Part shown: piece by piece, positions 1 to 64,000 of the stretch
How the letters are laid out: each line of letters starts with the position of its first letter
How positions within the stretch are numbered: the first letter of the stretch is position 1
Assembly (NCBI GenBank): GCA_008080735.1
Contig: SHMW01000007.1
Span: 21,315-85,314 of the forward strand
Length of the DNA: 64,000 nucleotides
Direction: 5' to 3'
From: Promethearchaeota archaeon
GTDB lineage: Archaea; Asgardarchaeota; Lokiarchaeia; Sigyniarchaeales; SOKP01
Translations under genes and position numbers: made by a program
The notes under the pieces: generated by a model
What the model was told of the DNA's origin: nothing
The model's database searches: none
The model's input: only the letters and a program-made list of their open reading frames with translations

Positions 1-980
1 ATCGCCGAGAGATTTTTTATAATCACACCTCTTTTTGCCATTTCTAGCACGCCCGTAATAAGAACAAGAGTTACTAATAATGGTAGATTAACGGGAAACA
101 CATTTATCGCTCTGATTAGAGCATTGGAAACAATATCAATAACCGATATTTCGATAATCTCAGTTAGTAATAAAATACTTTTATAAGTGATTAAAATTGT
201 AAGCAGAATTATTGCTATTATCCCTAAAATATATCCTAATCGATTGAGCTTTTTTGTGAGAGGTATTTGCTCAAGTGTCCCCATTTGATTTAATGATTCT
301 GAGATATGTCCGATTTCTGTTTGAGCGCCGGTATATATTACCATTATTTTCGCTCGACCGGTATGCACAAAAGTTCCCATGAAAACCATATTTTGCTGTT
401 TTTGAATGGGAAGATCGGTATTTTTCAAGGTTGAATCAGACTTTTCCACAGATTCACTTTCTCCCGTCAATGGTGCTTCATTTATTGATAAATTCACGGT
501 GGAGAAAATTCTTCCATCTGCAGGTACTTTATCTCCTTGACTGAGTAATACAATATCACCGGGAACGATTTTTTTAGTGGAGATTTCTTGTTCTTCTCCA
601 TCTCTGAGAATATTAGCTTTTAATGCTGCAATTTCTTGTAAAGATTCTAGCGCCTTCTGAGCACGGTATTGTTGAAATATCGCAGCAAATGAATTTATGA
701 AGATTACGATGAAGGTTATTATCGTTTCCTCGATTGAACCAAATACAGAGATTATGATACCCGAAATGATGAGGACCACGATTAGAAAATTAAATAAAGG
801 AGCAAGATAAACTTTCCAGATGGATTTATCGATCTTGGGCAATTCATTTTTTCCATATCTCTCTAATCTGCTTTGTGCTTGTTCTTGAGTGAGACCATTT
901 TTTAAGTTCGTTCCAAGTGTCTTGCTTAAATCCTCGGGAGGTAAGCTATATGGGTTCTTTATATCTTCTGTTATGCTCAT
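1..980 (-). CDS. P-type ATPase, type II-like (5' part; runs off window start)
   Basis: Manual translation from ATG at 980: MSITEDIKNPY..GLTQEQAQSRLERYGKNEL..GDKVPADGRI..INEAPLTGES..NMVFMGT; actuator TGES motif. TM4 reads FPVNLP. Not in ORF track because it is truncated. Confidence 0.93.
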   Translation of the reverse strand, partial: MSITEDIKNPYSLPPEDLSKTLGTNLKNGLTQEQAQSRLERYGKNELPKIDKSIWKVYLAPLFNFLIVVLIISGIIISVFGSIEETIITFIVIFINSFAAIFQQYRAQKALESLQEIAALKANILRDGEEQEISTKKIVPGDIVLLSQGDKVPADGRIFSTVNLSINEAPLTGESESVEKSDSTLKNTDLPIQKQQNMVFMGTFVHTGRAKIMVIYTGAQTEIGHISESLNQMGTLEQIPLTKKLNRLGYILGIIAIILLTILITYKSILLLTEIIEISVIDIVSNALIRAINVFPVNLPLLVTLVLITGVLEMAKRGVIIKNLSA

Positions 981-1017
981 AAGCAGACCTTATTCACTTA
1001 TAAAACTTTAATTTCAT

Positions 1018-1629
1018 CTATTTCATCTCATGGTTAATCTCTTGCTTGGCTTCTTTATAAAACGCCTCAACTATTCTTAAGCGTTTTGTCGCTAATTCTT
1101 TAGATTCGTCTAAAAATAATTTTTGGTCCAACTTCAAGATTTTATTATCCAAGTGTTCTATTACCTCATTAAAACTTCCCTTATTCTTAACCGTAAATCC
1201 AATCGTTCTATAAAGTCCAATGGCGCCTAATGCGTCCAATTTATCCACATCGGACAACACCATTGCCTCCAATGTTTCCGGTCTAAGATTATATGAAAAT
1301 GAGTGCGCTTTTATTGAATGTATAATATTTTCTATCTCATTCTCTTTTAGTTTGATATTTCCATTCTTAAAAAACTCAAGGGCCATTTCTGCAGAGATTT
1401 CAGCATGATTTTTTACTGAATTTTCATCTTCTTTGGTTCGACCGATATCATGCATTAAGGCAGCTATTCTAAGTATGAATAGATCTGCTCCAACTGTTTT
1501 TCCAATTTTGAGGGATAAATTGCAAACTCGCTTAGTATGTTTAAAACCGTGGATATCATCCTTGAAGGAATTATCAGAAGAGAATTGCTCGACTCTTTTT
1601 AGGATTTTTTTTCTTTCTGATTGTTCCAT
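1018..1629 (-). CDS. HD-domain phosphohydrolase
   Basis: H..H (HGFKH), AALMHDIGR, NHAEISA, DVDKLDALGAIG motifs. Confidence 0.9.
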   Translation of the reverse strand: MEQSERKKILKRVEQFSSDNSFKDDIHGFKHTKRVCNLSLKIGKTVGADLFILRIAALMHDIGRTKEDENSVKNHAEISAEMALEFFKNGNIKLKENEIENIIHSIKAHSFSYNLRPETLEAMVLSDVDKLDALGAIGLYRTIGFTVKNKGSFNEVIEHLDNKILKLDQKLFLDESKELATKRLRIVEAFYKEAKQEINHEMK

Positions 1630-1795
1630 ATTATTCTAAGCACCGAAATGATAATAGATCTAATATATATGAATAATTCATTACTCGTTTAATCTATAAC
1701 TATTGATTGCTCAATAGAAATATTTAGATAAAGGATCTCTTAATGTTGCTTTTAAAAAGCTGGATAGCGTTTAAAGGAAGCAAATTAAGTGAAAG

Positions 1796-2740
1796 TTAAA
1801 ACTTTTCATTGAATCCATCAAATTGGTCTATTAATAAATCGGAATCTTTTCTATATAATACATTTAGCGCATAAGCCTGATTCGACAAATAGGTTTCTCC
1901 TAATAGTAGAGATACTCGTATATGATGGTCATTTTCACTAAATATTGGTACAATTGAATCCCATTTAGAAAAAAAGGAATAATTTTTGGTCAACTCTAAA
2001 GTTTTATCAAGAAGAACCATTTTTTTGGAATTTTTATCGATTTGAGTATCAATTAATTTCTGTTTTTGATTTTTAAAATAGGATTTTTTGAATAATTGGT
2101 ATCGTATACAAGACTCTTCGTTAATGTATTTGTAAATATAATAATCAAATGGATATAATCCGGGAATATATTTGGAATTCTTGGATAACTTGAATTTGAA
2201 TATAATTTTGGATACAAATTTATTGAGAAAATATATTGAATAGAACAACACAAAGCTGGGAAATAGATAAAAAAGTAATATGAAAGGATTTAAAAACCTA
2301 AAGAAAATTGAGACAATAAGAATACCTATTGAAATGAACATTAAGAAAGGATTTACCGCTCTATCAATGAAAAAGCGATATTTCTTCTTTGAAAAAGGAT
2401 ACACGATTGGAATCTTTGAGGCAGTGAGAAAATCAAAGAAAATATGGAGAAAATAAAATGCAGTCCCGATAATCCAAGTAGCAATTAAATCTGCTCCCAT
2501 TAGAAAAAAAAGAAATACACTAGGGAAGAATGAAATTAGAATAGCACCCACAATAGAATGAGAAACGCCTTTATGCGATAACAATTTAGAATTCCTAAAT
2601 TTGGGGATTATTTCAAGAAAAACATCCAAATCAGCTAAAATTGCCATAAATACCGCGTAGTAAAAAAAAACTATATCCATTCCTTTTAACAGATAACTAG
2701 CGAATAAAATAGCAATAATAAAGTGCGAAAAAAAGTCCAT
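1796..2740 (-). CDS. Membrane-bound metal-dependent hydrolase (YdjM-like)
   Basis: MDFFSH, DLD, HKGVSHS, HIFFDFLT motifs within hydrophobic helices. Confidence 0.8.
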   Translation of the reverse strand: MDFFSHFIIAILFASYLLKGMDIVFFYYAVFMAILADLDVFLEIIPKFRNSKLLSHKGVSHSIVGAILISFFPSVFLFFLMGADLIATWIIGTAFYFLHIFFDFLTASKIPIVYPFSKKKYRFFIDRAVNPFLMFISIGILIVSIFFRFLNPFILLFYLFPSFVLFYSIYFLNKFVSKIIFKFKLSKNSKYIPGLYPFDYYIYKYINEESCIRYQLFKKSYFKNQKQKLIDTQIDKNSKKMVLLDKTLELTKNYSFFSKWDSIVPIFSENDHHIRVSLLLGETYLSNQAYALNVLYRKDSDLLIDQFDGFNEKF

Positions 2741-2908
2741 ATCTCATTTAGGAAAATTGATATAAGAATTTTAAGTTAGTTCTAATATCTTATAATAATT
2801 CAGCACAGAAAATTTAGAATTAATAAAAAAATTTCTCTTATGTATTTCAAAACAAATATTCAAGCAGATTTCAAAACATTTTACGCTTTTTGACTTTGAA
2901 ATCCATCT

Positions 2909-3340
2909 TCAATATGAGATATCCCGGTCCTCTAAAAACGATTTAATTTTTTCTTCAAGTTCATCCCGTGCAGATCTAAATCGTTCAATTCTTTCTTCCT
3001 CAGAACCTTCAAATGCAGCGGGATCTTCAATATTCCAAAATAACCTCGTGCTCACTCCTGGCAGGGTGGGACATAATTTTTCAGCCTTTTGACATACGGT
3101 AATAACAATCCCGAAATGCTTCTCTCCTAAATATTGATCCAAATCTTTAGAGTAATGATCACTCATATCATATCCCTTTTCTTCCATAACTTTTTTAGTA
3201 AGAGGATGAATTTCCTTTGGCTCAAACCCCGCGCTGAATACATTGAAATAATCTCCAGCAAGTTTGTCCAAAATCGCTTCTGCCATCTGACTTCTTGCTT
3301 GATTATGAGTACATAAAAAAATTACACTCGGCTTTTTCAT
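2909..3340 (-). CDS. arsC: Arsenate reductase, LMW-PTP / thioredoxin-coupled type
   Basis: CTHNQARSQMAE P-loop, TVC..CP resolving pair, WNIEDP. Confidence 0.88.
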   Translation of the reverse strand: MKKPSVIFLCTHNQARSQMAEAILDKLAGDYFNVFSAGFEPKEIHPLTKKVMEEKGYDMSDHYSKDLDQYLGEKHFGIVITVCQKAEKLCPTLPGVSTRLFWNIEDPAAFEGSEEERIERFRSARDELEEKIKSFLEDRDISY

Positions 3341-3441
3341 AAATCAATCATCATTGAATTTAATTTAAAAATTACTTCTATATAATATATATTTTTAGGC
3401 GATTTACTCAATACAAAAATTTTTGAGGAGGCGATCCTCAT

Positions 3442-3477
3442 GTCGATCTCTTACTAAGATTTATTAAGAGATTTCAT
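3442..3477 (-). promoter_or_regulatory. Candidate SECIS element (eukaryote/Lokiarchaeal-like core)
   Basis: Minus strand ATGAA-ATCTCTTA-ATAAATCTTAG-TAAGAGAT-CGAC: UGAN/NGAN core, 8-bp perfect helix, AAA in the apical region. Starts 12 nt after the TAA of the read-through frame. Lower helix is weak. Confidence 0.5.
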
Positions 3478-3489
3478 TCATTTTTATTA

Positions 3490-3942
3490 TTAATCAAAAT
3501 AATGTCCAAAGTGTTCGTGGTTTTTTCCATATCTTTTATCTAAGCTATTTTTAAATTCAGCAATGTCTAACCTTTCCCGAATCTTTTCTCATCAACAACC
3601 AGGGTCAAGTTGAATATTAATGTCACTCTCTGGTATTAAGGAATAATCGGGATTTTCATGTAAAGGCATAAATTCTCTATTAGGGCCGTAGGCCATTATT
3701 CCCACATCATCATATATTTTATTGGTTTTCGGATTCCAGATTAATTGTAAATAGTTATAAATATATCCTTCGAAAATGGGGAAGATACAATCTTCTGGAT
3801 TATTTTTTATGTATTTGTCGACTTTAGCAATGGCTTCAGCTAGATTCGCATCGTCTTTAATTTGGACATTAAAAGATTTTCCTTGAGACAACCCACTATA
3901 GGGCATGCTTATACTAATTTTGATGGTTTTAAATTCAATCAC
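3490..3942 (-). CDS. MoaD/ThiS-like beta-grasp protein; putative selenoprotein with tandem UGA-UGA (GC-U-U), 150 aa if read through (116 aa to first TGA)
   Basis: GTG start 3942; ...CCT GGT TGT TGA TGA GAA AAG ATT..., then 32 open codons (EKIRERLDIAEFKNSLDKRYGKNHEHFGHYFD) to TAA TAA TAA; SECIS-like hairpin directly downstream. Confidence 0.55.
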
Positions 3943-4005
3943 CTTAAAGTTTCTTGGAATTCAAATAATTCTGTTTCTTTAACAAGTAAATAAAACTAAT
4001 TAAAA

Positions 4006-4431
4006 CTATTTGCTTGACCATAATTTGACCTTACTTTCTATTTGGTCACGTATTTTTCTAAAAAAAGCCAATTTTTCCTCCTCGGAGCCTTCAAACGCTG
4101 CGGGGTCTTCGAAAGGCCAATGTAATTCTTCTTGTACACCCAGAATAGTGGGGCAGGATTCTTTAGCACTCGAACAAACAGTAATAACAATATCAATATC
4201 AATTTTCTTCATTAATTCTCTTATATGCTTTGAGTTATGACCACTCCAATCGAATCCTGCCTCTTCGAGCACTTTTATAGTATATGGATGTATGGGATGC
4301 GGTTCTGTTCCTGCACTATAGGCATTATATCTATCATTTCCATATTTATTGATAAATGCTTCCGTCATTTGACTCCTGCATGAGTTCCCCGTACATACGA
4401 CTACTATATTTTTTTTACCCATTTGAATCAT
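4006..4431 (-). CDS. arsC: Arsenate reductase, thioredoxin-coupled type
   Basis: CTGNSCRSQM, TVCSSAKESCP, HWPFEDP. Confidence 0.93.
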   Translation of the reverse strand: MIQMGKKNIVVVCTGNSCRSQMTEAFINKYGNDRYNAYSAGTEPHPIHPYTIKVLEEAGFDWSGHNSKHIRELMKKIDIDIVITVCSSAKESCPTILGVQEELHWPFEDPAAFEGSEEEKLAFFRKIRDQIESKVKLWSSK

Positions 4432-4462
4432 CTCTCGTTGAATGTAATTTTGGGGGTATGTT

Positions 4463-4741
4463 TTAATTTATGAATCCTCTTTCCTTTAAAATCTTGGGTA
4501 ATTGTTTTTTTAAAGCATAAACTGAGGATATTTTTTTTTTTTCATCAATTATAATACATTTTTGAAATAATTTCATCTTCGCAGCTTTTTTGGAATGTAA
4601 TGATTTTGTATCGTGTTCAATATATTTTATATATGGTGTAAGGACTTCAAAAACGCGATTCATAAAATTTTCCCATTCACATGCACAAACTTGAAGCGGA
4701 ACATAAATATCTACTTTAACTTTTTCATTCTGGTTTGACAT
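4463..4741 (-). CDS. Small Cys-motif protein (CxC), possible thioredoxin-like/metal chaperone
   Basis: VDIYVPLQVCACEW strand-CxC-helix pattern; inside ars/hgc operon. Confidence 0.55.
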   Translation of the reverse strand: MSNQNEKVKVDIYVPLQVCACEWENFMNRVFEVLTPYIKYIEHDTKSLHSKKAAKMKLFQKCIIIDEKKKISSVYALKKQLPKILKERGFIN

Positions 4742-4768
4742 AAAAATCCTTCTTATGAATAATTAAAA

Positions 4769-5104
4769 TTAACAACAACATTCATTATTATTTTTCTTCG
4801 AACGTTTTCTAGCATCCCATAAGCACCCACACCCTTTTTGTTCTTGCATTATTATCGCGTGGGTTGGACAATTTCTCTCACATGCACTACATTCAGTACA
4901 TTTTTCAGGCTCACCGATATTATATGTCCCATCGTTTTCCTCTTTTAGAAGTCCAAATGGGCATATCTCCTCACACAAACCGCAACCGATACATTTTGAG
5001 GGATCTATAGCTATCTTTAAGTTTAAATTCTTCAAAAAACCTTCAATAACACTGCTAGAGTCACAACAGCTATTGTTTTTTTCTAATTTTGTCATTTTTC
5101 TCAA
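4769..5104 (-). CDS. hgcB: HgcB-like 2[4Fe-4S] ferredoxin
   Basis: CIGCGLCEEICP and CTECSACERNCP, GCGC, C-terminal CCC; directly downstream of HgcA-like gene. Confidence 0.8.
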   Translation of the reverse strand: MRKMTKLEKNNSCCDSSSVIEGFLKNLNLKIAIDPSKCIGCGLCEEICPFGLLKEENDGTYNIGEPEKCTECSACERNCPTHAIIMQEQKGCGCLWDARKRSKKNNNECCC

Positions 5105-5121
5105 AACATTATAGATTCTTA

Positions 5122-6786
5122 TTATAATATTATTATACTCAAAAGGGTAAGAAATAACCCAACACAGAGTAAAATGTAATTTAATTTTTTAAATAATGGA
5201 TATTCATTTCTAATTTCTCTTGGGTTTGTTGACATAGTATATCCGCTAAAAGACATTGTAGTGAAGAATCCAATCCATAGAAAAAAGATTAAATTTAGAA
5301 TAACGTAGTATAACGAAAAACTAAGAAACCACGTAACTATTCCAAGGGAAATTGTATTAATAATACCAAAAAACATACTTTTTAGAACAAAATTACGCGT
5401 AAAGTTAGAGAGAGGGTAAAGGAGAATTAATAAAAGATTTGGAAAGAGTATCCAAATTAAAAGATCGGCAGCCATCCAAGTTTTATTGATGATATTCGCA
5501 AGATCTAGGGCAAAAAGGATAAAAAATAGAATAATTAATGGAAGAAGAAATATTTTTCTCAAAAGAAATGTCGTATGTGTTATTCCCGCAGGAATCCGAT
5601 GTCGGAAAGTAAATTTGGCTCTCTTCATTTGCTTAGACTTCTTCTTTGGTTTTTTAATAAGGTATTCCTTCAAGTACCGTGACCATACTGGACCATATTC
5701 AATCTTAAATGGAAATATTTCTGAATGCTCTGGTAAATTGGGTTTTGAAAGCCCTCCGGCAGAAAGCTGGGGTAAAATGATAGTATTATTGTCAGTAATA
5801 TGTTTCACGCCTGTCGCTTCAACCGCTTCAAGTAATTGTTCATTACCAAAATCATCTCCTCTCGCAGCACACCAGACATTAATACCATTAGAGTCAATAC
5901 ATAATATCCATGCATCAATACCTTCTAAATCTCTCATAACTTTAATAAAAGTATATGCATAATTAGCAGTTGCAATAATCGGAGAATAATTATTTGGATT
6001 ACCCGATTTATATAATCCAGGTTCAATCGGAACATTATCAACCTGACCTGTCAATAGGCATCTCCAAATTTTTAGTTGTGATGAAATACCTTTTATTTTT
6101 GGTTTTTCTGGTTTATAATAACCCGGTTCATTCTTTTCTTCTTCAAATGATTTTTCTAATTCTATAGCTTGAATTGATCCGTGAGTCCATTTTTTTATGT
6201 CGGCTATTTTGAAACCAATCGGTTCTAAATAATCTTCAAAATACTCTAAAGGATTAGTTCTCTCAAGTTTTAATCTTCTTAATTTTTTATTATATAACCA
6301 CCTTTTCACCCAGAATGGAACCTTCCAAACTCCAGAGGGAATAAACTCTGCTGCAATTATTAATCGACCATCAGATTTTAATGCTTTCCACGCATTACGA
6401 AGAAAGATTTGTTGTTCCAACGGTCTTAGTTCTGATAACATAAAGGTACTAATGATTAAATCCTGAGAATCCTCTGGAACTTTCAAATCTTTAATTGTAC
6501 CAATTTGATATAGCAAATCTATATTATCTTTTTTTGGCATATTTTTCAAAGCATAGCTAATCATCTGATAATTTTCATCAAGAGCTCTGACTTTAGCGCC
6601 TTTTAACGCAATCTTTAAAGCCAAAATCCCAGTGCCGCACCCAACTTCTAAAACAGATTGATCATATTCAATCTTTTCTAAGATCCAGTTCTGAATTTTA
6701 ATATTTACTCCTTTTGTGAGATTAGTAAACTTTGAATCGTAATTTGCAGGTTCCTGCTCCAATTTTTGCATGTAAGTAACAGCCAT
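5122..6786 (-). CDS. Class I SAM methyltransferase fused to HgcA-like corrinoid-binding and transmembrane domains
   Basis: N-term VLEVGCGTG. Middle PIEPGLY..SPIIATANY..DAWILCIDSNGINVWCAARG..ILPQLSA..YGPVW. C-term TM helices with TMSFSGYT..TNPREIRNEY. Confidence 0.88.
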   Translation of the reverse strand: MAVTYMQKLEQEPANYDSKFTNLTKGVNIKIQNWILEKIEYDQSVLEVGCGTGILALKIALKGAKVRALDENYQMISYALKNMPKKDNIDLLYQIGTIKDLKVPEDSQDLIISTFMLSELRPLEQQIFLRNAWKALKSDGRLIIAAEFIPSGVWKVPFWVKRWLYNKKLRRLKLERTNPLEYFEDYLEPIGFKIADIKKWTHGSIQAIELEKSFEEEKNEPGYYKPEKPKIKGISSQLKIWRCLLTGQVDNVPIEPGLYKSGNPNNYSPIIATANYAYTFIKVMRDLEGIDAWILCIDSNGINVWCAARGDDFGNEQLLEAVEATGVKHITDNNTIILPQLSAGGLSKPNLPEHSEIFPFKIEYGPVWSRYLKEYLIKKPKKKSKQMKRAKFTFRHRIPAGITHTTFLLRKIFLLPLIILFFILFALDLANIINKTWMAADLLIWILFPNLLLILLYPLSNFTRNFVLKSMFFGIINTISLGIVTWFLSFSLYYVILNLIFFLWIGFFTTMSFSGYTMSTNPREIRNEYPLFKKLNYILLCVGLFLTLLSIIIL

Positions 6787-6810
6787 TTAAACCTCTCTGA
6801 TGTATCTAAA

Positions 6811-7875
6811 TTATTTTTTATTTATCCTCCAAAAGCCTTTTCTTCCGAGGAATTTCCCTATATATACAATGGAGAGCATTATTGGAATCTCCCAAAAAAG
6901 CCCCATAGTTGTCCCAAGGGCAGCTATGCTTCCAACCCCGTATAATCCCACTGCAGTTGCGATTGCAATTTCAAAATGCGACGATGAACCTATTATTACG
7001 CTGATTATCGCCTCCTTATAAGCGAAGCCCAGAATTTTCGTAACCATGATGTTGTATAAGACAACGATAAAAAATCCCACCAACAAGGGGATAGAAACGA
7101 TGACCATTAATTGGGGATTGTTCAATAATACTTCTCCATTTAAGGAAAACAGAATAATTAATGTTGTCAATAAGGCTACGATAGAGATCTTTCCTACAGC
7201 AGGTTTATAGGTATTTTGAAACCAACTTTCACCTTTCGATTTTATTAAAAATTTTCGTGAAAGAATGCCTATTAAAAGTGGAAGTCCAATGAAAACTATT
7301 CCAGAAATTAGAAGTTGAGTCCAATCAATAGGGATATTCTGTATTCCCGTCAATAAAGACACCATAGGTACATATCCAATTATTATTGTAATCGTGTTTA
7401 TGCTAGTTGTCAATACATTCTGTTCTTGATTTCCTTTTGCCATCCAACCCCAAACTAGGACCATCGCGGTACATGGAGAACTGGATAAAAGAATTATTGC
7501 AACAATGAGCTGCTGATCCACTAAAAAAATGTTAGCCATTGCCAATCCGACAAATGGGGCAATTAACCAATTTGAAACTAACGTGGCGATGACGGGTTTT
7601 GGATCTCTTCCTATCTGTTTTAATTCTGAGTATTGAAAATTTAACATCGCAGGATACATCATCAAAAATAAGCAAATGCCTATAGGAATTGAGATCCCAC
7701 CTATTTTGATTGATTCGATGAATTCTCCTATTCCTGAAACCACTTGAGAAAGTAAAATCCCAATGAATATACATAGAGCAACCCACGCAGGAAGAAACTT
7801 TTCAAAATAGCCAAGTTTTTTTTCTCTTTCTTTTAGCTCTTCCTCAATAGTTACTGAATTTCTTTTTTCAGACAT
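6811..7875 (-). CDS. acr3: Arsenite efflux transporter Acr3
   Basis: LFLMMYP, SNWLIAP, SPCTAMVLVW, SSSHFEIAIA; about 10 TM segments. Confidence 0.95.
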   Translation of the reverse strand: MSEKRNSVTIEEELKEREKKLGYFEKFLPAWVALCIFIGILLSQVVSGIGEFIESIKIGGISIPIGICLFLMMYPAMLNFQYSELKQIGRDPKPVIATLVSNWLIAPFVGLAMANIFLVDQQLIVAIILLSSSPCTAMVLVWGWMAKGNQEQNVLTTSINTITIIIGYVPMVSLLTGIQNIPIDWTQLLISGIVFIGLPLLIGILSRKFLIKSKGESWFQNTYKPAVGKISIVALLTTLIILFSLNGEVLLNNPQLMVIVSIPLLVGFFIVVLYNIMVTKILGFAYKEAIISVIIGSSSHFEIAIATAVGLYGVGSIAALGTTMGLFWEIPIMLSIVYIGKFLGRKGFWRINKK

Positions 7876-8094
7876 AATTTTTTCAGATTTTCGATATATA
7901 TTTTCTGTTTATGAGTTTCATATTAGGTGAATTTATGCTCAGATTTAAATCTATCGATTTGAAATACTTGAGAAACTATAATGTTGAATATTTTAATCTA
8001 TGGTACTTATTCAAGAATAGTAAGAGCTAAGGTTAAAAAATACTCCATTATCAAACAGCAATTGAGGGAAAACGATCTATTGATAATAGGATTC

Positions 8095-8880
8095 TTATTC
8101 TAAATGAGAATGTGGAGATCCGAGAGGAACCAATGTATAATCGCCTCCAGATTCAAGTAAACCTTTTTTAAGGAGTTCTTCACAGAAGGGATTACCATAA
8201 AGATTTATATACAAATTTTTATTATGAATATAAGGGAGGATATCATCAGGGTTTGCGAGGAGATTACTTGAGAGTTCGACGGTGAGAAGATTTGGATGGC
8301 TAGTAAGATCGGGAAGCCGAGTTATTTGATTATTGAAGAGTAAAAGCTCATATAAATCAGGGAGAGAATAAATTTCACGAATTTTATCTATCTTATTACA
8401 ATTTATAGAGAGAGATCTTAGCTTTTTCAGTTTTTCAAGTCCTTCCATTTTAATAATATTATTCCAACCTAATGAAAGTCCTTCTAAATTTATATTTTTT
8501 TCTAACCCTTGAATAGTTCTAACTTGATTTAATTGGAGGGATAATCTTTTCAGTTTTGTTAGATTTTCGAGTCCTTTAATTTTAGAGATCTTATTTCTTC
8601 CTAAATTAAGAACTACAAGATTTTTGAGATGATTGATTCCTTTAATCTCACTGATTTGATTGTTACATAAACTTAGATATCTTAAGTTAGAAAGATATTT
8701 AATTCCTTGGATTTTAGATAACTTGCATCCAGAAATATCAATTCTTTTTAATTCAGTTAGACTTTCAAGCCCTTTTATTTCTGTAATATCTTTAAGTGTC
8801 GGAGAATTATTTATTATTAGTGAATTATTGCTAACATAGAATTTTTGACCATCAAACTCTACACACTGATTTTCTGTCAT
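8095..8880 (-). CDS. Leucine-rich repeat protein (SDS22-like)
   Basis: Repeated LxxLxLxxNxIxxIxGL units. Confidence 0.92.
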   Translation of the reverse strand: MTENQCVEFDGQKFYVSNNSLIINNSPTLKDITEIKGLESLTELKRIDISGCKLSKIQGIKYLSNLRYLSLCNNQISEIKGINHLKNLVVLNLGRNKISKIKGLENLTKLKRLSLQLNQVRTIQGLEKNINLEGLSLGWNNIIKMEGLEKLKKLRSLSINCNKIDKIREIYSLPDLYELLLFNNQITRLPDLTSHPNLLTVELSSNLLANPDDILPYIHNKNLYINLYGNPFCEELLKKGLLESGGDYTLVPLGSPHSHLE

Positions 8881-8985
8881 TTTATATTAAAAGAAAGAAA
8901 AATGTGTATTTAAAAATACTCTCTGTGGAATTTTTTAATTTATGATTGCTCGATTATATTGAATAATCAGAAAAAAAATCTCTGT

Positions 8986-9429
8986 TTAATTCTTAATTAT
9001 AGAGACCCCACCATAAATTGCTGCATAGGTGCCTAAAAAGGACATAATTTGCATTAATGTCGCTATCGCCATTAAACTCATAAATTTAATAATCGTTTGC
9101 TGAGAAGGTTCAACTTTTTTTATGTCTTTACATTCATATCCTCCTACTTTAGAAATCACCCAGTTCATCGAGGCAGCACAGCAATCAATCGCATTATTTA
9201 AATTATATTCCAAAGTGTTGAAAAATTTATATTGGGGAGAGTTAGGATTTGTCCAATGTTCTCTCCATCCATCTTTTGTTGTAGCAGCCGAAAAGAAAGT
9301 GTCACGAGCAACCTTAAATGTTAGAGTCTCTGGATTCCAAAATTTAGTATTTAATAGATTAGGTAATATTTTTTGAGAAGGAATATTAGCGAAAAAGTAT
9401 AAAAATCGAAAATTTGTGATATTCTTCTT
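8986..9429 (-). pseudogene. Probable 5'-truncated gene remnant or gene with non-standard start
   Basis: The frame of the 75-aa ORF stays open upstream to 9429 (..KFWNPETLTFKVARDTFFSAATTKDGWREHWTNPNSPQYKFF..) with no ATG/GTG/TTG before 9213; hydrophobic C-terminus. Confidence 0.35.
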
Positions 9430-9594
9430 TTATCAAAATTTTGTGTGATTTGAAATCTTTAAAATATTCTCCTAAAATTTATCGATTCGGATTCATCATG
9501 GTCAATCTGAAATCTATAATTACTTTATAACACTATATTGATATAGAGAAAGGAATATTGGTGATTTAATATAGATAGAGAAAGAAAAAAAGAA

Positions 9595-9984
9595 GTGATG
9601 AATACTTTAGAGAGTTGCGTGGATATGGAGGGTGTTAATATGGTCCAATATTTTAATGAATTGAGGGAATTAGGAAAATCTATTCAAAAAAATAAAAAGT
9701 TTAGAGAAGTCTTGGACTTCTGCAACACTCTGGGCAATGAAGAACGTTTAAAAATCGTTGAGAGTCTTAAAAAGCAAGACCATTGTGTATGCGAATTAGA
9801 GGTTATTTTAGACAAATCTCAACCAACCATTTCCCATCACTTACGGGAACTGGAAAAGATTGGACTCATACGAGGCTGGAAAAAAGGAAAATTTACTCAT
9901 TATGATATTGTTGATGAGAAAATGGAGCATTATATAAGTTTATTGACATCACGTTTTAAAGAGAAGGGAAAATCCTCTAATTAA
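9595..9984 (+). CDS. arsR: ArsR/SmtB family metalloregulator
   Basis: LGNEERLKIV, HCVCELEVIL, SQPTISHHLRELEKIGLI; CVC As(III)-type site; divergent from the acr3 operon. Confidence 0.88.
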   Translation: MMNTLESCVDMEGVNMVQYFNELRELGKSIQKNKKFREVLDFCNTLGNEERLKIVESLKKQDHCVCELEVILDKSQPTISHHLRELEKIGLIRGWKKGKFTHYDIVDEKMEHYISLLTSRFKEKGKSSN

Positions 9985-10049
9985 AATTTGAAGTAGCATT
10001 CTTAGTTATTATTATAAATTGGAATAGAATAATATAAGTATACATAATA

Positions 10050-10589
10050 ATGTCTGAAATTAATATTAGTAAAGAGGATATCTCGTTCTTCGGAAATGAG
10101 GTACCTCAAGAGAAAGATATTATATTTAGTGGTTATGCACTAATTGCAAATAAAGTCGGCAGGATATATAGATGGCATTCACCCATTTTTATTACAACGG
10201 AAGAGATTATATTTTATCAACCTCTCCATTCTCGATTTAAAGAGGGGATAAATAAAGTAGAGCTCTATAAAACTCACGTATTTAAAAATTATAAGCATCT
10301 CTATGTTTCTTCTTGGGATATCCGACCGAAATATAATGAACGATCACCTGAAACAAAAGAGGAGTTTAAAGCACGATGGAAAAGGTTTCAAAAAACGGTC
10401 CTCCCTCATGTAATTAGGAGTATGAAGGAACATTTGAAATTCATCGAAGTAAATAAGGATGATCCTGAATTTTATAATGATAAAGATAATATGGAAATGC
10501 CTTGGTTTGGGACTGAAAAAAAATTAGAAACACATATTCAAAAAACATTGCCTAAACTCGAAAAAAAGTTAGCAAAAATTTCTAAATAA
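10050..10589 (+). CDS. Hypothetical protein
   Basis: 179-aa ORF with typical composition; no recognised motif. Confidence 0.65.
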   Translation: MSEINISKEDISFFGNEVPQEKDIIFSGYALIANKVGRIYRWHSPIFITTEEIIFYQPLHSRFKEGINKVELYKTHVFKNYKHLYVSSWDIRPKYNERSPETKEEFKARWKRFQKTVLPHVIRSMKEHLKFIEVNKDDPEFYNDKDNMEMPWFGTEKKLETHIQKTLPKLEKKLAKISK

Positions 10590-10616
10590 TATCTAAAAAC
10601 AAGAAGGTGGAGCGGA

Positions 10617-11393
10617 ATGGAAAATAAGTTAGATCAACCACTTTGGCTGATTGTTTGTCAATCTGATTTAATTGCCAAAGCTAACCTTGCTTCAGAGCTT
10701 AATCAGAATGATCTTACACTAGATTCATATTTTAATTTTGATATGTCTATTTCAGAGATATACAAAGGTACGGATATGCCAGAGCTCATCCCAATGAGAC
10801 AATATATTTACGAAGACACACACTTTCCTTTACAAAAAATGAAAAGTAATGATATAATCATTTTTGCGATAGATTATCGCCATGATAAATATAATAAGTG
10901 TTTTTACTTCACGGAAAATAACAATAATCCTTCTTTTATAATTTTTGATGATAATGTCGTACAAAAAATCAGATCGGAATTAGATCTGCAAAATAGATTG
11001 CTAAATAACTTTCTGGAGAATCCTAAGAAAGTTCCAAACGAAGATAAGATAAAACAATTCATCACGAATATTCTTAATCCAGAAAAAGCAGAAGAAACGT
11101 ATGAAAAAATTGAATCATTTAATTCAAAAGATGTTCCCGCACTGACTAAGCATATGAATGATCGACGGGAATTACCAATTCAACACATTCAATTAGCCAA
11201 CAAAAGTGAAAACGCATTCGAGGCATATCGACATTATAGTCCACAGCAAGTTATTGATCTTATCGCAGCTATTCTCAATCATATCACGGGTATGACATTT
11301 GGGTTTATTTATAACGGTGAAATCAGCTCAGAACGAGATAAAACCTATAAAAAATGGATTATTTGGCTTGAGAGACAAAACTTCAAAAACTGA
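10617..11393 (+). CDS. Hypothetical protein
   Basis: 258-aa ORF with purine-rich leader; no recognised motif. Confidence 0.65.
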   Translation: MENKLDQPLWLIVCQSDLIAKANLASELNQNDLTLDSYFNFDMSISEIYKGTDMPELIPMRQYIYEDTHFPLQKMKSNDIIIFAIDYRHDKYNKCFYFTENNNNPSFIIFDDNVVQKIRSELDLQNRLLNNFLENPKKVPNEDKIKQFITNILNPEKAEETYEKIESFNSKDVPALTKHMNDRRELPIQHIQLANKSENAFEAYRHYSPQQVIDLIAAILNHITGMTFGFIYNGEISSERDKTYKKWIIWLERQNFKN

Positions 11394-11403
11394 AATGGAA
11401 CTC

Positions 11404-12240
11404 TCACAAATTTTCTTCAATTTTTCTAAATTCTTTATTAACCAGTCTATCTATCCACCTTTCGGGTAAAATTTTGATTAATCGATATTTCAAGGTGCTG
11501 GGAGCAATCAAATAGCGTAATTTGGGTTTCTTTTTAATTAATGCTTCATAGACCACCTTACCAACTTCTTTTGGATTTAATCCTTCACTCTTTCCTTTTT
11601 CAATGGCGTGTTCTCCCAGTTTTTTAGCATACGGAGTGAAGATTGAGTTGGTTTCCCGTTTTAATAATTTCTTTCCTTTATCCCAAATAGGAGTGGCAAC
11701 TCTTCCTGGCTGAATAAGAATCACTTTCATATCGCAGAGGAGTAACTCTCGTCGTAATGAATCGCTATAACCTTCCAATGCAAATTTACTCGCGCAGTAG
11801 GGACCGAAAAACGGAGTCGCAAAAAACCCACTATCACTACTCATCATAATTATTCGCCCCTTTGACTTTTCCAGCAGAGGAAAAAATGTTTTAGTCACCA
11901 TATGAATTCCAAATAAATTTACTTCAAATTGTTCCCGAAGATCTTGAATTGGAAGATCCATAAGTGGTCCTGCACGAGCGATACCAGCATTGTTTACGAG
12001 GCCATAGAGCCCCGTTTTTTGTTCTTTAATATTATTAAATGCGTCTTGAATTGTCTTTTCAATAGTAACATCGAGATATATCGGGGAGATATTTGGAATA
12101 TTTACTAACTCTTGAAAGTCTTTACCATCCCGGACCCCACCATACACAGAAAACCCGTTATATGCAAGACATTCTGCTGTTGCGCGCCCAATACCGCTAC
12201 TCGCTCCTGTAATTAATATCGCCTTTCGATTTTCATTCAT
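11404..12240 (-). CDS. SDR family oxidoreductase (retinol/17beta-HSD-like)
   Basis: TGASSGIG, GLVNNAG, YCASK. Confidence 0.93.
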   Translation of the reverse strand: MNENRKAILITGASSGIGRATAECLAYNGFSVYGGVRDGKDFQELVNIPNISPIYLDVTIEKTIQDAFNNIKEQKTGLYGLVNNAGIARAGPLMDLPIQDLREQFEVNLFGIHMVTKTFFPLLEKSKGRIIMMSSDSGFFATPFFGPYCASKFALEGYSDSLRRELLLCDMKVILIQPGRVATPIWDKGKKLLKRETNSIFTPYAKKLGEHAIEKGKSEGLNPKEVGKVVYEALIKKKPKLRYLIAPSTLKYRLIKILPERWIDRLVNKEFRKIEENL

Positions 12241-12432
12241 AATTAGCCTAATTTCTTTTAATTATGTATTTTATCAATCTTTAACTAATGAATGAATCGC
12301 TATATATGAGCTCTATTGATGAATAGCTAAAAAGAAATAGAAAATGAATATTTAAAATAAAAATTGAAAATAAGCGAAATAAAAAAAACTTTAAATTAAA
12401 ATAAAGGAGATTTTGTTAAACATTCTGTTTTA

Positions 12433-12519
12433 CTATGTAAGACCATACTTAATTAGGATTATAATTATCACAACTATTATTAAAACTAATACACCTATAA
12501 AGATCCAGAATGGGTCCAT
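12433..12519 (-). CDS. Putative 28-aa single-pass membrane peptide
   Basis: MDPFWIFIGVLVLIIVVIIIILIKYGLT; clean ATG-TAG in an otherwise empty gap. Confidence 0.45.
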   Translation of the reverse strand: MDPFWIFIGVLVLIIVVIIIILIKYGLT

Positions 12520-12800
12520 TTTAGCTATTCAACTCTAATTGATTTCTATGTAGTAATATTTAAATTCTCTATAAATACTTTTTCAAAGTCCACTTTCCGA
12601 TCTAATGAAAAAAATGAAAAAACTTCAGATGGTTAGAATTGCCAAAATCTAAAATTTGATTTATATGTATAGATTATAAACTATTTCTTGAGATTCCCTT
12701 AATTTAGGAACTGTTTTTTAGAAAACCCTTATAGAGTGAAGAGATAAGATATATTTAATTAGATCGACACATAACACTAAAACCAAACGAGGTGTAAATT

Positions 12801-12917
12801 ATGCCTAAGGTTGAATTGGAATGTCCTATGTGTGATGCGACTTTTACTGGAGATACCGAAGAAGAGGCGAGGAGAAAAAAGAAGGAGCATGGTAGGACTC
12901 ATCACAGGAGTAAGTAA
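12801..12917 (+). CDS. Small zinc-finger protein (CxxC..H..H, DUF1059-like), 38 aa
   Basis: MPKVELECPMCDATFTGDTEEEARRKKKEHGRTHHRSK; GAGGTG RBS at 12789-12794. Confidence 0.8.
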   Translation: MPKVELECPMCDATFTGDTEEEARRKKKEHGRTHHRSK

Positions 12918-13147
12918 TTAGTTTTTTCATAAATACTCCCTTCTTTTATATTTTTTAAGGAAGAATCTAATTTTTTTTATTTACAATAATTAACTCATCT
13001 TAGAAATAGATTCTATTTTATTCTAATTTCATAAAATATGGAAACTCCCTTCCTTTTTATAGGGTAGAACAAGAATACATTTATTATGATGGATTTCCAT
13101 AAAATTAATGTTGAACCAATTTTTATCTTATTCGGGGAGATACCACT

Positions 13148-14413
13148 ATGAACGATTTTAACCGCAAAAAGAATTTAATAAAGTTTCTGAATATAATCAA
13201 CCCATCAGAAATTAATATTAAGAAGGAAGAGATATTTTATCGGGAAAAGTATAAAGAAATCATTAATTATTTGAAGTTAATTTTAACGGAATCCAAGGAT
13301 TTGGAAATTTATAATTATGTTAACCCAAAAGGATTAGTATTAATTCACGCTCATCCAGGAATTGATTTATTAGATTATCTAAAATTAATTTGTTCAAACT
13401 TTTATATTCATTGCGTACAATTTAAAGAATCTGAAATTGCCGAAAATCCTAAGGAATTTTTAGAGGATTTTACTAGTATTTTTAACTATTTTGATGAGAT
13501 TCTAATAGAAGAATCGGGCAAACAGAGTAAGGATAAAAATCAAAAGGAAGATAATTCAAAAGAAATTAATAATCAAAAACTACTAATAGTGAATCAAAAC
13601 CAGCGTTTGGAACAGCTTGTAGGGGTTAATAATTTGCTCCAGAAGTTCTTGTTTTATTATCAAGAAGAGGATAATTTAACTAAAATAATAAAAAATAATC
13701 TGGTAATCATATGGGTTATTTATAATTATGAAGGCATTTTAAACGTTTCAGACCAAATTTACAAAGTGTTTGATTTTATAATTAGAGTTCCGATATTAAA
13801 TAAGATGGAGCGACAACAGGTTTTTAGGGAATTCATGGAAAAGAATCCAAAAATCTCATTTGATATTAATAAACTTGTTGAATTGACAGAAGAATGGGAA
13901 GTTGAGGAGATTAATCATTTACTTAGAACGGGGATCTTAAAGCATCATATAAATGCCGATTTGAATACAACTAGCAATGAAATCACGGATATCATTATAG
14001 ATTTAGTGGAGTCCAGAGAATTTATTCCATATGGTAAAAAACACCTTGAAAAGAACAAAAAAGAACAAAAAAGCATCCCAGAAGGATCTTCTACAGAGAA
14101 AAACATAACAGAACGAGACTTGAAAGAACACATACCGATAGAGTCAAAAGAAGAGATTCTTAATCAAATTAAATCTGAAAATTATTCTGAGTTTATGCTC
14201 AACCAATTATATGAAAACGCTGCTTCGGAAAATTATAATGAATTGGTTTTGATTATTGATAAATTAGACAAAAAAGAACCTTTGGAAGATAACGATAGGA
14301 AATTACTGTCGAAATATCCATTTATATTAAATAATTCTCCATCCCGAGCCCAAATATTTCTCGAGAAAGCAAAAAAAAGAATTGATATGATTACCAAATC
14401 ATTCGGAAAATAA
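13148..14413 (+). CDS. Degenerate (likely inactive) AAA+ ATPase-like protein
   Basis: NPKGLVLIHAHPGIDLL aligns with classic PKGVLLYGPPGTGKT but lacks GKT; VFDFIIRVPILNKMERQQVF..DINKLVELTEEW resembles the AAA lid. Confidence 0.6.
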   Translation: MNDFNRKKNLIKFLNIINPSEINIKKEEIFYREKYKEIINYLKLILTESKDLEIYNYVNPKGLVLIHAHPGIDLLDYLKLICSNFYIHCVQFKESEIAENPKEFLEDFTSIFNYFDEILIEESGKQSKDKNQKEDNSKEINNQKLLIVNQNQRLEQLVGVNNLLQKFLFYYQEEDNLTKIIKNNLVIIWVIYNYEGILNVSDQIYKVFDFIIRVPILNKMERQQVFREFMEKNPKISFDINKLVELTEEWEVEEINHLLRTGILKHHINADLNTTSNEITDIIIDLVESREFIPYGKKHLEKNKKEQKSIPEGSSTEKNITERDLKEHIPIESKEEILNQIKSENYSEFMLNQLYENAASENYNELVLIIDKLDKKEPLEDNDRKLLSKYPFILNNSPSRAQIFLEKAKKRIDMITKSFGK

Positions 14414-14431
14414 GATAAGAGTAGATATTAA

Positions 14432-17400
14432 ATGAGTGATAATTCTAAAGAGACCATGGAAATAGGGAGGAAAAATCCATTGGAGAGACCAGTTCATATC
14501 CAGAAAGTCATTTTAGAAAACTTTCTCTCATTTAAAAAAGATGAAGTAAATATTGGAGATAATAAATTTATTATTATAATCGGACCAAATTGGAGCGGTA
14601 AGACATCAATATTTCAAGGAATAAAATTTGCGCTCGGAAGTAATGAGCGAGGAGAACGTTACCCCAAATGGTCAGATTTTATACGCCATGGACAAGACCA
14701 TACGATGGTTGAGATACATATTTTAGATAATTCTAACTTATTAAAAATCAGAAGAACTGTTGTAAAAGGTCATTCTCCGTTTTTCGAATTGAAAACACCT
14801 AAAGATAAAGAATTTAGAAAAGTTAAAGCCAGTGAAATTCAAGAGATCGTTTCAGAGCTACATTATAATCCTGATAATCAATTTGCGTTTGTGAGTCAAG
14901 GAAAGATCGATGCTATCAAGGATCTCAAACCTACTGAACTTTGTACTTTTCTTGAAGAAGGAATCGGATTGATTGGATTAAGAAAGGAAATTTTACAAAA
15001 AAAGGATGATATCGAGATTCTAAATTCAGAATTATTATCTCTAAACACAAAAAAGAATTCTTTAAATATCAATTTAGAGCTCTTGAGGCCAAAATTAGAA
15101 AGATTAGAGGAGAAAAAGAAGCTAGAGAAGAGAAAACGAAACTTTGAGGATGAGTTGTTATGGGCGAACCGTCAAAAATTATTATTGGAAATTGTGGATC
15201 TAACAGATGAGGTTAAAAAACTAAATTCTATGATACATACGGTTGAGACTCAAAAGCAAGAAAACCTCGAAGAAGCTGAATCATTATCAAAAGAAATTGA
15301 ACAAATAGAGGACGAAATTAATAAAATATCAAAAGAACTTGGGCAAAATGAATATCGTAAACAAGATTTAGTAGGGAAAATTAAGAGATGGCAGAAAGCA
15401 AAGGTTCAAATGAAAGAAGAACTGGACAGAATTTCTGAAAAAAGAAAAATTCAAGAAAAAAAGCTAGAAAACCTTCAAAAACAGAAAGTAAGCATTCACA
15501 GCAATTTATCTGCGGTAGATAAAGAGGTTTCTGATATTGAAGAGAAAATTGAAGAATTAATTAAAGAACAAGCGGAATTATCAGATAAAATCGAGGAAAA
15601 TAAAGTATTTTTAGAACAATATAATCAATTAGCCTCTGAAATAAAGCAAAAAGAAAGACAAATTGAAAAGAATAGAACTATAATACAAGATCTTGATAGC
15701 CAAATTAATCAACTGTTTCAAAGTTTCAAAGATATCAAACATAAACTGGATAAAAACAAATGGTTTTTAGAAAATCCAACTAAAAATTTATTAAAAGAGC
15801 TTGATGTAAAATTAGAAAAAACTTCATCGAGATTATTCGCTATTGAAGAGGAATTAAAGAAATTAGAACATGAAAAATCACGGAAAATTAATGAATTTAA
15901 GCGTTTGAGAGGATCCTTGGACGAAAGGAGAATTGTATTGCCAACGAATATAAATATTCTGAAAGATGAAATCAGAAAAAGAGATTTGGCTGTTAAGGGG
16001 CCTATTATTGAATATATTAAATATGATGATAAATTAAGTTATGCAATTGAATCTGTATTAGGGGAAAAGCTCCTATATAGTTTTGTTGCCTCCGATTGGG
16101 ACACATTAGATCTTTTAAAGAGGTTAAAAGAAAAATATAAAGCCTATTGTAATATCTATGTTCCTAAATCAGCAAATATTCACCCTTTAAGAACTTTTGA
16201 AGCCGAAGGGGCTGTTGGATATTTAGCAGAACTTATAAAAACCAATGATATTGAGATCAAAAAGGTAATTTACTCTAAAGTTAAAAATTGCTTGGTGGTG
16301 AAAGACTACAGAAGCGGGAAAGATATGTATAAGAAATATAATTTCAAAGGGAAATGTGTCACGCTTAAGGGAGAACAGATTATTTCATATAAATATGTCT
16401 ATGAGACTCCATATCGTAAACAATTAAAAGGATTATTGAGCGCAGGAACTCAAAAGGAGCAAGCAGATAAGTTAGAAAATCAGATAAAGCGTCTTACAGA
16501 TAATATTTCAGATTTAAAAGTGCAAGCATCAAAATTGGACAATATCCAAAAAGATATTTACAATAAAAAGCGTGCATTCAATGACCTCCTCTACAATTTT
16601 AACCAGAAACAGAGAATCACTTCAAAGAAAAACCAATTATATGAACAAAAGGCGAATTTAGAAGAACTAAACACTCAACTTTCTAAAGAGATTGATATTC
16701 TTAAAACTGAATTGAAAGAATTAGAAAAAGAAAAATCTCCCGATTTCTTCAAATGGAACGAACGTTTAAACAAAATACCTAACCAATTAAAAGATTTGAA
16801 TAAGGAAAAGAAAGAATGGAACAAAAAACTTGCCGAAAGTAGGGAAATATATTCTGCTGTTGACGCGAAAATAAGTAAGGTCGATAGCAAAATAGAACTC
16901 TTGAGTACAGAGTTTGAGACTAAGCAAGAAAACTTCCAAAAGGCGGATAAAGAAGCGTTTGAGATCTATCGGGAATTAGATGATGTTGAAACAAACATCA
17001 ATGAACTTAATGAGAAGATTTACAACTTAAAAGAAAAAAGAAAAGAGAAACTAGCGGACAAATCAATTTTAGATAAGAAAAGAATTGAATTAGAGTTAAA
17101 AATTGAACAAGAAACCATAAACTTAAAACATACTAAACAAGAACTTAATTCTAGAAATGAAGACTTGGCGCGTGTCGATAGGGAAATTGGTGGAGAGAAA
17201 AAGGAGGAGGAAATCGAAACACGACCCGTTCAAGAAATTAAAGACGACATCTTCCAAATAGACAAAGAATTATTGAAATATTATGATGTAGATGATTCTA
17301 TCTTAGTGGAGCGCGACCAAATTATGTCATCACTTAAGAAAATCGCAAAGAATCAGAAAGATTTGGAAAATGATATCAATGCTGCAAAAGATACGGAAAA

Positions 17401-17893
17401 TAAGTTAGAAAGTACCTATTATCGAAAGTTTGAGTCCGTCTTAGAGGAATTGGAATCAAAAATCAATTATAAATTTGAGGCATCTGAGATTAATGTCTAT
17501 TGTGCCTTAGAACTCATCGGAAATTTTGAAGAATTGGGAGTCGATATAAAAGCGGCGACTTCGAATAAACCTCTAATATCATGTACTGCTTTGAGCGGAG
17601 GGCAAGTCTCGATGGTATCCATCGCATTAATATTATCACTTCAAGAAATGCGACCATCACCCTTATGCATGTTTGACGAGGCTGCGATGTTTTTGGATGA
17701 TAAAAACGCCGAAATTACATATGAACTAATAAAATCGACCTTAGAACACAATCCTATTCAAATGATTATGTTTCTTCCCAAATCTTCTAATGCGTTATAT
17801 AAATTAGCTGAGCAATTAATTGGAGTCGCTCGAGTGGGAAAGGAAGAAGTATCAACAATATTTAAACCTAAAATAGTTGAACATAAAGGCTGA
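14432..17893 (+). CDS. SMC-family ATPase, Smc5/6-like
   Basis: LENFLSF, GPNWSGKTS, Q-loop PDNQFAFVSQGKI, long coiled coils, hinge VKGPIIEYIKYDDKLSYAIESVLG, LSGGQ, SPLCMFDEAAMFLD. Confidence 0.9.
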   Translation: MSDNSKETMEIGRKNPLERPVHIQKVILENFLSFKKDEVNIGDNKFIIIIGPNWSGKTSIFQGIKFALGSNERGERYPKWSDFIRHGQDHTMVEIHILDNSNLLKIRRTVVKGHSPFFELKTPKDKEFRKVKASEIQEIVSELHYNPDNQFAFVSQGKIDAIKDLKPTELCTFLEEGIGLIGLRKEILQKKDDIEILNSELLSLNTKKNSLNINLELLRPKLERLEEKKKLEKRKRNFEDELLWANRQKLLLEIVDLTDEVKKLNSMIHTVETQKQENLEEAESLSKEIEQIEDEINKISKELGQNEYRKQDLVGKIKRWQKAKVQMKEELDRISEKRKIQEKKLENLQKQKVSIHSNLSAVDKEVSDIEEKIEELIKEQAELSDKIEENKVFLEQYNQLASEIKQKERQIEKNRTIIQDLDSQINQLFQSFKDIKHKLDKNKWFLENPTKNLLKELDVKLEKTSSRLFAIEEELKKLEHEKSRKINEFKRLRGSLDERRIVLPTNINILKDEIRKRDLAVKGPIIEYIKYDDKLSYAIESVLGEKLLYSFVASDWDTLDLLKRLKEKYKAYCNIYVPKSANIHPLRTFEAEGAVGYLAELIKTNDIEIKKVIYSKVKNCLVVKDYRSGKDMYKKYNFKGKCVTLKGEQIISYKYVYETPYRKQLKGLLSAGTQKEQADKLENQIKRLTDNISDLKVQASKLDNIQKDIYNKKRAFNDLLYNFNQKQRITSKKNQLYEQKANLEELNTQLSKEIDILKTELKELEKEKSPDFFKWNERLNKIPNQLKDLNKEKKEWNKKLAESREIYSAVDAKISKVDSKIELLSTEFETKQENFQKADKEAFEIYRELDDVETNINELNEKIYNLKEKRKEKLADKSILDKKRIELELKIEQETINLKHTKQELNSRNEDLARVDREIGGEKKEEEIETRPVQEIKDDIFQIDKELLKYYDVDDSILVERDQIMSSLKKIAKNQKDLENDINAAKDTENKLESTYYRKFESVLEELESKINYKFEASEINVYCALELIGNFEELGVDIKAATSNKPLISCTALSGGQVSMVSIALILSLQEMRPSPLCMFDEAAMFLDDKNAEITYELIKSTLEHNPIQMIMFLPKSSNALYKLAEQLIGVARVGKEEVSTIFKPKIVEHKG

Positions 17894-18552
17894 TGATGAA
17901 AAATATCGACTTTTCAGAGGATATACGAAACAAGATTAGGGGGATTTTTGATAAGGTCCATTCAGGCGAGATTTCTTTACTTAATTATGAATTAGTCCCG
18001 ATTTTTCAAGAATTAAAAGATTCTCTGAATACTTCAAATCTGAATAATTATTCCAAGACCTATGTGGAAGCATGTAATCTTCTCGATAAAAAATTTGAAG
18101 AATTAAAAGAATTACTATACTCATTGGATGAGGAGAAAAAGTTTACAGAATACCTCGAATCAGAACCATCCGATAGTGAAATTTCAGCATTATTTACAGA
18201 TTGTTGGATAAAAACGTTTCATTCTCCGATCTTATCATATAATTTTCTTGAGGAAAGTAAGGATAGATTAATACGAGAAAGAACTTCTCCATTGGTAATT
18301 GAGCATTTACAAGCAGAGAAATCTAATGAGAAATTCATCTTAGAATTACCTAAGCACAAATTTACCGAAAAGATGATGAATTTTTTTGATGCTATTAAAG
18401 ATAAATTACCGTGTTCTTTCTATGAGGTTTTTGAGGAGGAAACCAACCAATTAGAATTATATAAACAGTTTGTCTATCTCTTGCATCTTCTTCAGATAGG
18501 AAAGATTCAATATCAAATGGAGACTAACACACTCTATTTAGGAGGCGTATAA
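17893..18552 (+). CDS. Kleisin-like (ScpA/Nse4-like) subunit
   Basis: TGATG coupling to SMC; C-terminal FYEVF..QFVYLLHLLQIGKIQYQ resembles the kleisin C-terminal winged helix. Confidence 0.65.
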   Translation: MMKNIDFSEDIRNKIRGIFDKVHSGEISLLNYELVPIFQELKDSLNTSNLNNYSKTYVEACNLLDKKFEELKELLYSLDEEKKFTEYLESEPSDSEISALFTDCWIKTFHSPILSYNFLEESKDRLIRERTSPLVIEHLQAEKSNEKFILELPKHKFTEKMMNFFDAIKDKLPCSFYEVFEEETNQLELYKQFVYLLHLLQIGKIQYQMETNTLYLGGV

Positions 18553-18553
18553 T

Positions 18554-19078
18554 ATGAATGAGTTTTCTATATTGATGAATCTCCTTAGTAATAGGATTAG
18601 TAAAAATCAAATAGGTGCCACCAAGCAAGAACTTATGGAAGCTCTAAATTTGAGAAAAGATAAGGATGCATATTATTTTCAAGAATTGCTTTCGCAATTA
18701 TCGAATTATATCGAGCCCCTAGGACTTTATGTTCGGTTCAATCCAGTGGATCATCACTGGTTTATATCCCATGATTTTAAAACCTCTAACCTATTGTCAG
18801 CGAATCCATTTCAAGATAAACCGAAATTAGCTGCAACTTTATTCTGTGTTTTGGTTGCATGCTTGAAAAGCTCGGGTTCCGCGAAAGTAAAGGATATAAA
18901 GGAGTTGCGGAAAAAAAAGGGGGTACTCCGTGATTTAAAGAAATTAGAAGAGGAGGGATATATTTTACTTGACGATGAAGAAAAGCAAGTTATATTAACG
19001 CCATTAATCGGATATCAATTAGATATTCAAAAATTATTTGTTAAGCTCTCTCTCAAATTAAAAGAGGAAAAGGAATAA
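18554..19078 (+). CDS. KITE-like tandem winged-helix subunit (ScpB/Nse1/Nse3/MksE-like)
   Basis: Two WH-like halves (ATKQELMEAL..IEPLGLYVRF; LFCVLVACLKSSG..LKKLEEEGYILL..VILTPL); 1 nt after the kleisin-like gene. Confidence 0.6.
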   Translation: MNEFSILMNLLSNRISKNQIGATKQELMEALNLRKDKDAYYFQELLSQLSNYIEPLGLYVRFNPVDHHWFISHDFKTSNLLSANPFQDKPKLAATLFCVLVACLKSSGSAKVKDIKELRKKKGVLRDLKKLEEEGYILLDDEEKQVILTPLIGYQLDIQKLFVKLSLKLKEEKE

Positions 19079-19103
19079 AAACTATAAAAAATCTTAGCTT
19101 GGC

Positions 19104-19742
19104 TTATTTGACTGAGATTTGTAGGATCATCTCGGCGACATGATCGTTGTAGGTCTGAACATCTTCAAATCCTTCTATTTGCTCGGCGCAAGTTATAAAG
19201 AATTCCTTCACATTGATTTTCCTTTTCGAAAAGAAATCGGTAATTTTTCCTTTCAGCTCCTCTAGTTTTTCATTCCGATTAGGATCATCTTTCAATAAGT
19301 CAAGCTTGTTAATAGCAATATATATATTTTCCGGAAAAAACCTGACATCGTTAAAAAATTTAAATTGTTTCTCAATATCTCTGTCAAGGGCAAATACAGC
19401 TATAATTTGCGTAGCTATTCTGCTAATGGTTATTACGCCCATTTTAATTACTGCACGCGACACGTCCCCGCCCGGAGCAAAGATCGTATGAGCTTTATTG
19501 GTGTCATCTTCCCTAAATACAACACGGTTGGGATGGATTGTTTTTGTTTCTTTCTCATTCAATTTGTTTTCTTTATTTCCACCTGGAAGTGTTGCCTCTC
19601 CCGAAAAGTCCGTTTTTACTACAATACATTTTTTTCCTCCCTCTACATTTTCAATATCTCCTTTATTAAGATACCGGACAAACATACGTAATATAGAGGT
19701 TTTCCCCACACTCACGTCTCCTAATAAGCCAATATTTACCAT
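19104..19742 (-). CDS. Small GTPase with atypical G3 motif (MglA-like)
   Basis: GDVSVGKTS, TKTI (G2), FAPGG in place of DxxG, NKLD, TCA. Confidence 0.8.
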   Translation of the reverse strand: MVNIGLLGDVSVGKTSILRMFVRYLNKGDIENVEGGKKCIVVKTDFSGEATLPGGNKENKLNEKETKTIHPNRVVFREDDTNKAHTIFAPGGDVSRAVIKMGVITISRIATQIIAVFALDRDIEKQFKFFNDVRFFPENIYIAINKLDLLKDDPNRNEKLEELKGKITDFFSKRKINVKEFFITCAEQIEGFEDVQTYNDHVAEMILQISVK

Positions 19743-19791
19743 ACTATTATACCTCCTTTTGTCCTTGTTTTTTTAAGTTTATTTCTTATCA

Positions 19792-20616
19792 TTATAACTC
19801 ATCTCCGAGAAGTTTTCTTAATAATGTCTCATAATCTTCAATGAGAAACTGTTCGAGAAACGCATTGTTATGAGCATGAATGAGCGCGATGAGAACTTCC
19901 TTTAGGTTTTTTGCTTTTTTTACATACTTTACAAGATTTTCTGGAGAAATTTCCCTATCAAATTCTCTTGTGGCTTCTTCGAATCCAAAATTTTCTCTTG
20001 GTGGCAACGAATCGAAAAATCCAAACGCCGTATATCCTTCAAATTGGAAAAATACAAAAAACCTTGATTTGATAGATTTTATAATATTTGTAAGATATAC
20101 TGAGGGATATAATTCTCCCAGAATAAGCTCATCATCTTGTTGGATTACGAAGTAGGGTGAGATCGGAGAGACTTGCTTTCCATACATTTCTTTAGGGGGC
20201 AATGAGATAAAAGGAAGTTTTTCGGAAATTATCGCCCATAAATCTTCTCGCTTTTTTTCAAGTAGAATTTCCTTTACCTCTTGATATGCATAATAAAAAT
20301 CTGATTGTAATGATAATAAAGAACTAAGATATACGGAAAGAGAAGCGAAGGTTGCCTCTAAAAGTGGGCGTCTTCCACTGTCCTTTGCTGAGGGTTTCGC
20401 TGCTCCTTTCCAAGCTCTTAAAGCAGAGTAAGCAAATCCTTGGACGTCGAAGAACCCGCCACTCAGAAAGATAAATGAAGGAGATTCTCCTTCCTCGTCA
20501 GTGAGAATCTCGCTGGCTTTTTCAGTTAAAGCGTTCTCCAAATCGTCAACATTATACTCACTATGTATTTTCGGCATAATTAAGTATGTATCATCTTTTT
20601 TCGCCAAGATAAACAC
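19792..20616 (-). CDS. Hypothetical protein, upstream of the small GTPase
   Basis: 274-aa ORF, GTG start, co-oriented with the GTPase. Confidence 0.65.
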   Translation of the reverse strand: MFILAKKDDTYLIMPKIHSEYNVDDLENALTEKASEILTDEEGESPSFIFLSGGFFDVQGFAYSALRAWKGAAKPSAKDSGRRPLLEATFASLSVYLSSLLSLQSDFYYAYQEVKEILLEKKREDLWAIISEKLPFISLPPKEMYGKQVSPISPYFVIQQDDELILGELYPSVYLTNIIKSIKSRFFVFFQFEGYTAFGFFDSLPPRENFGFEEATREFDREISPENLVKYVKKAKNLKEVLIALIHAHNNAFLEQFLIEDYETLLRKLLGDEL

Positions 20617-20882
20617 AACCTTTAGTGTTAATAGAGTTTATATTTACATTTAATAATACTTTATTGATTTTAAAGAACTTGTATTATTTTGATTAAACAT
20701 AATAATATTATATAAGAAGAATAAAAGCAACTCTATTTAATTTTTATTATCATAATAAAGAATCTAAAACGATTTGCAGCATACCTAAAGCCTTAAAAAA
20801 TCGGAAGCTTAGCATTCACTCATAGTGAAATTTTGAGGGATATTTTTAATTCTAAGTGAGGAGTATGATTAGCATTAAAAAA

Positions 20883-21455
20883 TTAGGTTTCTATCAATTC
20901 TTTCACTTTTTCAGTGATTAAGTCGTAATTTTTTATTGATTTGAGATTATTTACAAGTATTCGCTCGATAATGTCGGTATTCTTAAAATATTGATATTCG
21001 AGAGATAAGTCGGGGTTATTTTCTTTAATTTCCAATAATGCGCCTTTTAAGAATGTTTTGATAAATTTTTCCGAGGTCTCTTGAATGTGGAGATCCTCGG
21101 GGTTCAAGAATTTAATCTCGACTTTATTCATATCAACTAAATTTAATATTGCTAAGAGCTCATCTTTTTGATCTTTATTACAGAATATTTTTCGTTTTAT
21201 CTTCGTACCTTTCATTTTTTCTTCCGGAACAGACTCTGTAAAATAATCATCTGCGGTTTTTGATAAGATTTGATCTGCACTCTTAAATGACTTATCAGAG
21301 ATAACGGTATTGAGATCGTTTAGTATTTCCCGAATTTCTTCAATTTCTTCTTTTAATTCTTCAAGTTGTTCTTTCTTTTTATAATAGAGTTCGCGAAGAG
21401 CAGAAAGCACTTTTGTAAGATGTTCCATCTCGTTATTTTTTTCTTGAGGCAACAT
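20883..21455 (-). CDS. Hypothetical protein with N-terminal coiled coil
   Basis: Heptad-rich LEELKEEIEEIREILNDL. Confidence 0.7.
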   Translation of the reverse strand: MLPQEKNNEMEHLTKVLSALRELYYKKKEQLEELKEEIEEIREILNDLNTVISDKSFKSADQILSKTADDYFTESVPEEKMKGTKIKRKIFCNKDQKDELLAILNLVDMNKVEIKFLNPEDLHIQETSEKFIKTFLKGALLEIKENNPDLSLEYQYFKNTDIIERILVNNLKSIKNYDLITEKVKELIET

Positions 21456-21556
21456 TATCAGTGAATATCCTTTAGTTAAATTAAAAATTTAATTATTTAT
21501 AAAAATACACTTGTAACAAAATAAGTAATTTATGAATAATTTTACCAGTTGATGCT

Positions 21557-22423
21557 ATGAAAAAAACAATGATAATAACGCCCAAACCAGAAGACCCCGA
21601 AGTTCAACTCTTAACGCATGAATTACAGCAAAGAGGATATGAAGTCATTCATTTCATTCCCGCAAACGTAAGAGCTAATATTTACCACTTCCACGAACGA
21701 TTTGAGGATCTTAATCCTCATGCAGCATTGGTACGGGGATTCGGTGCTGCCGCCACGCAAAAGATCTTTTTTCGCCTTGATTTACTAAGTGCAATGGAAG
21801 AGCTTGGAATGCGTTTGATAAATTCCCGTGAATCGTTAGAGATCGCCAGCGATAAGTTCCTCTCGTCAATCTTTCTACAAAACCATCAAATCCCCACACC
21901 AGAAACAATTATTTGTGAAGAAGCCGAGGATGCACTAAAAGGATTTGAAGAATTAGGGGGTGATGTTATTTTGAAACCATTATACGGGTCCAAGGGGATT
22001 GGCATCACTCGTTTAAATGATAGAGCATTTGCTGAGAATGTGATCTATGCATTAAGTGAGCTTAATGAAGTATTCTATTTACAAGAATTTGTGGAACACA
22101 ATAACAGGGACATACGTGTTCTCGTGTTGGGAGATAGAGCTGTTGCTGGGATGTACCGCATAAGTGATAATTGGAAGACCAACATCTATGCAGGGGCTAC
22201 CATGGAACCTATTGAATTAAACAGCGAATTGATAAAGCTTTCAATTAATGCGGCTCAAGCCGTAAAAACGGAAATCGCCGGAGTTGACATTATTGAAAGT
22301 GAGGAGGGGTATCAAGTACTTGAAGTTAATTCGATACCTGGATTTACGGCGCTTCAGAAAGTCACAGATATAGATTTGACAAAGGAAATAATCGATTACT
22401 TTCTAATCCATGCTATAGAATAA
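21557..22423 (+). CDS. RimK-family ATP-grasp ligase (alpha-L-glutamate ligase, MptN/CofF-like)
   Basis: KPLYGSKGIG, YLQEFV, RDIRV, WKTNI, AGVDI, EVNSIPGF. Confidence 0.9.
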   Translation: MKKTMIITPKPEDPEVQLLTHELQQRGYEVIHFIPANVRANIYHFHERFEDLNPHAALVRGFGAAATQKIFFRLDLLSAMEELGMRLINSRESLEIASDKFLSSIFLQNHQIPTPETIICEEAEDALKGFEELGGDVILKPLYGSKGIGITRLNDRAFAENVIYALSELNEVFYLQEFVEHNNRDIRVLVLGDRAVAGMYRISDNWKTNIYAGATMEPIELNSELIKLSINAAQAVKTEIAGVDIIESEEGYQVLEVNSIPGFTALQKVTDIDLTKEIIDYFLIHAIE

Positions 22424-22477
22424 GAGTTTAATTAAAAATAAGAAATAGAGAAAGAAAATAAAAATTAGAGGTTATGT

Positions 22478-22837
22478 TTAAAGTTCATCGATTATACCGA
22501 TAAGCGAAGCGATAATCGTAAGGGCGCAAGCCCAGATTCCCGCCCCGAAAATGATTAGTAGGACGCCGAGAATGAATATGAATAACCAATGAAACGGTAA
22601 AGGGTCATCGGGTTTGATAGCAGTCAAAATAGTCGCAAAACAGACGAGTATACCGATAATTCCAATGACGACCGCACCTATTACATCTCCAAATTGAACA
22701 CCTTGATATATAGGATATAAATTAAATGAAGGCAGTCCAAAAATTGCTGCTAAGGCAAGAATAATCGTGGCAAGGCCAACGAGACCTCCTACAATCATCA
22801 AAAATTTCATTATTCCATCATTTTTATAATGTGCCAT
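22478..22837 (-). CDS. Small membrane protein
   Basis: About four hydrophobic segments. Confidence 0.7.
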   Translation of the reverse strand: MAHYKNDGIMKFLMIVGGLVGLATIILALAAIFGLPSFNLYPIYQGVQFGDVIGAVVIGIIGILVCFATILTAIKPDDPLPFHWLFIFILGVLLIIFGAGIWACALTIIASLIGIIDEL

Positions 22838-22978
22838 ACAAATACCCTCTTTTATTTGAAATCTGTTGTATTATTGAATTTTAAATTTTAAAGACATTTA
22901 AGATTTTCCTTCAAAGAATTTAAATCTTCTTTTTAACATTAATGTATAATCGAATATAATCCTGTATTAGAAATCTTT

Positions 22979-23533
22979 TCATTCATAGAGGCTTTTATTA
23001 ATACGTGGCAAGAGGGCACAAATCACAGCATCTTTTAATATATCAATTCGGTTGATAGCATTTTTGCTCAAATATCCTATAGCGCCATTTTCTCGCTTAA
23101 GATTTTCATTATTAGCTATTTCTCCCATGATATGTCCAATTTCTTTTTTATTGAAAAGAACTTTATTAATTACTTTTTTGGGATATTCAAATCCAATTCC
23201 CGATCCAATAGTAATTTTCCGATGTTCGTCCATAATAACGCAAAATTGAAAATCCATATAATTAGAAGGTGCTATTGGAATCTTAACTAACCCAGCTTCA
23301 ATCCCAATTCCATAATGTGGTGGACTAGCGTTAGAATCCTCTATTAGAGGGGTTAGGGCTTGTTGAGCGCGGTTTTGGGCTCCTAAAAGTATGCTGTCTA
23401 ATCCGATGGGTTGATTGGGAACATTCGATTCAGCCTCAATATAAGATACTCTAAAGTCCTCAAAATAAAGCCCAAAAGCTAGTCTTACCGCATCGATCTT
23501 AACCGGATTAAGAGATCCCACGCAAATATTCAT
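22979..23533 (-). CDS. yjjX: Inosine/xanthosine triphosphatase (YjjX/DUF84)
   Basis: VGSLNPVKIDAV, SNVPNQP, GAQNRA, GIGIEAG, GAIGYLS. Confidence 0.9.
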   Translation of the reverse strand: MNICVGSLNPVKIDAVRLAFGLYFEDFRVSYIEAESNVPNQPIGLDSILLGAQNRAQQALTPLIEDSNASPPHYGIGIEAGLVKIPIAPSNYMDFQFCVIMDEHRKITIGSGIGFEYPKKVINKVLFNKKEIGHIMGEIANNENLKRENGAIGYLSKNAINRIDILKDAVICALLPRINKSLYE

Positions 23534-23553
23534 ATAATTATCAAATGTGTAAA

Positions 23554-24168
23554 TTATATATTATATTTAAATAGATTCACATTAAATTCTTCTTTAAGAA
23601 TTGCGTATAATTTTTGCACAGGTAGCCCAAGAACATTCGAATAGGAACCTTTGATAGATTCTATAAATAAGCTTGCCCTCTCTCTTATTGAATATGCTCC
23701 TGCTCTTCCTTTCCATTCTCTTGTTTTGATATAATCCCATATTTCTTCATCATTCAAATTTAAAAATGTCACTTCTGTCTCATCATAATCTACAATCAGC
23801 CTATTGCTGCCAAGCTTAAGAACCGCCATACCCGTGATAAGGAGATGTGAGCGCCCCATTAATTTTTGCAAAATTGAGAATGCTTCCATATCATCTTGAG
23901 CTTTTCCCATTATATCTTGGCCTAAAACAACGACAGTGTCCGCCGCGATAATGAGAGAATTTTTATTTTCTTTTAAAACCTTTTGTTCGACAGCTAACGC
24001 TTTTTCTTTTGCTAATTTTTGAACTAGTATATAAGGATTTTTGATTTTTTCCTTATAATGAGTTTCGCTAATATTTGATGGAATTATTTTAAAAGGAATT
24101 TTAATCCTTAATAATAATGCTTTTCTATCAATTGAATGTGATGCTAAAATTATGGTTTCAATAGTCAT
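23554..24168 (-). CDS. maf: Maf-family nucleoside triphosphate pyrophosphatase
   Basis: IILAS, AADTVV, GRAGAY, GSYSNVLGLP. Confidence 0.92.
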   Translation of the reverse strand: MTIETIILASHSIDRKALLLRIKIPFKIIPSNISETHYKEKIKNPYILVQKLAKEKALAVEQKVLKENKNSLIIAADTVVVLGQDIMGKAQDDMEAFSILQKLMGRSHLLITGMAVLKLGSNRLIVDYDETEVTFLNLNDEEIWDYIKTREWKGRAGAYSIRERASLFIESIKGSYSNVLGLPVQKLYAILKEEFNVNLFKYNI

Positions 24169-24323
24169 GCCCTTCTGCGTTTATTGTTTATTCTTAGTTA
24201 AGGAATTCCCAAATCTAAATGTTTTTAATTCTCCCATAAAAAACGTTTTACTTATTTGGCAAGGTCAAAAACCAAATATGATATTTAGAAAAAGAATAAA
24301 ACTATAAAATACTGAAAATATGG

Positions 24324-24617
24324 TTATCCTCCGAAATAGATATAAAGAAACGTCAAATCATCACCATCTTGTAAAGTTTTATATAAAAATTTCTCATCTC
24401 GAAAATTATGCCCGTTTACGATAATTGATAAAAATTTACTTAGTTCTTCTTTTTGGTGTTTGTCCCATATGAGCTTTGCAAATTCTTCTCCATATTTTTC
24501 TGTTAAAAAATCAATAAGTTCCTTTATAGTAATTTTTTCATCAAAATCGATTTCCTCCTTTAATTTTTCCGTAAGTTCATTAAAAGGGGGTTCGTAATTT
24601 AAATCTAATGAAATCAA
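24324..24617 (-). CDS. MoaD/ThiS/SAMP ubiquitin-like protein
   Basis: IIVNG..LQDGDDLTF..C-terminal GG. Confidence 0.85.
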   Translation of the reverse strand: MISLDLNYEPPFNELTEKLKEEIDFDEKITIKELIDFLTEKYGEEFAKLIWDKHQKEELSKFLSIIVNGHNFRDEKFLYKTLQDGDDLTFLYIYFGG

Positions 24618-24802
24618 TTTACCTCATCCAATTCGCTAATTTAATTTCTATTTTTAAAAGTTTGTAAAAATTTAAATTTTTTACCTAAATCAGCTATAAG
24701 TTGTTTCGCAGATTTTTTTCTAAATAATCAGTCTTTATTAAGTCCACAATAGACAAATTATAAAACTTAAGGTCATGTAATTAAATAGTTGAAGGTGAAG
24801 AT

Positions 24803-25810
24803 ATGGCAAAAGTATTTTTTGTTTCAAAAGATAATGTCCGGGATGCCTGGCTAAGCGCGATTGGGAAGGTCCTCTTCGAAGGGGATGAGATTAAAACAGA
24901 ATATGACAAACTAGAAGATCCTCCCTCTAAGGATGCAACGGTTCTAATTGAAATAAAAAAGCCCATGAGTAAACCGATTAAACGCAGAGATAAATTAGTG
25001 AAGATTAAATCCAAGTTTGGAAATTCCTACGAGGTCTACGGTTGTATGGCAGATACATATTTAATCGGTTCTATACAGAGTGGCTATATTGAAGAGATTC
25101 TGGAAGGAATTAATGATCATTTCCTCTATGAGTCTGGGTTAAGCTTTCCCTATTCTTATCATGACAGAGTTTTTAATTATGTCCCCTATTCTTTGGAGGA
25201 TACCATTCATATGAATTATGATGTGAGCATAATTGACAAAGATTCGGTTAAAAGACATCAAAAATTACATGAAACTGACAAGATTATAAAAAAGGAAGAT
25301 TCAATCATTTGGAAACTAAAGAACGGATTGGAGTTCGATCTTGGCAAGGAGATTTCTGAACAAATTGGTATTGATAAGATCCCAATAGGAATTTTGAATT
25401 TTCCGAAAGTAAACCAAATGGAGTACATCATAAATAAACTTAAAGAGAAGCCGTATAGTAGAAGGGCTCAAGCGATAACGTGGCGCCCTTTAATAGATCC
25501 ATATCATCACGATCCTCCTTGTCTCCAAAGAATCTGGATGCGAATTAAGAATGAGCGACTTATCATGCAGACTACATGGAGGAGCCGAGATCTATTCCGC
25601 GCTTGGGAAGCAAATGTGAACGGAATGATTCGATTCCAATATATGGTTGCTGATAGATTGGGGGTGGAAATGGGGCATTATTTAGATTTTAGTAATTCAC
25701 TTCACATTTATGGAAATACTATAGCGGAAATTAAAGATATTCTTACAAGAATGCGCAATAAAGATGAATTACCCGAAGAAGTTATTAGATTAATCGAGAA
25801 TAATAAATAA
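24803..25810 (+). CDS. thyA: Thymidylate synthase (archaeal-type) with internal insertion
   Basis: YSYHDR, SRRAQAITW, PPCLQ, RSRDLFRAWEAN, SNSLHIY. Confidence 0.85.
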   Translation: MAKVFFVSKDNVRDAWLSAIGKVLFEGDEIKTEYDKLEDPPSKDATVLIEIKKPMSKPIKRRDKLVKIKSKFGNSYEVYGCMADTYLIGSIQSGYIEEILEGINDHFLYESGLSFPYSYHDRVFNYVPYSLEDTIHMNYDVSIIDKDSVKRHQKLHETDKIIKKEDSIIWKLKNGLEFDLGKEISEQIGIDKIPIGILNFPKVNQMEYIINKLKEKPYSRRAQAITWRPLIDPYHHDPPCLQRIWMRIKNERLIMQTTWRSRDLFRAWEANVNGMIRFQYMVADRLGVEMGHYLDFSNSLHIYGNTIAEIKDILTRMRNKDELPEEVIRLIENNK

Positions 25811-25813
25811 AAT

Positions 25814-26569
25814 TTAGAAGATTCTTGGAAAGACTTTTTTGGTGTTTTTTTCGATTTGCGACTCTAAGACTCCTATATCAATTTTTTTTATAGCGGCAAT
25901 TTTTGCTAATACATCCTTTATCATTTTGGGAGTCCCAATCTGTCCGGAATATTTTACGGGGCCATCACTTTCCAAAAGTAAATGCTTCTGGTCGACTAAT
26001 TCTACAACCTTTTTTACAGGTGGGGAGTATGAGATTGCTGGAGTAATTGAGAAATAATACCCTCGTTCGATACCCAATTTTAACAATTCATCTGGACCAG
26101 AGTACCAATGAATATTAACTTCGGGGAGTTTATAAGAGGATAATAATTCAAAAATTTCCTTTTCCGCTCCTTTCGTATGGAGGTTTACGGGTAATGTAAG
26201 TTCTTGAGCTAAGGAAAGCATTTTTTTAAAAATCTTCGTTTGGATGGGATAAAGAGACCTATCCTTGACGAAATAGTGGTCTAAACCTATCTCACCAATG
26301 GCACATATCTTATTGCTGTTTTCCCTAATAAATTCAATTACTTTATCCAAATTTTGGTCGATTTCCTTATTCATTTTAACCTCTTCGGGATGAATTCCTA
26401 AAGCAGGATAGATCGTATCATAATTCTCAGAGATCTCTATAACTCGAGCCAAGCTCGTTTGACTCATTCCAACAGAAATAATTTTATGTACTCCCGCTTT
26501 TTTAGCGTCTGCCACTATCTCATCTAAATTAAGATACAAATTCGCATGGCAATGGATATCTACTAGCAT
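25814..26569 (-). CDS. tatD: TatD family nuclease
   Basis: DIHCH, GIHP, IGEIGLD, HWYSG, ESDGP. Confidence 0.92.
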   Translation of the reverse strand: MLVDIHCHANLYLNLDEIVADAKKAGVHKIISVGMSQTSLARVIEISENYDTIYPALGIHPEEVKMNKEIDQNLDKVIEFIRENSNKICAIGEIGLDHYFVKDRSLYPIQTKIFKKMLSLAQELTLPVNLHTKGAEKEIFELLSSYKLPEVNIHWYSGPDELLKLGIERGYYFSITPAISYSPPVKKVVELVDQKHLLLESDGPVKYSGQIGTPKMIKDVLAKIAAIKKIDIGVLESQIEKNTKKVFPRIF

Positions 26570-26699
26570 TTTTTACTTTTCGCGTTTTTTTATGATATTG
26601 CTAATGTAGGGTGTCAAATAAGCTTCTACTTAAAAATAATTTAAAAATGGAGAATTAAGTCCTCCTTGAAGGGTTTTGAGTTAGTCTACCTATAAACTA

Positions 26700-27035
26700 T
26701 TAAAAATTATTTACCTTCTCTCGTAATTGAGTAATCTGCATTACGAGTTGAAACTTTTTGCGTTTATTATAATTATTGGTTTCCAAAATATCTCTCAGAT
26801 CATTTAATTGTTTAATGAAATAATTCTTTAAATCTTCCTTGGTTACATGACCTAAAAGCTTAGGAAGGGGTTTTATTTTATCTAACTTTTTTTCTCGCAA
26901 TTGAGAAATTGCTTTTGCCATCTGTGCTTGAATTCCCTTGGAATCTGTTGATTCATTGAGTTCTAAAGAATCAAAAGAGACTTGTAATCCATCTATAAAT
27001 GCTTGAAGATCCTCGATTTCGACCTGATCAGACAT
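26700..27035 (-). CDS. Hypothetical protein
   Basis: 111-aa helical ORF. Confidence 0.65.
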   Translation of the reverse strand: MSDQVEIEDLQAFIDGLQVSFDSLELNESTDSKGIQAQMAKAISQLREKKLDKIKPLPKLLGHVTKEDLKNYFIKQLNDLRDILETNNYNKRKKFQLVMQITQLREKVNNF

Positions 27036-27187
27036 CAGTAATATATTCTTATCAATTAAAATAAATTAAATTTCTTATTTATTCTTAAGAAATTCATTAA
27101 TTTAATTTTTGTTAAATCTAGCTAAAGCCTTTTTTGTCTTTCATAAATCAAAATTAAAGAAATTTTTTTTTTTTTAACAAGAGCGGA

Positions 27188-27925
27188 TTATTGCCGACTA
27201 GCGTTATTATTATCTTTAATTCTCTGTTTTATTTGGGGTATTAATTCGGGAATTTGAGCTACGGAAGGGATGATAAAATCCGGATTATATGCTTTAAATT
27301 TTTTTTCAGAAAACACACCTGTTAAAACTCCAATAGTTATTGCGTCCACCTCTTTTCCCATCTGAATGTCTGTATGCATATCACCAACCATTACCACCCT
27401 ATTTAAAGATGTTTTCATTAATTTAGCCGCTTTAGTTATACTCTCTGGATGGGGTTTTAAATGTTTTACATCTGACCGAGTTATAATCTTCCCATCCAAT
27501 TTATTATATAGGTCAGAAAATTTAGTCAGTCTATCATCTGCCTCATCTTTGGAAGAAGTAGTCGCTATCGCATAATTATAATTATTTTCATCTAAAAAAG
27601 TGAAAAGGTCACTCACGCCATCATATAAATCTACTTTTTTATTCTCTTCTTTGAAAATTTTGGATGAAATATATAGCGCGCGTACTCTTTGAAAAAAATT
27701 CAATCCTAACTTCTTAAAAATTGCCCACATCAATTTGATTCCAAGGTTTTTTCGATTCTCTCCCTGAATAATTTCATAGGTGAGTTCTTCGATTTCTTTC
27801 TCAGTTTGTTTATCAACTTCAATATTGAAGGTTTTATAGATTTCTCTTTCTATCTTATCCCCGATTTCTGTTGAGTTTATGAGGGTTCCATCCAAATCAA
27901 ATACAAAGCTTATTCCATTATCCAT
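27188..27925 (-). CDS. HAD family hydrolase
   Basis: FDLDGTL, KPHP, MVGDMHTD. Confidence 0.92.
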   Translation of the reverse strand: MDNGISFVFDLDGTLINSTEIGDKIEREIYKTFNIEVDKQTEKEIEELTYEIIQGENRKNLGIKLMWAIFKKLGLNFFQRVRALYISSKIFKEENKKVDLYDGVSDLFTFLDENNYNYAIATTSSKDEADDRLTKFSDLYNKLDGKIITRSDVKHLKPHPESITKAAKLMKTSLNRVVMVGDMHTDIQMGKEVDAITIGVLTGVFSEKKFKAYNPDFIIPSVAQIPELIPQIKQRIKDNNNASRQ

Positions 27926-28137
27926 ATTATGACGTCAAAATGTAGTATTTGATTAAAAAATTGCCATTCAATTAGCTAAAGAAATTTCTTACCTTTTTAT
28001 AATATTGAAAATTTAATATGTTAGTCTAAAATTTTAAAAATTTTTAATAAGCATCTAGAATAGTCTAAACTATATTTTCGTATTATTAAAATAGTAATCA
28101 TACAATAAATAACAATTCTTTCGAATATCCTGGTAGA

Positions 28138-28722
28138 ATGCCGGACTTATATAGTATAGGAATGAGATTAACTTTTATAGGAAAATTCAGAAAATTTCCG
28201 GAGCAATGGAGAAATAAATTCAATTGGGGAGATTTAGCTTTAGAAATTGGATGCGGTACTGGGGAGTGGTCTAAGATTCCGAAAGAAAAACATAAGATTG
28301 TAATAGGACTTGAAATTTCTGAAGAATTTTTAGAAACTCAATTAGATTGCAGAAAGAAAAGTGTTAATAATGATTTTTGTGACCATCTCGTATGCGCAAG
28401 CGCCGATTTTCTTCCATTTAGAAATAATTCTATTGATGTGGGCTACAGTTGTGATGTAATTCATCATATACCCATCAAAAGACAAGCAAAATTTTTTAAG
28501 GAATGTAAAAGAGTAATTAAGAAATATTATATGCCCTTGGAAATGAAATTATACGGATTTCCACTAGTTTTCACAACTATTGCTGATGAGCTCCAGAAAA
28601 GAATTTGGGGTTATGGTTATAATTATGATCGTTCAATATTCTTAAGCAGCTTTACAATAAGAAATCATACAAAAACTTTCATGTATGACTGGTTTATTGC
28701 TGAATGTAGTGAACATTTATGA
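28138..28722 (+). CDS. Class I SAM-dependent methyltransferase
   Basis: LEIGCGTG, LPFRNNSID, VIHHI. Confidence 0.88.
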   Translation: MPDLYSIGMRLTFIGKFRKFPEQWRNKFNWGDLALEIGCGTGEWSKIPKEKHKIVIGLEISEEFLETQLDCRKKSVNNDFCDHLVCASADFLPFRNNSIDVGYSCDVIHHIPIKRQAKFFKECKRVIKKYYMPLEMKLYGFPLVFTTIADELQKRIWGYGYNYDRSIFLSSFTIRNHTKTFMYDWFIAECSEHL

Positions 28723-28767
28723 AATAATTTCTCTATCTAATCTATATAAGCCTTCAGCTTTTCTTCA

Positions 28768-29541
28768 CTATTGATTTACAATATCATTGACTAAAACTTT
28801 AGATATTCTTTTAAGCACTTGTTTTTGAAGTCTCAAATTATGGACTCTAATTCTATCGGAAAATTCAATTTGGATAGTCTGGTTGTGATCTATATTTTGA
28901 ACCCCATATTTTTTGGTGATAAAACCTCCTTTAAGAACATATTCCCTTCGTCGAGGATGACCCGGAGCTATGGGAATGTCAAGTTCTAGTAGATTTTTTA
29001 TTAATCGACCGCGAATATTTTTGTCCCAATCTTTTTTGGGAATCGAATAAGGTATCAAAGATTTTAAATTATTAGTTCCGAATATAACATCAACATCTCG
29101 ATAACCTTTCGGACGCTTTTCAGTTTCGTAACCATGAATATCTAATAGAATTGATCTTCCAAAAGTCTGTATAGAATTGTTGACATAGTCATTTAGTTTG
29201 TTGTGATAAAGATCATAAATTTTTCCCGCCAATTCTGAGGAGCTTAAGAATGCTTTTTCTTTTTTTCTGTTGATATCTATTCGGCTTCTATGAATTTTCG
29301 AGATAACATAATATGGTTTTTTCAGCTCAGAATGTTTTTTTTTAAACGCAAGTTCAATTTCTTTTATTAATTCTTTTCCTAATTGTATTGTGTATTTATC
29401 TATTCCAAGCACTCCATTATTACGCTCAGGTATATCTTTAAGTTTGATTGTACCTCCATGTGGAATAGAAATAATCAATGGAATGGTTCCCTTTTGAAAT
29501 TCAACATAATTAGTAAAATCTGTCATGATCGTCGCAGTCAA
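28768..29541 (-). CDS. N-formylglutamate amidohydrolase-like protein
   Basis: IISIPHGG, RIDINR, LLDIHG, GGFIT, IQIEF. Confidence 0.82.
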   Translation of the reverse strand: MTATIMTDFTNYVEFQKGTIPLIISIPHGGTIKLKDIPERNNGVLGIDKYTIQLGKELIKEIELAFKKKHSELKKPYYVISKIHRSRIDINRKKEKAFLSSSELAGKIYDLYHNKLNDYVNNSIQTFGRSILLDIHGYETEKRPKGYRDVDVIFGTNNLKSLIPYSIPKKDWDKNIRGRLIKNLLELDIPIAPGHPRRREYVLKGGFITKKYGVQNIDHNQTIQIEFSDRIRVHNLRLQKQVLKRISKVLVNDIVNQ

Positions 29542-29580
29542 TAAAGAAGAATTATAAATAAAAAAAGAATTTAACTATAC

Positions 29581-30039
29581 TTACCCAAGAGTAGTATATC
29601 TCCAAATTACAAATACACCCAGCCAGAGAATCACATTTATGATGCCAAAAACGTAGTAAGGCCAAGGAGATTTATGATATCTGAAGAGTAAATGGGCAAA
29701 TACCCAAGAACTGGCCGCTCCAACCGCAACAAATATAATATCCATTACTAAGTTTTGGAGGCTATCCAATCGAAATTCAAATTTGAGTCCTAAATCATAC
29801 AAGATTGTATTTTCAAGAAGCTCCCAAAGTATTCCTATTGCAACTGTTATTATCCAGACTGCCCATAAGGGCAAGTAAACCTGGGAGGTTCCCTCTTCTT
29901 TCGACATTGGAATGGTATATAGTAGAGAAAAGAATAAGAAAATCGCAATTCCCCCACAGAGATGCCCGATTGAAAAAAAATCTATATATGATTGTCCCAC
30001 TTCACCAGGTATTTCTGCGATAAACCAATTTCCGATCAT
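29581..30039 (-). CDS. Membrane protein (D.FS.GH / WE..EN motif)
   Basis: DFFSIGH, LWELLEN, DSLQNLVMD in TM helices. Confidence 0.7.
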   Translation of the reverse strand: MIGNWFIAEIPGEVGQSYIDFFSIGHLCGGIAIFLFFSLLYTIPMSKEEGTSQVYLPLWAVWIITVAIGILWELLENTILYDLGLKFEFRLDSLQNLVMDIIFVAVGAASSWVFAHLLFRYHKSPWPYYVFGIINVILWLGVFVIWRYTTLG

Positions 30040-30180
30040 TTTTTATTTGAAATTATAGATGGTAATTTTAGATTCTAATGTAAAGATTCTCTAATAAATT
30101 TGATTTAATTTCATGGATTGTATTATATATAGTTTTCAAGCATCAAATTCAAAATGATTTATTTAACTGGTTAAAATTAA

Positions 30181-31452
30181 TTGACAAAGAGCAAAATTGG
30201 TTTTGTCGTCTATTATGAAAGAAATTCTCTCTACAGCTTTAATGCTATTGTGGCGGCACTCGAAACCGATGAAAAAACACAAAACGTTGATATATATTAT
30301 GTTAAAAGCTCCGACACCCTCTTGTCAAGTATTAAAATCGCTTTAAATCATAATGGATTTGTGGTGGTTGGATTTTCTATATATTCAACTGAATTTTGGG
30401 AATATAGACAAATATTGAGAAAAATAAAAAGAAAATTCAAAAATCAAGTCTATCTAGTTGCGGGTGGACCTCATCCATCAGGAGATCCGCGCGGTACATT
30501 AAAGTTGGGATTTGATTATGTATTTGTGGGAGAAGCAGAAAAATCAATTATCAGATTCTTTTCCAAACTTCACAATGGAGAAAAACCCAAGAATATTCCT
30601 GGAATCGCTTATATAGATAAAAATGGAAGATATCATTTTGAAAAACACCGAGATCTCATAGATTTAAATGATTATCCTCCATTTCCGCTAAAAAATACAC
30701 AATATGGAGCTATTGAAATAAGCCGAGGATGTCCTTATAAATGTTATTTTTGTCAAGCATCTTATACAATGGGTAGCATGCCAAGATATAGAACGGTAGA
30801 TGAGATTTGCAAATATATTAGAATTTTAGCAAATGAAGATTTAGTGGATATACGATTTATCACTCCAAATGCTTTCTCATATGGCTCTAAAGATGGAAAA
30901 AGCGTAAATCTTGAAAAAATCGAAGAATTGCTTTCACGAGTGAAGCAGATAATCGGAAAAAAGGGACGGATATTTTACGGTTCTTTTCCTTCAGAGGTGA
31001 GACCAGAACATGTGTCGCCAGAAGTTTTAAATCTAATCCTGAAATATGCAGATAATGATAATATCATTATAGGGGGGCAATCGGGAAGTCAGCGAATGTT
31101 AGATATTTGTAATCGTGGACATACTGTAGAAGATATATACAAAGCAGTGAAAATCGTAATAAATTCGGGATTGAATGTGAATGTAGATTTCATTTTTGGT
31201 TTGCCAAAGGAAAATGACCAAGATAGAAAAATGACCCGAGAAGTGATGAAAGATTTAATTGATATTGGTGCGAAAATACATGCTCATACCTTTATTCCAT
31301 TACCTAAAACTCCATTTTCCAATGCTAATCCAAAAAAAATTGATAAACTCACTAAAGAATTCATTAAGAAGAACATGGCTGATATCTATGGAAATTGGAA
31401 AAAACATGAGAAGATCTCATTTCAAATTCAGAAAAAATTAAAATATAGCTAA
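30181..31452 (+). CDS. B12-binding domain radical SAM protein
   Basis: VAGGPHPS, GEAE, RGCPYKCYFC, FPSEVRPE. Confidence 0.9.
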   Translation: MTKSKIGFVVYYERNSLYSFNAIVAALETDEKTQNVDIYYVKSSDTLLSSIKIALNHNGFVVVGFSIYSTEFWEYRQILRKIKRKFKNQVYLVAGGPHPSGDPRGTLKLGFDYVFVGEAEKSIIRFFSKLHNGEKPKNIPGIAYIDKNGRYHFEKHRDLIDLNDYPPFPLKNTQYGAIEISRGCPYKCYFCQASYTMGSMPRYRTVDEICKYIRILANEDLVDIRFITPNAFSYGSKDGKSVNLEKIEELLSRVKQIIGKKGRIFYGSFPSEVRPEHVSPEVLNLILKYADNDNIIIGGQSGSQRMLDICNRGHTVEDIYKAVKIVINSGLNVNVDFIFGLPKENDQDRKMTREVMKDLIDIGAKIHAHTFIPLPKTPFSNANPKKIDKLTKEFIKKNMADIYGNWKKHEKISFQIQKKLKYS

Positions 31453-31478
31453 GATAGAATAAGCTTTACAATTACTAT

Positions 31479-32348
31479 TTACTTGGAAACGATAATTATT
31501 CTATCTTTCATTGTTAAAAACCCCTCTTTTTCTAACTGTGAAACAACCTCATTAATTTTTTTTTTCTCAAAATTTAATTTTTGGTATAGTGCCTCTAAAT
31601 TAATCTCGGATTTTTCCAACACCAATTTTAGAACTTTTCCTCTTAATTGTCTGGTTGAGCCTTTAAATTTTTTTTGTTTACGATAGTGTTTTGAACGTTT
31701 ATTTAATCCGGGATGTGATTTTTTAAGCATAACTCCATAATCCATTAGAGCATAATACCATTTTCGGGGATTCTGAGTATCGGTTGTTTTTTGTAATAAT
31801 TCCATAATTTCTTTATCATCTACATCGTCCCTTCCAGGAAAGAAAAAGTAAATATACACACGACGGATATTTGTTTCGATAAAAAATGTGGGCTTATTAA
31901 ACGCAAACGACACGATGGAAGATGCCGTGTTATGTCCAATTTGGGGAAATGTCTTTAAAATCTTCACTTCTTCCGGAAGTTGTCCATTATATTCATTAAT
32001 TACCATATCAGAGATATTCTTTAGTGCTACAGCCCTTCTGTTATAACCTAATCCTTGCCATTCTTTTAACACATCATCTAACTCTGCGTTTGCTAAAGCA
32101 TTGAAATTTGGGAACTTTTTGATGAAGTCTAAAAATTTTTGAGAAACTCTGCTCGTTTGGGTTTGTTGGAGCATTATTTCTGAAACCAAAACATAATAAG
32201 GTGAGATTTTATCTCTAAACGGAAATTTCCGTCCTTTTTTATGATAATACTCGTATATTATATCTCTAAATTTCTTAATAACTTGATCGGATAACCCTTT
32301 TTGTTTGTACAGATTATGAAATTCTGAGATTAAAATATAGAACACCAC
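31479..32348 (-). CDS. mutY: A/G-specific adenine glycosylase-like (HhH-GPD; no Fe-S cysteines)
   Basis: VSEIMLQQT, WQGLGYNRRA, ETNIRRV. Confidence 0.85.
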   Translation of the reverse strand: MVFYILISEFHNLYKQKGLSDQVIKKFRDIIYEYYHKKGRKFPFRDKISPYYVLVSEIMLQQTQTSRVSQKFLDFIKKFPNFNALANAELDDVLKEWQGLGYNRRAVALKNISDMVINEYNGQLPEEVKILKTFPQIGHNTASSIVSFAFNKPTFFIETNIRRVYIYFFFPGRDDVDDKEIMELLQKTTDTQNPRKWYYALMDYGVMLKKSHPGLNKRSKHYRKQKKFKGSTRQLRGKVLKLVLEKSEINLEALYQKLNFEKKKINEVVSQLEKEGFLTMKDRIIIVSK

Positions 32349-32485
32349 ATTATTTTTTGTTATTAGAAATATGAGTGGAATAATGAAATTTGGTATTATT
32401 TTTTATAACTGGAATAAAAATAAGAAGCGAAGCCAAGGATTAAGTATAAGAATTGAAACTAAAAGAATCCCTAATAGCCTTTAAT

Positions 32486-34396
32486 TCATTCTTTTGTAAT
32501 GTCCATCTTAAATTCAGTCACACCACCCTCAATTCGTCTTACTGTAAGAGGATAATCGGCACTGTCGATAATGTGGAGCATTGCTTTATTTTCTAGTAAA
32601 ATGGTTCCTGTAAAAGCTTTATAGTTTAGTTCTCGAGCGATTTGTACAAGATAATTCAATAAAAATTTTGTTATTCCTAAACCTCGCCAATCTGGATGTA
32701 CGGCAAATGCAATTTCGGCGACAGAAGGTTTATTTGTGCTAAAGAAGCCTCCTTCAGCAATAATTTTTTTCACTTCATTTTTTTCATGGACTCCTACAAG
32801 GATCATACTGGTAGAATAGTCTATGATCACCATAGGAGAAACGGTTTTATGGCGAAATGCCTTTACGGGCGTAAAAAACCGATAATATCTGTCCTTTTCA
32901 TTTAACGAATAGAGTAATTCTTGAATTAGCCGTTCATCTGTCGGCTTGATTGGTCGGATTTTAATAGTTTCTTCGTTAGATAAGTCCAAAGTAGTTTCAT
33001 ATTTTTCGGGATATACACTAATCCGTCCTTCTACTGATTTGGGTAATTTCTGATCTGAATAGATATAATTCCACTCTTTAGCTTTCTGTAATAATTCATC
33101 TCTAAAATCAGGATGGGCAATGTTAATCATCTGTAGAACACGTTCACGAATATTTTTCCCATACAAATAGGCTATACCCCATTCAGTGACGACATAATGG
33201 ACCTCGTGCCGAGGAATAACCACCCCAGAACCGGGTTGGAGATTAGGTACGATCCGAGAGACAATCTCTCCATCTTTAAGTTTTGCTGTAGAAGGTAACA
33301 CCATAATAGGTTTTCCTTCGGGCGCTCTCCCCGCACCGCGTACAAAGTCTGCTTGCCCCCCAATTCCGCTGTAGAATTCATGCCCAATTGAATCTGAGTT
33401 TACTTGGCCTGTGACGTCTACAGAGAGTGCAGCATTGATTGCAACTTGCTTTCTATTTTGACTAATTATGTATGGGTCGTTAACATATTCTACGGGATGG
33501 AACTCAATCATCGGATTATTGTCAACAAAATCATAGAGTCTACGTGAACCCATCACAAACGAACAAATGATTTTTCCTTTGTGTAATGTCTTCTTTTTAC
33601 ATGTAACTATTCCCTCCTCCACAAGGTCCACTACCCCATCAGAAAAAACCTCACTATGAACCCCTAAATCCTTTTTATCCATAAGTGCTTGTGTGACGGC
33701 GTTTGGTATCTGACCGATACCCATTTGGATCGTGGATTCATCTTCAATAAGAGAAGCTACATAGTTAGCAATTTTTTTGGCTATATCGTCGGGTTCATCA
33801 TATGAGAATTCGAGAATATCTCGATCAACAACCACAAACGCGTCAATATCCGCTATATTTATAAAGGAATTTCCTAACGTGCGTGGCATATTTGGATTTA
33901 TTTCCGCAATTACATAGTCCGCAGCTTCCGCAAGAGGTTTAACAATGTCTACATTAATTCCATAACTACAAAAACCATATTGATCCGGAGGAGATACTTG
34001 GATTAATGCTGTATCTAAATGCATTTGACCGCTTAAAAAGAGCTTAGGTATTTCTGATAAAGGCATTGGTGTATAGTCTGCTTGTCCTCGTTGTACTGCT
34101 CCTCTCAAACTCTTCCCGATGAAAAACGCATTATGTCGGAATAAATCTTCGATCCCCCCTGCCTTTTTATAATATTCAAGGTCAGATAAGCTTAAAAAGT
34201 GGATTATTTCAATGTCAGGTAATTCTGGACTTAGTTCGATCAATTTTTTAGTGAGATCCAAAGGCTCTGATAATCCAGAGTCTATGAATATCCGATCTGC
34301 AGGATTAATATAATCTCTAATAGCTTTCTCAAGCGGGACTTGTTTATCTTGATATTTTTTTATATATGAATTACTATCCATTTTCTCAGAAACCAT
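32486..34396 (-). CDS. Acetyl-CoA hydrolase/CoA-transferase fused to C-terminal GNAT domain
   Basis: QMGIGQIP, DLGVHSE, SGIGGQADF, VVTEWG; C-term AEIAFAVHPDWRGLGI. Confidence 0.92.
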   Translation of the reverse strand: MVSEKMDSNSYIKKYQDKQVPLEKAIRDYINPADRIFIDSGLSEPLDLTKKLIELSPELPDIEIIHFLSLSDLEYYKKAGGIEDLFRHNAFFIGKSLRGAVQRGQADYTPMPLSEIPKLFLSGQMHLDTALIQVSPPDQYGFCSYGINVDIVKPLAEAADYVIAEINPNMPRTLGNSFINIADIDAFVVVDRDILEFSYDEPDDIAKKIANYVASLIEDESTIQMGIGQIPNAVTQALMDKKDLGVHSEVFSDGVVDLVEEGIVTCKKKTLHKGKIICSFVMGSRRLYDFVDNNPMIEFHPVEYVNDPYIISQNRKQVAINAALSVDVTGQVNSDSIGHEFYSGIGGQADFVRGAGRAPEGKPIMVLPSTAKLKDGEIVSRIVPNLQPGSGVVIPRHEVHYVVTEWGIAYLYGKNIRERVLQMINIAHPDFRDELLQKAKEWNYIYSDQKLPKSVEGRISVYPEKYETTLDLSNEETIKIRPIKPTDERLIQELLYSLNEKDRYYRFFTPVKAFRHKTVSPMVIIDYSTSMILVGVHEKNEVKKIIAEGGFFSTNKPSVAEIAFAVHPDWRGLGITKFLLNYLVQIARELNYKAFTGTILLENKAMLHIIDSADYPLTVRRIEGGVTEFKMDITKE

Positions 34397-34547
34397 TATT
34401 ATTACTTAATGTATTATAAAAGAAAAATAGCGATTAAACTTTATTTATAGGAAGATTTGGGATTCTTAAAGAAAGGCGTGTATTTCGAATTTAAACCGTG
34501 AAGATATGAAATATCTCAACATTAAAATGAAAAAATGAAAAAAGAAA

Positions 34548-34943
34548 CTATATTTTGTTGAATTTTTTCTTAATCTTTTTTACTCGATTTCTGTTTTTGC
34601 CCCAATCATATCCTCCAATGCGGGATTGTGATCTTAGATGGATTAAGTTATTCTCCTCATCAAAATAGACCTCAACATCATCATCAAATCGGAATAAAAA
34701 TGTGGTGAATTTTGCGCGGAGATAATTTTCTTTATTCTCTAAAATCTCCGTACGGCTCATTGAATTAATAACTTCAAGCATTTTTTCCTTCGCCTCCTCT
34801 ATCGATGTATTTAAGGAGAGCGGTTCAATATAGTGCTTTTCATCGTCTTTTGGTGCTTGAGTTGACACGCATACATGTTTTTCTGGACAAGGGTAAAATT
34901 TTCCATCTTCCACTAGCCCTACTTTTCTCTCTTCAGAAGGCAT
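34548..34943 (-). CDS. DUF1499-like protein
   Basis: CPEKHVCVSTQ, FRFDDDVE, RSQSRIGGYDWGKNRNRV. Confidence 0.85.
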   Translation of the reverse strand: MPSEERKVGLVEDGKFYPCPEKHVCVSTQAPKDDEKHYIEPLSLNTSIEEAKEKMLEVINSMSRTEILENKENYLRAKFTTFLFRFDDDVEVYFDEENNLIHLRSQSRIGGYDWGKNRNRVKKIKKKFNKI

Positions 34944-35119
34944 ACTAATATGTCATCTCTAAATTGGATTGATATTAATTAACTTAGGCAGATATTAAAG
35001 ATTTGAGTCTTTAAAAAATAAACTTTTAATAAATTTTTTCTATTTTATAAAAATTAGGTTTAAGTAAATAGGGGAGATAATTTTAATAATAAGTATTTAA
35101 CAGATGGAAACTGAGTTCA

Positions 35120-35593
35120 ATGAAAGATAAATTTGATATGGTCGGAACTAAAATAGAAGAGTTTTCATTGCCAAATTCACGTGGAGAGAAATTAAATATC
35201 CGAGACCTTCAAGGAAAGAATGTAGTAGTGGTCTTGCTGAGAGATATTAAGTGACCGTATTGTAGATGGCATATCGGGCATCTTCGCAGAGATTATGACA
35301 AATTCCAAGACAAAAATACCGAATTATACCCTATTTTAGTAGACGAGGAAGAAAACGCTCAAAAGATGGAAGAAAAATATGCACGTAATAAATATCCCAT
35401 TTTTTACGATAAGGAAAACCAAGTTGCGGAAATGTTAAACCAAGAGAAAAAGCTATTGAAGTTGGGGAGATTACCCGGATTACTCATACTCGACAAGGAA
35501 AATGTCATACAATATGCATATTATAGCGATTCAATGAAAGATATTCCAGAAAATGAGGAACTTTTTGAAGTTATAAATAATTTGAATGAATAA
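35120..35593 (+). CDS. Peroxiredoxin-like (AhpC/TSA) selenoprotein, UxxC, 157 aa
   Basis: ATG 35120: MKDKFDMVGTKIEEFSLPNSRGEKLNIRDLQGKNVVVVLLRDIK-TGA(35252-35254)-PYCRWHIGHLRRDY..PGLLILDKENVIQYAY; TGA sits at the CxxC first-Cys position. Confidence 0.88.
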
Positions 35594-35763
35594 CCGATTT
35601 GGAGGGAATAAAGAAAAAAATGCTGGTCTTTATTCTTAAAAGTTAGCCACACTTACCAAATTAATCCTTTTTTTTTTAATTTCTTACCATACCTTCCTTT
35701 CCCAATATTATTAGGCGAGCGATTAAATCACTATATTAAAGAAGTAAAAATAGGAGATTAAAG

Positions 35764-36561
35764 ATGCCGATTTTCCACTATAACGATATCAAAATCAATT
35801 ACATCGATAAAGGAGAGGGAGTGCCGTTAGTGTTATTAATGGGATTTGGAACACAGATGCGTGCATGGACTTTCCAAATCACGTATTTTAAAAAACGAGT
35901 GCGGGTAATTAGCTTTGACAATCGTGGAACGGGAAGAAGTTCGCGACCCGATTATCCCTATTCGATGGAGATATTTGTTAAGGACTTGGATTATTTATTA
36001 AAGCACCTAAATGTAAATGAGAAGGTTTTTCTCTGCGGAATATCGATGGGTGGGATGATTGCTCAGCAATTTGCTCTGAAATACCCGAAAAGAGTAAAGG
36101 GATTAATATTAATTGCTACCTCTGCGATAGCTGACCCCAAGGATTTGGTGGAAAGAATGAAAATAATTAGCTCCTTCTCTCCAGAACAACAACTCAAAGC
36201 GAGAACTTCCTTATTATATTCTAGATCATTCCAGAAAAGGATTTTTGAGGATGAACAACTCCTAAGGTTCTTTTTGAATGGTATGGATAAAAATAGGACG
36301 ACACTTCAGGATTATCACAACCAAGCGGCAGCTATTAAGAAGCATGATACAAGAAAAAAGCTAGAAGAGATCCCCCATCCTACTCTCATAATTGTTGGAT
36401 CAGAAGATAGAGTGATACCACCCTCACACTCAAAATATTTAGATAAAAACTTGGAGAATTCTAAACTTATTATTTTTGAAGGATTTTCACATGGATTAAT
36501 TGTCGAAGCAGCTCACAAAGTAAATCGAACCATATGGAAATTTATACAAGACTTTGTTTAG
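35764..36561 (+). CDS. Alpha/beta hydrolase
   Basis: DNRGTGRS, GISMGG, GSEDRVIP, SHG. Confidence 0.92.
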   Translation: MPIFHYNDIKINYIDKGEGVPLVLLMGFGTQMRAWTFQITYFKKRVRVISFDNRGTGRSSRPDYPYSMEIFVKDLDYLLKHLNVNEKVFLCGISMGGMIAQQFALKYPKRVKGLILIATSAIADPKDLVERMKIISSFSPEQQLKARTSLLYSRSFQKRIFEDEQLLRFFLNGMDKNRTTLQDYHNQAAAIKKHDTRKKLEEIPHPTLIIVGSEDRVIPPSHSKYLDKNLENSKLIIFEGFSHGLIVEAAHKVNRTIWKFIQDFV

Positions 36562-36725
36562 TGATTTATTTAAACAAGTATATATATTATATTCATCAAA
36601 TTCTTATTTTTACTTGGGTTAATAAATAATTAAGTTTTTTATTCTAAAATGCAATATAAAAGGTAATGAAATCTTTTTAGAAATTTACTAAACAAAAAAT
36701 CTAAAATAAATTTATGTGATGTCAA

Positions 36726-38435
36726 ATGGGACTAAAATTAGCTTCATTTTTATCCGTAACAGCATTATTTGCTCTGGTCTACGCGGTAGTTTTTGCTATT
36801 ATGTTTTGGTTTCTCGGAACTGCGTGGTGGTCATTACTCTTGATGATAGGTTTTACAGTGATGATTATTTTAATCCAATATGCAATATCGCCGTATCTGA
36901 TACAATGGATATATGATATTGAATGGATAGATTATAATCAATATAAGGCACGTTATCCTCATTTAGCCAATACTCTTGATAAAGTTGTTAATATTAACAA
37001 GATTGATATGCCCAGAATGGGAATCATCCACGATAAGAATCCGAACGCGTTTACGTTCGGGCATACGAAAAATAATGCTCGAGTTGTATTAACGCAAGGT
37101 ATCTTGGAATTCTTAGATGAAGACGAACAAAACGCAGTATTAGCTCACGAACTTGGTCATGTTATCCATTCTGACTTTATTCTGATGACCATTGTATTCG
37201 CTATTCCTATGATCCTCTATACCATTGCCCGATGGGCATATTATGCCAGCTTTTTTAGGAGAGGACGTGGTAGCGACAGTGATGAGGCAGCTGCGGTAGG
37301 TTTAGCGCTCATTGCGATTGCGGCTCTTTCTTATCTGGCATATTATATTGGATCTCTTATAGCCCTGATAGTTAGTAGGATTAGGGAATATTATGCCGAT
37401 GAGCATTCTGCAGAACTCTTGGAAAATCCTAATCATCTTGCTACTGGTCTTGTGAAAATTGCTTATGGTTTAGTAGCGGATCAAGGCATAAGTATAGAGG
37501 AACGTAATAAATCACGAGTTCGTGGTTTGAAAGGGTTAGGTATTTTCGATCCGAGTGATGCGAAACACCTTGCTGTTGAATCTGTGGGAAAGGGTGGAAC
37601 CTATTCGATGGATGCGATCGAAGCAGCCGCAGCATGGGATCTCTATAATCCTTGGGCGAAATATTACCAAATATTCAGTACACATCCTCTACCAGCAAAG
37701 CGAATTCAACGTTTAAATCAACAATGCCAAGATTTCGGAATTCAACCAGAAATCGATCTCTCAAAGTCAAAGAAGATTAAAGAAGAACAAGCGGGAAAAT
37801 CGATGGCCGGGGAATTTTTGACCGATTTATTCTTCAAATATCTTCCTACCATCTTATTCATCCTATTCATCTTCTTCACTATATTTTGGTTATTAGATCT
37901 TGTAGGATTGATAGTTCTACCTTTTGGTTTGGGAGTTTCAGTGAATAATTTTCTTTTGATTGCGGGAGTATGGTTTTATGTGATTGGTTTCGGTTATATC
38001 GCACGGACTCAATTCATGTATAGAAGCGGATTCAAACCGATGAAAGTAGTGGATTTAATGACTAAAGTAAAAGCTTCCCCCGTTCGAAGTATACCCGCAA
38101 TTATAGAAGGGAAGATCATTGGGAAGGGAATTCCGGGCTATTATTTCAGCGATGATATATACTTCCAAGATGAAACAGGCCTATTATATATAGATTATCG
38201 TTTTGGAATAGGTCTAGTAGATTTCTTCTGGTCAATCCGGCGTGTTCCTCAACTTATCGGACAGAATGCCCGTATTAAGGGTTGGTTTAGGAGGGGTCCA
38301 TCTCCGTATTTACAAGTGGACACAATAGAGGCAGGGGGTCGAAGTTTTAGGAACTATAGCAAACATCTGACTTATATCGGAGCAGTGATTTGCTTTATTA
38401 TTGGAGCAGTGCTGTTTTATTTCTGGTTTATCTAA
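36726..38435 (+). CDS. htpX: HtpX/M48 zinc metalloprotease with C-terminal extension
   Basis: PNAFTFG, AHELGH, SRIREYYAD, STHP. Confidence 0.9.
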   Translation: MGLKLASFLSVTALFALVYAVVFAIMFWFLGTAWWSLLLMIGFTVMIILIQYAISPYLIQWIYDIEWIDYNQYKARYPHLANTLDKVVNINKIDMPRMGIIHDKNPNAFTFGHTKNNARVVLTQGILEFLDEDEQNAVLAHELGHVIHSDFILMTIVFAIPMILYTIARWAYYASFFRRGRGSDSDEAAAVGLALIAIAALSYLAYYIGSLIALIVSRIREYYADEHSAELLENPNHLATGLVKIAYGLVADQGISIEERNKSRVRGLKGLGIFDPSDAKHLAVESVGKGGTYSMDAIEAAAAWDLYNPWAKYYQIFSTHPLPAKRIQRLNQQCQDFGIQPEIDLSKSKKIKEEQAGKSMAGEFLTDLFFKYLPTILFILFIFFTIFWLLDLVGLIVLPFGLGVSVNNFLLIAGVWFYVIGFGYIARTQFMYRSGFKPMKVVDLMTKVKASPVRSIPAIIEGKIIGKGIPGYYFSDDIYFQDETGLLYIDYRFGIGLVDFFWSIRRVPQLIGQNARIKGWFRRGPSPYLQVDTIEAGGRSFRNYSKHLTYIGAVICFIIGAVLFYFWFI

Positions 38436-38568
38436 CTACTACATTTTTTTTGTTTTTTTTATTTTATCCTTCTATTTTTTTCTCGCCTCGTTTGATTAGA
38501 AAAGTTTCTTCACACCATATTACCTAATATATAGAAAAATTATTCTTTTTAGACAGACTGATCCAATT

Positions 38569-39822
38569 ATGGCACAAAACAAAGATAAGCATGTAGAATT
38601 AATGGCTCCTTTAAAAAATCTGAAGTCATTGAATGCTGTATTGAACTCTGCTAATGCGATATATTTCGGAGTGGAAGATTTAAATATGCGATCATTCGCG
38701 GATAATTTTCAGTTAAAAGATTTAGCTTATATAGTTCAGAAATGCCATGATAATAACCTTAAGGCTTATCTTACTTTAAATACAATCGTTTATGAGAATG
38801 AATTTGACCTTATAGAAAAAATATTAGACAAAGCCGTGGAAGTAGAAATTGATTCGATTATAGTTCACGATATAGGGGTAATTAATTTAATCAAAAAAAG
38901 AGGACTGGAATTTCATATTTCTACACAAGCAAATATTTCTAATTCTTATTCTGCGATGTTTTATGAGCAACTTGGAGCCAAACGGTTGATCCTTGCACGA
39001 GAATTATCGCTTGACCAAATTAAAAAGATCAAATCAAAAGTAAATAAAGCAGAAATAGAGACATTTGTACATGGAGCCCAATGTACCTCAATTTCCGGGC
39101 GTTGTTATTTTTCCGCGGAAATATGCGGTGCACAAGACTATTCAGCGAATCGTGGGAAGTGTGTTCAACCATGTCGCGGCAAATGGAGTGTTTATGATGA
39201 AAATGAGAATGAATTTCTTTATGATGGAGTATTTTTTATTAATACTAAGGATCTGTGTATGATTGAACATATTCCAGAATTAATAGAAGCTAATATTGAT
39301 GCGTTCAAGATAGAAGGAAGGATGCGCGATCCAATTTATATCGAGACCGTTTCTCAATGTTATCGAGAAGCCATAGATGCATATTATAACTCTTCATTTT
39401 CAGAACAAAAAGTCGAGGGCTGGCTAATTAAACTCAAACGAGTGTATAATCGGGGATTTTCCACCGGATTCTATTTCGGTATGCCCGACGGAAAAGAAAT
39501 TGTTAGGGAGAAGCACGGAAATATCTCGGAATATAGAAAAATGCAGATTGGAAAGGTGATTAACTACTTTCCGGAAAAGAAAGCTGCGAAATTATTACTC
39601 CATAGAGGGAAATTGAAATTAGGAGATGAGATCTTCATTATAGGAAAAAATACAGACACTTATCTACATCAAACGATTTCTTCAATTCAGATTAAAAAGA
39701 AAAGAAACCTTGTGGAGACTCCGCCTATATCAAAAGGATCTCATTTACGGGTTGGAATAACTGTTGATGAAGAAGTGAAGAAAAATGACGGAGTATATTT
39801 GTTAACAAACAAAGGAAAATAA
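38569..39822 (+). CDS. U32 family protein (TrhP-like Fe-S hydroxylation family)
   Basis: ELMAP, HISTQAN, LARELS, HGAQC..SGRC, CVQPCR, FKIEGR. Confidence 0.9.
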   Translation: MAQNKDKHVELMAPLKNLKSLNAVLNSANAIYFGVEDLNMRSFADNFQLKDLAYIVQKCHDNNLKAYLTLNTIVYENEFDLIEKILDKAVEVEIDSIIVHDIGVINLIKKRGLEFHISTQANISNSYSAMFYEQLGAKRLILARELSLDQIKKIKSKVNKAEIETFVHGAQCTSISGRCYFSAEICGAQDYSANRGKCVQPCRGKWSVYDENENEFLYDGVFFINTKDLCMIEHIPELIEANIDAFKIEGRMRDPIYIETVSQCYREAIDAYYNSSFSEQKVEGWLIKLKRVYNRGFSTGFYFGMPDGKEIVREKHGNISEYRKMQIGKVINYFPEKKAAKLLLHRGKLKLGDEIFIIGKNTDTYLHQTISSIQIKKKRNLVETPPISKGSHLRVGITVDEEVKKNDGVYLLTNKGK

Positions 39823-39960
39823 GCAACAATAATAAAATTTTTTAAAATTATTTCTTTCTAAGCCTGTTGTATTTTTAAAGATTAATTTATAAATTATTGA
39901 CGATATGAATAAGAATCAATTAGTCCTCTTTATATTCAAAAAAAAGGAGGGAAAGAAAGG

Positions 39961-40785
39961 TTGAATAGTCTTTTTAAAGATTCTATTAGAAAAATTTTAG
40001 ATCTAGATGGGAAAGTAGCTATAGTTACGGGAGGTGCTGTAGGAATAGGAGAAGCTATAGCATATAGGTTAGCAGAACTTAACGCTAAAGTTTTAATTAC
40101 TGATGTTGACGCAGAAAACGGAAAAAAAACAGCTAATAAAATTACTGATAATGGTGGTATTGCCGAATTTAAAATCGTTGATGTAAGCGATTTAAATATG
40201 GTAAGAGATTCCGTGGTTTATTGTGTTGAACAATTTAAGAAAGTGGATATTTTAGTTAACAATGCAGGAATCTTTCCGATGAGACCTATTTGGGATATCG
40301 ATCAGGAGTTATGGGACAGAGTTATGGATATCAATTTGAAAGGATCTTTTTTTTATGCGAAAGAGGTAGCAAAAATGATGAAGAGTAATCAAATCGGAGG
40401 TAAAATTATAAATATAGCCTCTATTGATGCATTCCATCCAACAGGAAGTCTTATTCATTATGATAGCTCCAAGGGAGGAATGATAATGATGACTAAAGCA
40501 TTGGCTCTTGAACTAGCGCCTTTTAAAATTAATGTGAATGCAATAGCTCCAGGTGGGGTCTCCACACCAGGTGCAGATGAGGTCCAGTCAATTGCAAAAC
40601 AACAGATGGAAAAAGCAGGGATGCAAGAACAAGCAATTCAAGATGCATTTACCGCACGCATTCCATTTGGCAGAATGGGTCAGCCTGATGAGATTGCAAG
40701 AGCAGTTATATTTTTAGCCACAGATCTATGTAGTTATGTAACAGGAGAAACTATAATCGTAGACGGAGGATACTTGCTTTCATAA
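39961..40785 (+). CDS. SDR family oxidoreductase (FabG-like)
   Basis: TGGAVGIG, NNAG, YDSSK, VDGG. Confidence 0.92.
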   Translation: MNSLFKDSIRKILDLDGKVAIVTGGAVGIGEAIAYRLAELNAKVLITDVDAENGKKTANKITDNGGIAEFKIVDVSDLNMVRDSVVYCVEQFKKVDILVNNAGIFPMRPIWDIDQELWDRVMDINLKGSFFYAKEVAKMMKSNQIGGKIINIASIDAFHPTGSLIHYDSSKGGMIMMTKALALELAPFKINVNAIAPGGVSTPGADEVQSIAKQQMEKAGMQEQAIQDAFTARIPFGRMGQPDEIARAVIFLATDLCSYVTGETIIVDGGYLLS

Positions 40786-40836
40786 CGTATTGAATCTAAT
40801 AAAAATCGGGATGAAAGCTTTGGAATCAAACAAGTC

Positions 40837-41634
40837 CTATCTTCCCATAAACTTACCAGCTACCTTTCCGACAAATTTCCGGGGTAATAATCGTACGAGA
40901 GTAGTCATGAGTTTGTAGTGCCATCCTGGCACTGAAACGTCATCTCCTCTCATTGTTGCTTTGTAAGCTTTCTTAGCCACTTTTTCAGCATCCATAAGGA
41001 TCAACTCTGTGATAACATTACCAGATTCCGACATAGTTTCCGTCAATTCTGTTCTTACAAAACCTGGACACAAGGTTGTTACGGACACACCCGTTCCTTC
41101 TAGCTCAATACTTAGAGACTCTGAAAAATTAAGAATATATGCTTTTGATCCAGCGTAAACTGAAGTGGTTGGAGTAGGAACTATTCCAGAGATCGACGAA
41201 ACATTGAGAATTCGTCCGAATTTTCTCTTAATCATTTGAGGGACAAGTAATTTCGTTAGTCGGGTGGTTGTTATTATGTGAAGGGTAATCATGTCAAGTT
41301 CTTTTTTCCATCTTGTGGAATGATCAAATTTCCCAAATTCATTGAAGCCCGCATTATTGACTAATATATCCACTCTTAAAGAATTCTTTTCCAATATTGA
41401 AGCTACATCATCCGCCGCTTGAATTGATGCCAGATCTTTAGAGATGATGTATGTATCTGCTCCATAATTTTCTTTGAGATTAGATGCCAGTTTATTTAAA
41501 AGCTGTTCGCGTCTCGCAATGATTATCAAATCACACCCATTTTTCGCAAATATTTTTGCGAGTTCTCTTCCGATTCCACTTGAGGCGCCTGTGATTAAAG
41601 CTCTAGGTTTTATTATGGATCCATTTGAGGTCAT
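40837..41634 (-). CDS. SDR family oxidoreductase
   Basis: TGASSGIG, NNAG, YAGSK. Confidence 0.92.
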   Translation of the reverse strand: MTSNGSIIKPRALITGASSGIGRELAKIFAKNGCDLIIIARREQLLNKLASNLKENYGADTYIISKDLASIQAADDVASILEKNSLRVDILVNNAGFNEFGKFDHSTRWKKELDMITLHIITTTRLTKLLVPQMIKRKFGRILNVSSISGIVPTPTTSVYAGSKAYILNFSESLSIELEGTGVSVTTLCPGFVRTELTETMSESGNVITELILMDAEKVAKKAYKATMRGDDVSVPGWHYKLMTTLVRLLPRKFVGKVAGKFMGR

Positions 41635-41712
41635 TGTAAATTTCTCTCTTGATTTATTAATTTTGGTTTAAAAGTTTAATTATTATACAAATTTCACAAA
41701 AATATGCTAAAT

Positions 41713-42042
41713 TTAAGATTCCAATTTCAAACCTGCATGTTGCCAACCCCTTTTCCCCGCTTTAAAATCATATACGTTTTTATATCCCATCTCAATCAAT
41801 TTCCTTGCCGAATTGGTACTCGAATGACATGAATAGCTAGCACAATAGACTACTATCGGAAAATTTTTATCAAACTTTTTAGGTATAACCTTCTTAATCC
41901 TTTCTTCGGGAATATTGATTGCGCCTGGAATATGCTCCTTTTCATATTGATCTTCGCTAAGGACTTCTACTAAAGCAAAATCTTTATCATTTTCTCTAAA
42001 TTCAATTAGAGACTCAATCGGAATAATTTTTAAATCAGCCAT
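41713..42042 (-). CDS. Rhodanese-like protein
   Basis: HIPGAINIP, VVYCASYSC, GWQHAGL. Confidence 0.9.
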   Translation of the reverse strand: MADLKIIPIESLIEFRENDKDFALVEVLSEDQYEKEHIPGAINIPEERIKKVIPKKFDKNFPIVVYCASYSCHSSTNSARKLIEMGYKNVYDFKAGKRGWQHAGLKLES

Positions 42043-42183
42043 AATTTAACTCCATATTTTTATTTCAAATAATAAGATGGTTTATATAACACTAATCTAT
42101 ATAAATTAGAAATCAAATCTCAAATCAGACTATTATTGTTAGCTTTTTAACATAAAAGTATTAAAAAAATAAGGACAGAATTA

Positions 42184-43077
42184 TTAAAAATCCTTATACT
42201 CGAAAGTTGAGAAGATTTCTTTAATTTTCTCCTTCTCCTCCTTTTCCAACCAAGTAGAACGACTATATTCCCTTATTTTTCCTAATTTGGAAATTTTCGA
42301 AACCCATAAAGGATTATAGGGTAAGAGTTCAATCTTTTTTATTCCCTTTTTTTGGAGATATTCTTTCCAATTATTTAAATTCTGTTCCGTTGCGGTGATC
42401 TCCGGAATTAACGGGATACGTGGTAATAGCTCAATATCCTCTTTTTTTAATATTATTTCAAAATTCTGCAGAATCGTAGTGTTATCCTTCCCGCAATATC
42501 TCTTATGGTCTTTTGAGTCAAAGATCTTTAAATCGAAATATATTAGATCTAAATAGGGTAATATTAATTCGTAAAATTGTTCATAAGCAAAATGTCCACA
42601 TGTTTCCAAGCAAACATGTATCTCATGTTTCTTTACTTTCTTTAAAAATTCATTTAAAAATTTCATTTGCATTGTCGCTTCACCCCCAGACAGCGTGATT
42701 CCACCACCCGAGTTTTTGTAGAAGACCTTATCTTTTAATATCTCATCGAGCAGTTCCTCGACTTCATATTCAAATGCAGTAAATTTTAAGGCGCTTGTAT
42801 CACATACTTGAATGCATTTTCCGCAAAAATCACAGATTTCAATTTGAATAGGATATTTTAAGGAAAAATCGATTGCTCCATTAGGACATTTCTCTTGACA
42901 GCTTAAACAGCTTATACAAGATTCAATATCATAAGTGATCTCTTGTGTCATAGTTTTTGTCTCTGGATTTTGGCACCATACGCATGATAAGGGACATCCT
43001 TTAAAAAAGATTAATGTACGAATTCCCGGACCGTCATCCAGAGCATTACGCTTTATATTTGTTAAGATAGCTTTCAT
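42184..43077 (-). CDS. Glycyl-radical enzyme activating enzyme
   Basis: DGPGIRT, GCPLSCVWCQNPE, ferredoxin-like insert, GGITLSGGE. Confidence 0.95.
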   Translation of the reverse strand: MKAILTNIKRNALDDGPGIRTLIFFKGCPLSCVWCQNPETKTMTQEITYDIESCISCLSCQEKCPNGAIDFSLKYPIQIEICDFCGKCIQVCDTSALKFTAFEYEVEELLDEILKDKVFYKNSGGGITLSGGEATMQMKFLNEFLKKVKKHEIHVCLETCGHFAYEQFYELILPYLDLIYFDLKIFDSKDHKRYCGKDNTTILQNFEIILKKEDIELLPRIPLIPEITATEQNLNNWKEYLQKKGIKKIELLPYNPLWVSKISKLGKIREYSRSTWLEKEEKEKIKEIFSTFEYKDF

Positions 43078-43125
43078 AAATGCATATAAAAAAGAAAATA
43101 ATCTTAAATAAATTAATATTAAAAA

Positions 43126-46101
43126 TTAGTGTGTTTTAAATTCTGTTCGCTCTATGATTTCCATCTGGAGATCTTTATTTAAATCAACAAAATAGGCATT
43201 ATATCCCGAGATTCTGACCATTAACCATCCATAATTCTCAGGATTCTTCATTGCATCCCTAAGAGTATCGGTTGATACCACGTTGAACTGAATTTGCATA
43301 CCCCCCAAATCAAAATAACTCTGCGTATAGCCATAAAACTGATCAATGGTCTCTTCGTGTGTATCATGGGCCCCCGGCACTAATTTGATGTTAAACGCGA
43401 GATTATTTGGCATCTTCACGGTGTCTAATGCAGCTACAGATCGTATGTTTTCTATTAGTACGTCTTTATCACTGGGTACGGGAGTTAGGCCAGGAGTAAA
43501 TGGTTTGTTTGCTTTTCTCCCATTAGGTAGAGCACCCGAGAGAGTTCCGAAGGCAACATGATTAGACATACTCCAAAAGCCCACCAAATATCTGCCTCCT
43601 CGATAATTCTCAAATGAATAAAAATCATCATACACATAATCAATGATATCTTGTCCTAGCGAAATTGTCTCACTATCATCCACACCGAATTTTGGAATTG
43701 ATTGGATTCGCTTAAGAAGTAATTCACCTTCTGGAGTGGAGAAATTATTTGCTACATGTTGGTTTAATTCCGTAAATGAGATTTCCTCATTATCATATAC
43801 CAGAGTTTTAACCACTTTTAATGTATCAATAATATCTGCTAATCCAATCATCGCTACTCCCGATGTATTGTAGATTGCTCCTCCATCCACGAGATCCTTT
43901 CCTTTCTCCAATGGTCCTTCATATAAGGAGCTTAGCAGTGGAGAAGGATGAAGGATTTGATGTGTTGTTCCGAGATAATTATTAATTTCCACACTTTTTT
44001 CTATAATAAAATGAAGTTGTTTTTGAAAAGCATCTGTAAAGGCATCGAAGGTCTTAAAATCAGAAACATCCCCCGTTTGAGGGCCAAATACTAGTGTATC
44101 GCTCACGACGGGATGGATTCCATTATTCAATGTCATCTCCATTGCTGCTACCATATTATACATCATGCTATTAGTATGTCCGAAATGTTTCCCGCAGATA
44201 GTGGGCTCAACGCAACCAGTCGCCGCCCATGTCCTCGCATCCTCTAATTCTATCCCAATCTTGGTCAAAGCCTCTATCATTTTGAGATCATTGTGAATCG
44301 ACGGGGTGGCATGAGTGTTAATATTAACTTCCAAAAGCCGATCTAAATATTCTTTTGAATTTACTCCAGGACAATATCGTGCGTTCATATTCGGATCTCT
44401 CAGCTGGAGCATCTCTGTCACTTTTAGGATGATAAATGTCATATCGCATATTGCTGAATTACCCCTTTTATCGACTCCTCCAACGGTAAGGGCAAAGTCT
44501 TGACTACTGCCTCCGAATAAGTGATTGCCTACGTCTGGGACTAATGGTGCTTGATCGGAGACTCTCATAAAGAAATTACCCATTAATTCTATTGATCGCC
44601 GTACATATTTTTCCTTCTCTTCTTGGGAGGTTATCTTTTTCATATCCGCTTCGAAATATGGCTGCAGCCAGTGGTCTAAGCGCCCTAAAGATAATCCCAT
44701 ATGAGGATTTTCTTGGGTAAGGGCAATCCACATAATCCATATAGAAGTAATAGCCTCTTCCAGCGTTTCTGGGGGTTCGGCTGGCACCCGAGAAAGGACT
44801 GACGACATACGTAAAAGATCCTCTTTTCTCTGTTTCATTCTTTTTGAGGAATTCTCATTAATTTCTTGAGCTTTTTGTTTTGCATGTTCTCCAAGATTTT
44901 TTGAATAGTTAAGTACTCCTTCCAATGCTAATTGTATACCTTTATAAAAATCCTTCTTTTTTCCCTCAGAGGTATGTGCCTCTTTCTCCTCGATTTCTCG
45001 AAGTAATCCACCTACACCTTTTTGTAAAAATGCAGGAAAACCCGGAATCGTGTGCGAGATTGCTTGGGTTTTCCACATAAAGTAAAATACGAAATGTTCA
45101 TCCATACGATGAGAAAGCGCATTATTATCAAGAATTCTGGTATATTCTCTGATATTTCTGTCCATCCAGTAGGGAAATACCTCATAATTGAGAATATCAA
45201 TTGCTTGTTGGTCAATAACATGTGGGTTGAGCTCTCGGGCGTCGATTGAATATAATTCTGGCCAAAAAATAATTGCTCCAAATTCAGGATAAATCATTGT
45301 GCCTAAGGTCTTGGTAGTTGAAGTGCCCGGAAGAATTGACCAGTCTTGGATCATCGGTGTTTTCTCTGATAAAATATAATTTACTATTTTACCCATTTTT
45401 AACCCTGGATGCTCATGATTTCCATCTTCTGGAGTGTAGCCGATTTCTTTGCAGATATCGGTCACAAGTTTCGCACGCTCAGCACATACTTCTAAATCTG
45501 ACATGGAGCGGATATATTTTAAATATTCTAGCTGTTTGAAATCGCTCAGAGTGTATTCGCTCAAATATGGGTCGTCTAAATATTTAACCTTATCAATCTT
45601 ATACCCTAATGATTTATTTTTCATATGTTCTGTGCCATTTTTCCAATTGGAAAACTCTTCTAAATCTATAATGGCCTTCGTTTCCCACTCTTGTTGTCGT
45701 TGATCAAACCCATCCTTATGCCTAAGGAGAATATAACAAAGCAGAAAGAAAAATTTCGCCATATCACTTAAATTACCGATAGTGTGGATTTCATTTTTCA
45801 GCATCATATTAATGACTTCTTCGGGCTTGCTCCGGGGAAGTTTTTTAAAGTCCTTCACTTTCTTATATTTGATCGTCACAGAGGGATTTTCTATTATATC
45901 CTCGATTACTTCCATATTACCATCATTAAAGATGATTGAGACGCTTTCCTCCTCATCCTCCTCAGTAGTAAAAAGGATTCGAGAATTAAAGACGTGCCCG
46001 GTCTCCTCATTATAAATCTCTTTTGTGAAGTTAGGATCCTCATCAAGCGTCTTTTTCATTAACCTAAATACGTTCGCAATTTTCTGTTTTACTCTTGCCA
46101 T
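43126..46101 (-). CDS. Glycyl radical enzyme (PFL2/eliminase-like) with N-terminal SCP2-like domain
   Basis: SLGRLD, TGCVEP (single Cys loop), LMVRISGY; N-terminal about 125 aa SCP2-like (..NPSVTIKY..EIHTIGNLSDMAKF). Confidence 0.9.
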   Translation of the reverse strand: MARVKQKIANVFRLMKKTLDEDPNFTKEIYNEETGHVFNSRILFTTEEDEEESVSIIFNDGNMEVIEDIIENPSVTIKYKKVKDFKKLPRSKPEEVINMMLKNEIHTIGNLSDMAKFFFLLCYILLRHKDGFDQRQQEWETKAIIDLEEFSNWKNGTEHMKNKSLGYKIDKVKYLDDPYLSEYTLSDFKQLEYLKYIRSMSDLEVCAERAKLVTDICKEIGYTPEDGNHEHPGLKMGKIVNYILSEKTPMIQDWSILPGTSTTKTLGTMIYPEFGAIIFWPELYSIDARELNPHVIDQQAIDILNYEVFPYWMDRNIREYTRILDNNALSHRMDEHFVFYFMWKTQAISHTIPGFPAFLQKGVGGLLREIEEKEAHTSEGKKKDFYKGIQLALEGVLNYSKNLGEHAKQKAQEINENSSKRMKQRKEDLLRMSSVLSRVPAEPPETLEEAITSIWIMWIALTQENPHMGLSLGRLDHWLQPYFEADMKKITSQEEKEKYVRRSIELMGNFFMRVSDQAPLVPDVGNHLFGGSSQDFALTVGGVDKRGNSAICDMTFIILKVTEMLQLRDPNMNARYCPGVNSKEYLDRLLEVNINTHATPSIHNDLKMIEALTKIGIELEDARTWAATGCVEPTICGKHFGHTNSMMYNMVAAMEMTLNNGIHPVVSDTLVFGPQTGDVSDFKTFDAFTDAFQKQLHFIIEKSVEINNYLGTTHQILHPSPLLSSLYEGPLEKGKDLVDGGAIYNTSGVAMIGLADIIDTLKVVKTLVYDNEEISFTELNQHVANNFSTPEGELLLKRIQSIPKFGVDDSETISLGQDIIDYVYDDFYSFENYRGGRYLVGFWSMSNHVAFGTLSGALPNGRKANKPFTPGLTPVPSDKDVLIENIRSVAALDTVKMPNNLAFNIKLVPGAHDTHEETIDQFYGYTQSYFDLGGMQIQFNVVSTDTLRDAMKNPENYGWLMVRISGYNAYFVDLNKDLQMEIIERTEFKTH

Positions 46102-46377
46102 TTTAAATGCATCAATATTTATTTTTCTCTATACATAATCTCTTCCAAACGTTTAAATAATTTATTAATTATTCAAATAAGGGATCTTTTCAAAAGGATA
46201 TAAAATCATATCTTAGCCAATGAAGGATATCGGAACGAATTCATCCTCGAATATCTTATCTTCCCTCACCAACCAAAATAAAAATAATTGAACCTACTAT
46301 TCTTCGAACCATTATACATAAATGTAGAATCCCCATATTATCTTGCTTTAAATACCTATTTTCTTATTATTTTATAT

Positions 46378-46635
46378 ATGTCAAAAGAAATTGTCTGTAA
46401 CATCGAATTTTCCGACCCTACAACTAAACAGGTCGAACAAATCATCGGAAAAGTGGATATACCCCAGATCGTTTCTGGGGAAGATGCCTGTATCACGGTC
46501 AAGATAAAAGTCCAAGAAAAAGGTAGCTGGAAGGAAAAAGAAAACGTGTTTCATAAAGATGATATAAGAAAAATTACATTCTATGAAGTTCATTCGCATT
46601 TAGACATGGCATCTTTGAGAGTATCAAATAGTTAG
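46378..46635 (+). CDS. Hypothetical protein (beta-rich)
   Basis: ATG at 46378 preferred to upstream TTG; 85 aa. Confidence 0.6.
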   Translation: MSKEIVCNIEFSDPTTKQVEQIIGKVDIPQIVSGEDACITVKIKVQEKGSWKEKENVFHKDDIRKITFYEVHSHLDMASLRVSNS

Positions 46636-46939
46636 CAGACTCTTCGATAATACTTTAATTTGTAGGAATTTTTAACGTCGAGATCTAAATCAAAAGATTC
46701 AAGCGGATTTTTATCCTTCAAACCATGAAATTTTATTCCAGATTTTATCTACATCATCCCTAGGTTCAGAAAGGTTGATCTCTATCATTAATATAAAACA
46801 CTGCTAAAGACCCAAAGAATGATTACAATTATAAAAATAAATCAACATTATCGCAAGAATGACAGAAATATAAAAAAAAATGAGAATTATTAGTTTGTTT
46901 CATAAACTAATTATACAGCGTAAAGAATTTGACCTATTT

Positions 46940-47374
46940 TTACATCTCATCTAAGATGTCTTCGAAACCTTCCATGGCTAACTCAATAATTTCTTGGAAC
47001 GCCATCGCGTCTTGAAGATTTCCTTCGACGGTAATGTCTCCGGCCATGTAAGCGCTTGTCGCGTCTACTTCACCGAATAACATTCCGAGGCCAACTTCTT
47101 TGGTAGCTGAGAATGTAAAAGATGGATTATCTACATCGCCTTCACCATATTCGAGGTTTCCCTCGCTGGCTTTTACCCAGAACTTTTTGTCGGCGTCAGT
47201 TAAGATCATTTGTACGGCGATATCCATATCTTCCAATTCTTCTTTCAAGTCTTCCATTTCATCAGCGACTTGTTCGAATAATTGAAAGCATTTTAATGCA
47301 TCGTCTGGTTCAGCAGCGGCTGCACCAGCGTCAAATTTCTCTTTTAATTCATTAACTAATGCTTCATCTACCAT
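46940..47374 (-). CDS. SCP2 sterol/lipid-binding domain protein
   Basis: DATSAYMAGDITVEGNLQDAMAF; highly acidic. Confidence 0.9.
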   Translation of the reverse strand: MVDEALVNELKEKFDAGAAAAEPDDALKCFQLFEQVADEMEDLKEELEDMDIAVQMILTDADKKFWVKASEGNLEYGEGDVDNPSFTFSATKEVGLGMLFGEVDATSAYMAGDITVEGNLQDAMAFQEIIELAMEGFEDILDEM

Positions 47375-47991
47375 TTTTAATCAACCTTCTTTTATAATAT
47401 GTGCCAATTAAATTTGTATTGAATTTAATTGTATGTTAATATAACACAAGAACATATAAAAAGCTTAATACGAAGAACGTATGCAGTATTGATCAAATGG
47501 TGATAGAGTTTAAAAGAGTCGACCTCGATGAGCTCCAAAACTGATAATTGGGTAAGGAGAAGATAAATTTTTAGTTAATTGAACAAAAATGATTTATCTC
47601 CACAAAAAAAAGTAAATTCTTTATCAAACCTTCAGAGAATATTATTTCTATAGTCATTATAATCTTGGTAAATTGGTGGGCAAGGGTTTGAGCTTAGTTT
47701 TCTGGTAGCATTGTTGGGCAGCCAAGTCATAGGGTCGGCTGTAATTGCGGCGGGAAGGTTTCTGTAAAGGAAAAAAAGAACACATATTTCTTAGGGATCA
47801 AGAGAGCGTTTTCAATAGCACGGGTATGGGTAATTAAAATAAAAATGTCGCGTTCTAGCTTAGAAGATATTATGATGAGAGTTTTATACAAAATAAACCT
47901 TTTAGATGAGTAAAAGTCCACGGGAAGAATCGGAAAGTTATAATTCTGTTCTATTTTTGCTATAAGTAGTGGAAAATACAAAAATGTCACC

Positions 47992-49317
47992 ATGGTTTTG
48001 GTGAGCTCAGATTTGGATAAAAGAAACCTAAATGAATTGGAATATATGAACTGGACTTTGGGGCAGCCGTACAATATCTCAATGGCAATTACGATACGGG
48101 GATCAGTGGATAAAGCACGCCTTAGAAACGCATTGAATAAAGTCCAAGTCCGTCATCCTCTTCTAAGAGCGCAAGTGCTCGTTGAGGAGAAGTCTGAGCC
48201 ATACTTTATCTGGCCCGATAGCATCGACACTATCCCACTTGAGATAATTACTCGTGAAAGTCCGGAGCAAAAAAAGGGGGTGGTGGAGAGAGAATTTATA
48301 ACACCTTTTGAAACGGGAACCGAATGTCTGAATCCGCTCATTCGCACTAAACTGCTTTATTCGGAGTCTGAATCGGACCTCATCGTTACGATGCTCCATA
48401 TCATTTGCGATGGTTTTTCTATGGTATATCTCATCGGTGACCTCTTGAGCTTTATGGAATTTCCGGACTTAGAATTTGAAATCCTCGAGGTGGTAAAAGA
48501 TACAGAGGATATCCTTCCTCTCTCGTTCCAGAAAAAGATTCCAAAAACTACCATAAGATTCAAACTCATATTCGCTCTGGTCAAATTCATAGTGAGCTTG
48601 AAATGGTTAAAGAACAGATTGTTCAGCAAAGAGCAGTCCCAAAAACAGATGATGATCACAGATGTTGCCGATAAAAACCTCATGACGATTTCGTGGCGCC
48701 TCGACAGGAAAAAAACTACCCAATTAATTAAAAATTGTAAGAATCACAAGATTTCAGTCCACAGCGCCCTCTGCACGGCATTCTTGCGTTTTTTTCCGAC
48801 CATCAATAATCCCGTAAACGTGAGAGATCGATTGGCATATCCTGTGGGAAATTCAGTAGGATTATACGCCAGTGGGGCGGTGATAAAGCAGAAATATAAC
48901 CTAAACAAATCCTTTTGGGAGAATGCAACCAAATATCATAAAAAACTGCGAAAAAAACTTAAAGGGAACGCGGTGTTTACCATCTATAAGACTTTTTCGA
49001 GAGTGGTTCCTCTGGAATCGATTGAAAAGTTCGGGCCCCTCTTTTTGGAGTTAGCAAGCAATAGTCAGCCCTTTGGAGTGACGAATCTCGGCTCATTAGA
49101 TAAATTAAAGATTAATTCCATCTCGAGCGAACTGGACGTGGTGGATCTCTACGGAGGCGTGTCAAGCACTATCGATGCGTTAGTTGCGGTGATATTTACT
49201 ATTAATTCAAGGATCCACTTTCATGTTCATTATTATGAGCCAACTCATACAAAAGACGAAGTCGAGCAATATATTCGAGGTGTAAGAGATATTTTACAAG
49301 AGACCTTACTGGAATAA
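47992..49317 (+). CDS. Condensation-domain / PapA5-like acyltransferase
   Basis: RHPLLRA, HIICDGFS (HxxxDG), PVNVRDRL, VTNLG. Confidence 0.85.
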   Translation: MVLVSSDLDKRNLNELEYMNWTLGQPYNISMAITIRGSVDKARLRNALNKVQVRHPLLRAQVLVEEKSEPYFIWPDSIDTIPLEIITRESPEQKKGVVEREFITPFETGTECLNPLIRTKLLYSESESDLIVTMLHIICDGFSMVYLIGDLLSFMEFPDLEFEILEVVKDTEDILPLSFQKKIPKTTIRFKLIFALVKFIVSLKWLKNRLFSKEQSQKQMMITDVADKNLMTISWRLDRKKTTQLIKNCKNHKISVHSALCTAFLRFFPTINNPVNVRDRLAYPVGNSVGLYASGAVIKQKYNLNKSFWENATKYHKKLRKKLKGNAVFTIYKTFSRVVPLESIEKFGPLFLELASNSQPFGVTNLGSLDKLKINSISSELDVVDLYGGVSSTIDALVAVIFTINSRIHFHVHYYEPTHTKDEVEQYIRGVRDILQETLLE

Positions 49318-49326
49318 AGAAAAAAA

Positions 49327-50100
49327 TTATTGAAAGGAAAACAAGAGTTTTAAGAATCCTCCTAAGCTTTTAATTGGAAAAAGAAACGCTGTTGATTGTA
49401 TATAGTCCAAATGATCATTCCCCTCCCTTTCTGTTAATTCTGTATCCTCGATGGTTCCCATGACATAACATGGGATTAGTTGCATGAAACCCGCAATCAG
49501 AGCGATAAAATTATTCGCAATAATAGCTAACGCAAAGCATCCGAGTGTAAGGGATAAATATAATGGATGTCGTACATAGCTATAAATCTCTCCTCTCACT
49601 ATTGGAGCCTCTTCAGGAAAGATTGAATACATATCCATCCCATGTGTCATCATTTTAAATCCCGCTCGTTCAATACGTAAAGTGACAAGAATAAAAAAAA
49701 TGAAAAGAATAAGTCCAATTACAATGGAAGTCCAAGAAGGAAATACCCATATTGGGAATATTGGCGAGCCCGAAATAAACAGAGGATGGAAGAAGACAGC
49801 ATACCAAGATACGAGAAGTGGTATTATATATCGATAAAAATATTTTTGGTAAGCTATTTTTCCATATTTCTGCTTATAATGGTCGGCTTTTTGAATATGG
49901 AAATAGCCTATCAGACAGACAAGAAGGATCATGAATCCTTGAGATATGAGTGGCATATACCAAGTAATTCGGTCGACAAAATGAAAATACAAAATCGACA
50001 GGCCAACTAATATGAGAATATAGAAGATGGTTAAGATGGCTTTTCCTTTAGAGCGTAATGCAGGGACTTTGTCCAGAAAAATTTCAATCTCTTCTTTCAT
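49327..50100 (-). CDS. ICMT/PEMT-family membrane methyltransferase-like protein
   Basis: GEIYSYVRHPLY, EDTEL; multiple TM helices. Confidence 0.78.
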   Translation of the reverse strand: MKEEIEIFLDKVPALRSKGKAILTIFYILILVGLSILYFHFVDRITWYMPLISQGFMILLVCLIGYFHIQKADHYKQKYGKIAYQKYFYRYIIPLLVSWYAVFFHPLFISGSPIFPIWVFPSWTSIVIGLILFIFFILVTLRIERAGFKMMTHGMDMYSIFPEEAPIVRGEIYSYVRHPLYLSLTLGCFALAIIANNFIALIAGFMQLIPCYVMGTIEDTELTEREGNDHLDYIQSTAFLFPIKSLGGFLKLLFSFQ

Positions 50101-50315
50101 CGTTGATTCATCTTTTTATTGATAAAATATATGATACAATTCTATACAACTACTAAATAAATAGAGTACTCGATTATAAAGCTCATCAAGAATTTTACCA
50201 TAAACTCTGAATGATTTTGAACTATACGAAAAAGTTCGTATAAATGGGAAGAAGTATATTACACAATAAGGAAATTTTAACCCATTTAAGTATTTACCAT
50301 CTGGTTCAAATCATT

Positions 50316-51173
50316 ATGAATTATTCCAAAAATATTAATAAAGTTCTCGGCTGCCTTAAATCGGAAAAAAGGGTGAGGATATTAAAGTGTTTGCTGGATT
50401 CTAAAACTGGCTTGCATTTTAATGAGATCGCAGAAGCATTATCACTCATCCCATCTACCTTAGAATATCATATAAAAACATTATTAAAATTAAATCTTAT
50501 ATCCCATATTGGTGCTATCTATACTACCAATGCCCTTTCACAGCTCTTCTGGAACTTATATAAATCTCTTTCTACACTTGATCCGATAATTCCTTATCTG
50601 AATGGCCATAAATTACCGATAGATGACCCCAATCTCTTTCTGAATTTCCTCAACTCTAATCCAACCATCCTTCCCGATCTAATTTCAATGCTAAATTTGA
50701 TGAAGGATCTGGTTAAGAGCAAGATTTCTAAATTTCGAATTGCGGGATCTTTTAATTTAACCCTAGAGGAGAGGATCATGCAGTTTAGTGAATATGACAT
50801 ACATTTAGATCAATTAGAAATAATCTCTACCTATGAAGAATACCAGAAATTATTAGATTATGAAAATTACGATTATTTTTTCTCATTTACCGATATCTCC
50901 AACATACGATTATTTTTAGTAAACGAATGTAATTTTTATATGGGAATTGGTGAATCATCTCAGGATGTATTCGGAATGTTGTTTCTCCCAGATATAACTG
51001 ATGAGATTGATTTCCAAAAAGCTCTATTGTTCAGAGGGAAGTATAATGTTTTCTGGTTAGATCAAATATTTGAAAGGCTTAAAAAAGATGCGAAACGAAT
51101 TAATATAACAGAGGATTTATTGAACGATAAAAGTCTATTCGAAAAATATCTAAAAGCACTCAAAAATCATTAA
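50316..51173 (+). CDS. Winged-helix (ArsR-like) transcriptional regulator with C-terminal domain
   Basis: KRVRILKCL..FNEIAEALSLIPSTLEYHIKTLLKLNLI; start could alternatively be 50244. Confidence 0.8.
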   Translation: MNYSKNINKVLGCLKSEKRVRILKCLLDSKTGLHFNEIAEALSLIPSTLEYHIKTLLKLNLISHIGAIYTTNALSQLFWNLYKSLSTLDPIIPYLNGHKLPIDDPNLFLNFLNSNPTILPDLISMLNLMKDLVKSKISKFRIAGSFNLTLEERIMQFSEYDIHLDQLEIISTYEEYQKLLDYENYDYFFSFTDISNIRLFLVNECNFYMGIGESSQDVFGMLFLPDITDEIDFQKALLFRGKYNVFWLDQIFERLKKDAKRINITEDLLNDKSLFEKYLKALKNH

Positions 51174-51249
51174 ATAAATCAGAAAAAGAAAAAAAGAAAG
51201 CTTATTAATATATATGAGATCGTGGGCTTAAAATTCTGAAGATTTAGAT

Positions 51250-51684
51250 CTATAAATCTTCGATAGCATCCTCGAAGGCTTCCATGGCCAATTCGATAAT
51301 TTCTTGGAATGCCATCGCGTCTTGAAGATTTCCCTCGACGGTAATATCGCCAGCCATATACGCGCTCGTAGCATCTACTTCACCATAGAGCATACCCGCA
51401 CCTACATCGCTCGTTGCAGAAAATGTAAAGGAGGGATCATCAATTTCTCCCTCACCGTATTCAAGGGCTCCTTCCTTCGCTTTTACCCAGAACTTCTTAT
51501 CGACATCAGTGAGGACCATTTGGACTAATATATCCATATCTTCCAATTCCTCTTTGAGATCCTCACTTTCCTCTGCTAGTTGCTTATAAAGCTCATATAC
51601 CTTTAAAGCATCATCTGGATCCGCACTTTCTGCACCCGCATCAAATTTTTCTTTCATCTCTTTTAATAAAGCTTCATCTACCAA
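51250..51684 (-). CDS. SCP2 sterol/lipid-binding domain protein (paralogue of 46940-47374)
   Basis: Same length and an identical GEVDATSAYMAGDITVEGNLQDAMAFQEIIELAME block. Confidence 0.9.
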   Translation of the reverse strand: MVDEALLKEMKEKFDAGAESADPDDALKVYELYKQLAEESEDLKEELEDMDILVQMVLTDVDKKFWVKAKEGALEYGEGEIDDPSFTFSATSDVGAGMLYGEVDATSAYMAGDITVEGNLQDAMAFQEIIELAMEAFEDAIEDL

Positions 51685-52049
51685 TGTTTTTACACCTATT
51701 TATAACTTTTTGTGTGTTTTGAGTATTTTCAATACTTTCATTTTCAATTTAATTTGAATAACAATTATATGTTCAACTTTTTTGCTTAAAAAGATTTTGA
51801 GAGTTGGAGTTGATGCATAAGATATGGAACTTAATGGATATATCAGCAATTTTTCAAGAAGACCAACTTAAGGTTAGAATTCTGAAGGTAGAATAATAAT
51901 GAAATAGTCCTTCCCAAGTCATTGATTGGATTATAAAGTAGCTATAACATAGCTCTCCTTGCTATTATTCTGTAAACAAAAACTTTTTGTTCAATAGAGT
52001 ACTTTTTAATTGAAATTAAAGATATAATGGACGGATTTTTGTTTGTGAT

Positions 52050-53273
52050 ATGGAATCTCCTGAAGAGCTGAGCTATTGGCGGTTTTGGCCCGTCTTTATT
52101 TTGGCGTTTTTTTATCCCATGAATAATGGTATGATTAATTTGGCAGTCCCAATTCATTATCTTCAAGAGGGATTGAGCACGGGGATCATCGGGATCCTTT
52201 CCGCAGGTACTACAATCTCGTATACGTTTTCGCCAATCCTTTTGAATAAATTCTCTCAGAGAATTAGACGCAAAACAAGTATTACGATCTCCTTAATTGG
52301 GGTATTTTTCTCGGAGATAATCTTCTATTTTACTCTCAATCCCGCGCTATTCCTTATCTCTAGAAGTGTAGAAGGAATATTCATGGGATTATACTGGCCA
52401 AACCTTCAATCTGCCATCTCGGACAATATCTTTCATAAACATAGCTCCTTAACTGCCAAGTACAATATTTCCTGGAATTCCGGAATGCTCAGTGGTTTTT
52501 TATTCGGTGCTCTTCTCTTATTCTCTTTTGGATTTTTAGAGCTCATATTTTATGCTGCACCCATCCTTATCTTTATCAATTTACTCGTTGCGGTTAGTGC
52601 GTTTCAAGAGCCTAAGAAGTTAAATATACATTCGAAGGAGTTTAAAGAATATATAAAAGAGCAAGATATCAATCTTATAAAAGCTGTTGAGATCAAAAAG
52701 GAAAATGATGATTTTAGGAAGCTCTCTTATCCGAGATTATACCCCGTATTAATTATAGTTGCCTACTGCCTCACGCGTGCGTCAGTCAACTTTCTCTACC
52801 CAATCAAATCAGAACTACTCGGATTTGAAGAATATACGGTCTACATTGCCACATTTTTTTTGGCACTATCCCAAGTAATCTCTATGTTTTTGGCCAGTAT
52901 TATGAAACTGCGATATTTTGGACTCGTGCCACCCGTTATGATTGGCATTTTAGTTTTCGTGATTCCAATATTAGCCCTAAATCAAGAGTTTTTCATATTT
53001 ATTATCATGTTTCTCGTGGTAGGATCATGTACCGGTGTACTTTATGGAGTCACTTTGCGAATGATCCTCATGCTCAATATTAAGAACAATACCTCGAAAT
53101 TTTCGGGTATTTTAGAAAGTCTGATAGGAGCTGGGTTTCTGATTACTCCCATCTTTTCAGGATTTATTGCCGCGATAGACCTTAATATTTCCTTTTATGT
53201 ATTGACTTCAATCATCGGGATTCTTTTTGTATTCTCCTTAATTGTTGCCTTCTATAAATTTGAATATAAATAA
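52050..53273 (+). CDS. MFS transporter
   Basis: About 12 TM segments, SQRIRRK loop, RSVEG. Confidence 0.85.
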   Translation: MESPEELSYWRFWPVFILAFFYPMNNGMINLAVPIHYLQEGLSTGIIGILSAGTTISYTFSPILLNKFSQRIRRKTSITISLIGVFFSEIIFYFTLNPALFLISRSVEGIFMGLYWPNLQSAISDNIFHKHSSLTAKYNISWNSGMLSGFLFGALLLFSFGFLELIFYAAPILIFINLLVAVSAFQEPKKLNIHSKEFKEYIKEQDINLIKAVEIKKENDDFRKLSYPRLYPVLIIVAYCLTRASVNFLYPIKSELLGFEEYTVYIATFFLALSQVISMFLASIMKLRYFGLVPPVMIGILVFVIPILALNQEFFIFIIMFLVVGSCTGVLYGVTLRMILMLNIKNNTSKFSGILESLIGAGFLITPIFSGFIAAIDLNISFYVLTSIIGILFVFSLIVAFYKFEYK

Positions 53274-53304
53274 GGCAAGAAAATTGAATAATCATAGAAA
53301 ATAG

Positions 53305-53439
53305 TGGCGCCCGCAGCGGGAGTTCCAAGCGACTTGAAGTAAGTCACAATTTGAACCCGCGTCGGTCTCCTTAACCAGAGCTTCTGGTTTAAACAGGAGT
53401 GACAGTCCCGAATGCTAGACCGGGCTACACTATGCGGGC
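53305..53439 (-). tRNA. tRNA-Asp(GTC) with two non-canonical introns (43/44: 53365-53393; 59/60: 53322-53349), CCA encoded
   Basis: Acceptor GCCCGCA/TGCGGGC, anticodon arm CGGGA-CTGTCAC-TCCTG, T arm GCGGG-TTCAAAT-CCCGC after removing 29- and 28-nt BHB-type introns; 78-nt mature tRNA. Confidence 0.92.
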
Positions 53440-53702
53440 ATCTACTATAAAGTTTATCTTCACTCTGAGTAGATTTGATTAAATCGATTGTACAAAGTAA
53501 AGAAACTTTATAACATTAAATTTTTTAATAAAGTAAAGATTAAAAATTTTCTTATTTTTCTAAAAACCATTCTAATGTTCTAAAAATTCGAATTAATCTA
53601 ATTTTGTTTGAAATGGAGATAAAAAATGCACATCACGAGAAACCCTTACGTGCTAATAAAAATAAAAATAAAAAAAGAATGAAGCTTAGAGTATAAAAAT
53701 TT

Positions 53703-54398
53703 TCACTCTTGTTTGATTACAACTCGTTTGGTAATCCATGTATTCTCAATTTTTTCCTTAAGTTCTTTATCATAAAAAAGCCACTCATCTAATAATCCGG
53801 ATACACCCAAAAAAACCAAACACATGAATCCCAATCGAGCGACACCATATAAAAATATTTGAAATTCATATACTGTAGGAAGACAGCTTAAAACAAACAA
53901 AACAATAAATCCAATCCCAATTTCCACCCCATTTCGAGTTCTTAGTGCGTCCAATAGTAATAGAAATGCTACAGTAAATCCAAATAGATAGATTATCGTA
54001 TCATTATGATTAAGATACAGACAACCTAAAACAATTAGTCCGCTTATGAGTGGAAGTGTGTACAGTATTCGCAAATTCTTTAAATAAGCAAAAAACTGAA
54101 ACATCGCCACAATAACTAAACTAGATATTATGTATCCTATAGTCAAACCTTCTCCTATTACTAAATTGATATATGGATTGAATGCAGATCCCTCACCTTC
54201 AGCAAAATAATTTAATAGGATTGAAGAAGGCGCATTAAATACATAAGTCACTAAAAGGAGGGAAATAAGCATTAGATACAAATTAATATTTATTCTACTT
54301 TTTTTCCAATTTTTATAGGAATAAAGAACAGTTAGTCCTAAAAATAGAAACCATCCAAAATCGAGAATTGAACCGAAGGTTAACGTGATTATTTCCAT
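53703..54398 (-). CDS. Seven-transmembrane protein of unknown function
   Basis: Seven hydrophobic segments by eye; TAATG overlap with the upstream gene. Confidence 0.75.
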   Translation of the reverse strand: MEIITLTFGSILDFGWFLFLGLTVLYSYKNWKKSRININLYLMLISLLLVTYVFNAPSSILLNYFAEGEGSAFNPYINLVIGEGLTIGYIISSLVIVAMFQFFAYLKNLRILYTLPLISGLIVLGCLYLNHNDTIIYLFGFTVAFLLLLDALRTRNGVEIGIGFIVLFVLSCLPTVYEFQIFLYGVARLGFMCLVFLGVSGLLDEWLFYDKELKEKIENTWITKRVVIKQE

Positions 54399-55066
54399 TA
54401 TTTATTACCCCCCGTAGCTTTAAATGGTGTAAAATGGCCTGTGGCAAAAATAATTCCAAAAGCAGAATAACTTAGTGTGATAAGCGCATCAATTATTCCC
54501 ATTATACCCGTTTCATCAAAGAATAAAGTAAGAAACATTATTAAGAAATAAAGCGCGACTCCAAGAGCACCATTATCTTTTAATTTTATTCCGGTATAAA
54601 ATAGAACGACTAAGCTCGCTATTCCACATAAATAAATGAATGGCATTAAAAATATACTTGTCCCCGTATAGAGAAACATTACAAATAATCCAAAAAATAC
54701 GTATAGCGAAGTAAGATAAAAGCTTTCTATTCGATATAGATAAGCGCCTAATACAAGACCTAATGAAACTGCCAAACCTAATCCAAAGTTGTAAAATGAA
54801 AAGTCTTCTGATTCAAACCCAGATAATTCTAAGGAAACGAAAGGCATCTCGTTACCCAATAATTCCCAAATTTCAACCCAGAACACAGAGAGAAAAATAC
54901 AGAGTATTATTAACCGAATATAATTTATTCCTTTTGATCTTCGCGTCTCTTTAATGAATCGTATACTTAAAATTGAAACGATAAGGGGAAATACGATAAA
55001 TACAGAAATATAACGTCCCAGAGATTGTAAAAGATTACTAAACACTAACAAAAATCCTTGGTGCAT
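54398..55066 (-). CDS. Seven-transmembrane protein of unknown function
   Basis: Seven hydrophobic segments by eye; TAATG overlaps on both sides. Confidence 0.75.
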   Translation of the reverse strand: MHQGFLLVFSNLLQSLGRYISVFIVFPLIVSILSIRFIKETRRSKGINYIRLIILCIFLSVFWVEIWELLGNEMPFVSLELSGFESEDFSFYNFGLGLAVSLGLVLGAYLYRIESFYLTSLYVFFGLFVMFLYTGTSIFLMPFIYLCGIASLVVLFYTGIKLKDNGALGVALYFLIMFLTLFFDETGIMGIIDALITLSYSAFGIIFATGHFTPFKATGGNK

Positions 55067-55572
55067 TAAAAGAAACTCCCCCGTGGTTCAAATTCTGATA
55101 AATTAAGTTCATCCCTTTTATCTCTAAATAACTGAGAAAGTGGGAATGATTTACTTCCAATTGTTAAATCTGTTTCTTGATTAAAACTATTATAAATTGC
55201 TTCTTGAAAGTCGATAAAGGTAGGTTCCTCTAAAAGACCATTTTTTCTAAGAAGTCCTATAAATTCTTGAATAATTGCTTTATAGAGGTCAATTTCATCT
55301 TTTTTATTTAATAGAATTGAGAAGGAAAAAAGATCATCTCTCTCCTTCACATTGTCAATAGTAAAAATATACGAGATCATTGTATTTTTCTTATATTTTC
55401 TTTCTATGATATCTCCAGCTTTACAACCAAAAGGTAAGCATTCATTGATCGTTTCTTTCTGATCCTCCGCGTTGCTTATATTAAGTGGGGGATAAGAAAC
55501 AACTAATTCGGGATTTGAATTCACATGTCCTCCTAATTTACATACCACTGATTGTTTAAATCCCATAACCAT
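55066..55572 (-). CDS. uDENN/longin-like protein
   Basis: PELVVSYPP..TINECLPFG resembles the uDENN P.i...fP..i..fcfP.G pattern, followed by beta strands and a helix. Confidence 0.6.
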   Translation of the reverse strand: MVMGFKQSVVCKLGGHVNSNPELVVSYPPLNISNAEDQKETINECLPFGCKAGDIIERKYKKNTMISYIFTIDNVKERDDLFSFSILLNKKDEIDLYKAIIQEFIGLLRKNGLLEEPTFIDFQEAIYNSFNQETDLTIGSKSFPLSQLFRDKRDELNLSEFEPRGSFF

Positions 55573-55727
55573 AATATAAATTAAAATTGTGATTTTAATA
55601 CTTTAAATATGATGATCCAACTATTTTTGTGTGCTATAGTCACGGAAAAAAGACACTAAAAAAAATATCTTAAGGAGTATTGTTTTTACCAAATATAATA
55701 ATATACGAATCAAATTTTCTGATTAAA

Positions 55728-56624
55728 ATGGGTATTAAGAATATATTAAACAAAATTTTATCAAAGGATAAAAAAGTCGTTATTATGGGGTTGGATAACG
55801 CAGGAAAGACGACGATGGTGTCCTTTTTACAAACTGGGACGTTTATAGAACATTCTCCGACAATGGGAAAGCAAGAAACGGTAATGAAGGTTCAAGGTGT
55901 TAAGATTTCAATCGTGGATATGGGTGGACAAAAAGATTTTAGGAGTTTATGGGCAGGAGAATTGGAAGATGCATCGTTTGTAATCTTTATGGTCGATGCG
56001 GCTGATCCACAAAGGTTTGAGGAAGCCAGGAAAGAATTATGGAAGATCTCCCCCTTACTTGAGAAAAAACCATTATTAGTCTTAGCAAATAAATTTGACC
56101 TCAAGGAAGTTGCCTCCATAAATGATATTATGGAAGCAATGGAATTGGACAAATTATCATCTTTTGAGATTATACCAATTTCATGCAAGACGGGATATGG
56201 TATTGTTAAAGCATTTAAAAAGATTTATTTTAAATTAACGGGAAAGGAACTCACAGAAAGTATAAAACCAAAAGCATTTACTATTTTTGACAAAAGTGGG
56301 GTACCATTATCATCCAAATCCAGTGAAGACGTGCTTAAAGGTGGACTTTTTTCAGCGATTACGAATTTCATAAAGGAATCATTCAATACTGAATTAAACC
56401 AGCTAAAATTAGAGGGCCATACCATCATTTTTAGTCGCTCCGAAAATTTACTAGGATCAATCGTGTTAGATAATGCTCAAAAGATAGATCCAAATGAAGC
56501 TGAAGAAAGTTTAAATGAATTGCTCACACACCTCGAGAATATGTGTCCAGAGTTGAAATCGGGAGACGTAGATGGGGATAAAATTTCCTATTTGATGGAA
56601 CAATACGCGACTAACTTAATGTAA
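55728..56624 (+). CDS. Arf-like small GTPase fused to a C-terminal longin/roadblock-like domain
   Basis: MGIKNILNKIL, GLDNAGKTT, PTMG, DMGGQKDFRSLW, ANKFD, SCKTG; C-term FTIFDKSGVPL..LKGGLFSAITNFIKE. Confidence 0.9.
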   Translation: MGIKNILNKILSKDKKVVIMGLDNAGKTTMVSFLQTGTFIEHSPTMGKQETVMKVQGVKISIVDMGGQKDFRSLWAGELEDASFVIFMVDAADPQRFEEARKELWKISPLLEKKPLLVLANKFDLKEVASINDIMEAMELDKLSSFEIIPISCKTGYGIVKAFKKIYFKLTGKELTESIKPKAFTIFDKSGVPLSSKSSEDVLKGGLFSAITNFIKESFNTELNQLKLEGHTIIFSRSENLLGSIVLDNAQKIDPNEAEESLNELLTHLENMCPELKSGDVDGDKISYLMEQYATNLM

Positions 56625-56781
56625 TTCATCACTTATCTTTCTCTCTCTTGTTTTTTTTCTTTTCACTTCTCACTATTCTAGGAACCAGTTATATCTTTTG
56701 CTAAATGAATATGTTTTTATTAAATTATTTATCTATCTTTTCTAAGAAGCATCTTATATTTTATCTAATGACAGACATGAC

Positions 56782-57222
56782 ATGAGTAATTTAAACAATA
56801 TTTATTTCATCCTTAAGAATCTACTTAGCTCAGAAAGCAATAAGTTTAAGCGATATTTAGATAAGTTTTTTGAAAGTATGGTGGAAAAGATAAGCCAAAT
56901 CGAGGAATTCCAGAAAGATTATTCTGATTATGATGATGTATACCAGATATGTATCACAGATATGGATTTTCAATGTTGGTTTCAGATAAGCAGTGGAAAA
57001 CTTAATTATTCAGAGGGATTACATGATACGTACAACATTAAGTTTATAATGGATAGAGAAACACTAGAGAGGATCCTCTCACTCCAAATTCAGCCGTATG
57101 ATGCTTTTATGAAGGGATTTATCAAAATGGATGGCGAAATAATGTATTCCATACGATTTAGGAATTTTACTACTGAATTTATCCAGTATGTCAGGTATTT
57201 CTTGGAAAATGCCTCCTCTTAG
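56782..57222 (+). CDS. SCP2 domain protein (divergent)
   Basis: WFQISSGKL..PYDAFMKGFIKMDGE. Confidence 0.8.
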   Translation: MSNLNNIYFILKNLLSSESNKFKRYLDKFFESMVEKISQIEEFQKDYSDYDDVYQICITDMDFQCWFQISSGKLNYSEGLHDTYNIKFIMDRETLERILSLQIQPYDAFMKGFIKMDGEIMYSIRFRNFTTEFIQYVRYFLENASS

Positions 57223-57338
57223 CGTAAGTAGAGAAAGAATTCCATTTTTGCGTATATATATAAAACAAGATATAGCATTACAATGTCTGAAATGTCTCAA
57301 ATTTCTCTTCAGAAAGTGTCAGATCGTTAAGGAGAAAG

Positions 57339-57453
57339 CGGACCCGGCAGGATTCGAACCTGCGACAGCCCAGACCGGCTCCTAATGGAGTCTCCGAAGG
57401 CGGGTACCCTTTCTGGAGGAAGTTACTCCCTATCCAGACTAGATTACGGGTCC
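57339..57453 (-). tRNA. tRNA-Arg(TCG) with two non-canonical introns (D-loop: 57411-57431; 39/40: 57373-57391)
   Basis: Acceptor GGACCCG/CGGGTCC, T arm GCAGG-TTCGAAT-CCTGC, anticodon arm CCCGC-CTTCGGA-GTGGG after removing 21- and 19-nt BHB-type introns; 75 nt mature without CCA. Confidence 0.9.
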
Positions 57454-57603
57454 ATAAAAAGATTTGAAAACTATATTTATATCGTGCTCTATAGCTAAAA
57501 AAATTTATTGTATAGAACTTGCACCCCTCCTATTTTTAAAATATTTGTTAAATATACGCTCCGAAAAAGAAAAGGAAAAAAGAGCAGAGTAATTGAGTTA
57601 GAA

Positions 57604-58452
57604 TTATTCAGCTCTATTGTGACCCTTCGGCCAATAATAAACCAGAAGAAGTCCCAAAGTAGTGTAAATCAACACCCTACCAATCGAAAGAATAATTTCT
57701 AACCCATAATCCGGAATCATGGCATTAGAGACAAGAGGTTGGAATACATTGTTTGTATAATGAGCAATCATTGCAGGTATGAGAGTTTTAAACTTTACCG
57801 TCATATAAGCTAATACAATGCCAAGACAGGTTGCGAAAAAGACTTGATAAAGCGTAAATAGTGGGTCAGCGCCTACAAACAGATTAATGAGATGAAATAC
57901 CCCAAAAGCAACGCTGTCAATAATAATAGCGTTTTTATTGGAAAAGGTATTCAGAAGCAAAACTAGAATTACTCCGCGAAACGCAATTTCTTCCCAAATT
58001 GCTGGTTGCAAATTGCTTATGAAGGTAAAGTATCCTAGAGCTCCAGTTTCCTGATCGGGTTGTCCAATAATGGTTGATATTTCAAATTGATATGTCCCCA
58101 TTAAGACGTACGGAATCAATGTTGTAAACAATATGATTACTGCGTAAGTTATCCCTATCGAAATATTTCTTAATTTAGGACTGAATTTATTAAGATTTAT
58201 TGAATTGGAATAATCCAATAAGTTCTCGGTGGTTGAGGGCAATTGCAATCCGAATGGAATCAGCAGAAACCATAGGAGGGTTAGTAGAAGCATCTTAGCT
58301 ATCAAATCAACTAATAATAACCAAGGATACGGTAAGGAATAAAATGGAAGCAAGAATACGCGAGGGAGTAACAGAAATCCCCAATAAATTCCGATTATAA
58401 GTGGGATGGTTATTAAAGGTGTGGTTTGTAATTTTTTAATAATAATATTCAT
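57604..58452 (-). CDS. CPBP (CAAX/Abi) intramembrane metalloprotease
   Basis: WEEIAFRG, FGVFH, AHYTNN. Confidence 0.92.
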   Translation of the reverse strand: MNIIIKKLQTTPLITIPLIIGIYWGFLLLPRVFLLPFYSLPYPWLLLVDLIAKMLLLTLLWFLLIPFGLQLPSTTENLLDYSNSINLNKFSPKLRNISIGITYAVIILFTTLIPYVLMGTYQFEISTIIGQPDQETGALGYFTFISNLQPAIWEEIAFRGVILVLLLNTFSNKNAIIIDSVAFGVFHLINLFVGADPLFTLYQVFFATCLGIVLAYMTVKFKTLIPAMIAHYTNNVFQPLVSNAMIPDYGLEIILSIGRVLIYTTLGLLLVYYWPKGHNRAE

Positions 58453-58618
58453 GAATAAATGATAGAGGAAATAGATTTAAAATTTGGGAATAATAAAAAA
58501 GAAGGTATTAATTCCGTTTTTGTTGGAACTTACGCATTTTTCATCCTACCTAATAAGCTAAAAGCACAAAAGTTTTATTTTTTAGAGAAAATGCTATAAA
58601 TATAAAGGTTGAGCGATT

Positions 58619-59038
58619 ATGATAAAAAGTATATATGTGCTCGATGCGGATAACAAACCAATAATTACCTATAAAAAGAAGGAAAATGAACAAATTGAGG
58701 ATAAGATGCTCCTTAGGTTAACAAAATCTCTAAACCAATTTGCAAATGGAATGGGGGATCATCTTAGCGATTTTGTGATGGGAGAGAATAAATTCTTTTT
58801 TGCGAAAAATAGTATGAGTGATACAAAATACATAATTGAGACGGATACAAGAGTATCGAGAAAGGATGTACGTCCGTTTTTAAAAAAAGTACAGAATTTC
58901 TATTTAAATGAATTTATAGGTACTATGACGATGTCAGAACGGGAAATTAAGCAAGCAAAACAAAATATCCGTTCCCAAATTGAAGAAATGATAGATGAAA
59001 CAGGTTTAAAAATAGAAAACTTCTTAAAAAGTATATAA
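58619..59038 (+). CDS. Longin-like domain protein (tandem paralogue 1)
   Basis: MIKSIYVLDADNKPII start and beta-beta-alpha-beta-beta-beta-alpha-alpha pattern. Confidence 0.7.
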   Translation: MIKSIYVLDADNKPIITYKKKENEQIEDKMLLRLTKSLNQFANGMGDHLSDFVMGENKFFFAKNSMSDTKYIIETDTRVSRKDVRPFLKKVQNFYLNEFIGTMTMSEREIKQAKQNIRSQIEEMIDETGLKIENFLKSI

Positions 59039-59222
59039 GGAGCCCCTCAATCAGTATACCTCTTTTCTCACTATTTTTATTGGGATTTCTAGTTCATAAA
59101 AGTATTATCATTCTCTTAAGTCGAAAATTAAGAGGACTATAAATATTTTTAATAGAATATAAACTGAAGAGATATATACTTTATAATATATTGATGATTA
59201 TTAGTGTTGAGGAACGAAATTT

Positions 59223-59642
59223 ATGATAACTAGAATTTATATATTAGAATCAGATAATCGACCTATCATTCAGTATAAAAAGAATGGTGAAAAAAATACA
59301 GATGATAATTTGTTGTTAAGATTGGCAAAATCACTTCAACAATTCGCGAACGGAATGGAAGAAGATCTCAACGATTTTGTTATTGGGGATAAAAAATATT
59401 TTTTCGCAAAAAACGCAATGAGCGGGACCCAATATATTATAGAGACAGAAGCCGAAGTGAAACGGAAGCAAGTATATCCGATCCTTAGAAAGATTCAAAA
59501 TCTCTATATGAACGAATTTATTGGGAGTATGACGATGTCCCAGAAAGAGATCGAAAAGGCTAAAGGACGTATAAAGGAACAGATCGCGTCTAGTTTGGTC
59601 GATAGTAACATGAGAGTAGAAGACTTCCTTAAAACCATTTAA
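59223..59642 (+). CDS. Longin-like domain protein (tandem paralogue 2)
   Basis: Same length (139 aa); shares LLRL.KSL.QFANGM, FFAKN, YIIET, NEFIG.MTMS. Confidence 0.7.
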   Translation: MITRIYILESDNRPIIQYKKNGEKNTDDNLLLRLAKSLQQFANGMEEDLNDFVIGDKKYFFAKNAMSGTQYIIETEAEVKRKQVYPILRKIQNLYMNEFIGSMTMSQKEIEKAKGRIKEQIASSLVDSNMRVEDFLKTI

Positions 59643-59675
59643 TAAAAATGGAAGAACTACCATAAAAAATAAATA

Positions 59676-59975
59676 TCAGACTAACTGCCTTTTCAAATCT
59701 TCTTTTAATTCTACAAATCTTTCAAGCGTAAGGATATTATTTGTTTTTAATATCTTCTCAAGTGTTCGGAGAAACATTTCATATTGAGAAATATTCCTAT
59801 TAAGAGTAGTTATCTCATCAGAAAGATTTGTAACTGTGGTCAGTTTTTTTTGCATTTGATGTTCTAGCTCTGCGATTTTAGTTCGCAATTCGATTAAATT
59901 CCTTCCTTTCACGCGTTGAGAACGCTGTGGTTTCTGCTCTGCCTTGACCCAATCTATTGAAATGATGACCACCAA
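59676..59975 (-). CDS. Hypothetical coiled-coil protein
   Basis: ISIDWVKAEQKP followed by heptad repeats. Confidence 0.6.
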   Translation of the reverse strand: MVVIISIDWVKAEQKPQRSQRVKGRNLIELRTKIAELEHQMQKKLTTVTNLSDEITTLNRNISQYEMFLRTLEKILKTNNILTLERFVELKEDLKRQLV

Positions 59976-60196
59976 TATAAGTTTTGTTTTTTTAATTGAA
60001 TAGAAGAAAATTTGAAGAATTTTAAAATATGCCCTTATATTTTATTCAAAGCTAATGGATGAAGAGATAACTTCGTCGAAAAAATCATTAAAAATCACTT
60101 TTTTTAGCTATTTTATTTAAAGAATGGTGATATATTGAGATATACAAAAGAACGTGAAACTCAGCTTTCACGAAGATCATCCATACAGATTAGAAT

Positions 60197-60680
60197 TTAC
60201 GGGAATTTACGGGTAGATAGATATTCACTTATATGGAGAATTAGAAATGAAACCACGGGCAATATATCGAATAGAAAATTACACATCATCGCAATTCCAA
60301 CAAAAGAGATAAGTGGAGTATAGCTTGGACCGAGTAAGATGATATATTGAACAGGTTTTGGAATGCTCAATATCCATTTTTGATCCAGATTGATTATTAA
60401 TACCCAAGAGATAAAATAAAGAACCAGTCCTATGAGATAAAAGCAAATCCCAATGATCTAAGAAGGATTATCTTGTGGATGAATTATCATAAAAATCGGT
60501 AAAAAAAACACAATCTTTCGCAGGATATTTTCTGGAATTAGGAGCCATCCGCTTGCACCATCCCCAAAATAAAGATGCAATTGGCAATTTCGAAGTTAAT
60601 GTAATATTCCACAATATAAAGGGAAAAATCAATATAAAGCCATTTCTCCAACTAAAAGAAAAACTAAGATACAGCATCAT
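60197..60680 (-). pseudogene. Disrupted membrane-protein gene
   Basis: Coherent hydrophobic protein (..PFILWNITLTSKLP / WLLIPENILRKIVFFLPIFM / YFISWVL..GPSYTPLISFVGI..) only when two frameshifts and an in-frame TAG at 60458-60460 are bridged. Confidence 0.6.
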
Positions 60681-60729
60681 TTATAACTTCTAACAGATGA
60701 TAATGAATATTAAATGAAAGAAGAAAAAA

Positions 60730-61032
60730 TTAATTAATTTTTAGTTGAGCCCGCACAGCATCAGTTAAATTATTGCTTCCCAAGAGTTCCGACCAGAATT
60801 GATTAATTGCCTCATCAGCGTCTAAATAACATTCAATCGCTAATCTTTCCTCACTTGTTCCAGTACCGACGCCGTTTTTATGATTAAAATATTTATATAT
60901 ATTATCAATAAATTCAAAATATTTTTCGGAGATAAGGACTTTATTAATTTCATCAGTATCCAACGTATCCAAATCCCTTTTCTTTCTGAAATATTTTACG
61001 TATTTTCTTATCTCCTCATCTAACTCGTTCAT
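60730..61032 (-). CDS. Hypothetical protein
   Basis: 100-aa ORF with AAGG-type leader. Confidence 0.6.
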   Translation of the reverse strand: MNELDEEIRKYVKYFRKKRDLDTLDTDEINKVLISEKYFEFIDNIYKYFNHKNGVGTGTSEERLAIECYLDADEAINQFWSELLGSNNLTDAVRAQLKIN

Positions 61033-61288
61033 TTTTGTTTACCTTATTTCCCTGTCCTGTTATTTATATAATTAGTCATATATGAGAATGACTAACATCG
61101 AGAAAATAACAATAATAAAATAGACTAAAACTATTTAAATTATTCCATTTCCCATAATTTGTGTGCAAAATGGTGCATTATTTTGCTTAGTTTTTAAATT
61201 ATGTTAAGGAGCGTTGATATGATTAACTGATCATTTAATTAAATAAAGAATTTTTTTAAAAAAGGAATGAAAAAATAATAATTTGGAT

Positions 61289-61840
61289 TTATTCGTGTAA
61301 TCTCGCACCGCAATATTGACAATATGCAGCGTCCTCTTTTGTGATGGGAGTACCACAGTTTGGGCAATAATTTGTCTTGGGTTCTTCACTTGGGGTTTGT
61401 TTAGTACTTGATTGGTTAGGAATCGATTGTGGCATTCCTTTTTGTTGGACTTCGGTGTATTTCATTTGTCCGGTTGATGAAGAAAATCGTCCTCTTAATT
61501 CTCCTGAAGCTTTCAAATCTAAAATGATTGCTCTGACATCTTTGACTGAAATTCCTGTATTTTTACTTATCTCATCTACGGATGCATTAGGATTTTGTAA
61601 GAATTCTTGCTTCACGACTTTCCGAAGCTTACTTCGATTAAAAAGATTGGCAAATTGTCCGCCAATTATCGAGAGACCAATGACAAGCAATATAATTCCC
61701 CACCAATTCCAAATCCACCACGATGGATCGAAGATCCTATTTGTATAGAAATGATTTAACCCCCACCATAAAAATAACGCACCGATTATAAGGGAGCATA
61801 CACTAAAACCTTCCGAATATTGATTCCGTTCGTATTTCAT
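61289..61840 (-). CDS. Membrane-anchored winged-helix plus zinc-ribbon protein
   Basis: Two TM helices, SVDEISKNTGISVKDVRAIILDL HTH, YCPNCG..YCQYCG. Confidence 0.8.
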   Translation of the reverse strand: MKYERNQYSEGFSVCSLIIGALFLWWGLNHFYTNRIFDPSWWIWNWWGIILLVIGLSIIGGQFANLFNRSKLRKVVKQEFLQNPNASVDEISKNTGISVKDVRAIILDLKASGELRGRFSSSTGQMKYTEVQQKGMPQSIPNQSSTKQTPSEEPKTNYCPNCGTPITKEDAAYCQYCGARLHE

Positions 61841-61928
61841 ATTATCATCTCAATTAATGATTATTTCTAACAAAGTAAAATAATTATAAAATAATAAATT
61901 TGAATAGTCCGATTTTTGAAGTCCAGAT

Positions 61929-62285
61929 TTAAGAGGACACGATAGAATTGTTTATAATTTGGAACACAATTCCCAAATCTACTTGATCTTCAAGGAGCAA
62001 AATTACAATTTTTTCTAACACTTTCATACTCAATATGTAAAAATTATCGCTATGGATTAGTGTGAAATCGGGTTGATGGATTCCGATTGCCTCTGTGATT
62101 TCTTCTGCAGATTCATAAGCTTGGGCAATATTCAAACTTATTGCGGACTTATTAAATTCATCCTCATTGATATAGGATTTAATAACTACTCCATTTTTGG
62201 AAGAAATGATGATAAAATATATTTTTTCTCCTAAGTTATCCATTAGATTCTCCAAAATGGAGTCAAGATCTAATCTCACACTCAT
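61929..62285 (-). CDS. Roadblock/LC7-like protein
   Basis: IIISSKNGVVIKS..VDLGIVF roadblock pattern, 118 aa. Confidence 0.75.
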   Translation of the reverse strand: MSVRLDLDSILENLMDNLGEKIYFIIISSKNGVVIKSYINEDEFNKSAISLNIAQAYESAEEITEAIGIHQPDFTLIHSDNFYILSMKVLEKIVILLLEDQVDLGIVFQIINNSIVSS

Positions 62286-62428
62286 TATTAATGATAATAG
62301 TTCTTTTTATTAAAAAAATTTAGTAATTTTTGTATAAATAATCACTTGGAATAACGAATATTTAGAATTTCCAAAGCTAAAAAAAGAATGAAAAAGAAAA
62401 ATTAAAGTTTAAAATATACTAATTTTGA

Positions 62429-63394
62429 TTAAGGAGGATAGCGTAATTCATAGATACTTTTTCCGCCATTCAGCGGTCCTTTCAGATATTTTTTGACCTC
62501 TTTTGGATCTCTTTGAGTTATTCCTTCGATTGGAGGGAGTTCTCCCGGAGGAAATGTTTCTATAATATCATTTACTAATGTTTCCAAATAATCTAAAAGC
62601 GCTTCAATCCCCGGCTTTCCTTTTTCTAATGTTGCCTTACTGGGACATCCAACATTACCTTCTGGATAGGCAGAAACTTCAATAGGGCCAAATCCTACCT
62701 GCCCATACCATTTTATTGGTTTTTGATAAATATTTCCTGCCTTATCGACATGTCCTTCGGGCATCCAGCCTTGAGGCTCATTATCACACGCATCCTTAAT
62801 ATTAATCATTTCTGGAAAAAGAGCCATTGAGAAGGACGTTTCAGCCTCATCTGCATGGATAAACGGTGTTTCAAAGGGTCCTCCATGCTCTTCGTCCATA
62901 CAATGCTGAGGAATTGCGTGGTACCAATTTACATTACAGAGGACAGCTGGTAATTGATAATTTTTAGCCCATTCGTGAATAGCAGAGGGGATCACATATT
63001 CTTGTCCGTGTCCATTTAATAAGATCTGTTTGCGGAATCCCATATTCCATAATCCCGCAATTACCGCACGAATCATCCCTTTAAAGATTTCCTCGGGGAC
63101 AATAATCGAGCCGGGCATTCCCACATGATGATAAGGATGACTTCCATACCAGATGGGTTGGGCTACAGTACATCCCGTTTTTTCGGCAATCAATTCTGCC
63201 ATTCGCGTGACTAAAAATGTATCTTCTCCGATACAAGCTGCTGGGCCGTGGTTTTCTGTGGAGCCAATGGGAACGATGATAACATCATTCTGTTCTAAAC
63301 GCTCATTGATTTCTTTGATTGACATATTTTGTAAATAAATACCGTCTGGCAGATCCATATGTCCTCCCTTGGGAGGAATATTCCATTTTGTCAT
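62429..63394 (-). CDS. iolN: Creatininase-family hydrolase, IolN-like (3-dehydro-scyllo-inosose hydrolase)
   Basis: PIGSTENHG, GEDTFLVTRMAE, NGHGQE, PFIHADEAETS, PEGHVDKAGN; closely resembles Thermotoga-type IolN as I recall it. Confidence 0.8.
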   Translation of the reverse strand: MTKWNIPPKGGHMDLPDGIYLQNMSIKEINERLEQNDVIIVPIGSTENHGPAACIGEDTFLVTRMAELIAEKTGCTVAQPIWYGSHPYHHVGMPGSIIVPEEIFKGMIRAVIAGLWNMGFRKQILLNGHGQEYVIPSAIHEWAKNYQLPAVLCNVNWYHAIPQHCMDEEHGGPFETPFIHADEAETSFSMALFPEMINIKDACDNEPQGWMPEGHVDKAGNIYQKPIKWYGQVGFGPIEVSAYPEGNVGCPSKATLEKGKPGIEALLDYLETLVNDIIETFPPGELPPIEGITQRDPKEVKKYLKGPLNGGKSIYELRYPP

Positions 63395-63621
63395 TTTTAT
63401 TTTTTTTTTTACTAGAGAATTATGTAATAATGAATGGTATCTGCTAAATTCTTTATGATTTGTTCTTTTTCAGATTTAGTTCATCACCTGTAATAAGTTC
63501 GGGTAGCTTTCAAGAACACAAAATCGAAGGAGATTTCATTAGAAATTCTTAAATCTAGATATTATATCAAAAATTTTGGACTGAAATTTAAATTTAAATA
63601 TTAAGAAACCAAAACTTACAT

Positions 63622-64000
63622 ATGTCTCAAAAAAAAATCAAAATAAACAATTCGATACAAACGAGCTTTGGAACACGAGTTGCTTATGCGAATGGGACGC
63701 TTGCTGATAATTTATCACTGCAAAGTTTCTTATTTCTTGGATTTACCTTTTATTACACTGTTATTGACCTAAATATTTATTGGTATGCGTTAGCGTTCAT
63801 TATTTATTCAATTTGGGATGCTATTGATGATCCGTTGATTGGTGTATTATCTGATAGAACAAAAACTAAATGGGGACGAAGAAAACCTTGGATTTACGTG
63901 AGTGCTATACCTTTATGTATTCTAATGATATTAATCTGGACACCACCGACCGGAAATGATATTCTAACATTTATTTACTTGACAATCATATTAATAGTAT
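63622..64000 (+). CDS. GPH/MelB-type MFS sugar transporter (5' part; runs off window end)
   Basis: Manual translation: ..IWDAIDDPLIGVLSDRTKTKWGRRKPWI.. Confidence 0.92.
   Translation, partial: MSQKKIKINNSIQTSFGTRVAYANGTLADNLSLQSFLFLGFTFYYTVIDLNIYWYALAFIIYSIWDAIDDPLIGVLSDRTKTKWGRRKPWIYVSAIPLCILMILIWTPPTGNDILTFIYLTIILIV

Follow-up and report, generated by a model that had tools for sequence, protein, structure and literature searches.

What is a corrinoid- and SAM-dependent methyl-transfer module doing in the middle of an arsenic-resistance operon? This question is raised by a 64-kb stretch of DNA (hereafter, the window) from a Promethearchaeota archaeon, a Loki-type Asgard whose genome is 93% complete. 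The locus is the single ArsR-type arsenic-resistance operon of the host genome, and such a module lies inside it.

Organization of the operon

On the minus strand, acr3 is followed by a gene fusing a methyltransferase to an HgcA-like protein, an HgcB-like gene, the gene of a CxC protein, a first arsC, a gene with a Gly-Cys-UGA-UGA motif and a second arsC (Table 1). An earlier reading, made from the sequence only, had described these genes as co-oriented, closely spaced and in this order, and profile matches, motifs and spacing agree for all of them. Gaps from acr3 through the selenoprotein gene are 24, 17, 27, 31 and 63 nt. ACR3 matches TIGR00832 (E 5.8e-82) with 275.6 bits, below the cut-off of 282.8, and carries the signatures PCTAMV at residue 134 and HFE at residue 300; its gene is single-copy in the genome (one tblastn match). 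The first ArsC translation contains the CX5R loop and a C-X6-C pair, and the two ArsC are 50% identical to each other. The 149-nt gap ahead of the second arsC holds a SECIS element, then a second small hairpin (3425-3439) and a T-run, flagged as terminator-like. Because these elements precede it, the second arsC may be a separate transcript; it occupies the same position in several relatives. No stand-alone arsM had been noticed in the cluster, and the remainder of the genome (93% complete) yielded none either, the best match to NF008823 being 60 bits against a cut-off of 263. Neither an ArsP-type exporter nor mer genes were seen.

The CVC-type arsR expected upstream is indeed present and divergent (PF01022, E 1.4e-15; NF033788, 74.6 bits, above the cut-off of 55), the CVC motif being read off the translation, but a leucine-rich-repeat gene and a spacer of 0.7 kb separate it from acr3. 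Most related loci likewise have a divergent ArsR. The leucine-rich-repeat gene is probably an insertion, outside the system, since in relatives its position is either empty or taken by a DUF166 gene and since the operator sits downstream of it, beside acr3. The candidate ArsR operator, located 64 nt upstream of the acr3 start, is the sole match within the window. In relatives, the same inverted repeat is observed around TTTWWAT before the first gene of the operon, be it DUF166, acr3 or the fusion, and in some of them both arms have undergone a matched change (TCACAT...ATGTGA). At the other end, a YdjM-family gene comes after a 168-nt gap. Most acr3-linked relatives also have this gene behind the cluster; whether it belongs to the system is uncertain.

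Table 1. Features of the operon and its borders in the window.
Feature	Coordinates	Strand	Basis
YdjM-family membrane hydrolase	1796..2740	-	PF04307 E 4.9e-15; syntenic downstream neighbour
Second arsC, thioredoxin-coupled	2909..3340	-	TIGR02691 E 2.5e-33
SECIS	3423..3482	-	Asgard, eukaryote-like; kink-turn core AUGA...GA, 9-bp upper stem, A-rich apical loop
Beta-grasp selenoprotein, 150 aa, Gly-Cys-Sec-Sec (CUU protein)	3490..3942	-	UGA codons 3592-3594, 3589-3591
First arsC, thioredoxin-coupled (LMW-phosphatase type) arsenate reductase	4006..4431	-	TIGR02691 E 1.7e-40; PF01451
CxC protein, orphan thioredoxin-fold	4463..4741	-	Invariant CxC at N-terminus of helix 1
HgcB-like 2x[4Fe-4S] ferredoxin	4769..5104	-	N-terminal CC, GCGC motif, C-terminal CCC
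MTase::HgcA-like fusion	5122-6786	-	CpaM and HgcA profile matches
HgcA-like corrinoid-binding and C-terminal membrane domain, residues 240-554	5122..6069	-	NF040863, NF043039, PF03599
N-terminal class I SAM methyltransferase domain, CpaM-like, residues 1-215	6142..6786	-	NF043040
acr3, ACR3 arsenite efflux permease	6811..7875	-	TIGR00832, signatures
Candidate ArsR operator	7939..7963	-	TTCAAAT-N12-ATCTGA inverted repeat over TATA box
Leucine-rich-repeat protein gene	8095..8880	-	PF12799 E 5e-27; between arsR and acr3
arsR, ArsR/SmtB-family repressor	9595..9984	+	HCVCE = R773-type CVC As(III) site

The fusion and its ferredoxin partner

The methyltransferase domain matches the CpaM profile over residues 4-211 (E 4.6e-41), with 140.6 bits for a cut-off of 180. 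In 62 homologues, G49, G51, G53 and D70 are invariant and a conserved Cys triad of the ArsM kind is absent. Because this triad is missing, the domain would more likely methylate a corrinoid than arsenic directly. With ArsM/AS3MT (NF008823), it shares the SAM-dependent class I fold, the occurrence in ars operons under ArsR control and, as proposed below, methylarsenicals as products. However, it reaches 35.8 bits against the ArsM cut-off of 263, has no conserved As(III)-binding Cys, and methyl transfer by the module would run via cobalamin.

The second part of the fusion, the only HgcA-like gene of the genome, scores 168.9 bits with the HgcA profile over residues 248-550 (cut-off 275), 168.4 bits with the HgcAB-like fusion profile NF043039 (cut-off 285) and E 2.2e-13 with PF03599. 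Its best solved relative is the CFeSP gamma subunit. The cap helix, GINVWCAARGDDFG, contains Cys306, invariant in 62 sequences, and hydrophobic segments span residues 402-554. As in canonical HgcA, the corrinoid domain derives from CFeSP, the cap helix provides a Cys as axial ligand and the membrane domain is C-terminal, and as with canonical HgcB, the partner ferredoxin has a terminal Cys pair. The top NCBIfam match of this ferredoxin is HgcB, NF040864 (55.9 bits, below the cut-off of 99). Among 64 homologues, the eight cluster Cys are conserved, GCGC is kept in 91% and the terminal Cys pair in 72-86%; in related loci, the gene always lies directly after the fusion.

Could the pair then be a genuine mercury methylase? 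Of the named families, HgcA and HgcB give the highest scores. A Cys ligand in the cap helix and a membrane domain are present, as is the Cys pair at the C-terminus of HgcB. ArsR-linked hgcAB genes are known in bacteria: those of P. mercurii ND132 are ArsR-regulated, respond to arsenic and affect As(V) sensitivity (bioRxiv 10.1101/2022.10.17.512643). Several observations nevertheless make such an identity improbable. Both scores are far under the equivalog cut-offs (169 vs 275 and 56 vs 99). The cap helix reads WCAARG where canonical HgcA has WCAAGK; the GK of the N(V/I)WCA(A/G)GK motif is carried by none of 31 methyltransferase- or HgcB-fused forms, and all 71 representatives bearing it are stand-alone proteins. 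Canonical HgcA and fused forms are split in the tree with an SH-like support of 100, and the window protein falls among the fused forms. A fused HgcAB of this second clade, from P. furiosus, did not methylate Hg according to Podar (2015), as cited in PMC10083202. Finally, mer genes were not observed, and acr3 and arsC point to arsenic. The methyltransferase-HgcA fusion of the sequence-only reading is therefore present as a fusion; a canonical HgcA is ruled out by the below-cut-off score, the WCAARG cap helix and the placement in the HgcAB-like fusion clade, with which its CpaM-like domain also agrees. It is further set apart from canonical HgcA by its location inside an acr3/arsC operon and by the SAM methyltransferase at its N-terminus, which implies that the methyl donor is built in.

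The closest known system associates CpaM ('corrinoid protein-associated methyltransferase') with the NF043039 or 'fused HgcAB' clade (Lin et al. 2023, PMC10083202). It has the same parts: a class I SAM methyltransferase, an HgcA-like corrinoid/membrane domain whose Cys-containing cap helix is without GK, and a 2x[4Fe-4S] ferredoxin. The window fusion groups in one major clade with the HgcAB fusions and the methyltransferase-HgcA-HgcB triple fusions. In contrast to that system, the methyltransferase is here joined to HgcA while HgcB is a separate gene, the scores are under the curated cut-offs given above, and the module lies within an ars operon with acr3, arsC and the CxC and CUU genes. No published description of a CpaM/HgcAB-like module in an ars operon was found.

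Small partners with vicinal cysteines or selenocysteines

The small partner proteins all carry vicinal Cys or Sec (the CxC motif, CC tails, CUU and, in paralogues of the CUU protein having three Sec, UGUU). The CxC protein has no Pfam or NCBIfam match. Its AF2 model (pLDDT 92.6) has the topology beta-alpha-beta-alpha-beta-beta-alpha, with thioredoxins as top structural folds (TM 0.55-0.67). Homologues occur in Asgard only, every one annotated 'hypothetical'; C19, C21 and W23 are invariant, and N-terminal tails are Cys-rich (CC..CC). The protein is a candidate As(III) carrier or redox partner. It resembles ArsD, which binds As(III) and feeds an efflux system, in its thioredoxin fold and vicinal Cys; however, no sequence similarity was detected and ArsD is not among the top folds.

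For the Gly-Cys-UGA-UGA gene, the earlier suggestion of a selenoprotein is borne out, and there is a strong case that the protein is a genuine one. TGA-TGA and the 32-residue tail after it, which forms two helices (EKVKERLDIG.FK..IRKKYGK.NEYFAHYF), are conserved at the loci of 14 relatives, and no Cys-for-Sec homologue was found among the matches. In an alignment of 15 SECIS elements, 89% of cells are paired and seven pairs have changed on both sides, a result matched by none of 500 shuffles; RNAalifold recovers the same stems. A covariance model (R1) derived from this SECIS also has matches elsewhere in the genome, namely in 3' UTRs at three hdrA/mvhD selenoprotein loci. The assembly yielded no tRNA-Sec.

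Asgard selenoproteins with eukaryote-like SECIS elements include SelD, FrhA/VhuU, FrhD/MvhD, HdrA and Prx-like, AhpF-N-like and DsbA-like proteins (PMC4989117, PMC11227280). As in these, a kink-turn SECIS in the 3' UTR, with AUGA...GA as its core and a loop rich in A, directs the recoding of UGA in the CUU gene. The CUU protein differs by its two adjacent Sec, its beta-grasp fold, the lack of Cys homologues among the matches and its arsenic-operon context. Its family is neither one of the seven of PMC11227280 nor a curated one in Pfam or NCBIfam, and this small protein with two adjacent selenocysteines is new. Its AF2 model (pLDDT 87.5, pTM 0.85) gives beta-grasp matches with Z about 7, among them CysO, SAMP1 and MoaD (Z 6-7.2), values that indicate a common fold with the MoaD/ThiS/CysO/SAMP sulfur carriers and nothing further. 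In both cases a reactive tail leaves the last strand, but that of CUU is internal and followed by two helices, whereas sulfur carriers end in a C-terminal GG.

Conservation in Asgard archaea

The fusion and HgcB pair is spread across Asgard archaea. The order arsR (divergent), optional DUF166, acr3, fusion, hgcB, CxC and CUU is kept in at least seven genera, among which the fusions may share as little as about 50% identity. This part of the expected conservation stands; the ars context does not extend to half of the closer loci nor to any distant locus sampled. Directly upstream of the fusion, acr3 is found at 19 of 38 closer loci and 0 of 26 distant ones. The pair is without any ars gene at 18/38 and 26/26, respectively; its neighbours there are regulators of the MarR or ArsR type, a transporter of the EamA family or genes of unrelated kinds. 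The core function of the pair need therefore not be arsenic. The acr3-linked loci form one clade with at least four to five later losses, so that the linkage likely arose once, was retained and was repeatedly lost, rather than being gained independently; part of the conservation of order is then explained by shared ancestry. In two lineages, a bona fide ArsM lies in the same operon, beside the fusion. This reinforces the arsenic theme and also means that the module need not replace ArsM.

These data lead to a different possibility, in which the module acts on a non-arsenic substrate (Sb, Se, Te, Hg, a thiol or an unknown cellular acceptor) and merely came under an ars promoter in one Asgard clade. 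The CxC and CUU proteins would then act for ACR3 and ArsC alone, either chaperoning As(III) as ArsD does or relaying redox equivalents in the way of the thioredoxin reductase GCUG tail. The pair is indeed the universal unit, often far from ars genes; the CxC and CUU genes co-occur with acr3 and not with the fusion alone; the single likely origin of the linkage and the coexistence with ArsM are in line with this idea; and the literature assigns HgcAB-type proteins no native role (Gionfriddo et al., bioRxiv 10.1101/2022.10.17.512643; Lin et al., PMC10083202). Against it, the module sits mid-operon between acr3 and arsC with gaps of 17-31 nt, and protein identity falls to about 50% among the loci that keep this arrangement. 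Even where acr3 is lacking, regulators of the ArsR type and the same operator are seen with the pair, and no neighbour points to an alternative substrate. On balance, another substrate appears rather doubtful.

A possible route for arsenic methylation

The preferred reading is an ArsR-controlled arsenic operon whose corrinoid module would methylate thiol- or selenol-bound As(III), a proposal from sequence that is plausible, if not quite probable. In such a model, ArsC would reduce arsenate, and As(III) would be captured on vicinal thiol or selenol sites offered by the CxC protein, the Cys tails of HgcB and the CUU tail, whose exit point from the beta-grasp corresponds to that of the GG tail in MoaD/ThiS carriers. 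Captured As(III) would be either exported by ACR3 or handed to the fusion. There, cob(I)alamin bound beneath the Cys306 cap helix would be methylated by the methyltransferase domain at the expense of SAM, and the methyl group would be delivered to the bound metalloid, after the HgcA model. HgcB would re-reduce cobalt, and the product would be a methylated arsenical able to leave the cell. Methylcobalamin is known to methylate arsenite non-enzymatically in the presence of thiols, and likewise in methanogen extracts.

The module might also be regulatory, or work in reverse, as an anaerobic methylarsenical demethylase passing the methyl group to the corrinoid and freeing As(III) for ACR3, or be co-located by historical accident without functional coupling. 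Anaerobic demethylations employ corrinoid proteins to accept the methyl group; ArsI, the known C-As lyase, requires oxygen; and ACR3 exports only the inorganic trivalent form. Moreover, wider synteny, from an SMC operon upstream to YdjM downstream, shows that the whole region was vertically inherited. However, a fused SAM methyltransferase suits donation of a methyl group to cobalt, not its acceptance, and the tight gaps, the shared operator and the retention of the module inside the operon across genera leave these variants very unlikely.

Several features count against an arsenic-methylating module: the below-cut-off family scores of the fusion and of HgcB, the ars-free pairs, the single origin of the acr3 linkage and the co-occurrence with ArsM. 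Methylarsenite is more toxic than arsenite, and this toxicity, with no ArsP-type exporter seen, also weighs against the proposal, as does the missing tRNA-Sec. In its favour count the sole acr3, the sole HgcA-like gene and the lack of ArsM in the genome, together with the operon-tight gaps, the order kept in at least seven genera and the shared operator. Conservation of Cys306, of the glycines that bind SAM and of the HgcB Cys tails argues in the same direction, as do the vicinal Cys or Sec of the small partners, the genuine selenoprotein and the arsenic response of hgcAB in P. mercurii ND132. If the proposal is true, it suggests that there would be a second, B12-based route to arsenic methylation.

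The arsenic operon and its genome

The source MAG (4.1 Mb, GC 33.6%, completeness 93%) has its nearest protein relatives exclusively in Promethearchaeota/Loki-type and other Asgard archaea. The genes named by the sequence-only reading were found in the order claimed for them, on the minus strand from 7875 to 2909: acr3, a 554-aa fusion of a CpaM-like SAM methyltransferase (MT) with an HgcA-like protein, an HgcB-like ferredoxin gene, a 92-aa CxC protein, arsC, a gene carrying GC-TGA-TGA, and a second arsC. From acr3 through to the GC-TGA-TGA gene, the intergenic gaps are 24, 17, 27, 31, and 63 nt. The CVC-type arsR is divergent, as had been stated, but it does not directly adjoin acr3: an LRR gene stands between the two. 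In relatives this slot is either empty or, in many cases, occupied by a DUF166 gene that weakly resembles the NCBIfam entry NF041372 ("DUF166 family (seleno)protein DfsP"). In the window's genome, a DUF166 homologue lies elsewhere, on contig C65.

Features of the window and of related loci (L, loci of relatives; G000, the window's genome, with its contigs C)
Feature	Sequence	Position	Strand
SMC-type operon	window	13148-19078	
arsR, CVC-type	window	9595-9984	divergent
LRR gene	window	8095-8880	-
Inverted repeat	window	7939-7963	
MT::HgcA-like fusion	window	5122-6786	-
HgcB-like ferredoxin gene	window	4769-5104	-
CxC protein gene	window	4463-4741	-
CUU protein gene	window	3490-3942	-
SECIS	window	3423-3482	-
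Second hairpin	window	3424-3440	-
YdjM gene	window	1796-2740	-
SMC-type operon	L013	721-5410	
SMC-type operon	L015	1-3371	
DUF166 gene	L013	6155-6898	
DUF166 gene	L015	5227-5973	
CUU paralogue	L042	11623-12069	
CUU paralogue	L045	11414-11854	
CUU paralogue	L027	11937-12300	
Short ORF with third SECIS of this type	L045	12500-12852	
SECIS, hdrA/mvhD-type locus	G000:C42	13512-13574	
SECIS, hdrA/mvhD-type locus	G000:C87	7158-7213	
SECIS, hdrA/mvhD-type locus	G000:C49	17352-17407	

The ACR3 protein scores 275.6 bits against TIGR00832, marginally below the equivalog cut-off of 282.8 (E 5.8e-82), and is counted as a member; it carries both the conserved Cys (PCTAMV) and the conserved Glu (HFE), which are essential residues of ACR3. 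Both ArsC copies have TIGR02691 as best family (138.3 and 115.1 bits, both short of the 174.3-bit cut-off); each shows the CX5R P-loop and the two downstream Cys (C-X6-C) of a thioredoxin-coupled ArsC. The genome contains a single acr3 and a single HgcA-like gene. The cluster had been described as free of a stand-alone arsM, and this extends to the whole 93%-complete MAG, where the best ArsM score is 60 bits for a cut-off of 263.

The fusion protein and its place among HgcA-like proteins

Residues 4-211 of the fusion have NCBIfam CpaM (NF043040) as best family (E 4.6e-41, 140.6 bits, below the cut-off of 180), and this CpaM-like domain is here covalently joined to a corrinoid protein. A literature search on "CpaM" returned nothing. 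Across 62 homologues of the fusion, the SAM-binding residues G49, G51, G53, and D70 are invariant, an ArsM-like Cys triad is absent from the MT domain, and the sole conserved Cys of this domain sits in the SAM-binding GCGTG motif. That the MT domain might itself be an ArsM was rejected on account of the missing triad and of its low score against NF008823 (35.8 bits, cut-off 263).

The corrinoid domain matches PF03599 (E 2.2e-13), and its closest PDB relative is the CFeSP gamma subunit; the cap helix of the fusion carries a Cys where CFeSP has a Thr. Hydrophobic segments occupy residues 402-554, the C-terminal third, so that the protein combines a CFeSP-type domain with a membrane domain. Residues 248-550 cover positions 24-322 of the 325 of the HgcA model NF040863 with 168.9 bits (cut-off 275) and fit the HgcAB-like fusion model NF043039 equally well (168.4 bits, cut-off 285). 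In the cap helix, whose sequence is GINVWCAARGDDFG, the Cys is kept but the GK of N(V/I)WCA(A/G)GK is missing. In the same 62 homologues, GINVWCAA.G..F, including Cys306, is invariant. The HgcB-like ferredoxin (55.9 bits against NF040864, cut-off 99) is encoded by a separate gene 17 nt downstream, and HgcA and HgcB do not form a single polypeptide. It has two conserved CX2CX2CX3C motifs and a conserved terminal CCC; its GCGC motif is 91% conserved and the terminal Cys pair is kept.

A survey of the 150 best representatives drawn from 1.8 billion proteins separates two kinds of HgcA-like protein. The canonical WCA(A/G)GK is found in 71 of these representatives, all of them stand-alone proteins of ~350 aa, and GK is lacking in every fusion (20/20 MT-HgcA, 8/8 MT-HgcA-HgcB, and 3/3 HgcA-HgcB). 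A FastTree of 65 HgcA domains, a quick method used here without an outgroup, splits the stand-alone GK forms from the MT- or HgcB-fused forms with an SH-like support of 100. The fused clade (37 rows) brings together the MT-A, MT-A-B, and A-B forms, and the window protein groups with them, outside the canonical HgcA clade. The split agrees with the two clades of Lin et al. (PMC10083202).

By its sequence, the window fusion is thus a protein of HgcA-like architecture placed outside the canonical mercury-methylase family, in view of its low scores, its GK-less cap helix, and its position in the fused clade. The HgcA label of the sequence-only reading therefore stands for the architecture and the Cys ligand, not for membership of canonical HgcA. 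It could be proposed, from this architecture and ligand, that the fusion and HgcB carry out true mercury methylation; given the other clade and the missing GK, we consider this improbable. According to Lin et al. (PMC10083202), a fused HgcAB, that of P. furiosus, did not methylate mercury. The window system shares its major clade with the CpaM/HgcAB-like system, from which it differs in having HgcB as a separate protein, whereas HgcB is fused in HgcAB-like proteins.

Other arrangements of the modules occur. Triple fusions of a SAM methyltransferase with HgcA-like and HgcB-like parts, 580-644 aa long, are found in metagenomes (representatives P0159, P0162, P0164, P0166, P0170, P0174, P0181, and P0231); thus, the three modules have been joined in every possible combination. 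In some Asgard genomes, a CpaM-like gene stands by itself ahead of an HgcA-HgcB fusion (L069 in G007:C9, L070 in G262:C14), and genome G262 has both this arrangement and MT-HgcA plus HgcB. Outside the Asgard archaea, no ars genes were seen around three fused forms, an uninformative result, as these lay on short contigs or had no DNA.

A selenoprotein with adjacent selenocysteines and an orphan CxC protein

The gene with GC-TGA-TGA had been put forward as encoding a putative selenoprotein, and the comparison of relatives bears this out. When the two TGA codons are read as Sec, a 150-aa product results, named here the CUU protein. Fourteen loci, spread over several genera, have TGA-TGA after Gly-Cys without exception; the reading frame continues, with conservation over the following 32-37 residues; all database entries for the family end at GC, and no Cys-for-Sec homologue is found among the database matches. 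Twelve nt past the true stop lies a conserved SECIS element in which AUGA, a 9-bp stem, and an A-rich loop of 11 nt are followed by GA and a short lower stem; a second hairpin comes next. In the alignment, 89% of cells are paired, and at seven pairs both partners vary; none of the shuffles attains these values, slid controls collapse, and RNAalifold recovers the same stems. A covariance model built from these elements (Model R1) finds three further sites in the window's genome, each following an hdrA/mvhD gene that contains in-frame TGA (motifs CDGUG, KUGY, and GU..EC); such genes encode classic Asgard selenoproteins. The alternative, in which TGA-TGA would be two stops in tandem closing a ubiquitin-like protein that ends in GC, was rejected: the peptide encoded downstream is conserved, a SECIS is present, and the tail has a confidently predicted fold.

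The second hairpin (AGGA-loop-UCCU, with covarying closing pairs) is kept in 14 relatives. In the window a T-run follows it, and it may be either a part of the SECIS or a terminator; the sigma-70 promoter scan, which is bacterial and inapplicable to an archaeon, was used only for this hairpin and T-run.

The Sec machinery of the genome includes SepSecS (491.5 bits, above its cut-off), a SelD gene with an in-frame TGA, and a PSTK-like gene (178.6 bits, below its cut-off). ARAGORN and Rfam RF01852 returned only ordinary tRNAs, and no tRNA-Sec, from the 93%-complete MAG. Because SepSecS, the Sec-containing SelD, and the hdrA/mvhD selenoprotein genes are present, this absence is taken as a gap of assembly or sensitivity: the tRNA gene would either fall in the 7% missing from the assembly or have diverged too far for the models to recognise it.

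The AlphaFold model of the CUU protein (pLDDT 87.5, pTM 0.85) shows a beta-grasp domain followed by two helices. Its best structural matches (Z ~7) include the transcobalamin beta domain as well as the sulfur carriers CysO, SAMP, and MoaD, which is taken as a fold assignment only. In the model, the Cys-Sec-Sec tail leaves the fold at the point from which the reactive tail of these carriers extends. Neither Pfam nor NCBIfam contains the family, and it is not one of the seven listed for Asgard selenoproteins in PMC11227280. In paralogues, Sec-Gly-Sec-Sec (three TGA in four codons) or Asp-Sec-Sec replaces Cys-Sec-Sec; the L045 locus has two tandem copies. The same locus (genome G155, of the window's family) has a third SECIS of this type after a short ORF, MTLKYYSNINCPDC..., with four in-frame TGA including a U-A-U motif, and CxxC pairs. 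This ORF may encode a further small Cys/Sec-rich selenoprotein of the ars cluster, of which the window has none.

No Pfam or NCBIfam family matches the CxC protein, and its homologues, all annotated as hypothetical, are found in Asgard archaea only. A thioredoxin fold is confidently predicted, in which helix 1 begins with the invariant CxC; several homologues have N-terminal CC..CC..CC tracts. The thioredoxin fold is all that it has in common with ArsD, to whose sequence, with its Cys12-Cys13-Cys18 site, it is not homologous.

Conservation of the neighbourhood and a candidate operator

Most genomes of the window's family, and several other Asgard families, contain the full-length fusion. Window proteins were mapped onto 60 species-level loci. 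As regards the expectation that gene order is conserved across Asgard genomes, HgcB follows the fusion in all complete loci, but the link with acr3 is restricted: acr3 is immediately upstream of the fusion, across seven genera and two families, in 19 of the 38 loci of the >40%-identity clade and in none of the 26 loci of two distant clades. ArsR, divergent or co-oriented, is present at many fusion loci, some of them without acr3, and in other relatives the fusion-HgcB pair stands beside a MarR regulator or beside ArsR and an EamA transporter. In one lineage, acr3 and the fusion are separated by a bona fide ArsM (347 bits), which in a second lineage lies upstream of DUF166-fusion-hgcB. The CxC and CUU proteins are found only at acr3-linked loci.

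This distribution bears on an alternative in which the corrinoid module acts on another substrate and merely shares a promoter with the arsenic genes, the CxC and CUU proteins serving ACR3 and ArsC. The MarR- and EamA-associated loci may be set on its side, and the acr3-linked loci on the other; we hold it to be possible but rather unlikely. In the fusion tree, the acr3-linked state occupies one clade and requires about six changes, which is consistent with one origin and several losses. The linkage would thus be old and retained, and not repeatedly re-invented. The surrounding region (SMC operon, YdjM) is likewise syntenic: arsR has an SMC-type operon in its vicinity in the window as well as in distant relatives, which indicates that the synteny extends over the whole region.

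Relatives have in common an inverted repeat, TTCAAAT-N12-ATTTGAA, upstream of the first operon gene and enclosing a TATA-like TTTWWAT. One group of relatives shows matched changes (TCACAT...ATGTGA), and the repeat is kept whichever gene leads the operon, DUF166, acr3, or the fusion. The window copy, unique within the 64 kb, is 64 nt before acr3, so that the LRR gene would have been inserted outside the promoter. The site fits a candidate operator through which the divergent ArsR would repress the whole unit. Next to the retained linkage and this repeat, reverse, regulatory, or accidental readings of the cluster are, even taken jointly, given little weight.

A possible route of arsenic methylation

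The analysis establishes the parts, how they are ordered and conserved, a site that resembles an operator, and the signals for Sec recoding; the steps that follow are inferred. As(V) would be reduced by ArsC, and the resulting As(III) captured at vicinal thiol and selenol sites. Bound As(III) would then be either exported via ACR3 or methylated by the fusion. For this purpose, the CpaM-like domain would methylate cob(I)alamin with SAM, the bound metalloid would receive its methyl group from the Cys-ligated methylcobalamin, and Co(I) would be restored by HgcB. As a whole, the reading that the corrinoid module of the arsenic operon methylates As(III) has, in our estimate, slightly less than an even chance of being right. 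It is a bolder, and distinctly doubtful, proposal that this constitutes a second, ArsM-independent arsenic biomethylation, from SAM through Cys-ligated cobalamin to As(III) held on the Cys-Sec-Sec tail of a beta-grasp selenoprotein acting as a dedicated carrier.

Methylcobalamin-driven arsenic methylation was observed long ago in methanogen extracts; we know of no enzyme dedicated to it. Our literature search found no paper that ties a corrinoid arsenic-methylation route to hgcAB. To our knowledge, an arsenic link of HgcAB-type proteins has so far only been hinted at, in one bacterium, and we are aware of no benefit that mercury methylation brings to the cell.

Mercury biogeochemistry asks why HgcAB-type proteins exist. 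Here, an HgcA-like protein of the sister clade brings its own SAM donor and is encoded midway within the sole arsenic operon of a genome devoid of ArsM. This position leads to the concrete hypothesis that anaerobes can methylate arsenic in a cobalamin-dependent way. The operon also contributes a selenoprotein family whose selenocysteines are adjacent, missing from the published Asgard catalogues and from curated family libraries, and an orphan thioredoxin-fold CxC family. If the bolder proposal is true, the type of native substrate of the HgcAB-like superfamily would be revealed, and the CUU protein would be the first selenoprotein metalloid chaperone.

Follow-up and report, generated by a model that had tools for sequence, protein, structure and literature searches.

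The minus-strand gene at 3493..3942 of the window (the whole stretch of 64,000 nucleotides that was analysed), here called the UU gene, very probably encodes a genuine selenoprotein of 150 residues. Its two back-to-back TGA codons almost certainly specify two selenocysteines side by side, Sec being the residue that we infer at both codons, and the gene almost certainly belongs to a widespread Asgard-archaeal selenoprotein family that resides in arsenic-resistance operons. Established from the sequence are the signals for recoding, the conservation of the gene, its class of fold, its linkage to the operon and the Sec machinery of the genome. As to function, the protein probably either binds arsenite or takes part in its processing, and the operon context tentatively suggests a metalloid-binding protein that takes part in arsenite efflux.

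Results

The UU gene and its conserved tail

The open reading frame 3942..3595 on the minus strand ends with Gly-Cys and is followed by TGA TGA, 32 open codons and TAA TAA TAA. An earlier note on this DNA had described the same succession (PGC-TGA-TGA, then 32 codons up to the triple TAA), and it is indeed present at the minus-strand positions below.

3493..3942, minus strand: predicted UU selenoprotein CDS, 150 residues, with Cys116, Sec117 and Sec118, ending HYFD
3942-3940, minus strand: GTG, start codon of the UU gene
3600-3598, minus strand: GGT, Gly codon, from reading of the sequence
3595..3597, minus strand: TGT, codon of Cys116, which is ancestral and conserved in the wider beta-grasp family
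3589..3594 (3594-3592 and 3591-3589), minus strand: two adjacent in-frame UGA codons, almost certainly read as Sec117-Sec118
3588-3493, minus strand: 32 sense codons, EKIRERL...HYFD, from reading of the sequence
3484..3492, minus strand: triple TAA stop, from reading of the sequence

The GTG-ATx start (Val-Ile) is found again in many homologues. Every full-length homologue (139/400 genomes of the phylum) has 2 or 3 in-frame TGAs at the UU site, over a range of 29-98% identity, and these homologues align through to residue 149-150; such regularity goes well beyond what chance would give. Members from other families of the class, at 29-40% identity, still read D-A-G-C-U-U, and within the taxonomic family the gene occurs in 117 of 134 genomes (~87%). 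Three subtypes were distinguished, GCUU, ADUU and UGUU; the only invariant element is U-U, and the C-U-U triad is not invariant, as it is replaced by A-D-U-U and U-G-U-U in sister proteins. Distant non-Sec homologues carry G-[G/P]-C-[I/S/T]-[T/S] and keep only the preceding Cys. No homologue with Cys at either Sec position was found among 76 representatives drawn from 1.84 billion proteins. The earlier note had expected Cys or TGA at the two positions: the TGAs are there, and the Cys part does not hold, the distant non-Sec relatives having Ile, Ser or Thr. The genes around non-Sec homologues (P0022, P0040, P0041, P0064, P0028) are heterogeneous and include no ars genes; one non-Sec relative adjoins a NifU_N scaffold gene. 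Pfam and NCBIfam returned no match for the read-through protein or for its 32-aa tail.

Translation could in principle stop at the first or the second UGA and give a product ending PGC or PGCU, the conservation further on then reflecting an RNA element or a separate small ORF. Existing annotation agrees with such a product, as gene calls of NCBI type are cut to 104-116 aa and two database entries (P0073, P0074) call the tail as a separate peptide of 37-39 aa; moreover, TGA is otherwise an ordinary stop here, ending 354 of the 2011 ORFs of at least 250 aa in the whole genome (18%). The properties of the tail make this reading highly improbable. Past the UGA pair, frame 0 is open for 31 codons in 76/76 distinct family genes, and frames 1 and 2 contain stops in 72/76 and 76/76 genes, respectively. 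Third-position differences dominate the substitutions (7992 vs 5220 and 3352), and the tail surpasses the N-terminal domain in amino-acid conservation. It is always in frame with the upstream ORF, at zero spacing and with no conserved start codon, and both TGAs are kept in all relatives with no drift to TAA or TAG. In the AlphaFold2 (AF2) model the tail helices pack on the domain with a pLDDT of 89-97 (residues 121-150). The alignment of the homologues thus continues beyond PGC, TGA occupies both positions and the substitutions in the tail are of coding type, as the earlier note had foreseen for a selenoprotein. Conservation of the tail rejects the two readings that the note had left open, a single Sec with GCU as the end of the product and a double stop without recoding.

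The SECIS element

Two conserved RNA structures follow the stop codons.

3437..3483, minus strand: Asgard eSECIS-like (lokiSECIS) element, from covariation and model R1
3414..3439, minus strand: G+C hairpin, the second conserved one, in which GAGGA 3439-3435 is paired to UCCUC 3429-3425, and then an A5-U5 run

The C-stem of the SECIS is formed by AUG 3481-3479 and CAU 3442-3440, with a 3-nt bulge at 3478-3476; tandem sheared pairs (G3475.A3443 and A3474.G3444), an upper helix (3472-3465 with 3453-3446) and an A-rich apical loop (3464-3454) complete the element. Over the 3'UTRs of 62 UU-family genes, 90.4% of cells are paired and compensatory changes are seen in 13/17 pairs; none of 500 shuffles reached the observed values, and slid controls gave 40-56%. 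Model R1, built from UU family sequences only, scores 62.9 bits at the UU gene; in the rest of the 4.1-Mb genome it hits only three sites, all of them immediately behind a pair of hdrA-vhuD selenoprotein genes. The AUGA...GA core and the A-rich apical loop agree with the published Lokiarchaeial SECIS (PMC11227280). The SECIS-like hairpin that had been noticed about 12 nt past the stops therefore proves to be the upper helix of an element with compensatory changes, of the same class as the hdrA-vhuD SECIS. A search of 3300-3620 against Rfam, at the gathering score and with E up to 10, found no SECIS family, and Rfam holds no Loki-type model. The second hairpin (89.7% paired, compensatory changes in 3/5 pairs in the same 3'UTR analysis) may be an extension of the SECIS or a terminator.

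Selenocysteine machinery and decoding of the UGA pair

The genome encodes SepSecS (389 bits), EFsec (243.9 bits, above the cut-off), SelD, itself with an in-frame TGA, and PSTK, whose full-length match (178.6 bits, E 2e-52) lies below the strict NCBIfam cut-off. ARAGORN on the whole genome (32 tRNAs) and the Rfam tRNA-Sec model did not detect tRNA-Sec, which came to light only when the corresponding DNA from a congeneric genome was used as query, since two introns interrupt the gene. All the components that the earlier note had listed for verification, tRNA-Sec, SelB/EFsec, SepSecS, PSTK and SelD, are accordingly in the genome, and its independent UxxC gene was recognised as a peroxiredoxin-like ORF with an in-frame TGA.

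C15:60227-60370: tRNA-Sec(UCA), two introns
~35093-35590, plus strand: peroxiredoxin-like ORF, TGA at 35252-35254, motif UPYC, AhpC-TSA 82 bits

The UGA pair might alternatively be read through by a standard amino acid, with near-cognate Trp or Cys or by local reassignment (code 4/25). Some pipelines do use TGA=W for the relatives, and gene callers of this kind render the motif as GCWW, ADWW or WGWW. We give this reading very little credence: the long ORFs use TGA as their stop in 18% of cases, the gene is followed by a dedicated SECIS of the class that the genome uses for its selenoproteins, the Sec machinery is complete, and neither TGG nor TGY replaces the UGA pair in any of ~170 relatives, where a need for Trp or Cys would predict some.

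The Sec/Cys pair by which selenoproteins are usually recognised is missing, as the non-Sec relatives show Ile, Ser or Thr. Three other features by which archaeal and Asgard selenoproteins are recognised are found: a conserved in-frame UGA with a coding tail, a kink-turn SECIS in the 3'UTR and a full set of Sec genes. The ribosome would then read the consecutive UGAs as Sec117-Sec118, EFsec bringing in Sec-tRNA(Sec) as directed by a single kink-turn SECIS of eukaryote-like type, located ~110 nt downstream in the 3' untranslated/intergenic region. To our knowledge, decoding of adjacent UGA-UGA has no characterised natural precedent.

Predicted fold of the UU protein

The AF2 model of the UU protein (pLDDT 89.3, pTM 0.86) comprises a beta-grasp domain (residues 1-113) and a helical tail (residues 119-150), and pLDDT falls to 67 around residues 111-120. 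All top Foldseek and VIA rows are beta-grasp proteins. The highest Z values, 7.0-7.2, belong to the transcobalamin beta domain, CysO and SAMP1, and MoaD reaches Z 6. The modelled structure hence supports a beta-grasp assignment at the level of fold (Z ~7), and the ubiquitin-like fold claimed earlier stands at that level. The chain ends of the matches align to residues 114-118. The exit loop of the beta-grasp would thereby bear Gly-Cys-Sec-Sec in place of the Gly-Gly end of sulfur-carrier proteins, before a helical tail of 32 residues.

The arsenic operon

The UU gene lies in an operon with the following neighbours.

6811..7875, minus strand: arsenite efflux permease of ACR3 type, whose gene opens the operon (PF01758 SBF, 139 bits)
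5122-6786, minus strand: CpaM-like methyltransferase/HgcA-like corrinoid protein fusion (NCBIfam HgcA_corrinoid 169 bits, CpaM 141 bits; both under the curated cut-offs)
4769-5104, minus strand: HgcB-like 2x[4Fe-4S] ferredoxin ending CCC (NCBIfam HgcB 56 bits, likewise under the curated cut-off)
4463..4741, minus strand: 92-aa thioredoxin-fold CxC protein, with invariant C19-x-C21 at the start of helix 1; conserved partner of UU
4006..4431, minus strand: LMW-phosphatase-type (thioredoxin-coupled) ArsC, upstream of the UU gene (PF01451; TIGR02691 138 bits)
2909..3340, minus strand: second LMWP-type ArsC, directly downstream of the SECIS (TIGR02691 115 bits)
9595..9984, plus strand: divergent ArsR-family regulator with a C-V-C motif, from the ORF translation

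The consensus order, with facultative genes in brackets, is ArsR< ACR3> [HgcA> HgcB>] CxC> UU> [ArsC>] in ~55/58 loci. Among 63 related UU loci, ACR3 is present in 46, an ArsR homologue divergent from ACR3 in 46, and the CxC gene in 48, mostly 40-300 nt upstream of the UU gene. The HgcAB-like module (4769..6786) is optional, being found in 14-16/63 loci and always between ACR3 and the CxC gene; the transcobalamin matches of the UU model had suggested a possible connection through corrinoids with the HgcA-like gene, which is present in just these loci. In at least 17 related genomes, the distance from a UU gene to an ArsC gene downstream of it is 130-190 nt. Within the taxonomic family, 39/135 genomes have a strong LMWP ArsC match, and Grx-type ArsC (PF03960) was found in none of the genomes searched. 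No ars gene lies within 7 kb of the family members L074, L075, L085 and L100.

The CxC protein has a thioredoxin fold in its AF2 model (pLDDT 91.1; Z up to 10.2, TM 0.55-0.66), and no sequence match in Pfam, NCBIfam or the PDB, the latter including a profile search. Thioredoxins fill the list of its best 50 fold matches, and ArsD is not among these 50. The CxC gene accompanies ADUU genes in 24/29 loci vs 9/17 GCUU-only loci, an enrichment beside the two-chalcogen ADUU genes that is only suggestive, the genomes being related.

Discussion

The gene neighbourhood leads us to prefer, at slightly less than even confidence, a role of the UU protein as a metalloid-binding hand-off protein in ACR3-based arsenic detoxification. 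The operon context tentatively points to a high-affinity metalloid site, and from it we infer both As(III) binding and the partners of the protein. The vicinal diselenol would bind As(III), assisted either by Cys116 or by the neighbouring protein's CxC pair, the As(III) being taken up directly or made by the adjacent ArsC. The UU protein would then pass it to the ACR3 pump and, where encoded, to the HgcAB-like corrinoid methylation module. Vicinal dithiol tails of ArsD, MerA and HgcB are metal(loid) hand-off sites, and the proposed transfer would resemble that from ArsD to ArsA and the Cys-Cys tails of MerA and HgcB. Three observations speak against it: the H-A-D-U-U subtype offers His and Asp, which do not typically ligate As(III); a few family members (L074, L075, L085, L100) have no ars gene nearby; and the thioredoxin fold of the partner, together with the mostly redox nature of selenoproteins, favours a redox role.

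In such a redox role, which we consider possible but rather unlikely, the same Sec-Sec selenoprotein would be a relay that switches from selenol to diselenide or selenenylsulfide and back, in the manner of the Gly-Cys-Sec-Gly tail in animal thioredoxin reductase (TrxR). With the CxC protein, it would re-reduce the thioredoxin-coupled ArsC, or itself reduce arsenate where arsC is absent. The conserved neighbour is indeed thioredoxin-like in fold, its CxC standing where CxxC would be, and LMWP ArsC, when present, comes immediately after a UU gene in at least 17 genomes, that of the window included. Given a UU gene in 117/134 genomes, a strong ArsC in 39/135 and no Grx-type enzyme, the CxC and UU genes appear to fill the slot that arsC occupies in classical arsRBC operons. 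A relay is also in keeping with the oxidoreductase nature of most selenoproteins known so far (PMC4989117). On the other hand, the neighbourhood contains no conserved reductase linked to NAD(P)H or ferredoxin, ADUU proteins are without the Cys needed for a TrxR-like selenenylsulfide, and a vicinal diselenide would mean a strained eight-membered ring. The missing ArsC proves little for a relay, because strict anaerobes in sulfidic sediment may need no arsenate reduction.

A role unrelated to arsenic binding or reduction is improbable. The same selenoprotein would then be a chalcogen (S/Se) carrier or a chaperone of another thiophilic metal, linked to ars genes through co-regulation only. This would fit the beta-grasp matches, which include CysO, MoaD, SAMP and Urm1, with U-U at their C-terminal position, as well as the non-Sec relative beside NifU_N and the look of H-x-D-U-U as a metal site; ArsR/SmtB regulators, moreover, sense many metals. 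Against it, no E1-like (ThiF/MoeB) gene is evident in the 22 neighbour clusters that recur most often within 6 kb, which are partly annotated, the tail blocks a free C-terminus, and the linkage to ArsR and to ACR3, a pump specific for As(III)/Sb(III), is very tight.

Published Asgard selenoproteomes comprise five to seven families, found mainly by homology to selenoproteins or their Cys homologues (PMC4989117, PMC11227280, PMC13188914). The UU family is absent from these catalogues and from NCBIfam, and was missed because it has no Cys-for-Sec homologue and no domain model; databases carry the protein as a truncated 'hypothetical protein'. A literature search returned nothing relevant on natural adjacent Sec-Sec proteins or on Asgard ars operons with a selenoprotein. 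The UU family may be the first natural protein family built on a vicinal diselenol, at the Gly-Gly position of a beta-grasp, and may form with its CxC partner a selenium-dependent arsenic module in most Lokiarchaeia, either for As(III) capture for ACR3 or in replacement of a missing arsenate reductase; taken as a whole, we hold this proposal as possible rather than probable. If true, a single SECIS suffices for the Sec machinery of Asgard archaea to decode two UGAs in a row, and selenium use would be tied to arsenic detoxification through the affinity of a vicinal diselenol for arsenic (As-Se), which has not yet been described for any ars system. The family enlarges the archaeal selenoproteome and offers a natural test case for adjacent-UGA decoding, and its operons are systematically mis-annotated by gene callers.

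Comparison with known systems

The sulfur carriers MoaD, ThiS, CysO, SAMP and Urm1 share the fold class of the UU protein (Z 6-7.1, 79-90 residues aligned), Cys-Sec-Sec standing at the place of their C-terminal Gly-Gly thiocarboxylate. There is no sequence similarity, however, and the UU protein has an extra helical tail; in place of a free Gly-Gly end for adenylation or thiocarboxylation it has G-C-U-U and then 32 conserved residues.

ArsD and the UU protein are both small accessory proteins of ars operons with a vicinal chalcogen pair. ArsD binds As(III) through Cys12-Cys13 plus Cys18 and passes it to the efflux system. It adopts a thioredoxin fold and works for the ArsA ATPase, whereas the UU protein is a beta-grasp with selenols instead of thiols, next to an ACR3 pump; in the UU operon it is the neighbouring CxC protein, and not the Sec protein, that is folded like thioredoxin. 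Neither of the two matched PF06953 (ArsD) in the Pfam and NCBIfam searches.

The GCUG tail of animal TrxR and the homologous Cys-Cys tail of MerA also present adjacent chalcogen residues after Gly, on a flexible segment. Such tails carry electrons in TrxR and Hg(II) in MerA. In the UU protein, by contrast, G-C-U is internal (residues 115-117 of 150), 32 structured residues follow the UU motif, there is no flavoprotein domain, two Secs replace one, and the ADUU subtype has no Cys.

Bacterial SECIS elements sit within the coding region, unlike the 3'UTR SECIS of UU. Bacterial MbdU 'CU', SaoC, UXX-star and Sec-containing ArsM are computationally defined and tied to Hg/As resistance loci, with Sec proposed as metal(loid) ligand (PMC13188914). 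The UU family is likewise computationally defined and found at metal(loid) resistance loci; none of the MbdU, SaoC, UXX-star and Sec-ArsM models matches it, and none has a U-U pair on a beta-grasp.

A further comparison is with the Lokiarchaeial selenoproteins whose genes have a lokiSECIS / Asgard type I eSECIS-like element (HdrA-VhuD, VhuU/FrhA, PrxL, SelD; Mariotti 2016, PMC4989117; Huang 2024, PMC11227280). The UU protein is unrelated to the seven listed families and has no Pfam or NCBIfam model; it differs by its adjacent Secs, by the lack of a Cys-for-Sec homologue and by its place in an arsenic operon instead of energy metabolism. It shares with them the organisms and the recoding system, and the SECIS elements are of one class, with an AUGA...GA kink-turn core and an A-rich apical loop in the 3'UTR. 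Multi-Sec genes occur in the Lokiarchaeial set too, and a single SECIS is common to two genes both in hdrA-vhuD and in tandem UU pairs (L020, L027).

The UU gene and its operon

The UU gene, named after the two adjacent selenocysteines (Sec, U) that it very probably encodes, starts on the minus strand at GTG 3942 and runs to ...D-P-G-C, the last codon being TGT 3597-3595. TGA 3594-3592 and TGA 3591-3589 follow directly, and the frame then continues for 32 codons (3588-3493) to TAA TAA TAA (3492-3484). Re-reading of the window sequence confirmed every coordinate of this ORF, TGA pair, tail and triple TAA in the earlier note, which had also placed the gene in a tight operon; indeed, it lies in a tight cluster of same-strand genes:

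9595-9984, opposite strand: ArsR with a CVC motif, upstream of the cluster
6811-7875, minus strand: ACR3, first in the co-oriented cluster
5122-6786, minus strand: CpaM-methyltransferase::HgcA-like corrinoid fusion, second; CpaM-like part, a SAM methyltransferase; NVWCAARG, cap helix of the HgcA-like corrinoid/TM part
4769-5104, minus strand: HgcB-like ferredoxin ending in CCC, third
4463-4741, minus strand: CxC protein, 92 aa, fourth
4006-4431, minus strand: LMWP-type ArsC, fifth, before the UU gene
3942-3493, minus strand: UU gene, between the two ArsC genes
2909-3340, minus strand: second ArsC, last, after the UU gene

Conservation of the UGA pair and the tail

The 150-residue read-through was searched in six frames against 400 genomes of the phylum, and in-match stops were counted. 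Homologues were matched in 139 genomes (117 of 134 within the same family), aligning through residue 149 or 150 with 37-98% identity. Every match covering residues 117-118 contains two TGAs, some three; the sole TGA-free match, located where a contig ends, is a fragment that covers residues 2-77. Two TGAs are also present in each of five members (29-40% identity) that belong to other families within the order and class; those whose sequence was read out have D-A/P-G-C-U-U. Beyond the class, 1 of 239 genomes gave a match, and that a weak one.

The translations yield the motif ...(P)D(S/P/A)-G-C-U-U-EKV(R/K)NRLDIG(K/E)FKTIIRKKYGK(D/N)NExFAHYFK, and conservation of the tail equals or exceeds that of the N-terminal domain. 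Past U-U, 31 codons are open in all 76 distinct UU genes, with stops in the other two frames in 72 and 76, and third codon position differences predominate within subtypes, named by the residues at the Sec site (GCUU 5220/3352/7992; ADUU 4010/3147/7902). TGA is not reassigned in this genome, since it terminates 354 of 2011 long ORFs. The kept TGAs, the coding tail and the unreassigned TGA therefore rule out the two alternatives that the earlier note had left open, a plain double stop and a one-Sec product ending GCU-COOH; a non-coding tail is rejected by the open frame in 76/76 genes and the third-position differences. Alignment beyond PGC, TGA at both sites and a coding-type tail, by which the note had proposed to check its reading, were thus all found (139 genomes; 76 genes), and the UU gene is very probably a selenoprotein gene.

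In three loci (L014, L029, L031) no TAA or TAG precedes the SECIS and the frame enters the element, where the in-frame UGA of the AUGA core may itself serve as stop codon. Others (L020 1988-2449, L023, L039, L034/L035) have no in-frame ATG, GTG or TTG upstream of the conserved first beta-strand and so may start at ATA/ATT or be initiated in another way; a GTG-ATx start is common to many other family genes.

The SECIS element

3483-3437, minus strand: SECIS, conserved element after the UU gene stop
3439-3425, minus strand: second G+C hairpin, part of the conserved element

One conserved element lies 10-25 nt past the stop of almost every UU family gene; in the tandem pairs L020 and L027 it follows the second gene only. 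It comprises a 3-bp C-stem, a 3-nt bulge (R-A-U), tandem G.A/A.G pairs from AUGA...UGAC, an 8-9 bp helix and an apical loop opening with an A-run, plus the second G+C hairpin. In an alignment of 62 distinct 3'UTRs, pairing holds in 90.4% of cells, with both-side changes in 13 of 17 pairs; none of 500 shuffles attained any of five measures, a test inflated by sequence relatedness. Pairing dropped to 40-56% when the 3' partner was slid, and pair types vary (e.g. UA/CG/UG at columns 13-39, CG/UA at 18-33); these controls and the many pair types are convincing support for the pairing.

A covariance model (R1) built from UU family elements only was run on the entire 4.1-Mb genome. It scored 62.9 bits at the UU locus and gave three further matches with E below 0.01 (38.3, 32.4 and 27.5 bits) and a partial fourth (E 0.5, 19.9 bits). 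All three lie directly 3' of hdrA-vhuD gene pairs, ORFs with in-frame TGAs at known Sec positions. This identifies the element as the SECIS that the genome uses for its selenoproteins, and what the earlier note had called a SECIS-like hairpin proves conserved, covarying and of the hdrA-vhuD class. Lokiarchaeia SECIS have an AUGA_GA core and a loop A-run and are common to adjacent genes (PMC4989117; PMC11227280), as is the case here.

Selenocysteine machinery and a PrxL selenoprotein gene

The genome encodes SepSecS (389 bits, C15:58185-59342), EFsec 5 kb from it (243.9 bits, slightly above the curated cut-off), PSTK (match over full length, E 2.4e-52) and SelD with one in-frame TGA. Neither Rfam nor ARAGORN detected tRNA-Sec in this genome; the genus's other six genomes all have one, and a congener's tRNA-Sec used as DNA query located tRNA-Sec(UCA) at G000:C15:60227-60370 (minus strand; G000, this genome), outside the window, between SepSecS and EFsec. 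A 22-nt intron follows its anticodon and a 29-nt one interrupts the T-loop; once both are spliced out in silico, ARAGORN reports a tRNA-SeC(tca) of 93 nt, with 9 bp in the acceptor stem and a 9/4 fold. All the Sec machinery that was to be checked is hence in the genome.

35093-35590, plus strand: PrxL (peroxiredoxin-like) selenoprotein gene; in-frame TGA 35252-35254, redox box U-P-Y-C

This corresponds to the independent UxxC gene noticed earlier; read through, it matches AhpC-TSA with 82 bits. An A-rich loop, AAAAAAUGCUGG, follows its stop, with AUGA ahead of the loop; the spacing is longer than that of the UU-family SECIS.

Subtypes, distribution and novelty

The distinct UU genes divide into G-C-U-U (n=34), (H)-A-D-U-U (n=37) and, with three Sec, U-G-U-U (n=5). 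In a quick ML tree with midpoint root only, ADUU (support 96) and UGUU (100) are each monophyletic and GCUU is paraphyletic, with GCUU genes on the deepest UU branches. Among 1.84 billion representative proteins, a profile search returned only 76 matches. The majority stop just ahead of U-U, and in some the TGA was translated as W (GCWW, ADWW, WGWW); a further, distant group of non-Sec proteins, about 130 aa long, has G-(G/P)-C-(I/S/T)-(T/S)-(D/E) at the site. The Cys is thus ancestral and the two Sec replace ordinary residues, so the family was missed by Sec/Cys-pair searches. The expectation of Cys or TGA at both positions held for TGA in homologues and failed for the non-Sec relatives, with I/S/T and T/S.

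Hosts are Promethearchaeota/Promethearchaeia (Lokiarchaeia) MAGs. Mislabelling or contamination of the bin probably explains a 'Candidatus Nanopelagicaceae bacterium' MAG with typical Lokiarchaeial ars/UU operons (L065, L078; DATKTW010000027.1, DATKTW010000069.1). UU genes nested within the Loki ADUU clade also occur in several MAGs that bear the labels Thor-, Odin-, Hod- or Hermodarchaeota.

Mariotti 2016 described five Asgard selenoprotein families (PMC4989117) and Huang 2024 seven, sought by homology to known selenoproteins (PMC11227280). Both papers, and the NCBIfam list of a 2026 review (PMC13188914), lack any beta-grasp protein with U-U and any archaeal selenoprotein linked to ars genes, and a wider literature search found neither. 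The UU family, 'hypothetical protein' of 99-112 aa in NCBI, is a new selenoprotein family.

Fold of the UU protein

The AF2 model, with the family alignment as input, has pLDDT 89.3 and pTM 0.86, confidence being lowest at residues 11-20 (72), 51-60 (71) and 111-120 (67, the C-U-U loop). Foldseek matches were weak (E 4e-3 to 3e-2) and all beta-grasp: Urm1, SAMP, MoaD, the transcobalamin beta domain and a superantigen beta-grasp domain. VIA-align gave Z 7.0-7.2 with haptocorrin, transcobalamin and intrinsic-factor beta domains, CysO and SAMP1, and about 6 with MoaD. The model thus supports a beta-grasp, in line with the ubiquitin-like fold suggested earlier; Z about 7 is fold-level evidence only, though the list is homogeneous. 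Sulfur carrier C-termini align with model residues 114-118, so Cys-Sec-Sec would take the place of the Gly-Gly end of CysO, SAMP1 and MoaD.

Operon partners and proposed function

Flanks of up to 10 kb were surveyed at 63 UU loci. The CxC protein is encoded at 48 of them, ACR3 at 46, ArsR at 46 and ArsC at 6; 14-16 have an HgcA/HgcB-like module, which sits between ACR3 and the CxC gene. The gene order is nearly constant: ArsR< ACR3> [HgcA> HgcB>] CxC> (ADUU/UGUU/GCUU)> [GCUU>] [ArsC>]. In the window, the CpaM::HgcA-like fusion and HgcB-like ferredoxin (4769-6786, minus strand) may form a corrinoid-dependent metalloid methylation module. The CxC protein (4463-4741, minus strand) obtained no family assignment; its model (pLDDT 91.1) has a thioredoxin fold, for which Z reaches 10.2, with the invariant C-x-C predicted at the CxxC position of thioredoxins. 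A CC-rich N-terminal extension is found in HgcAB-module operons; homologues occur at L069, L073, L077, L078, L080, L086, L098, L102 and L106. Downstream of the operon are an HD-domain protein (1018-1629, minus strand) and a multi-pass membrane protein (1796-2740, minus strand), which adjoin the UU gene in 30/63 and 16/63 loci; this linkage may be plain synteny or reflect further operon members.

A thioredoxin-reductase-like redox relay serving or replacing ArsC is a serious, if less favoured, rival for the function of the UU protein. ArsC directly follows the UU gene in at least 17 genomes; genome-wide, only 39 of the family's 135 genomes have a strong LMWP ArsC match, Grx-type ArsC is absent from all 135, and no reductase or E1-like enzyme is among the recurrent neighbours. 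In two related genomes, the LMWP-type ArsC match directly downstream of a UU gene carries one in-frame TGA (G184:C10:57773-58153; G186:C60:2181-2567); both may be Sec-containing arsenate reductases.

Our tentative proposal for the UU protein is metalloid hand-off: the vicinal diselenol would bind As(III), to which the CxC pair or Cys116 may add further ligands, and the protein would pass it on to ACR3 or to the methylation module. This role is suggested because of the ars operon context and by analogy with ArsD, MerA and HgcB, in which vicinal Cys pairs hand off metal(loid)s and of which the diselenol of the UU protein could be the counterpart.

Follow-up and report, generated by a model that had tools for sequence, protein, structure and literature searches.

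A CpaM-like methyltransferase fused to an HgcA-like corrinoid protein and paired with an HgcB-like ferredoxin in an arsenic operon of an Asgard archaeon

Among the described systems close to the locus presented here is the pair HgcA/HgcB. Another is the group defined by the NCBIfam models NF043039 (HgcAB-like) and NF043040 (CpaM), which takes in the non-methylating fused HgcAB of Pyrococcus furiosus. Searches for papers on 'CpaM' with corrinoid or on 'corrinoid protein-associated methyltransferase' found none; the Haft selenoprotein paper may describe the NCBIfam models. For canonical HgcAB, the purified proteins use SAM without any methyltransferase domain (PMC11588087), which means that a dedicated loader is not obligatory in the superfamily. 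The genes for hgcAB have also been linked to ars genes and to ArsR control (PMC7438021; bioRxiv 10.1101/2022.10.17.512643).

Here, we analyse a window of 64,000 nucleotides from a Promethearchaeota archaeon (contig SHMW01000007.1). A previous sequence-only reading had pointed to a 554-residue fusion of a methyltransferase with an HgcA-like protein, next to an HgcB-like partner, and had cited SAM as a reported methyl donor of HgcAB, which is indeed published (PMC11588087). ORF readings, domain matches and the presence of the architecture in at least 120 clusters confirm that fusion and partner are real. Their features are as follows.

5122..6786, minus strand: fusion gene (ORF translation, profile matches, AF2 model)
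6142..6786, minus strand: class I SAM methyltransferase domain, aa 1-215 (NF043040 CpaM, invariant columns, Foldseek)
5617..6045, minus strand: HgcA/CFeSP-type corrinoid-binding domain, aa 248-390 (Pfam CdhD, PDB sequence matches, fold match to 9a0b_A)
5857..5880, minus strand: cap helix NVWCAARG, aa 303-310 (direct reading, conservation)
5128..5607, minus strand: five TM helices, aa 394-553, with a conserved TMSFSGYTM loop (AF2 helices)
4769..5104, minus strand: HgcB-like 2x[4Fe-4S] ferredoxin with Cys-rich tail, 111 aa (HgcB_ferredoxin match, invariant Cys)

The 554 aa encoded by ORF 5122..6786(-) thus comprise a CpaM-like class I methyltransferase, an HgcA-like corrinoid domain and five TM helices. 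Residues 4-211 match the CpaM model NF043040 with 140.6 bits (E 4.6e-41; model positions 3-215 of 216) and are also recognised by many Pfam class I methyltransferase models. CpaM is the best model by far, with the second-best methyltransferase model at 48 bits; the N-terminal domain is specifically CpaM-like. The score lies below the model's cutoff of 180 bits, which related fused proteins exceed (P0155 with 230.6 bits and P0174 with 192.2 bits). CpaM proteins are expected beside or fused to an HgcA-like corrinoid protein, and an in-frame fusion is what we find. The SAM-binding motifs are intact: motif I reads LEVGCGTG (aa 46-53), all of 60 sequences share G49, G51, G53, D70 and D109, and D70, D109, E119 and E147 are invariant in both alignments (A1 and A2). 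By Foldseek, the domain resembles small-molecule methyltransferases. Its likeness to metalloid methyltransferases is weak (TehB 29 bits, ArsM 35.8 bits). In the domain, no conserved metal-binding cysteine was found among the 60 fused proteins, its sole conserved cysteine being C50 in the GxGxG loop. This argues against metalloid binding by the domain itself, as occurs in ArsM, and fits a corrinoid acceptor.

The residues that follow resemble HgcA. The HgcA_corrinoid model NF040863 aligns with aa 248-550 (168.9 bits, E 1.5e-49; model positions 24-322 of 325), and Pfam CdhD (PF03599) matches aa 240-343 with 50.1 bits, above its gathering threshold of 24.8. The CFeSP large subunits 2h9a and 4c1n are PDB sequence matches of the fusion. 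AlphaFold2 predicts, with a pLDDT of 91.6 and a pTM of 0.87, a Rossmann methyltransferase, a corrinoid domain and five long helices in aa 394-553 (394-429, 437-460, 466-489, 492-516 and 522-553). The top PDB fold match of this model is the HgcA chain (9a0b_A) of the computed HgcAB model 9a0b. A C-terminal multi-helix TM domain, as expected of canonical HgcA, is thus present in both the AF2 model and the HMM alignment; within it, G515 is invariant among the 60 fused proteins. The cap helix NVWCAARG at nucleotides 5857-5880, noted in the sequence-only reading, corresponds to aa 303-310, with C306 presumably serving the cobalt as lower axial ligand. Across the 60 fused proteins N303, V304, W305, C306 and A308 are invariant, while G310 is invariant in A1 only and at least 90% conserved in A2. 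The entire motif is kept in 117 of 120 family members. The cobalt-ligating cysteine is therefore retained but GK is replaced by RG, and the helix departs from the canonical N(V/I)WCA(A/G)GK.

This departure bears on the placement of the fusion relative to canonical HgcA. Its 168.9 bits fall well short of the NF040863 cutoff (275 bits), whereas canonical representatives score 344-421 bits. Against the HgcAB-like model NF043039 it reaches 168.4 bits (cutoff 285), and its ferredoxin lies on a separate gene, which sets it apart from that class. In our tree, canonical HgcA forms a clade with 99/100 support that excludes the fusion; a first quick tree had given this clade 71%, which rose to 99/100 with a richer sample and a careful search. 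The Asgard family forms its own clade (100/99) with a Thorarchaeota clade as sister (98/95). The deep order of the canonical, Asgard and HgcAB-like/bacterial-fused clades has support of only 47-61%. Judged by profiles and tree, the fusion is a separate paralogous lineage and not canonical HgcA. The proposal that strict motif filters for hgcA would overlook this protein is correct in that N(V/I)WCA(A/G)GK misses it; what is missed, though, is a member of this separate lineage and not a divergent HgcA wrongly lost. Likewise, scoring against the HgcA, CdhD and CpaM models, which the sequence-only reading had suggested, yielded matches to all three but left the fusion under the curated HgcA and CpaM cutoffs, and the suggested tree gave a supported Asgard clade outside canonical HgcA. 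HgcA-model matches at E <= 1e-30 occur in 74 of 201 sampled Asgard genomes and pass the curated cutoff in one only, which indicates that Asgard 'putative mercury methylators' called by a lenient HMM are mostly such paralogues.

The same data weigh on the possibility that the pair is a functional mercury methylase, that is, an HgcAB orthologue with an added SAM-loading domain, which would make the Asgard hosts real methylmercury producers. The cap-helix cysteine and the 5-TM domain are kept, the fold resembles the HgcA model, and the ferredoxin partner has a C-terminal cysteine pair and the equivalent of HgcB C73. An arsenic neighbourhood would be no obstacle either, as canonical hgcAB loci lie near arsC in 9 of 45 cases and near acr3 in 4 of 45 (cf. 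PMC7438021). Nevertheless, we regard this explanation as very unlikely, given the scores of both proteins (168.9 bits against 275 for the fusion, 55.9 against 99 for the partner), the exclusion from the canonical clade (99/100) and the replacement by RG of a cap-helix GK that is found in 103 of 150 representatives. In addition, mer genes were not seen beside any examined locus.

The fusion is no singularity. The same architecture is found in at least 120 clusters (90% identity) of proteins with 545-578 aa and 56-77% identity, so a chance event or an assembly artefact can be dismissed. The family is present in 30 of 40 sampled genomes of the host's own family, and beyond Asgard archaea, in which the fused architecture is widespread, it is found in Chloroflexota and other bacteria as well. 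The three modules occur in other arrangements, namely [CpaM][HgcA-HgcB] and one triple fusion. In two loci (L107, L108), stand-alone CpaM (220 and 204.5 bits, cutoff 180) is encoded 5-19 bp upstream of true HgcAB-like fusions, and a 591-aa CpaM-HgcA-HgcB triple fusion (L062) passes both cutoffs (269.7 and 371.2 bits). Taken as a set, the split form and the double and triple fusions make a good comparative case that the modules act as a single unit whose methyltransferase would serve the corrinoid protein. Of the dedicated SAM-to-cobalamin loading domain suggested by the sequence-only reading, the idea of a unit is thereby strengthened, while the loading is a step that we infer.

Alternatively, the methyltransferase domain may not be a catalytic loader. 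It could rescue oxidised Co(II) by reductive methylation, in the manner of methionine synthase's SAM-dependent reactivation module, or methylate the substrate directly, with corrinoid and ferredoxin acting as a reductase. Challenger-type arsenic methylation requires reduction steps, and these count in favour of such a role, as does the weak similarity to TehB (29 bits) and ArsM (36 bits). Canonical HgcAB, which uses SAM without such a domain (PMC11588087), points the same way. On the other hand, the domain has no conserved substrate-binding cysteines, no other methyl-donor module (MeTr or MtaA type) was found in the examined loci, and in three arrangements the domain is obligately linked or fused to the corrinoid protein, which speaks for a direct interplay of the two. 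We thus consider a non-loading role quite improbable.

In the host genome, which is 93% complete so that absence is not shown, we found neither ArsM above cutoff nor a stand-alone CpaM, nor a match to CobS; as a point against a corrinoid enzyme, the host would then depend on salvage for its corrinoid. A CdhE of its own (P0271), without NVWC, is encoded in the genome. The genome's CdhE-like match, flagged with '2 TAG', proved on checking to be an intact 487-aa ORF.

The ferredoxin ORF lies 17 bp downstream of the fusion gene, and the actual start codon is probably the ATG at 5095. The protein has two CX2CX2CX3C motifs, with CTECSAC at aa 69-75, an N-terminal SCC and a C-terminal ECCC, in agreement with the cysteine motifs given in the sequence-only reading. 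It scores 55.9 bits against HgcB_ferredoxin (NF040864; cutoff 99). The partner has, and its family conserves, both cluster motifs as well as a CC(C/G) tail at the C-terminus, eleven cysteines are invariant, including those of a GCGC motif and the C-terminus, and the equivalent of HgcB C73 is kept. In all core Asgard and Thorarchaeota loci that reach past the fusion gene, an HgcB-like ferredoxin ORF or tblastn match follows directly downstream; among bacterial fused loci, tblastn finds a downstream ferredoxin in about half. A complex model of fusion aa 236-554 with the ferredoxin gave an ipSAE of 0.70, while the best control gave 0.00. Among solved complexes, 58 of 80 attain this mark, as do 2 of 110 mismatched pairs; these counts are only a rough guide, since our own alignments went into the prediction. 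At least 91% of contacts agree between runs and the partner pLDDT is at least 72. The predicted interface involves cap-helix residues 305-311, the TM loop 511-532 and partner residues 67-80 and 88-102. The model supports binding of the ferredoxin by the HgcA-like part, and the interface may partly reflect likeness to the modelled HgcAB.

The main clue to the substrate, which the sequence-only reading had overlooked, is the arsenic operon around the pair. Its remaining features are listed below.

9595..9984, plus strand: ArsR/SmtB-family regulator (Pfam HTH_5 57.3 bits; NCBIfam HTH_metalloreg 74.6 bits, cutoff 55)
6811..7875, minus strand: ACR3 arsenite efflux permease (TIGR00832 acr3 275.6 bits, cutoff 282.8; Pfam SBF 139 bits)
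4463..4741, minus strand: 92-aa protein with a conserved CxC motif, VCACEW (homologues only)
4006..4431, minus strand: thioredoxin-type arsenate reductase ArsC, copy 1 (TIGR02691 138.3 bits, below the cutoff of 174.3; Pfam LMWPc 76 bits)
3490..3942, minus strand: 116-aa protein ending in PGC, followed by TGA-TGA and a conserved 32-codon continuation (sequence reading)
2909..3340, minus strand: thioredoxin-type arsenate reductase ArsC, copy 2 (TIGR02691 115.1 bits, below the cutoff of 174.3; Pfam LMWPc 69.5 bits)

The gene order is ACR3-fusion-ferredoxin-92aa-ArsC-116aa-ArsC, with gaps of 17-63 bp from ACR3 through the 116-aa ORF, and the ArsR gene nearby is divergent from this string. Fusion and ferredoxin are internal, between ACR3 and ArsC, with gaps of 17-31 bp; the ACR3 stop codon lies 24 bp ahead of the fusion start. 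Four ORFs, those of 92 and 116 aa and the two beside ArsR with 179 and 258 aa, had no significant match in Pfam or NCBIfam. Homologues of the 92-aa protein are encoded near the ferredoxin in L003, L028, L035 and L038, and ~4 kb downstream in L027. The 116-aa protein is a candidate Sec-Sec selenoprotein: GC-TGA-TGA recurs in L003, L035 and L038, each with a conserved frame thereafter, and L028 has HAD-TGA-TGA, its contig ending after 8 codons. Small Cys-rich companions, one with candidate Sec residues, accompany the pair in ars-linked loci. A sigma-70 promoter/terminator scan remained at background level and is not applicable to archaea, and the inverted repeats upstream of ACR3 and ArsR are short and too weak for an operator call.

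Seven of 15 distinct core Asgard loci (one of the seven a Heimdall locus) have ACR3 no further than 10 kb away, eight have a strong ArsR match, and five or six have no ars neighbours. ArsR homologues are found just upstream in L003, L005/L038, L030, L031, L035, L036 and L039; in L030 and L031 the ArsR homologue flanks the pair and no other ars gene was found. In L005/L038, a true ArsM (347 bits, cutoff 263) is encoded between ACR3 and the fusion, so the fusion does not simply stand in for ArsM. No ars neighbours were found in 18 bacterial fused loci, nor at Heimdall/Hod-type fusions. The ars-linked loci share their gene order over a long distance (SMC...ArsR...YdjM-HD), and part of the association could hence be inherited synteny instead of repeated selection.

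If so, the substrate may be a non-metal compound, such as a thiol, a lipid, a quinone or another membrane-associated molecule, and the ars genes a matter of mere synteny or co-regulation. In line with this, only fusion and ferredoxin form the invariant unit, many loci are without ars genes, the regulators differ (MarR in L006, ArsR-like elsewhere), and ArsR-family proteins near hgcAB can sense SAH instead of arsenic (bioRxiv 10.1101/2022.10.17.512643). We nonetheless find this unlikely. The pair sits inside the operon between ACR3 and ArsC with gaps of 17-31 bp, the ACR3 linkage is kept between Loki-type and Heimdall-type genomes whose fusions are only 58% identical, and the ferredoxin's conserved extra cysteines (GCGC and the terminal CC) would be needless in a plain electron carrier.

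We propose that the pair forms a membrane-anchored three-module corrinoid methyltransferase, [CpaM-HgcA-like][HgcB-like], that acts as a SAM-fed methyl relay onto a thiophilic metalloid such as arsenic; to us, this is about as probable as its opposite. Here, the HgcB-like ferredoxin would reduce the protein-bound corrinoid to Co(I), and the N-terminal methyltransferase would use SAM to methylate Co(I), giving CH3-Co(III) held under the Cys306 cap helix. The methyl group would then be handed to a thiophilic acceptor at the membrane face, which the ferredoxin would present with its cysteine-rich GCGC motif and its CC tail at the C-terminus. What we infer in this scheme is that cobalamin is bound, which way the methyl group flows and which substrate receives it. 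Because an operon of ArsR, ACR3 and ArsC (sometimes ArsM) encloses the pair both here and in roughly half of the close relatives, the most probable acceptor is arsenic, in the form of As(III) or a methylarsenical, or else some other soft metalloid. Inorganic mercury is a less probable native substrate. To our knowledge, methylation of a protein-bound corrinoid by a class I methyltransferase is a reaction type undescribed for this fold, and it is the one that the relay would entail.

A bolder version, offered tentatively and with more doubt than trust, is that the whole lineage is a dedicated corrinoid-dependent arsenic or soft-metalloid methyltransferase. At the membrane, its methylcorrinoid would alkylate As(III) or methylarsenite bound to a thiol or selenol, and it would work together with ACR3, ArsC, sometimes ArsM and a Cys-Sec-Sec carrier protein. 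If true, this would supply the missing enzyme for the long-known methylcobalamin-type arsenic methylation of anaerobes, and metalloid handling, not mercury methylation, would be the ancestral job of the HgcAB superfamily. A conserved paralogue of this superfamily, tied to a SAM methyltransferase in an arsenic operon, makes such an 'arsenic first' hypothesis testable with two genes.

The pair can be compared with four known systems. With HgcA/HgcB (NF040863/NF040864; e.g. Pseudodesulfovibrio mercurii ND132) it shares five TM helices behind a CFeSP-type corrinoid domain whose cap helix has N-V-W-C, an adjoining 2x[4Fe-4S] ferredoxin with a cysteine tail, frequent ars neighbours and SAM as the likely methyl source. 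Unlike HgcA, the fusion has an additional 215-aa CpaM-like methyltransferase domain and a cap helix that continues ...CAARG instead of ...CA(A/G)GK; the partner has CTECSAC and GCGC where HgcB has C(M/I)ECGAC and GVGC, and the pair, under both curated cutoffs, belongs to a separate clade. ArsM (NF008823) shares the class I SAM methyltransferase fold and the ars operon location, but the fusion scores 35.8 bits against it (cutoff 263) and does not have the conserved As(III)-binding cysteines. The CFeSP large subunit (AcsC/CdhE; PF03599) has a homologous corrinoid-binding domain. In contrast to it, the fusion has no N-terminal [4Fe-4S] domain or TIM barrel and carries TM and methyltransferase domains, as well as the cap-helix cysteine that is missing in CdhE. 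The HgcAB-like fusions with adjacent CpaM (NF043039 and NF043040) possess the same three modules, a non-GK cap helix (even NVWCAARG in P0230) and the CpaM-type N-terminal signature YM.KLE.EP..YD. Compared with these, the fusion scores 168 bits (cutoff 285) and 141 bits (cutoff 180), and the fusion point has moved: here, CpaM is joined to HgcA and the ferredoxin is separate.

The fusion protein, a CpaM-like class I methyltransferase joined to an HgcA-like corrinoid domain and five transmembrane helices, is encoded in an AT-rich window (about 30-36% GC) within a minus-strand string of genes separated by gaps of 17-63 bp: ACR3, fusion, ferredoxin, a 92-aa CxC protein, ArsC and a 116-aa protein. 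A second ArsC gene follows after a 251-bp gap. The sequence-only reading described the fusion and its ferredoxin partner correctly, and missed the surrounding ars genes.

9595-9984, divergent from the string: ArsR-family regulator
8095-9213, minus strand: 261-aa leucine-rich-repeat protein and 75-aa ORF with a CC motif and hydrophobic tail, between ArsR and ACR3
6811-7875, minus strand: ACR3, first gene of the string
5122-6786, minus strand: fusion, 554 aa
4769-5104, minus strand: ferredoxin, 111 aa, 17 bp downstream of the fusion gene
4463-4741, minus strand: 92-aa protein without known family, conserved motif VDIYVPL..CAC.W
3490-3942, minus strand: 116-aa ORF downstream of ArsC, ending in ...PGC, then TGA-TGA

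The ORF, its domains, the cap helix NVWCAARG (aa 303-310; nt 5857-5880) and the ferredoxin motifs were all confirmed as first read. Residues 4-211 match the NCBIfam CpaM model (140.6 bits), as well as many generic class I methyltransferase models, and residues 248-550 span nearly the whole HgcA model (168.9 bits), with the HgcAB-like model scoring equally (168.4 bits); the Pfam profile matched is the CdhD corrinoid domain. The ferredoxin carries two 4Fe-4S motifs, CTECSAC, an N-terminal SCC and a C-terminal ECCC, and its top-scoring model is the HgcB ferredoxin (55.9 bits). Eleven cysteines are invariant among the Asgard ferredoxins: eight cluster ligands, two in a GCGC segment and one at the C-terminus. 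An AlphaFold2 model of the fusion (60 homologues as input; pLDDT 91.6, pTM 0.87) comprises a Rossmann methyltransferase, the corrinoid domain and five long helices. Its closest PDB fold is the HgcA chain of 9a0b, itself a computed HgcAB model.

When the HgcA-like part (aa 236-554) was predicted in complex with the ferredoxin, ipSAE reached 0.70 (best control 0.00). Of the solved complexes, 58 of 80 attain this value, as do 2 of 110 mismatched pairs; these counts are rough given the custom alignments used here. Runs agreed in at least 91% of contacts, with a ferredoxin pLDDT of at least 72. In the predicted interface, the ferredoxin's second cluster motif and GCGC segment meet the cap helix (305-311) and a conserved transmembrane loop (511-532). 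The prediction supports binding of the two proteins, and may in part stem from likeness to modelled HgcAB.

One rival explanation is that the pair is a true mercury methylase. Representatives with NVWCAAGK score 344-421 bits against the HgcA model (cutoff 275) and true HgcA-HgcB fusions 346-396 bits against the HgcAB-like model (cutoff 285), whereas all methyltransferase-fused proteins tested alongside fall below both cutoffs (169-210 and 168-216 bits). A maximum-likelihood phylogeny (LG+C20+F+G4) was computed from 57 rows restricted to the HgcA-like domain, with the genome's CdhE as the root. In this tree, canonical HgcA forms a single clade (support 99/100; only 71% in a preliminary, quickly built tree from a poorer sample). 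The core Asgard family is supported at 100/99 and its union with Thorarchaeota at 98/95; bacterial fused forms interleave with HgcAB-like fusions, and the deep branch order is not resolved. The protein therefore lies inside the HgcA superfamily, as the sequence-only reading required, but outside HgcA proper, and by these sequence criteria is not a canonical HgcA. CdhE aside, the window's genome yielded no further HgcA-like gene. HgcA-model hits at E <= 1e-30 occur in 74 of 201 genomes of the phylum, and only one genome exceeds the cutoff (G025, with 9% contamination). Asgard 'hgcA' calls from lenient thresholds are probably paralogues.

The fusion is a conserved family and no accident. Among 5.8 billion proteins searched, 607 relatives were retrieved, of which the best 120 share 56-77% identity and the same Pfam architecture; almost all are 545-578 aa long (one partial, 485 aa), and 117 carry NVWCAARG. 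Named sources among these 120 are MAGs of Promethearchaeota/Lokiarchaeota, Hermod-, Heimdall- and Hodarchaeota, annotated solely as 'methyltransferase domain-containing protein'. At E <= 1e-40, 57 of 201 sampled genomes of the phylum match, including 30 of 40 from the window's own family. The same N-terminal methyltransferase occurs farther away in Thorarchaeota (also NVWCAARG), Hodarchaeales/Kariarchaeaceae and Heimdall, and, mostly with NVWCAAGG, in bacteria (Anaerolineae and other Chloroflexota, Abyssubacteria and Poribacteria). In the Nitrospiria (L057) and Deltaproteobacteria (L058) loci, CpaM is instead a separate protein of ~220 aa. Some distant relatives are already called 'corrinoid protein-associated methyltransferase CpaM' by the NCBI pipeline.

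The Heimdall locus L003 reads ArsR / DUF166-ACR3-fusion-ferredoxin-89aa-82aa-YdjM, and the Loki-type locus L005/L038 ArsR / DUF166-ACR3-ArsM-fusion-ferredoxin-129aa-117aa-YdjM-HD, its ArsM being genuine (347 bits against a cutoff of 263). In L003 and L005, the DUF166 (DfsP-like) gene occupies the position of the window's 261-aa and 75-aa ORFs. We surveyed 15 distinct core Asgard loci by tblastn, using proteins of the window as queries: ACR3 is no more than 10 kb away in 7, a strong ArsR is present in 8 and ArsC in 2, and 5 or 6 (one of them truncated) have none of these genes. At L030 and L031, an ArsR homologue stands beside the fusion-ferredoxin pair, with other ars genes not found. A weak ArsR-like gene lies immediately upstream in 3 of 4 Thorarchaeota loci, and the 18 bacterial fused loci all lack ars genes. 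A rival explanation is accordingly that the substrate is not a metal and the ars genes are mere bystanders. Because the linked loci share gene order beyond this region as well, with SMC and a 421-aa gene flanking one end and YdjM and HD the opposite end, the association partly reflects shared ancestry, and these loci are not independent observations. In the tree, the ACR3-linked L036 branches beneath the remaining close relatives, and L029/L032, which lack ars genes, group in a single subclade; this pattern fits an ancestral linkage that was later lost. Among 45 canonical hgcA loci scanned likewise, arsC occurs at 9 and acr3 at 4, consistent with published reports of ars neighbours at hgcAB loci (McDaniel et al., PMC7438021) and of hgcAB regulation by ArsR in ND132 (bioRxiv 10.1101/2022.10.17.512643).

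Two small proteins accompany the linked loci. Homologues of the 92-aa protein lie near the ferredoxin in the ars-linked L003, L028, L035 and L038; L027 has one some 4 kb downstream. A Cys-rich N-terminal extension (SCC...SCCGS) is present in the L038 copy, and the protein may be a thiol-based metalloid carrier. Homologues of the 116-aa ORF occur in Heimdall and Loki types:

L003:9311-9670
L028:3609-3968
L035:12388-12738
L038:12441-12800

TGA-TGA follows the ORF in all four, preceded by ...GC in three and ...HAD in L028. In the window, 32 protein-like codons continue in frame beyond it, and the peptide E[KA]V..RLD...FK......YGK....F.HYF is conserved there in L003, L035 (with one in-frame stop) and L038; L028 runs for 8 codons to the contig end. 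This pattern fits a candidate Cys-Sec-Sec selenoprotein.

Purified HgcAB uses SAM to methylate Co(I), giving Cys-ligated methylcob(III)alamin, with electrons from HgcB (PMC11588087). By analogy, we propose the same relay for the fusion and ferredoxin: methyl transfer from SAM to Co(I) would be catalysed or speeded up by the CpaM-like domain, and the acceptor would be presented by thiol-rich segments of the ferredoxin. The operon context suggests an arsenic species as this acceptor. Anaerobes have been known since the 1970s to methylate arsenic in a methylcobalamin-dependent manner; we know of no dedicated enzyme for it. Alternatively, the methyltransferase domain may only reactivate the corrinoid, or may itself act on the substrate. 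Its SAM motifs are retained (G49, G51, G53, D70 and D109 invariant), its structural matches are small-molecule SAM methyltransferases, and the alignment contains no conserved Cys outside the glycine loop, which argues against direct ArsM-like metalloid binding.

The strongest available support for a methyltransferase serving the corrinoid protein, as first suggested, comes from permutations of the modules. The true HgcAB-like fusions P0230 and P0237 are preceded, at gaps of 5 and 19 bp, by separate CpaM genes that pass the CpaM cutoff (220 and 204.5 bits). A Desulfobacteraceae MAG contig (JAUWPC010000395.1; L062:152-1927) encodes a CpaM-HgcA-HgcB triple fusion in one 591-aa ORF, above both cutoffs (CpaM 269.7 bits, HgcAB-like 371.2 bits). 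An HgcB-like ferredoxin ORF or match of 80-120 aa lies 3' of the doubly fused gene at every Asgard/Thorarchaeota locus reaching past it, and tblastn detects one following the gene at roughly half of the bacterial fused loci.

Since ArsM coexists with the fusion in one relative, the proposed relay would complement rather than replace it; the fusion might act on another arsenic species, or where oxidative methylation is unfavourable. The window's genome, a 93%-complete MAG, yielded no ArsM above cutoff. Because no CobS (PF02654) match was found in it either, yet its contig 32 encodes a CdhE-type corrinoid protein, the organism probably salvages corrinoids.

The HgcA superfamily, the CpaM association and HgcAB-like fusions are already catalogued by NCBIfam, and the link between hgcAB and arsenic is published. 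In the literature, of which our coverage is incomplete, we found no description of the CpaM-HgcA fusion, of the Asgard family it belongs to or of its ars-operon setting. Lin et al. (PMC10083202) include Loki- and Thorarchaeota sequences in a 'fused hgcAB' clade and, because of poor alignment, dropped the initial 327 columns; we infer that these sequences may be the methyltransferase-fused proteins described here, with their N-terminal domain overlooked.
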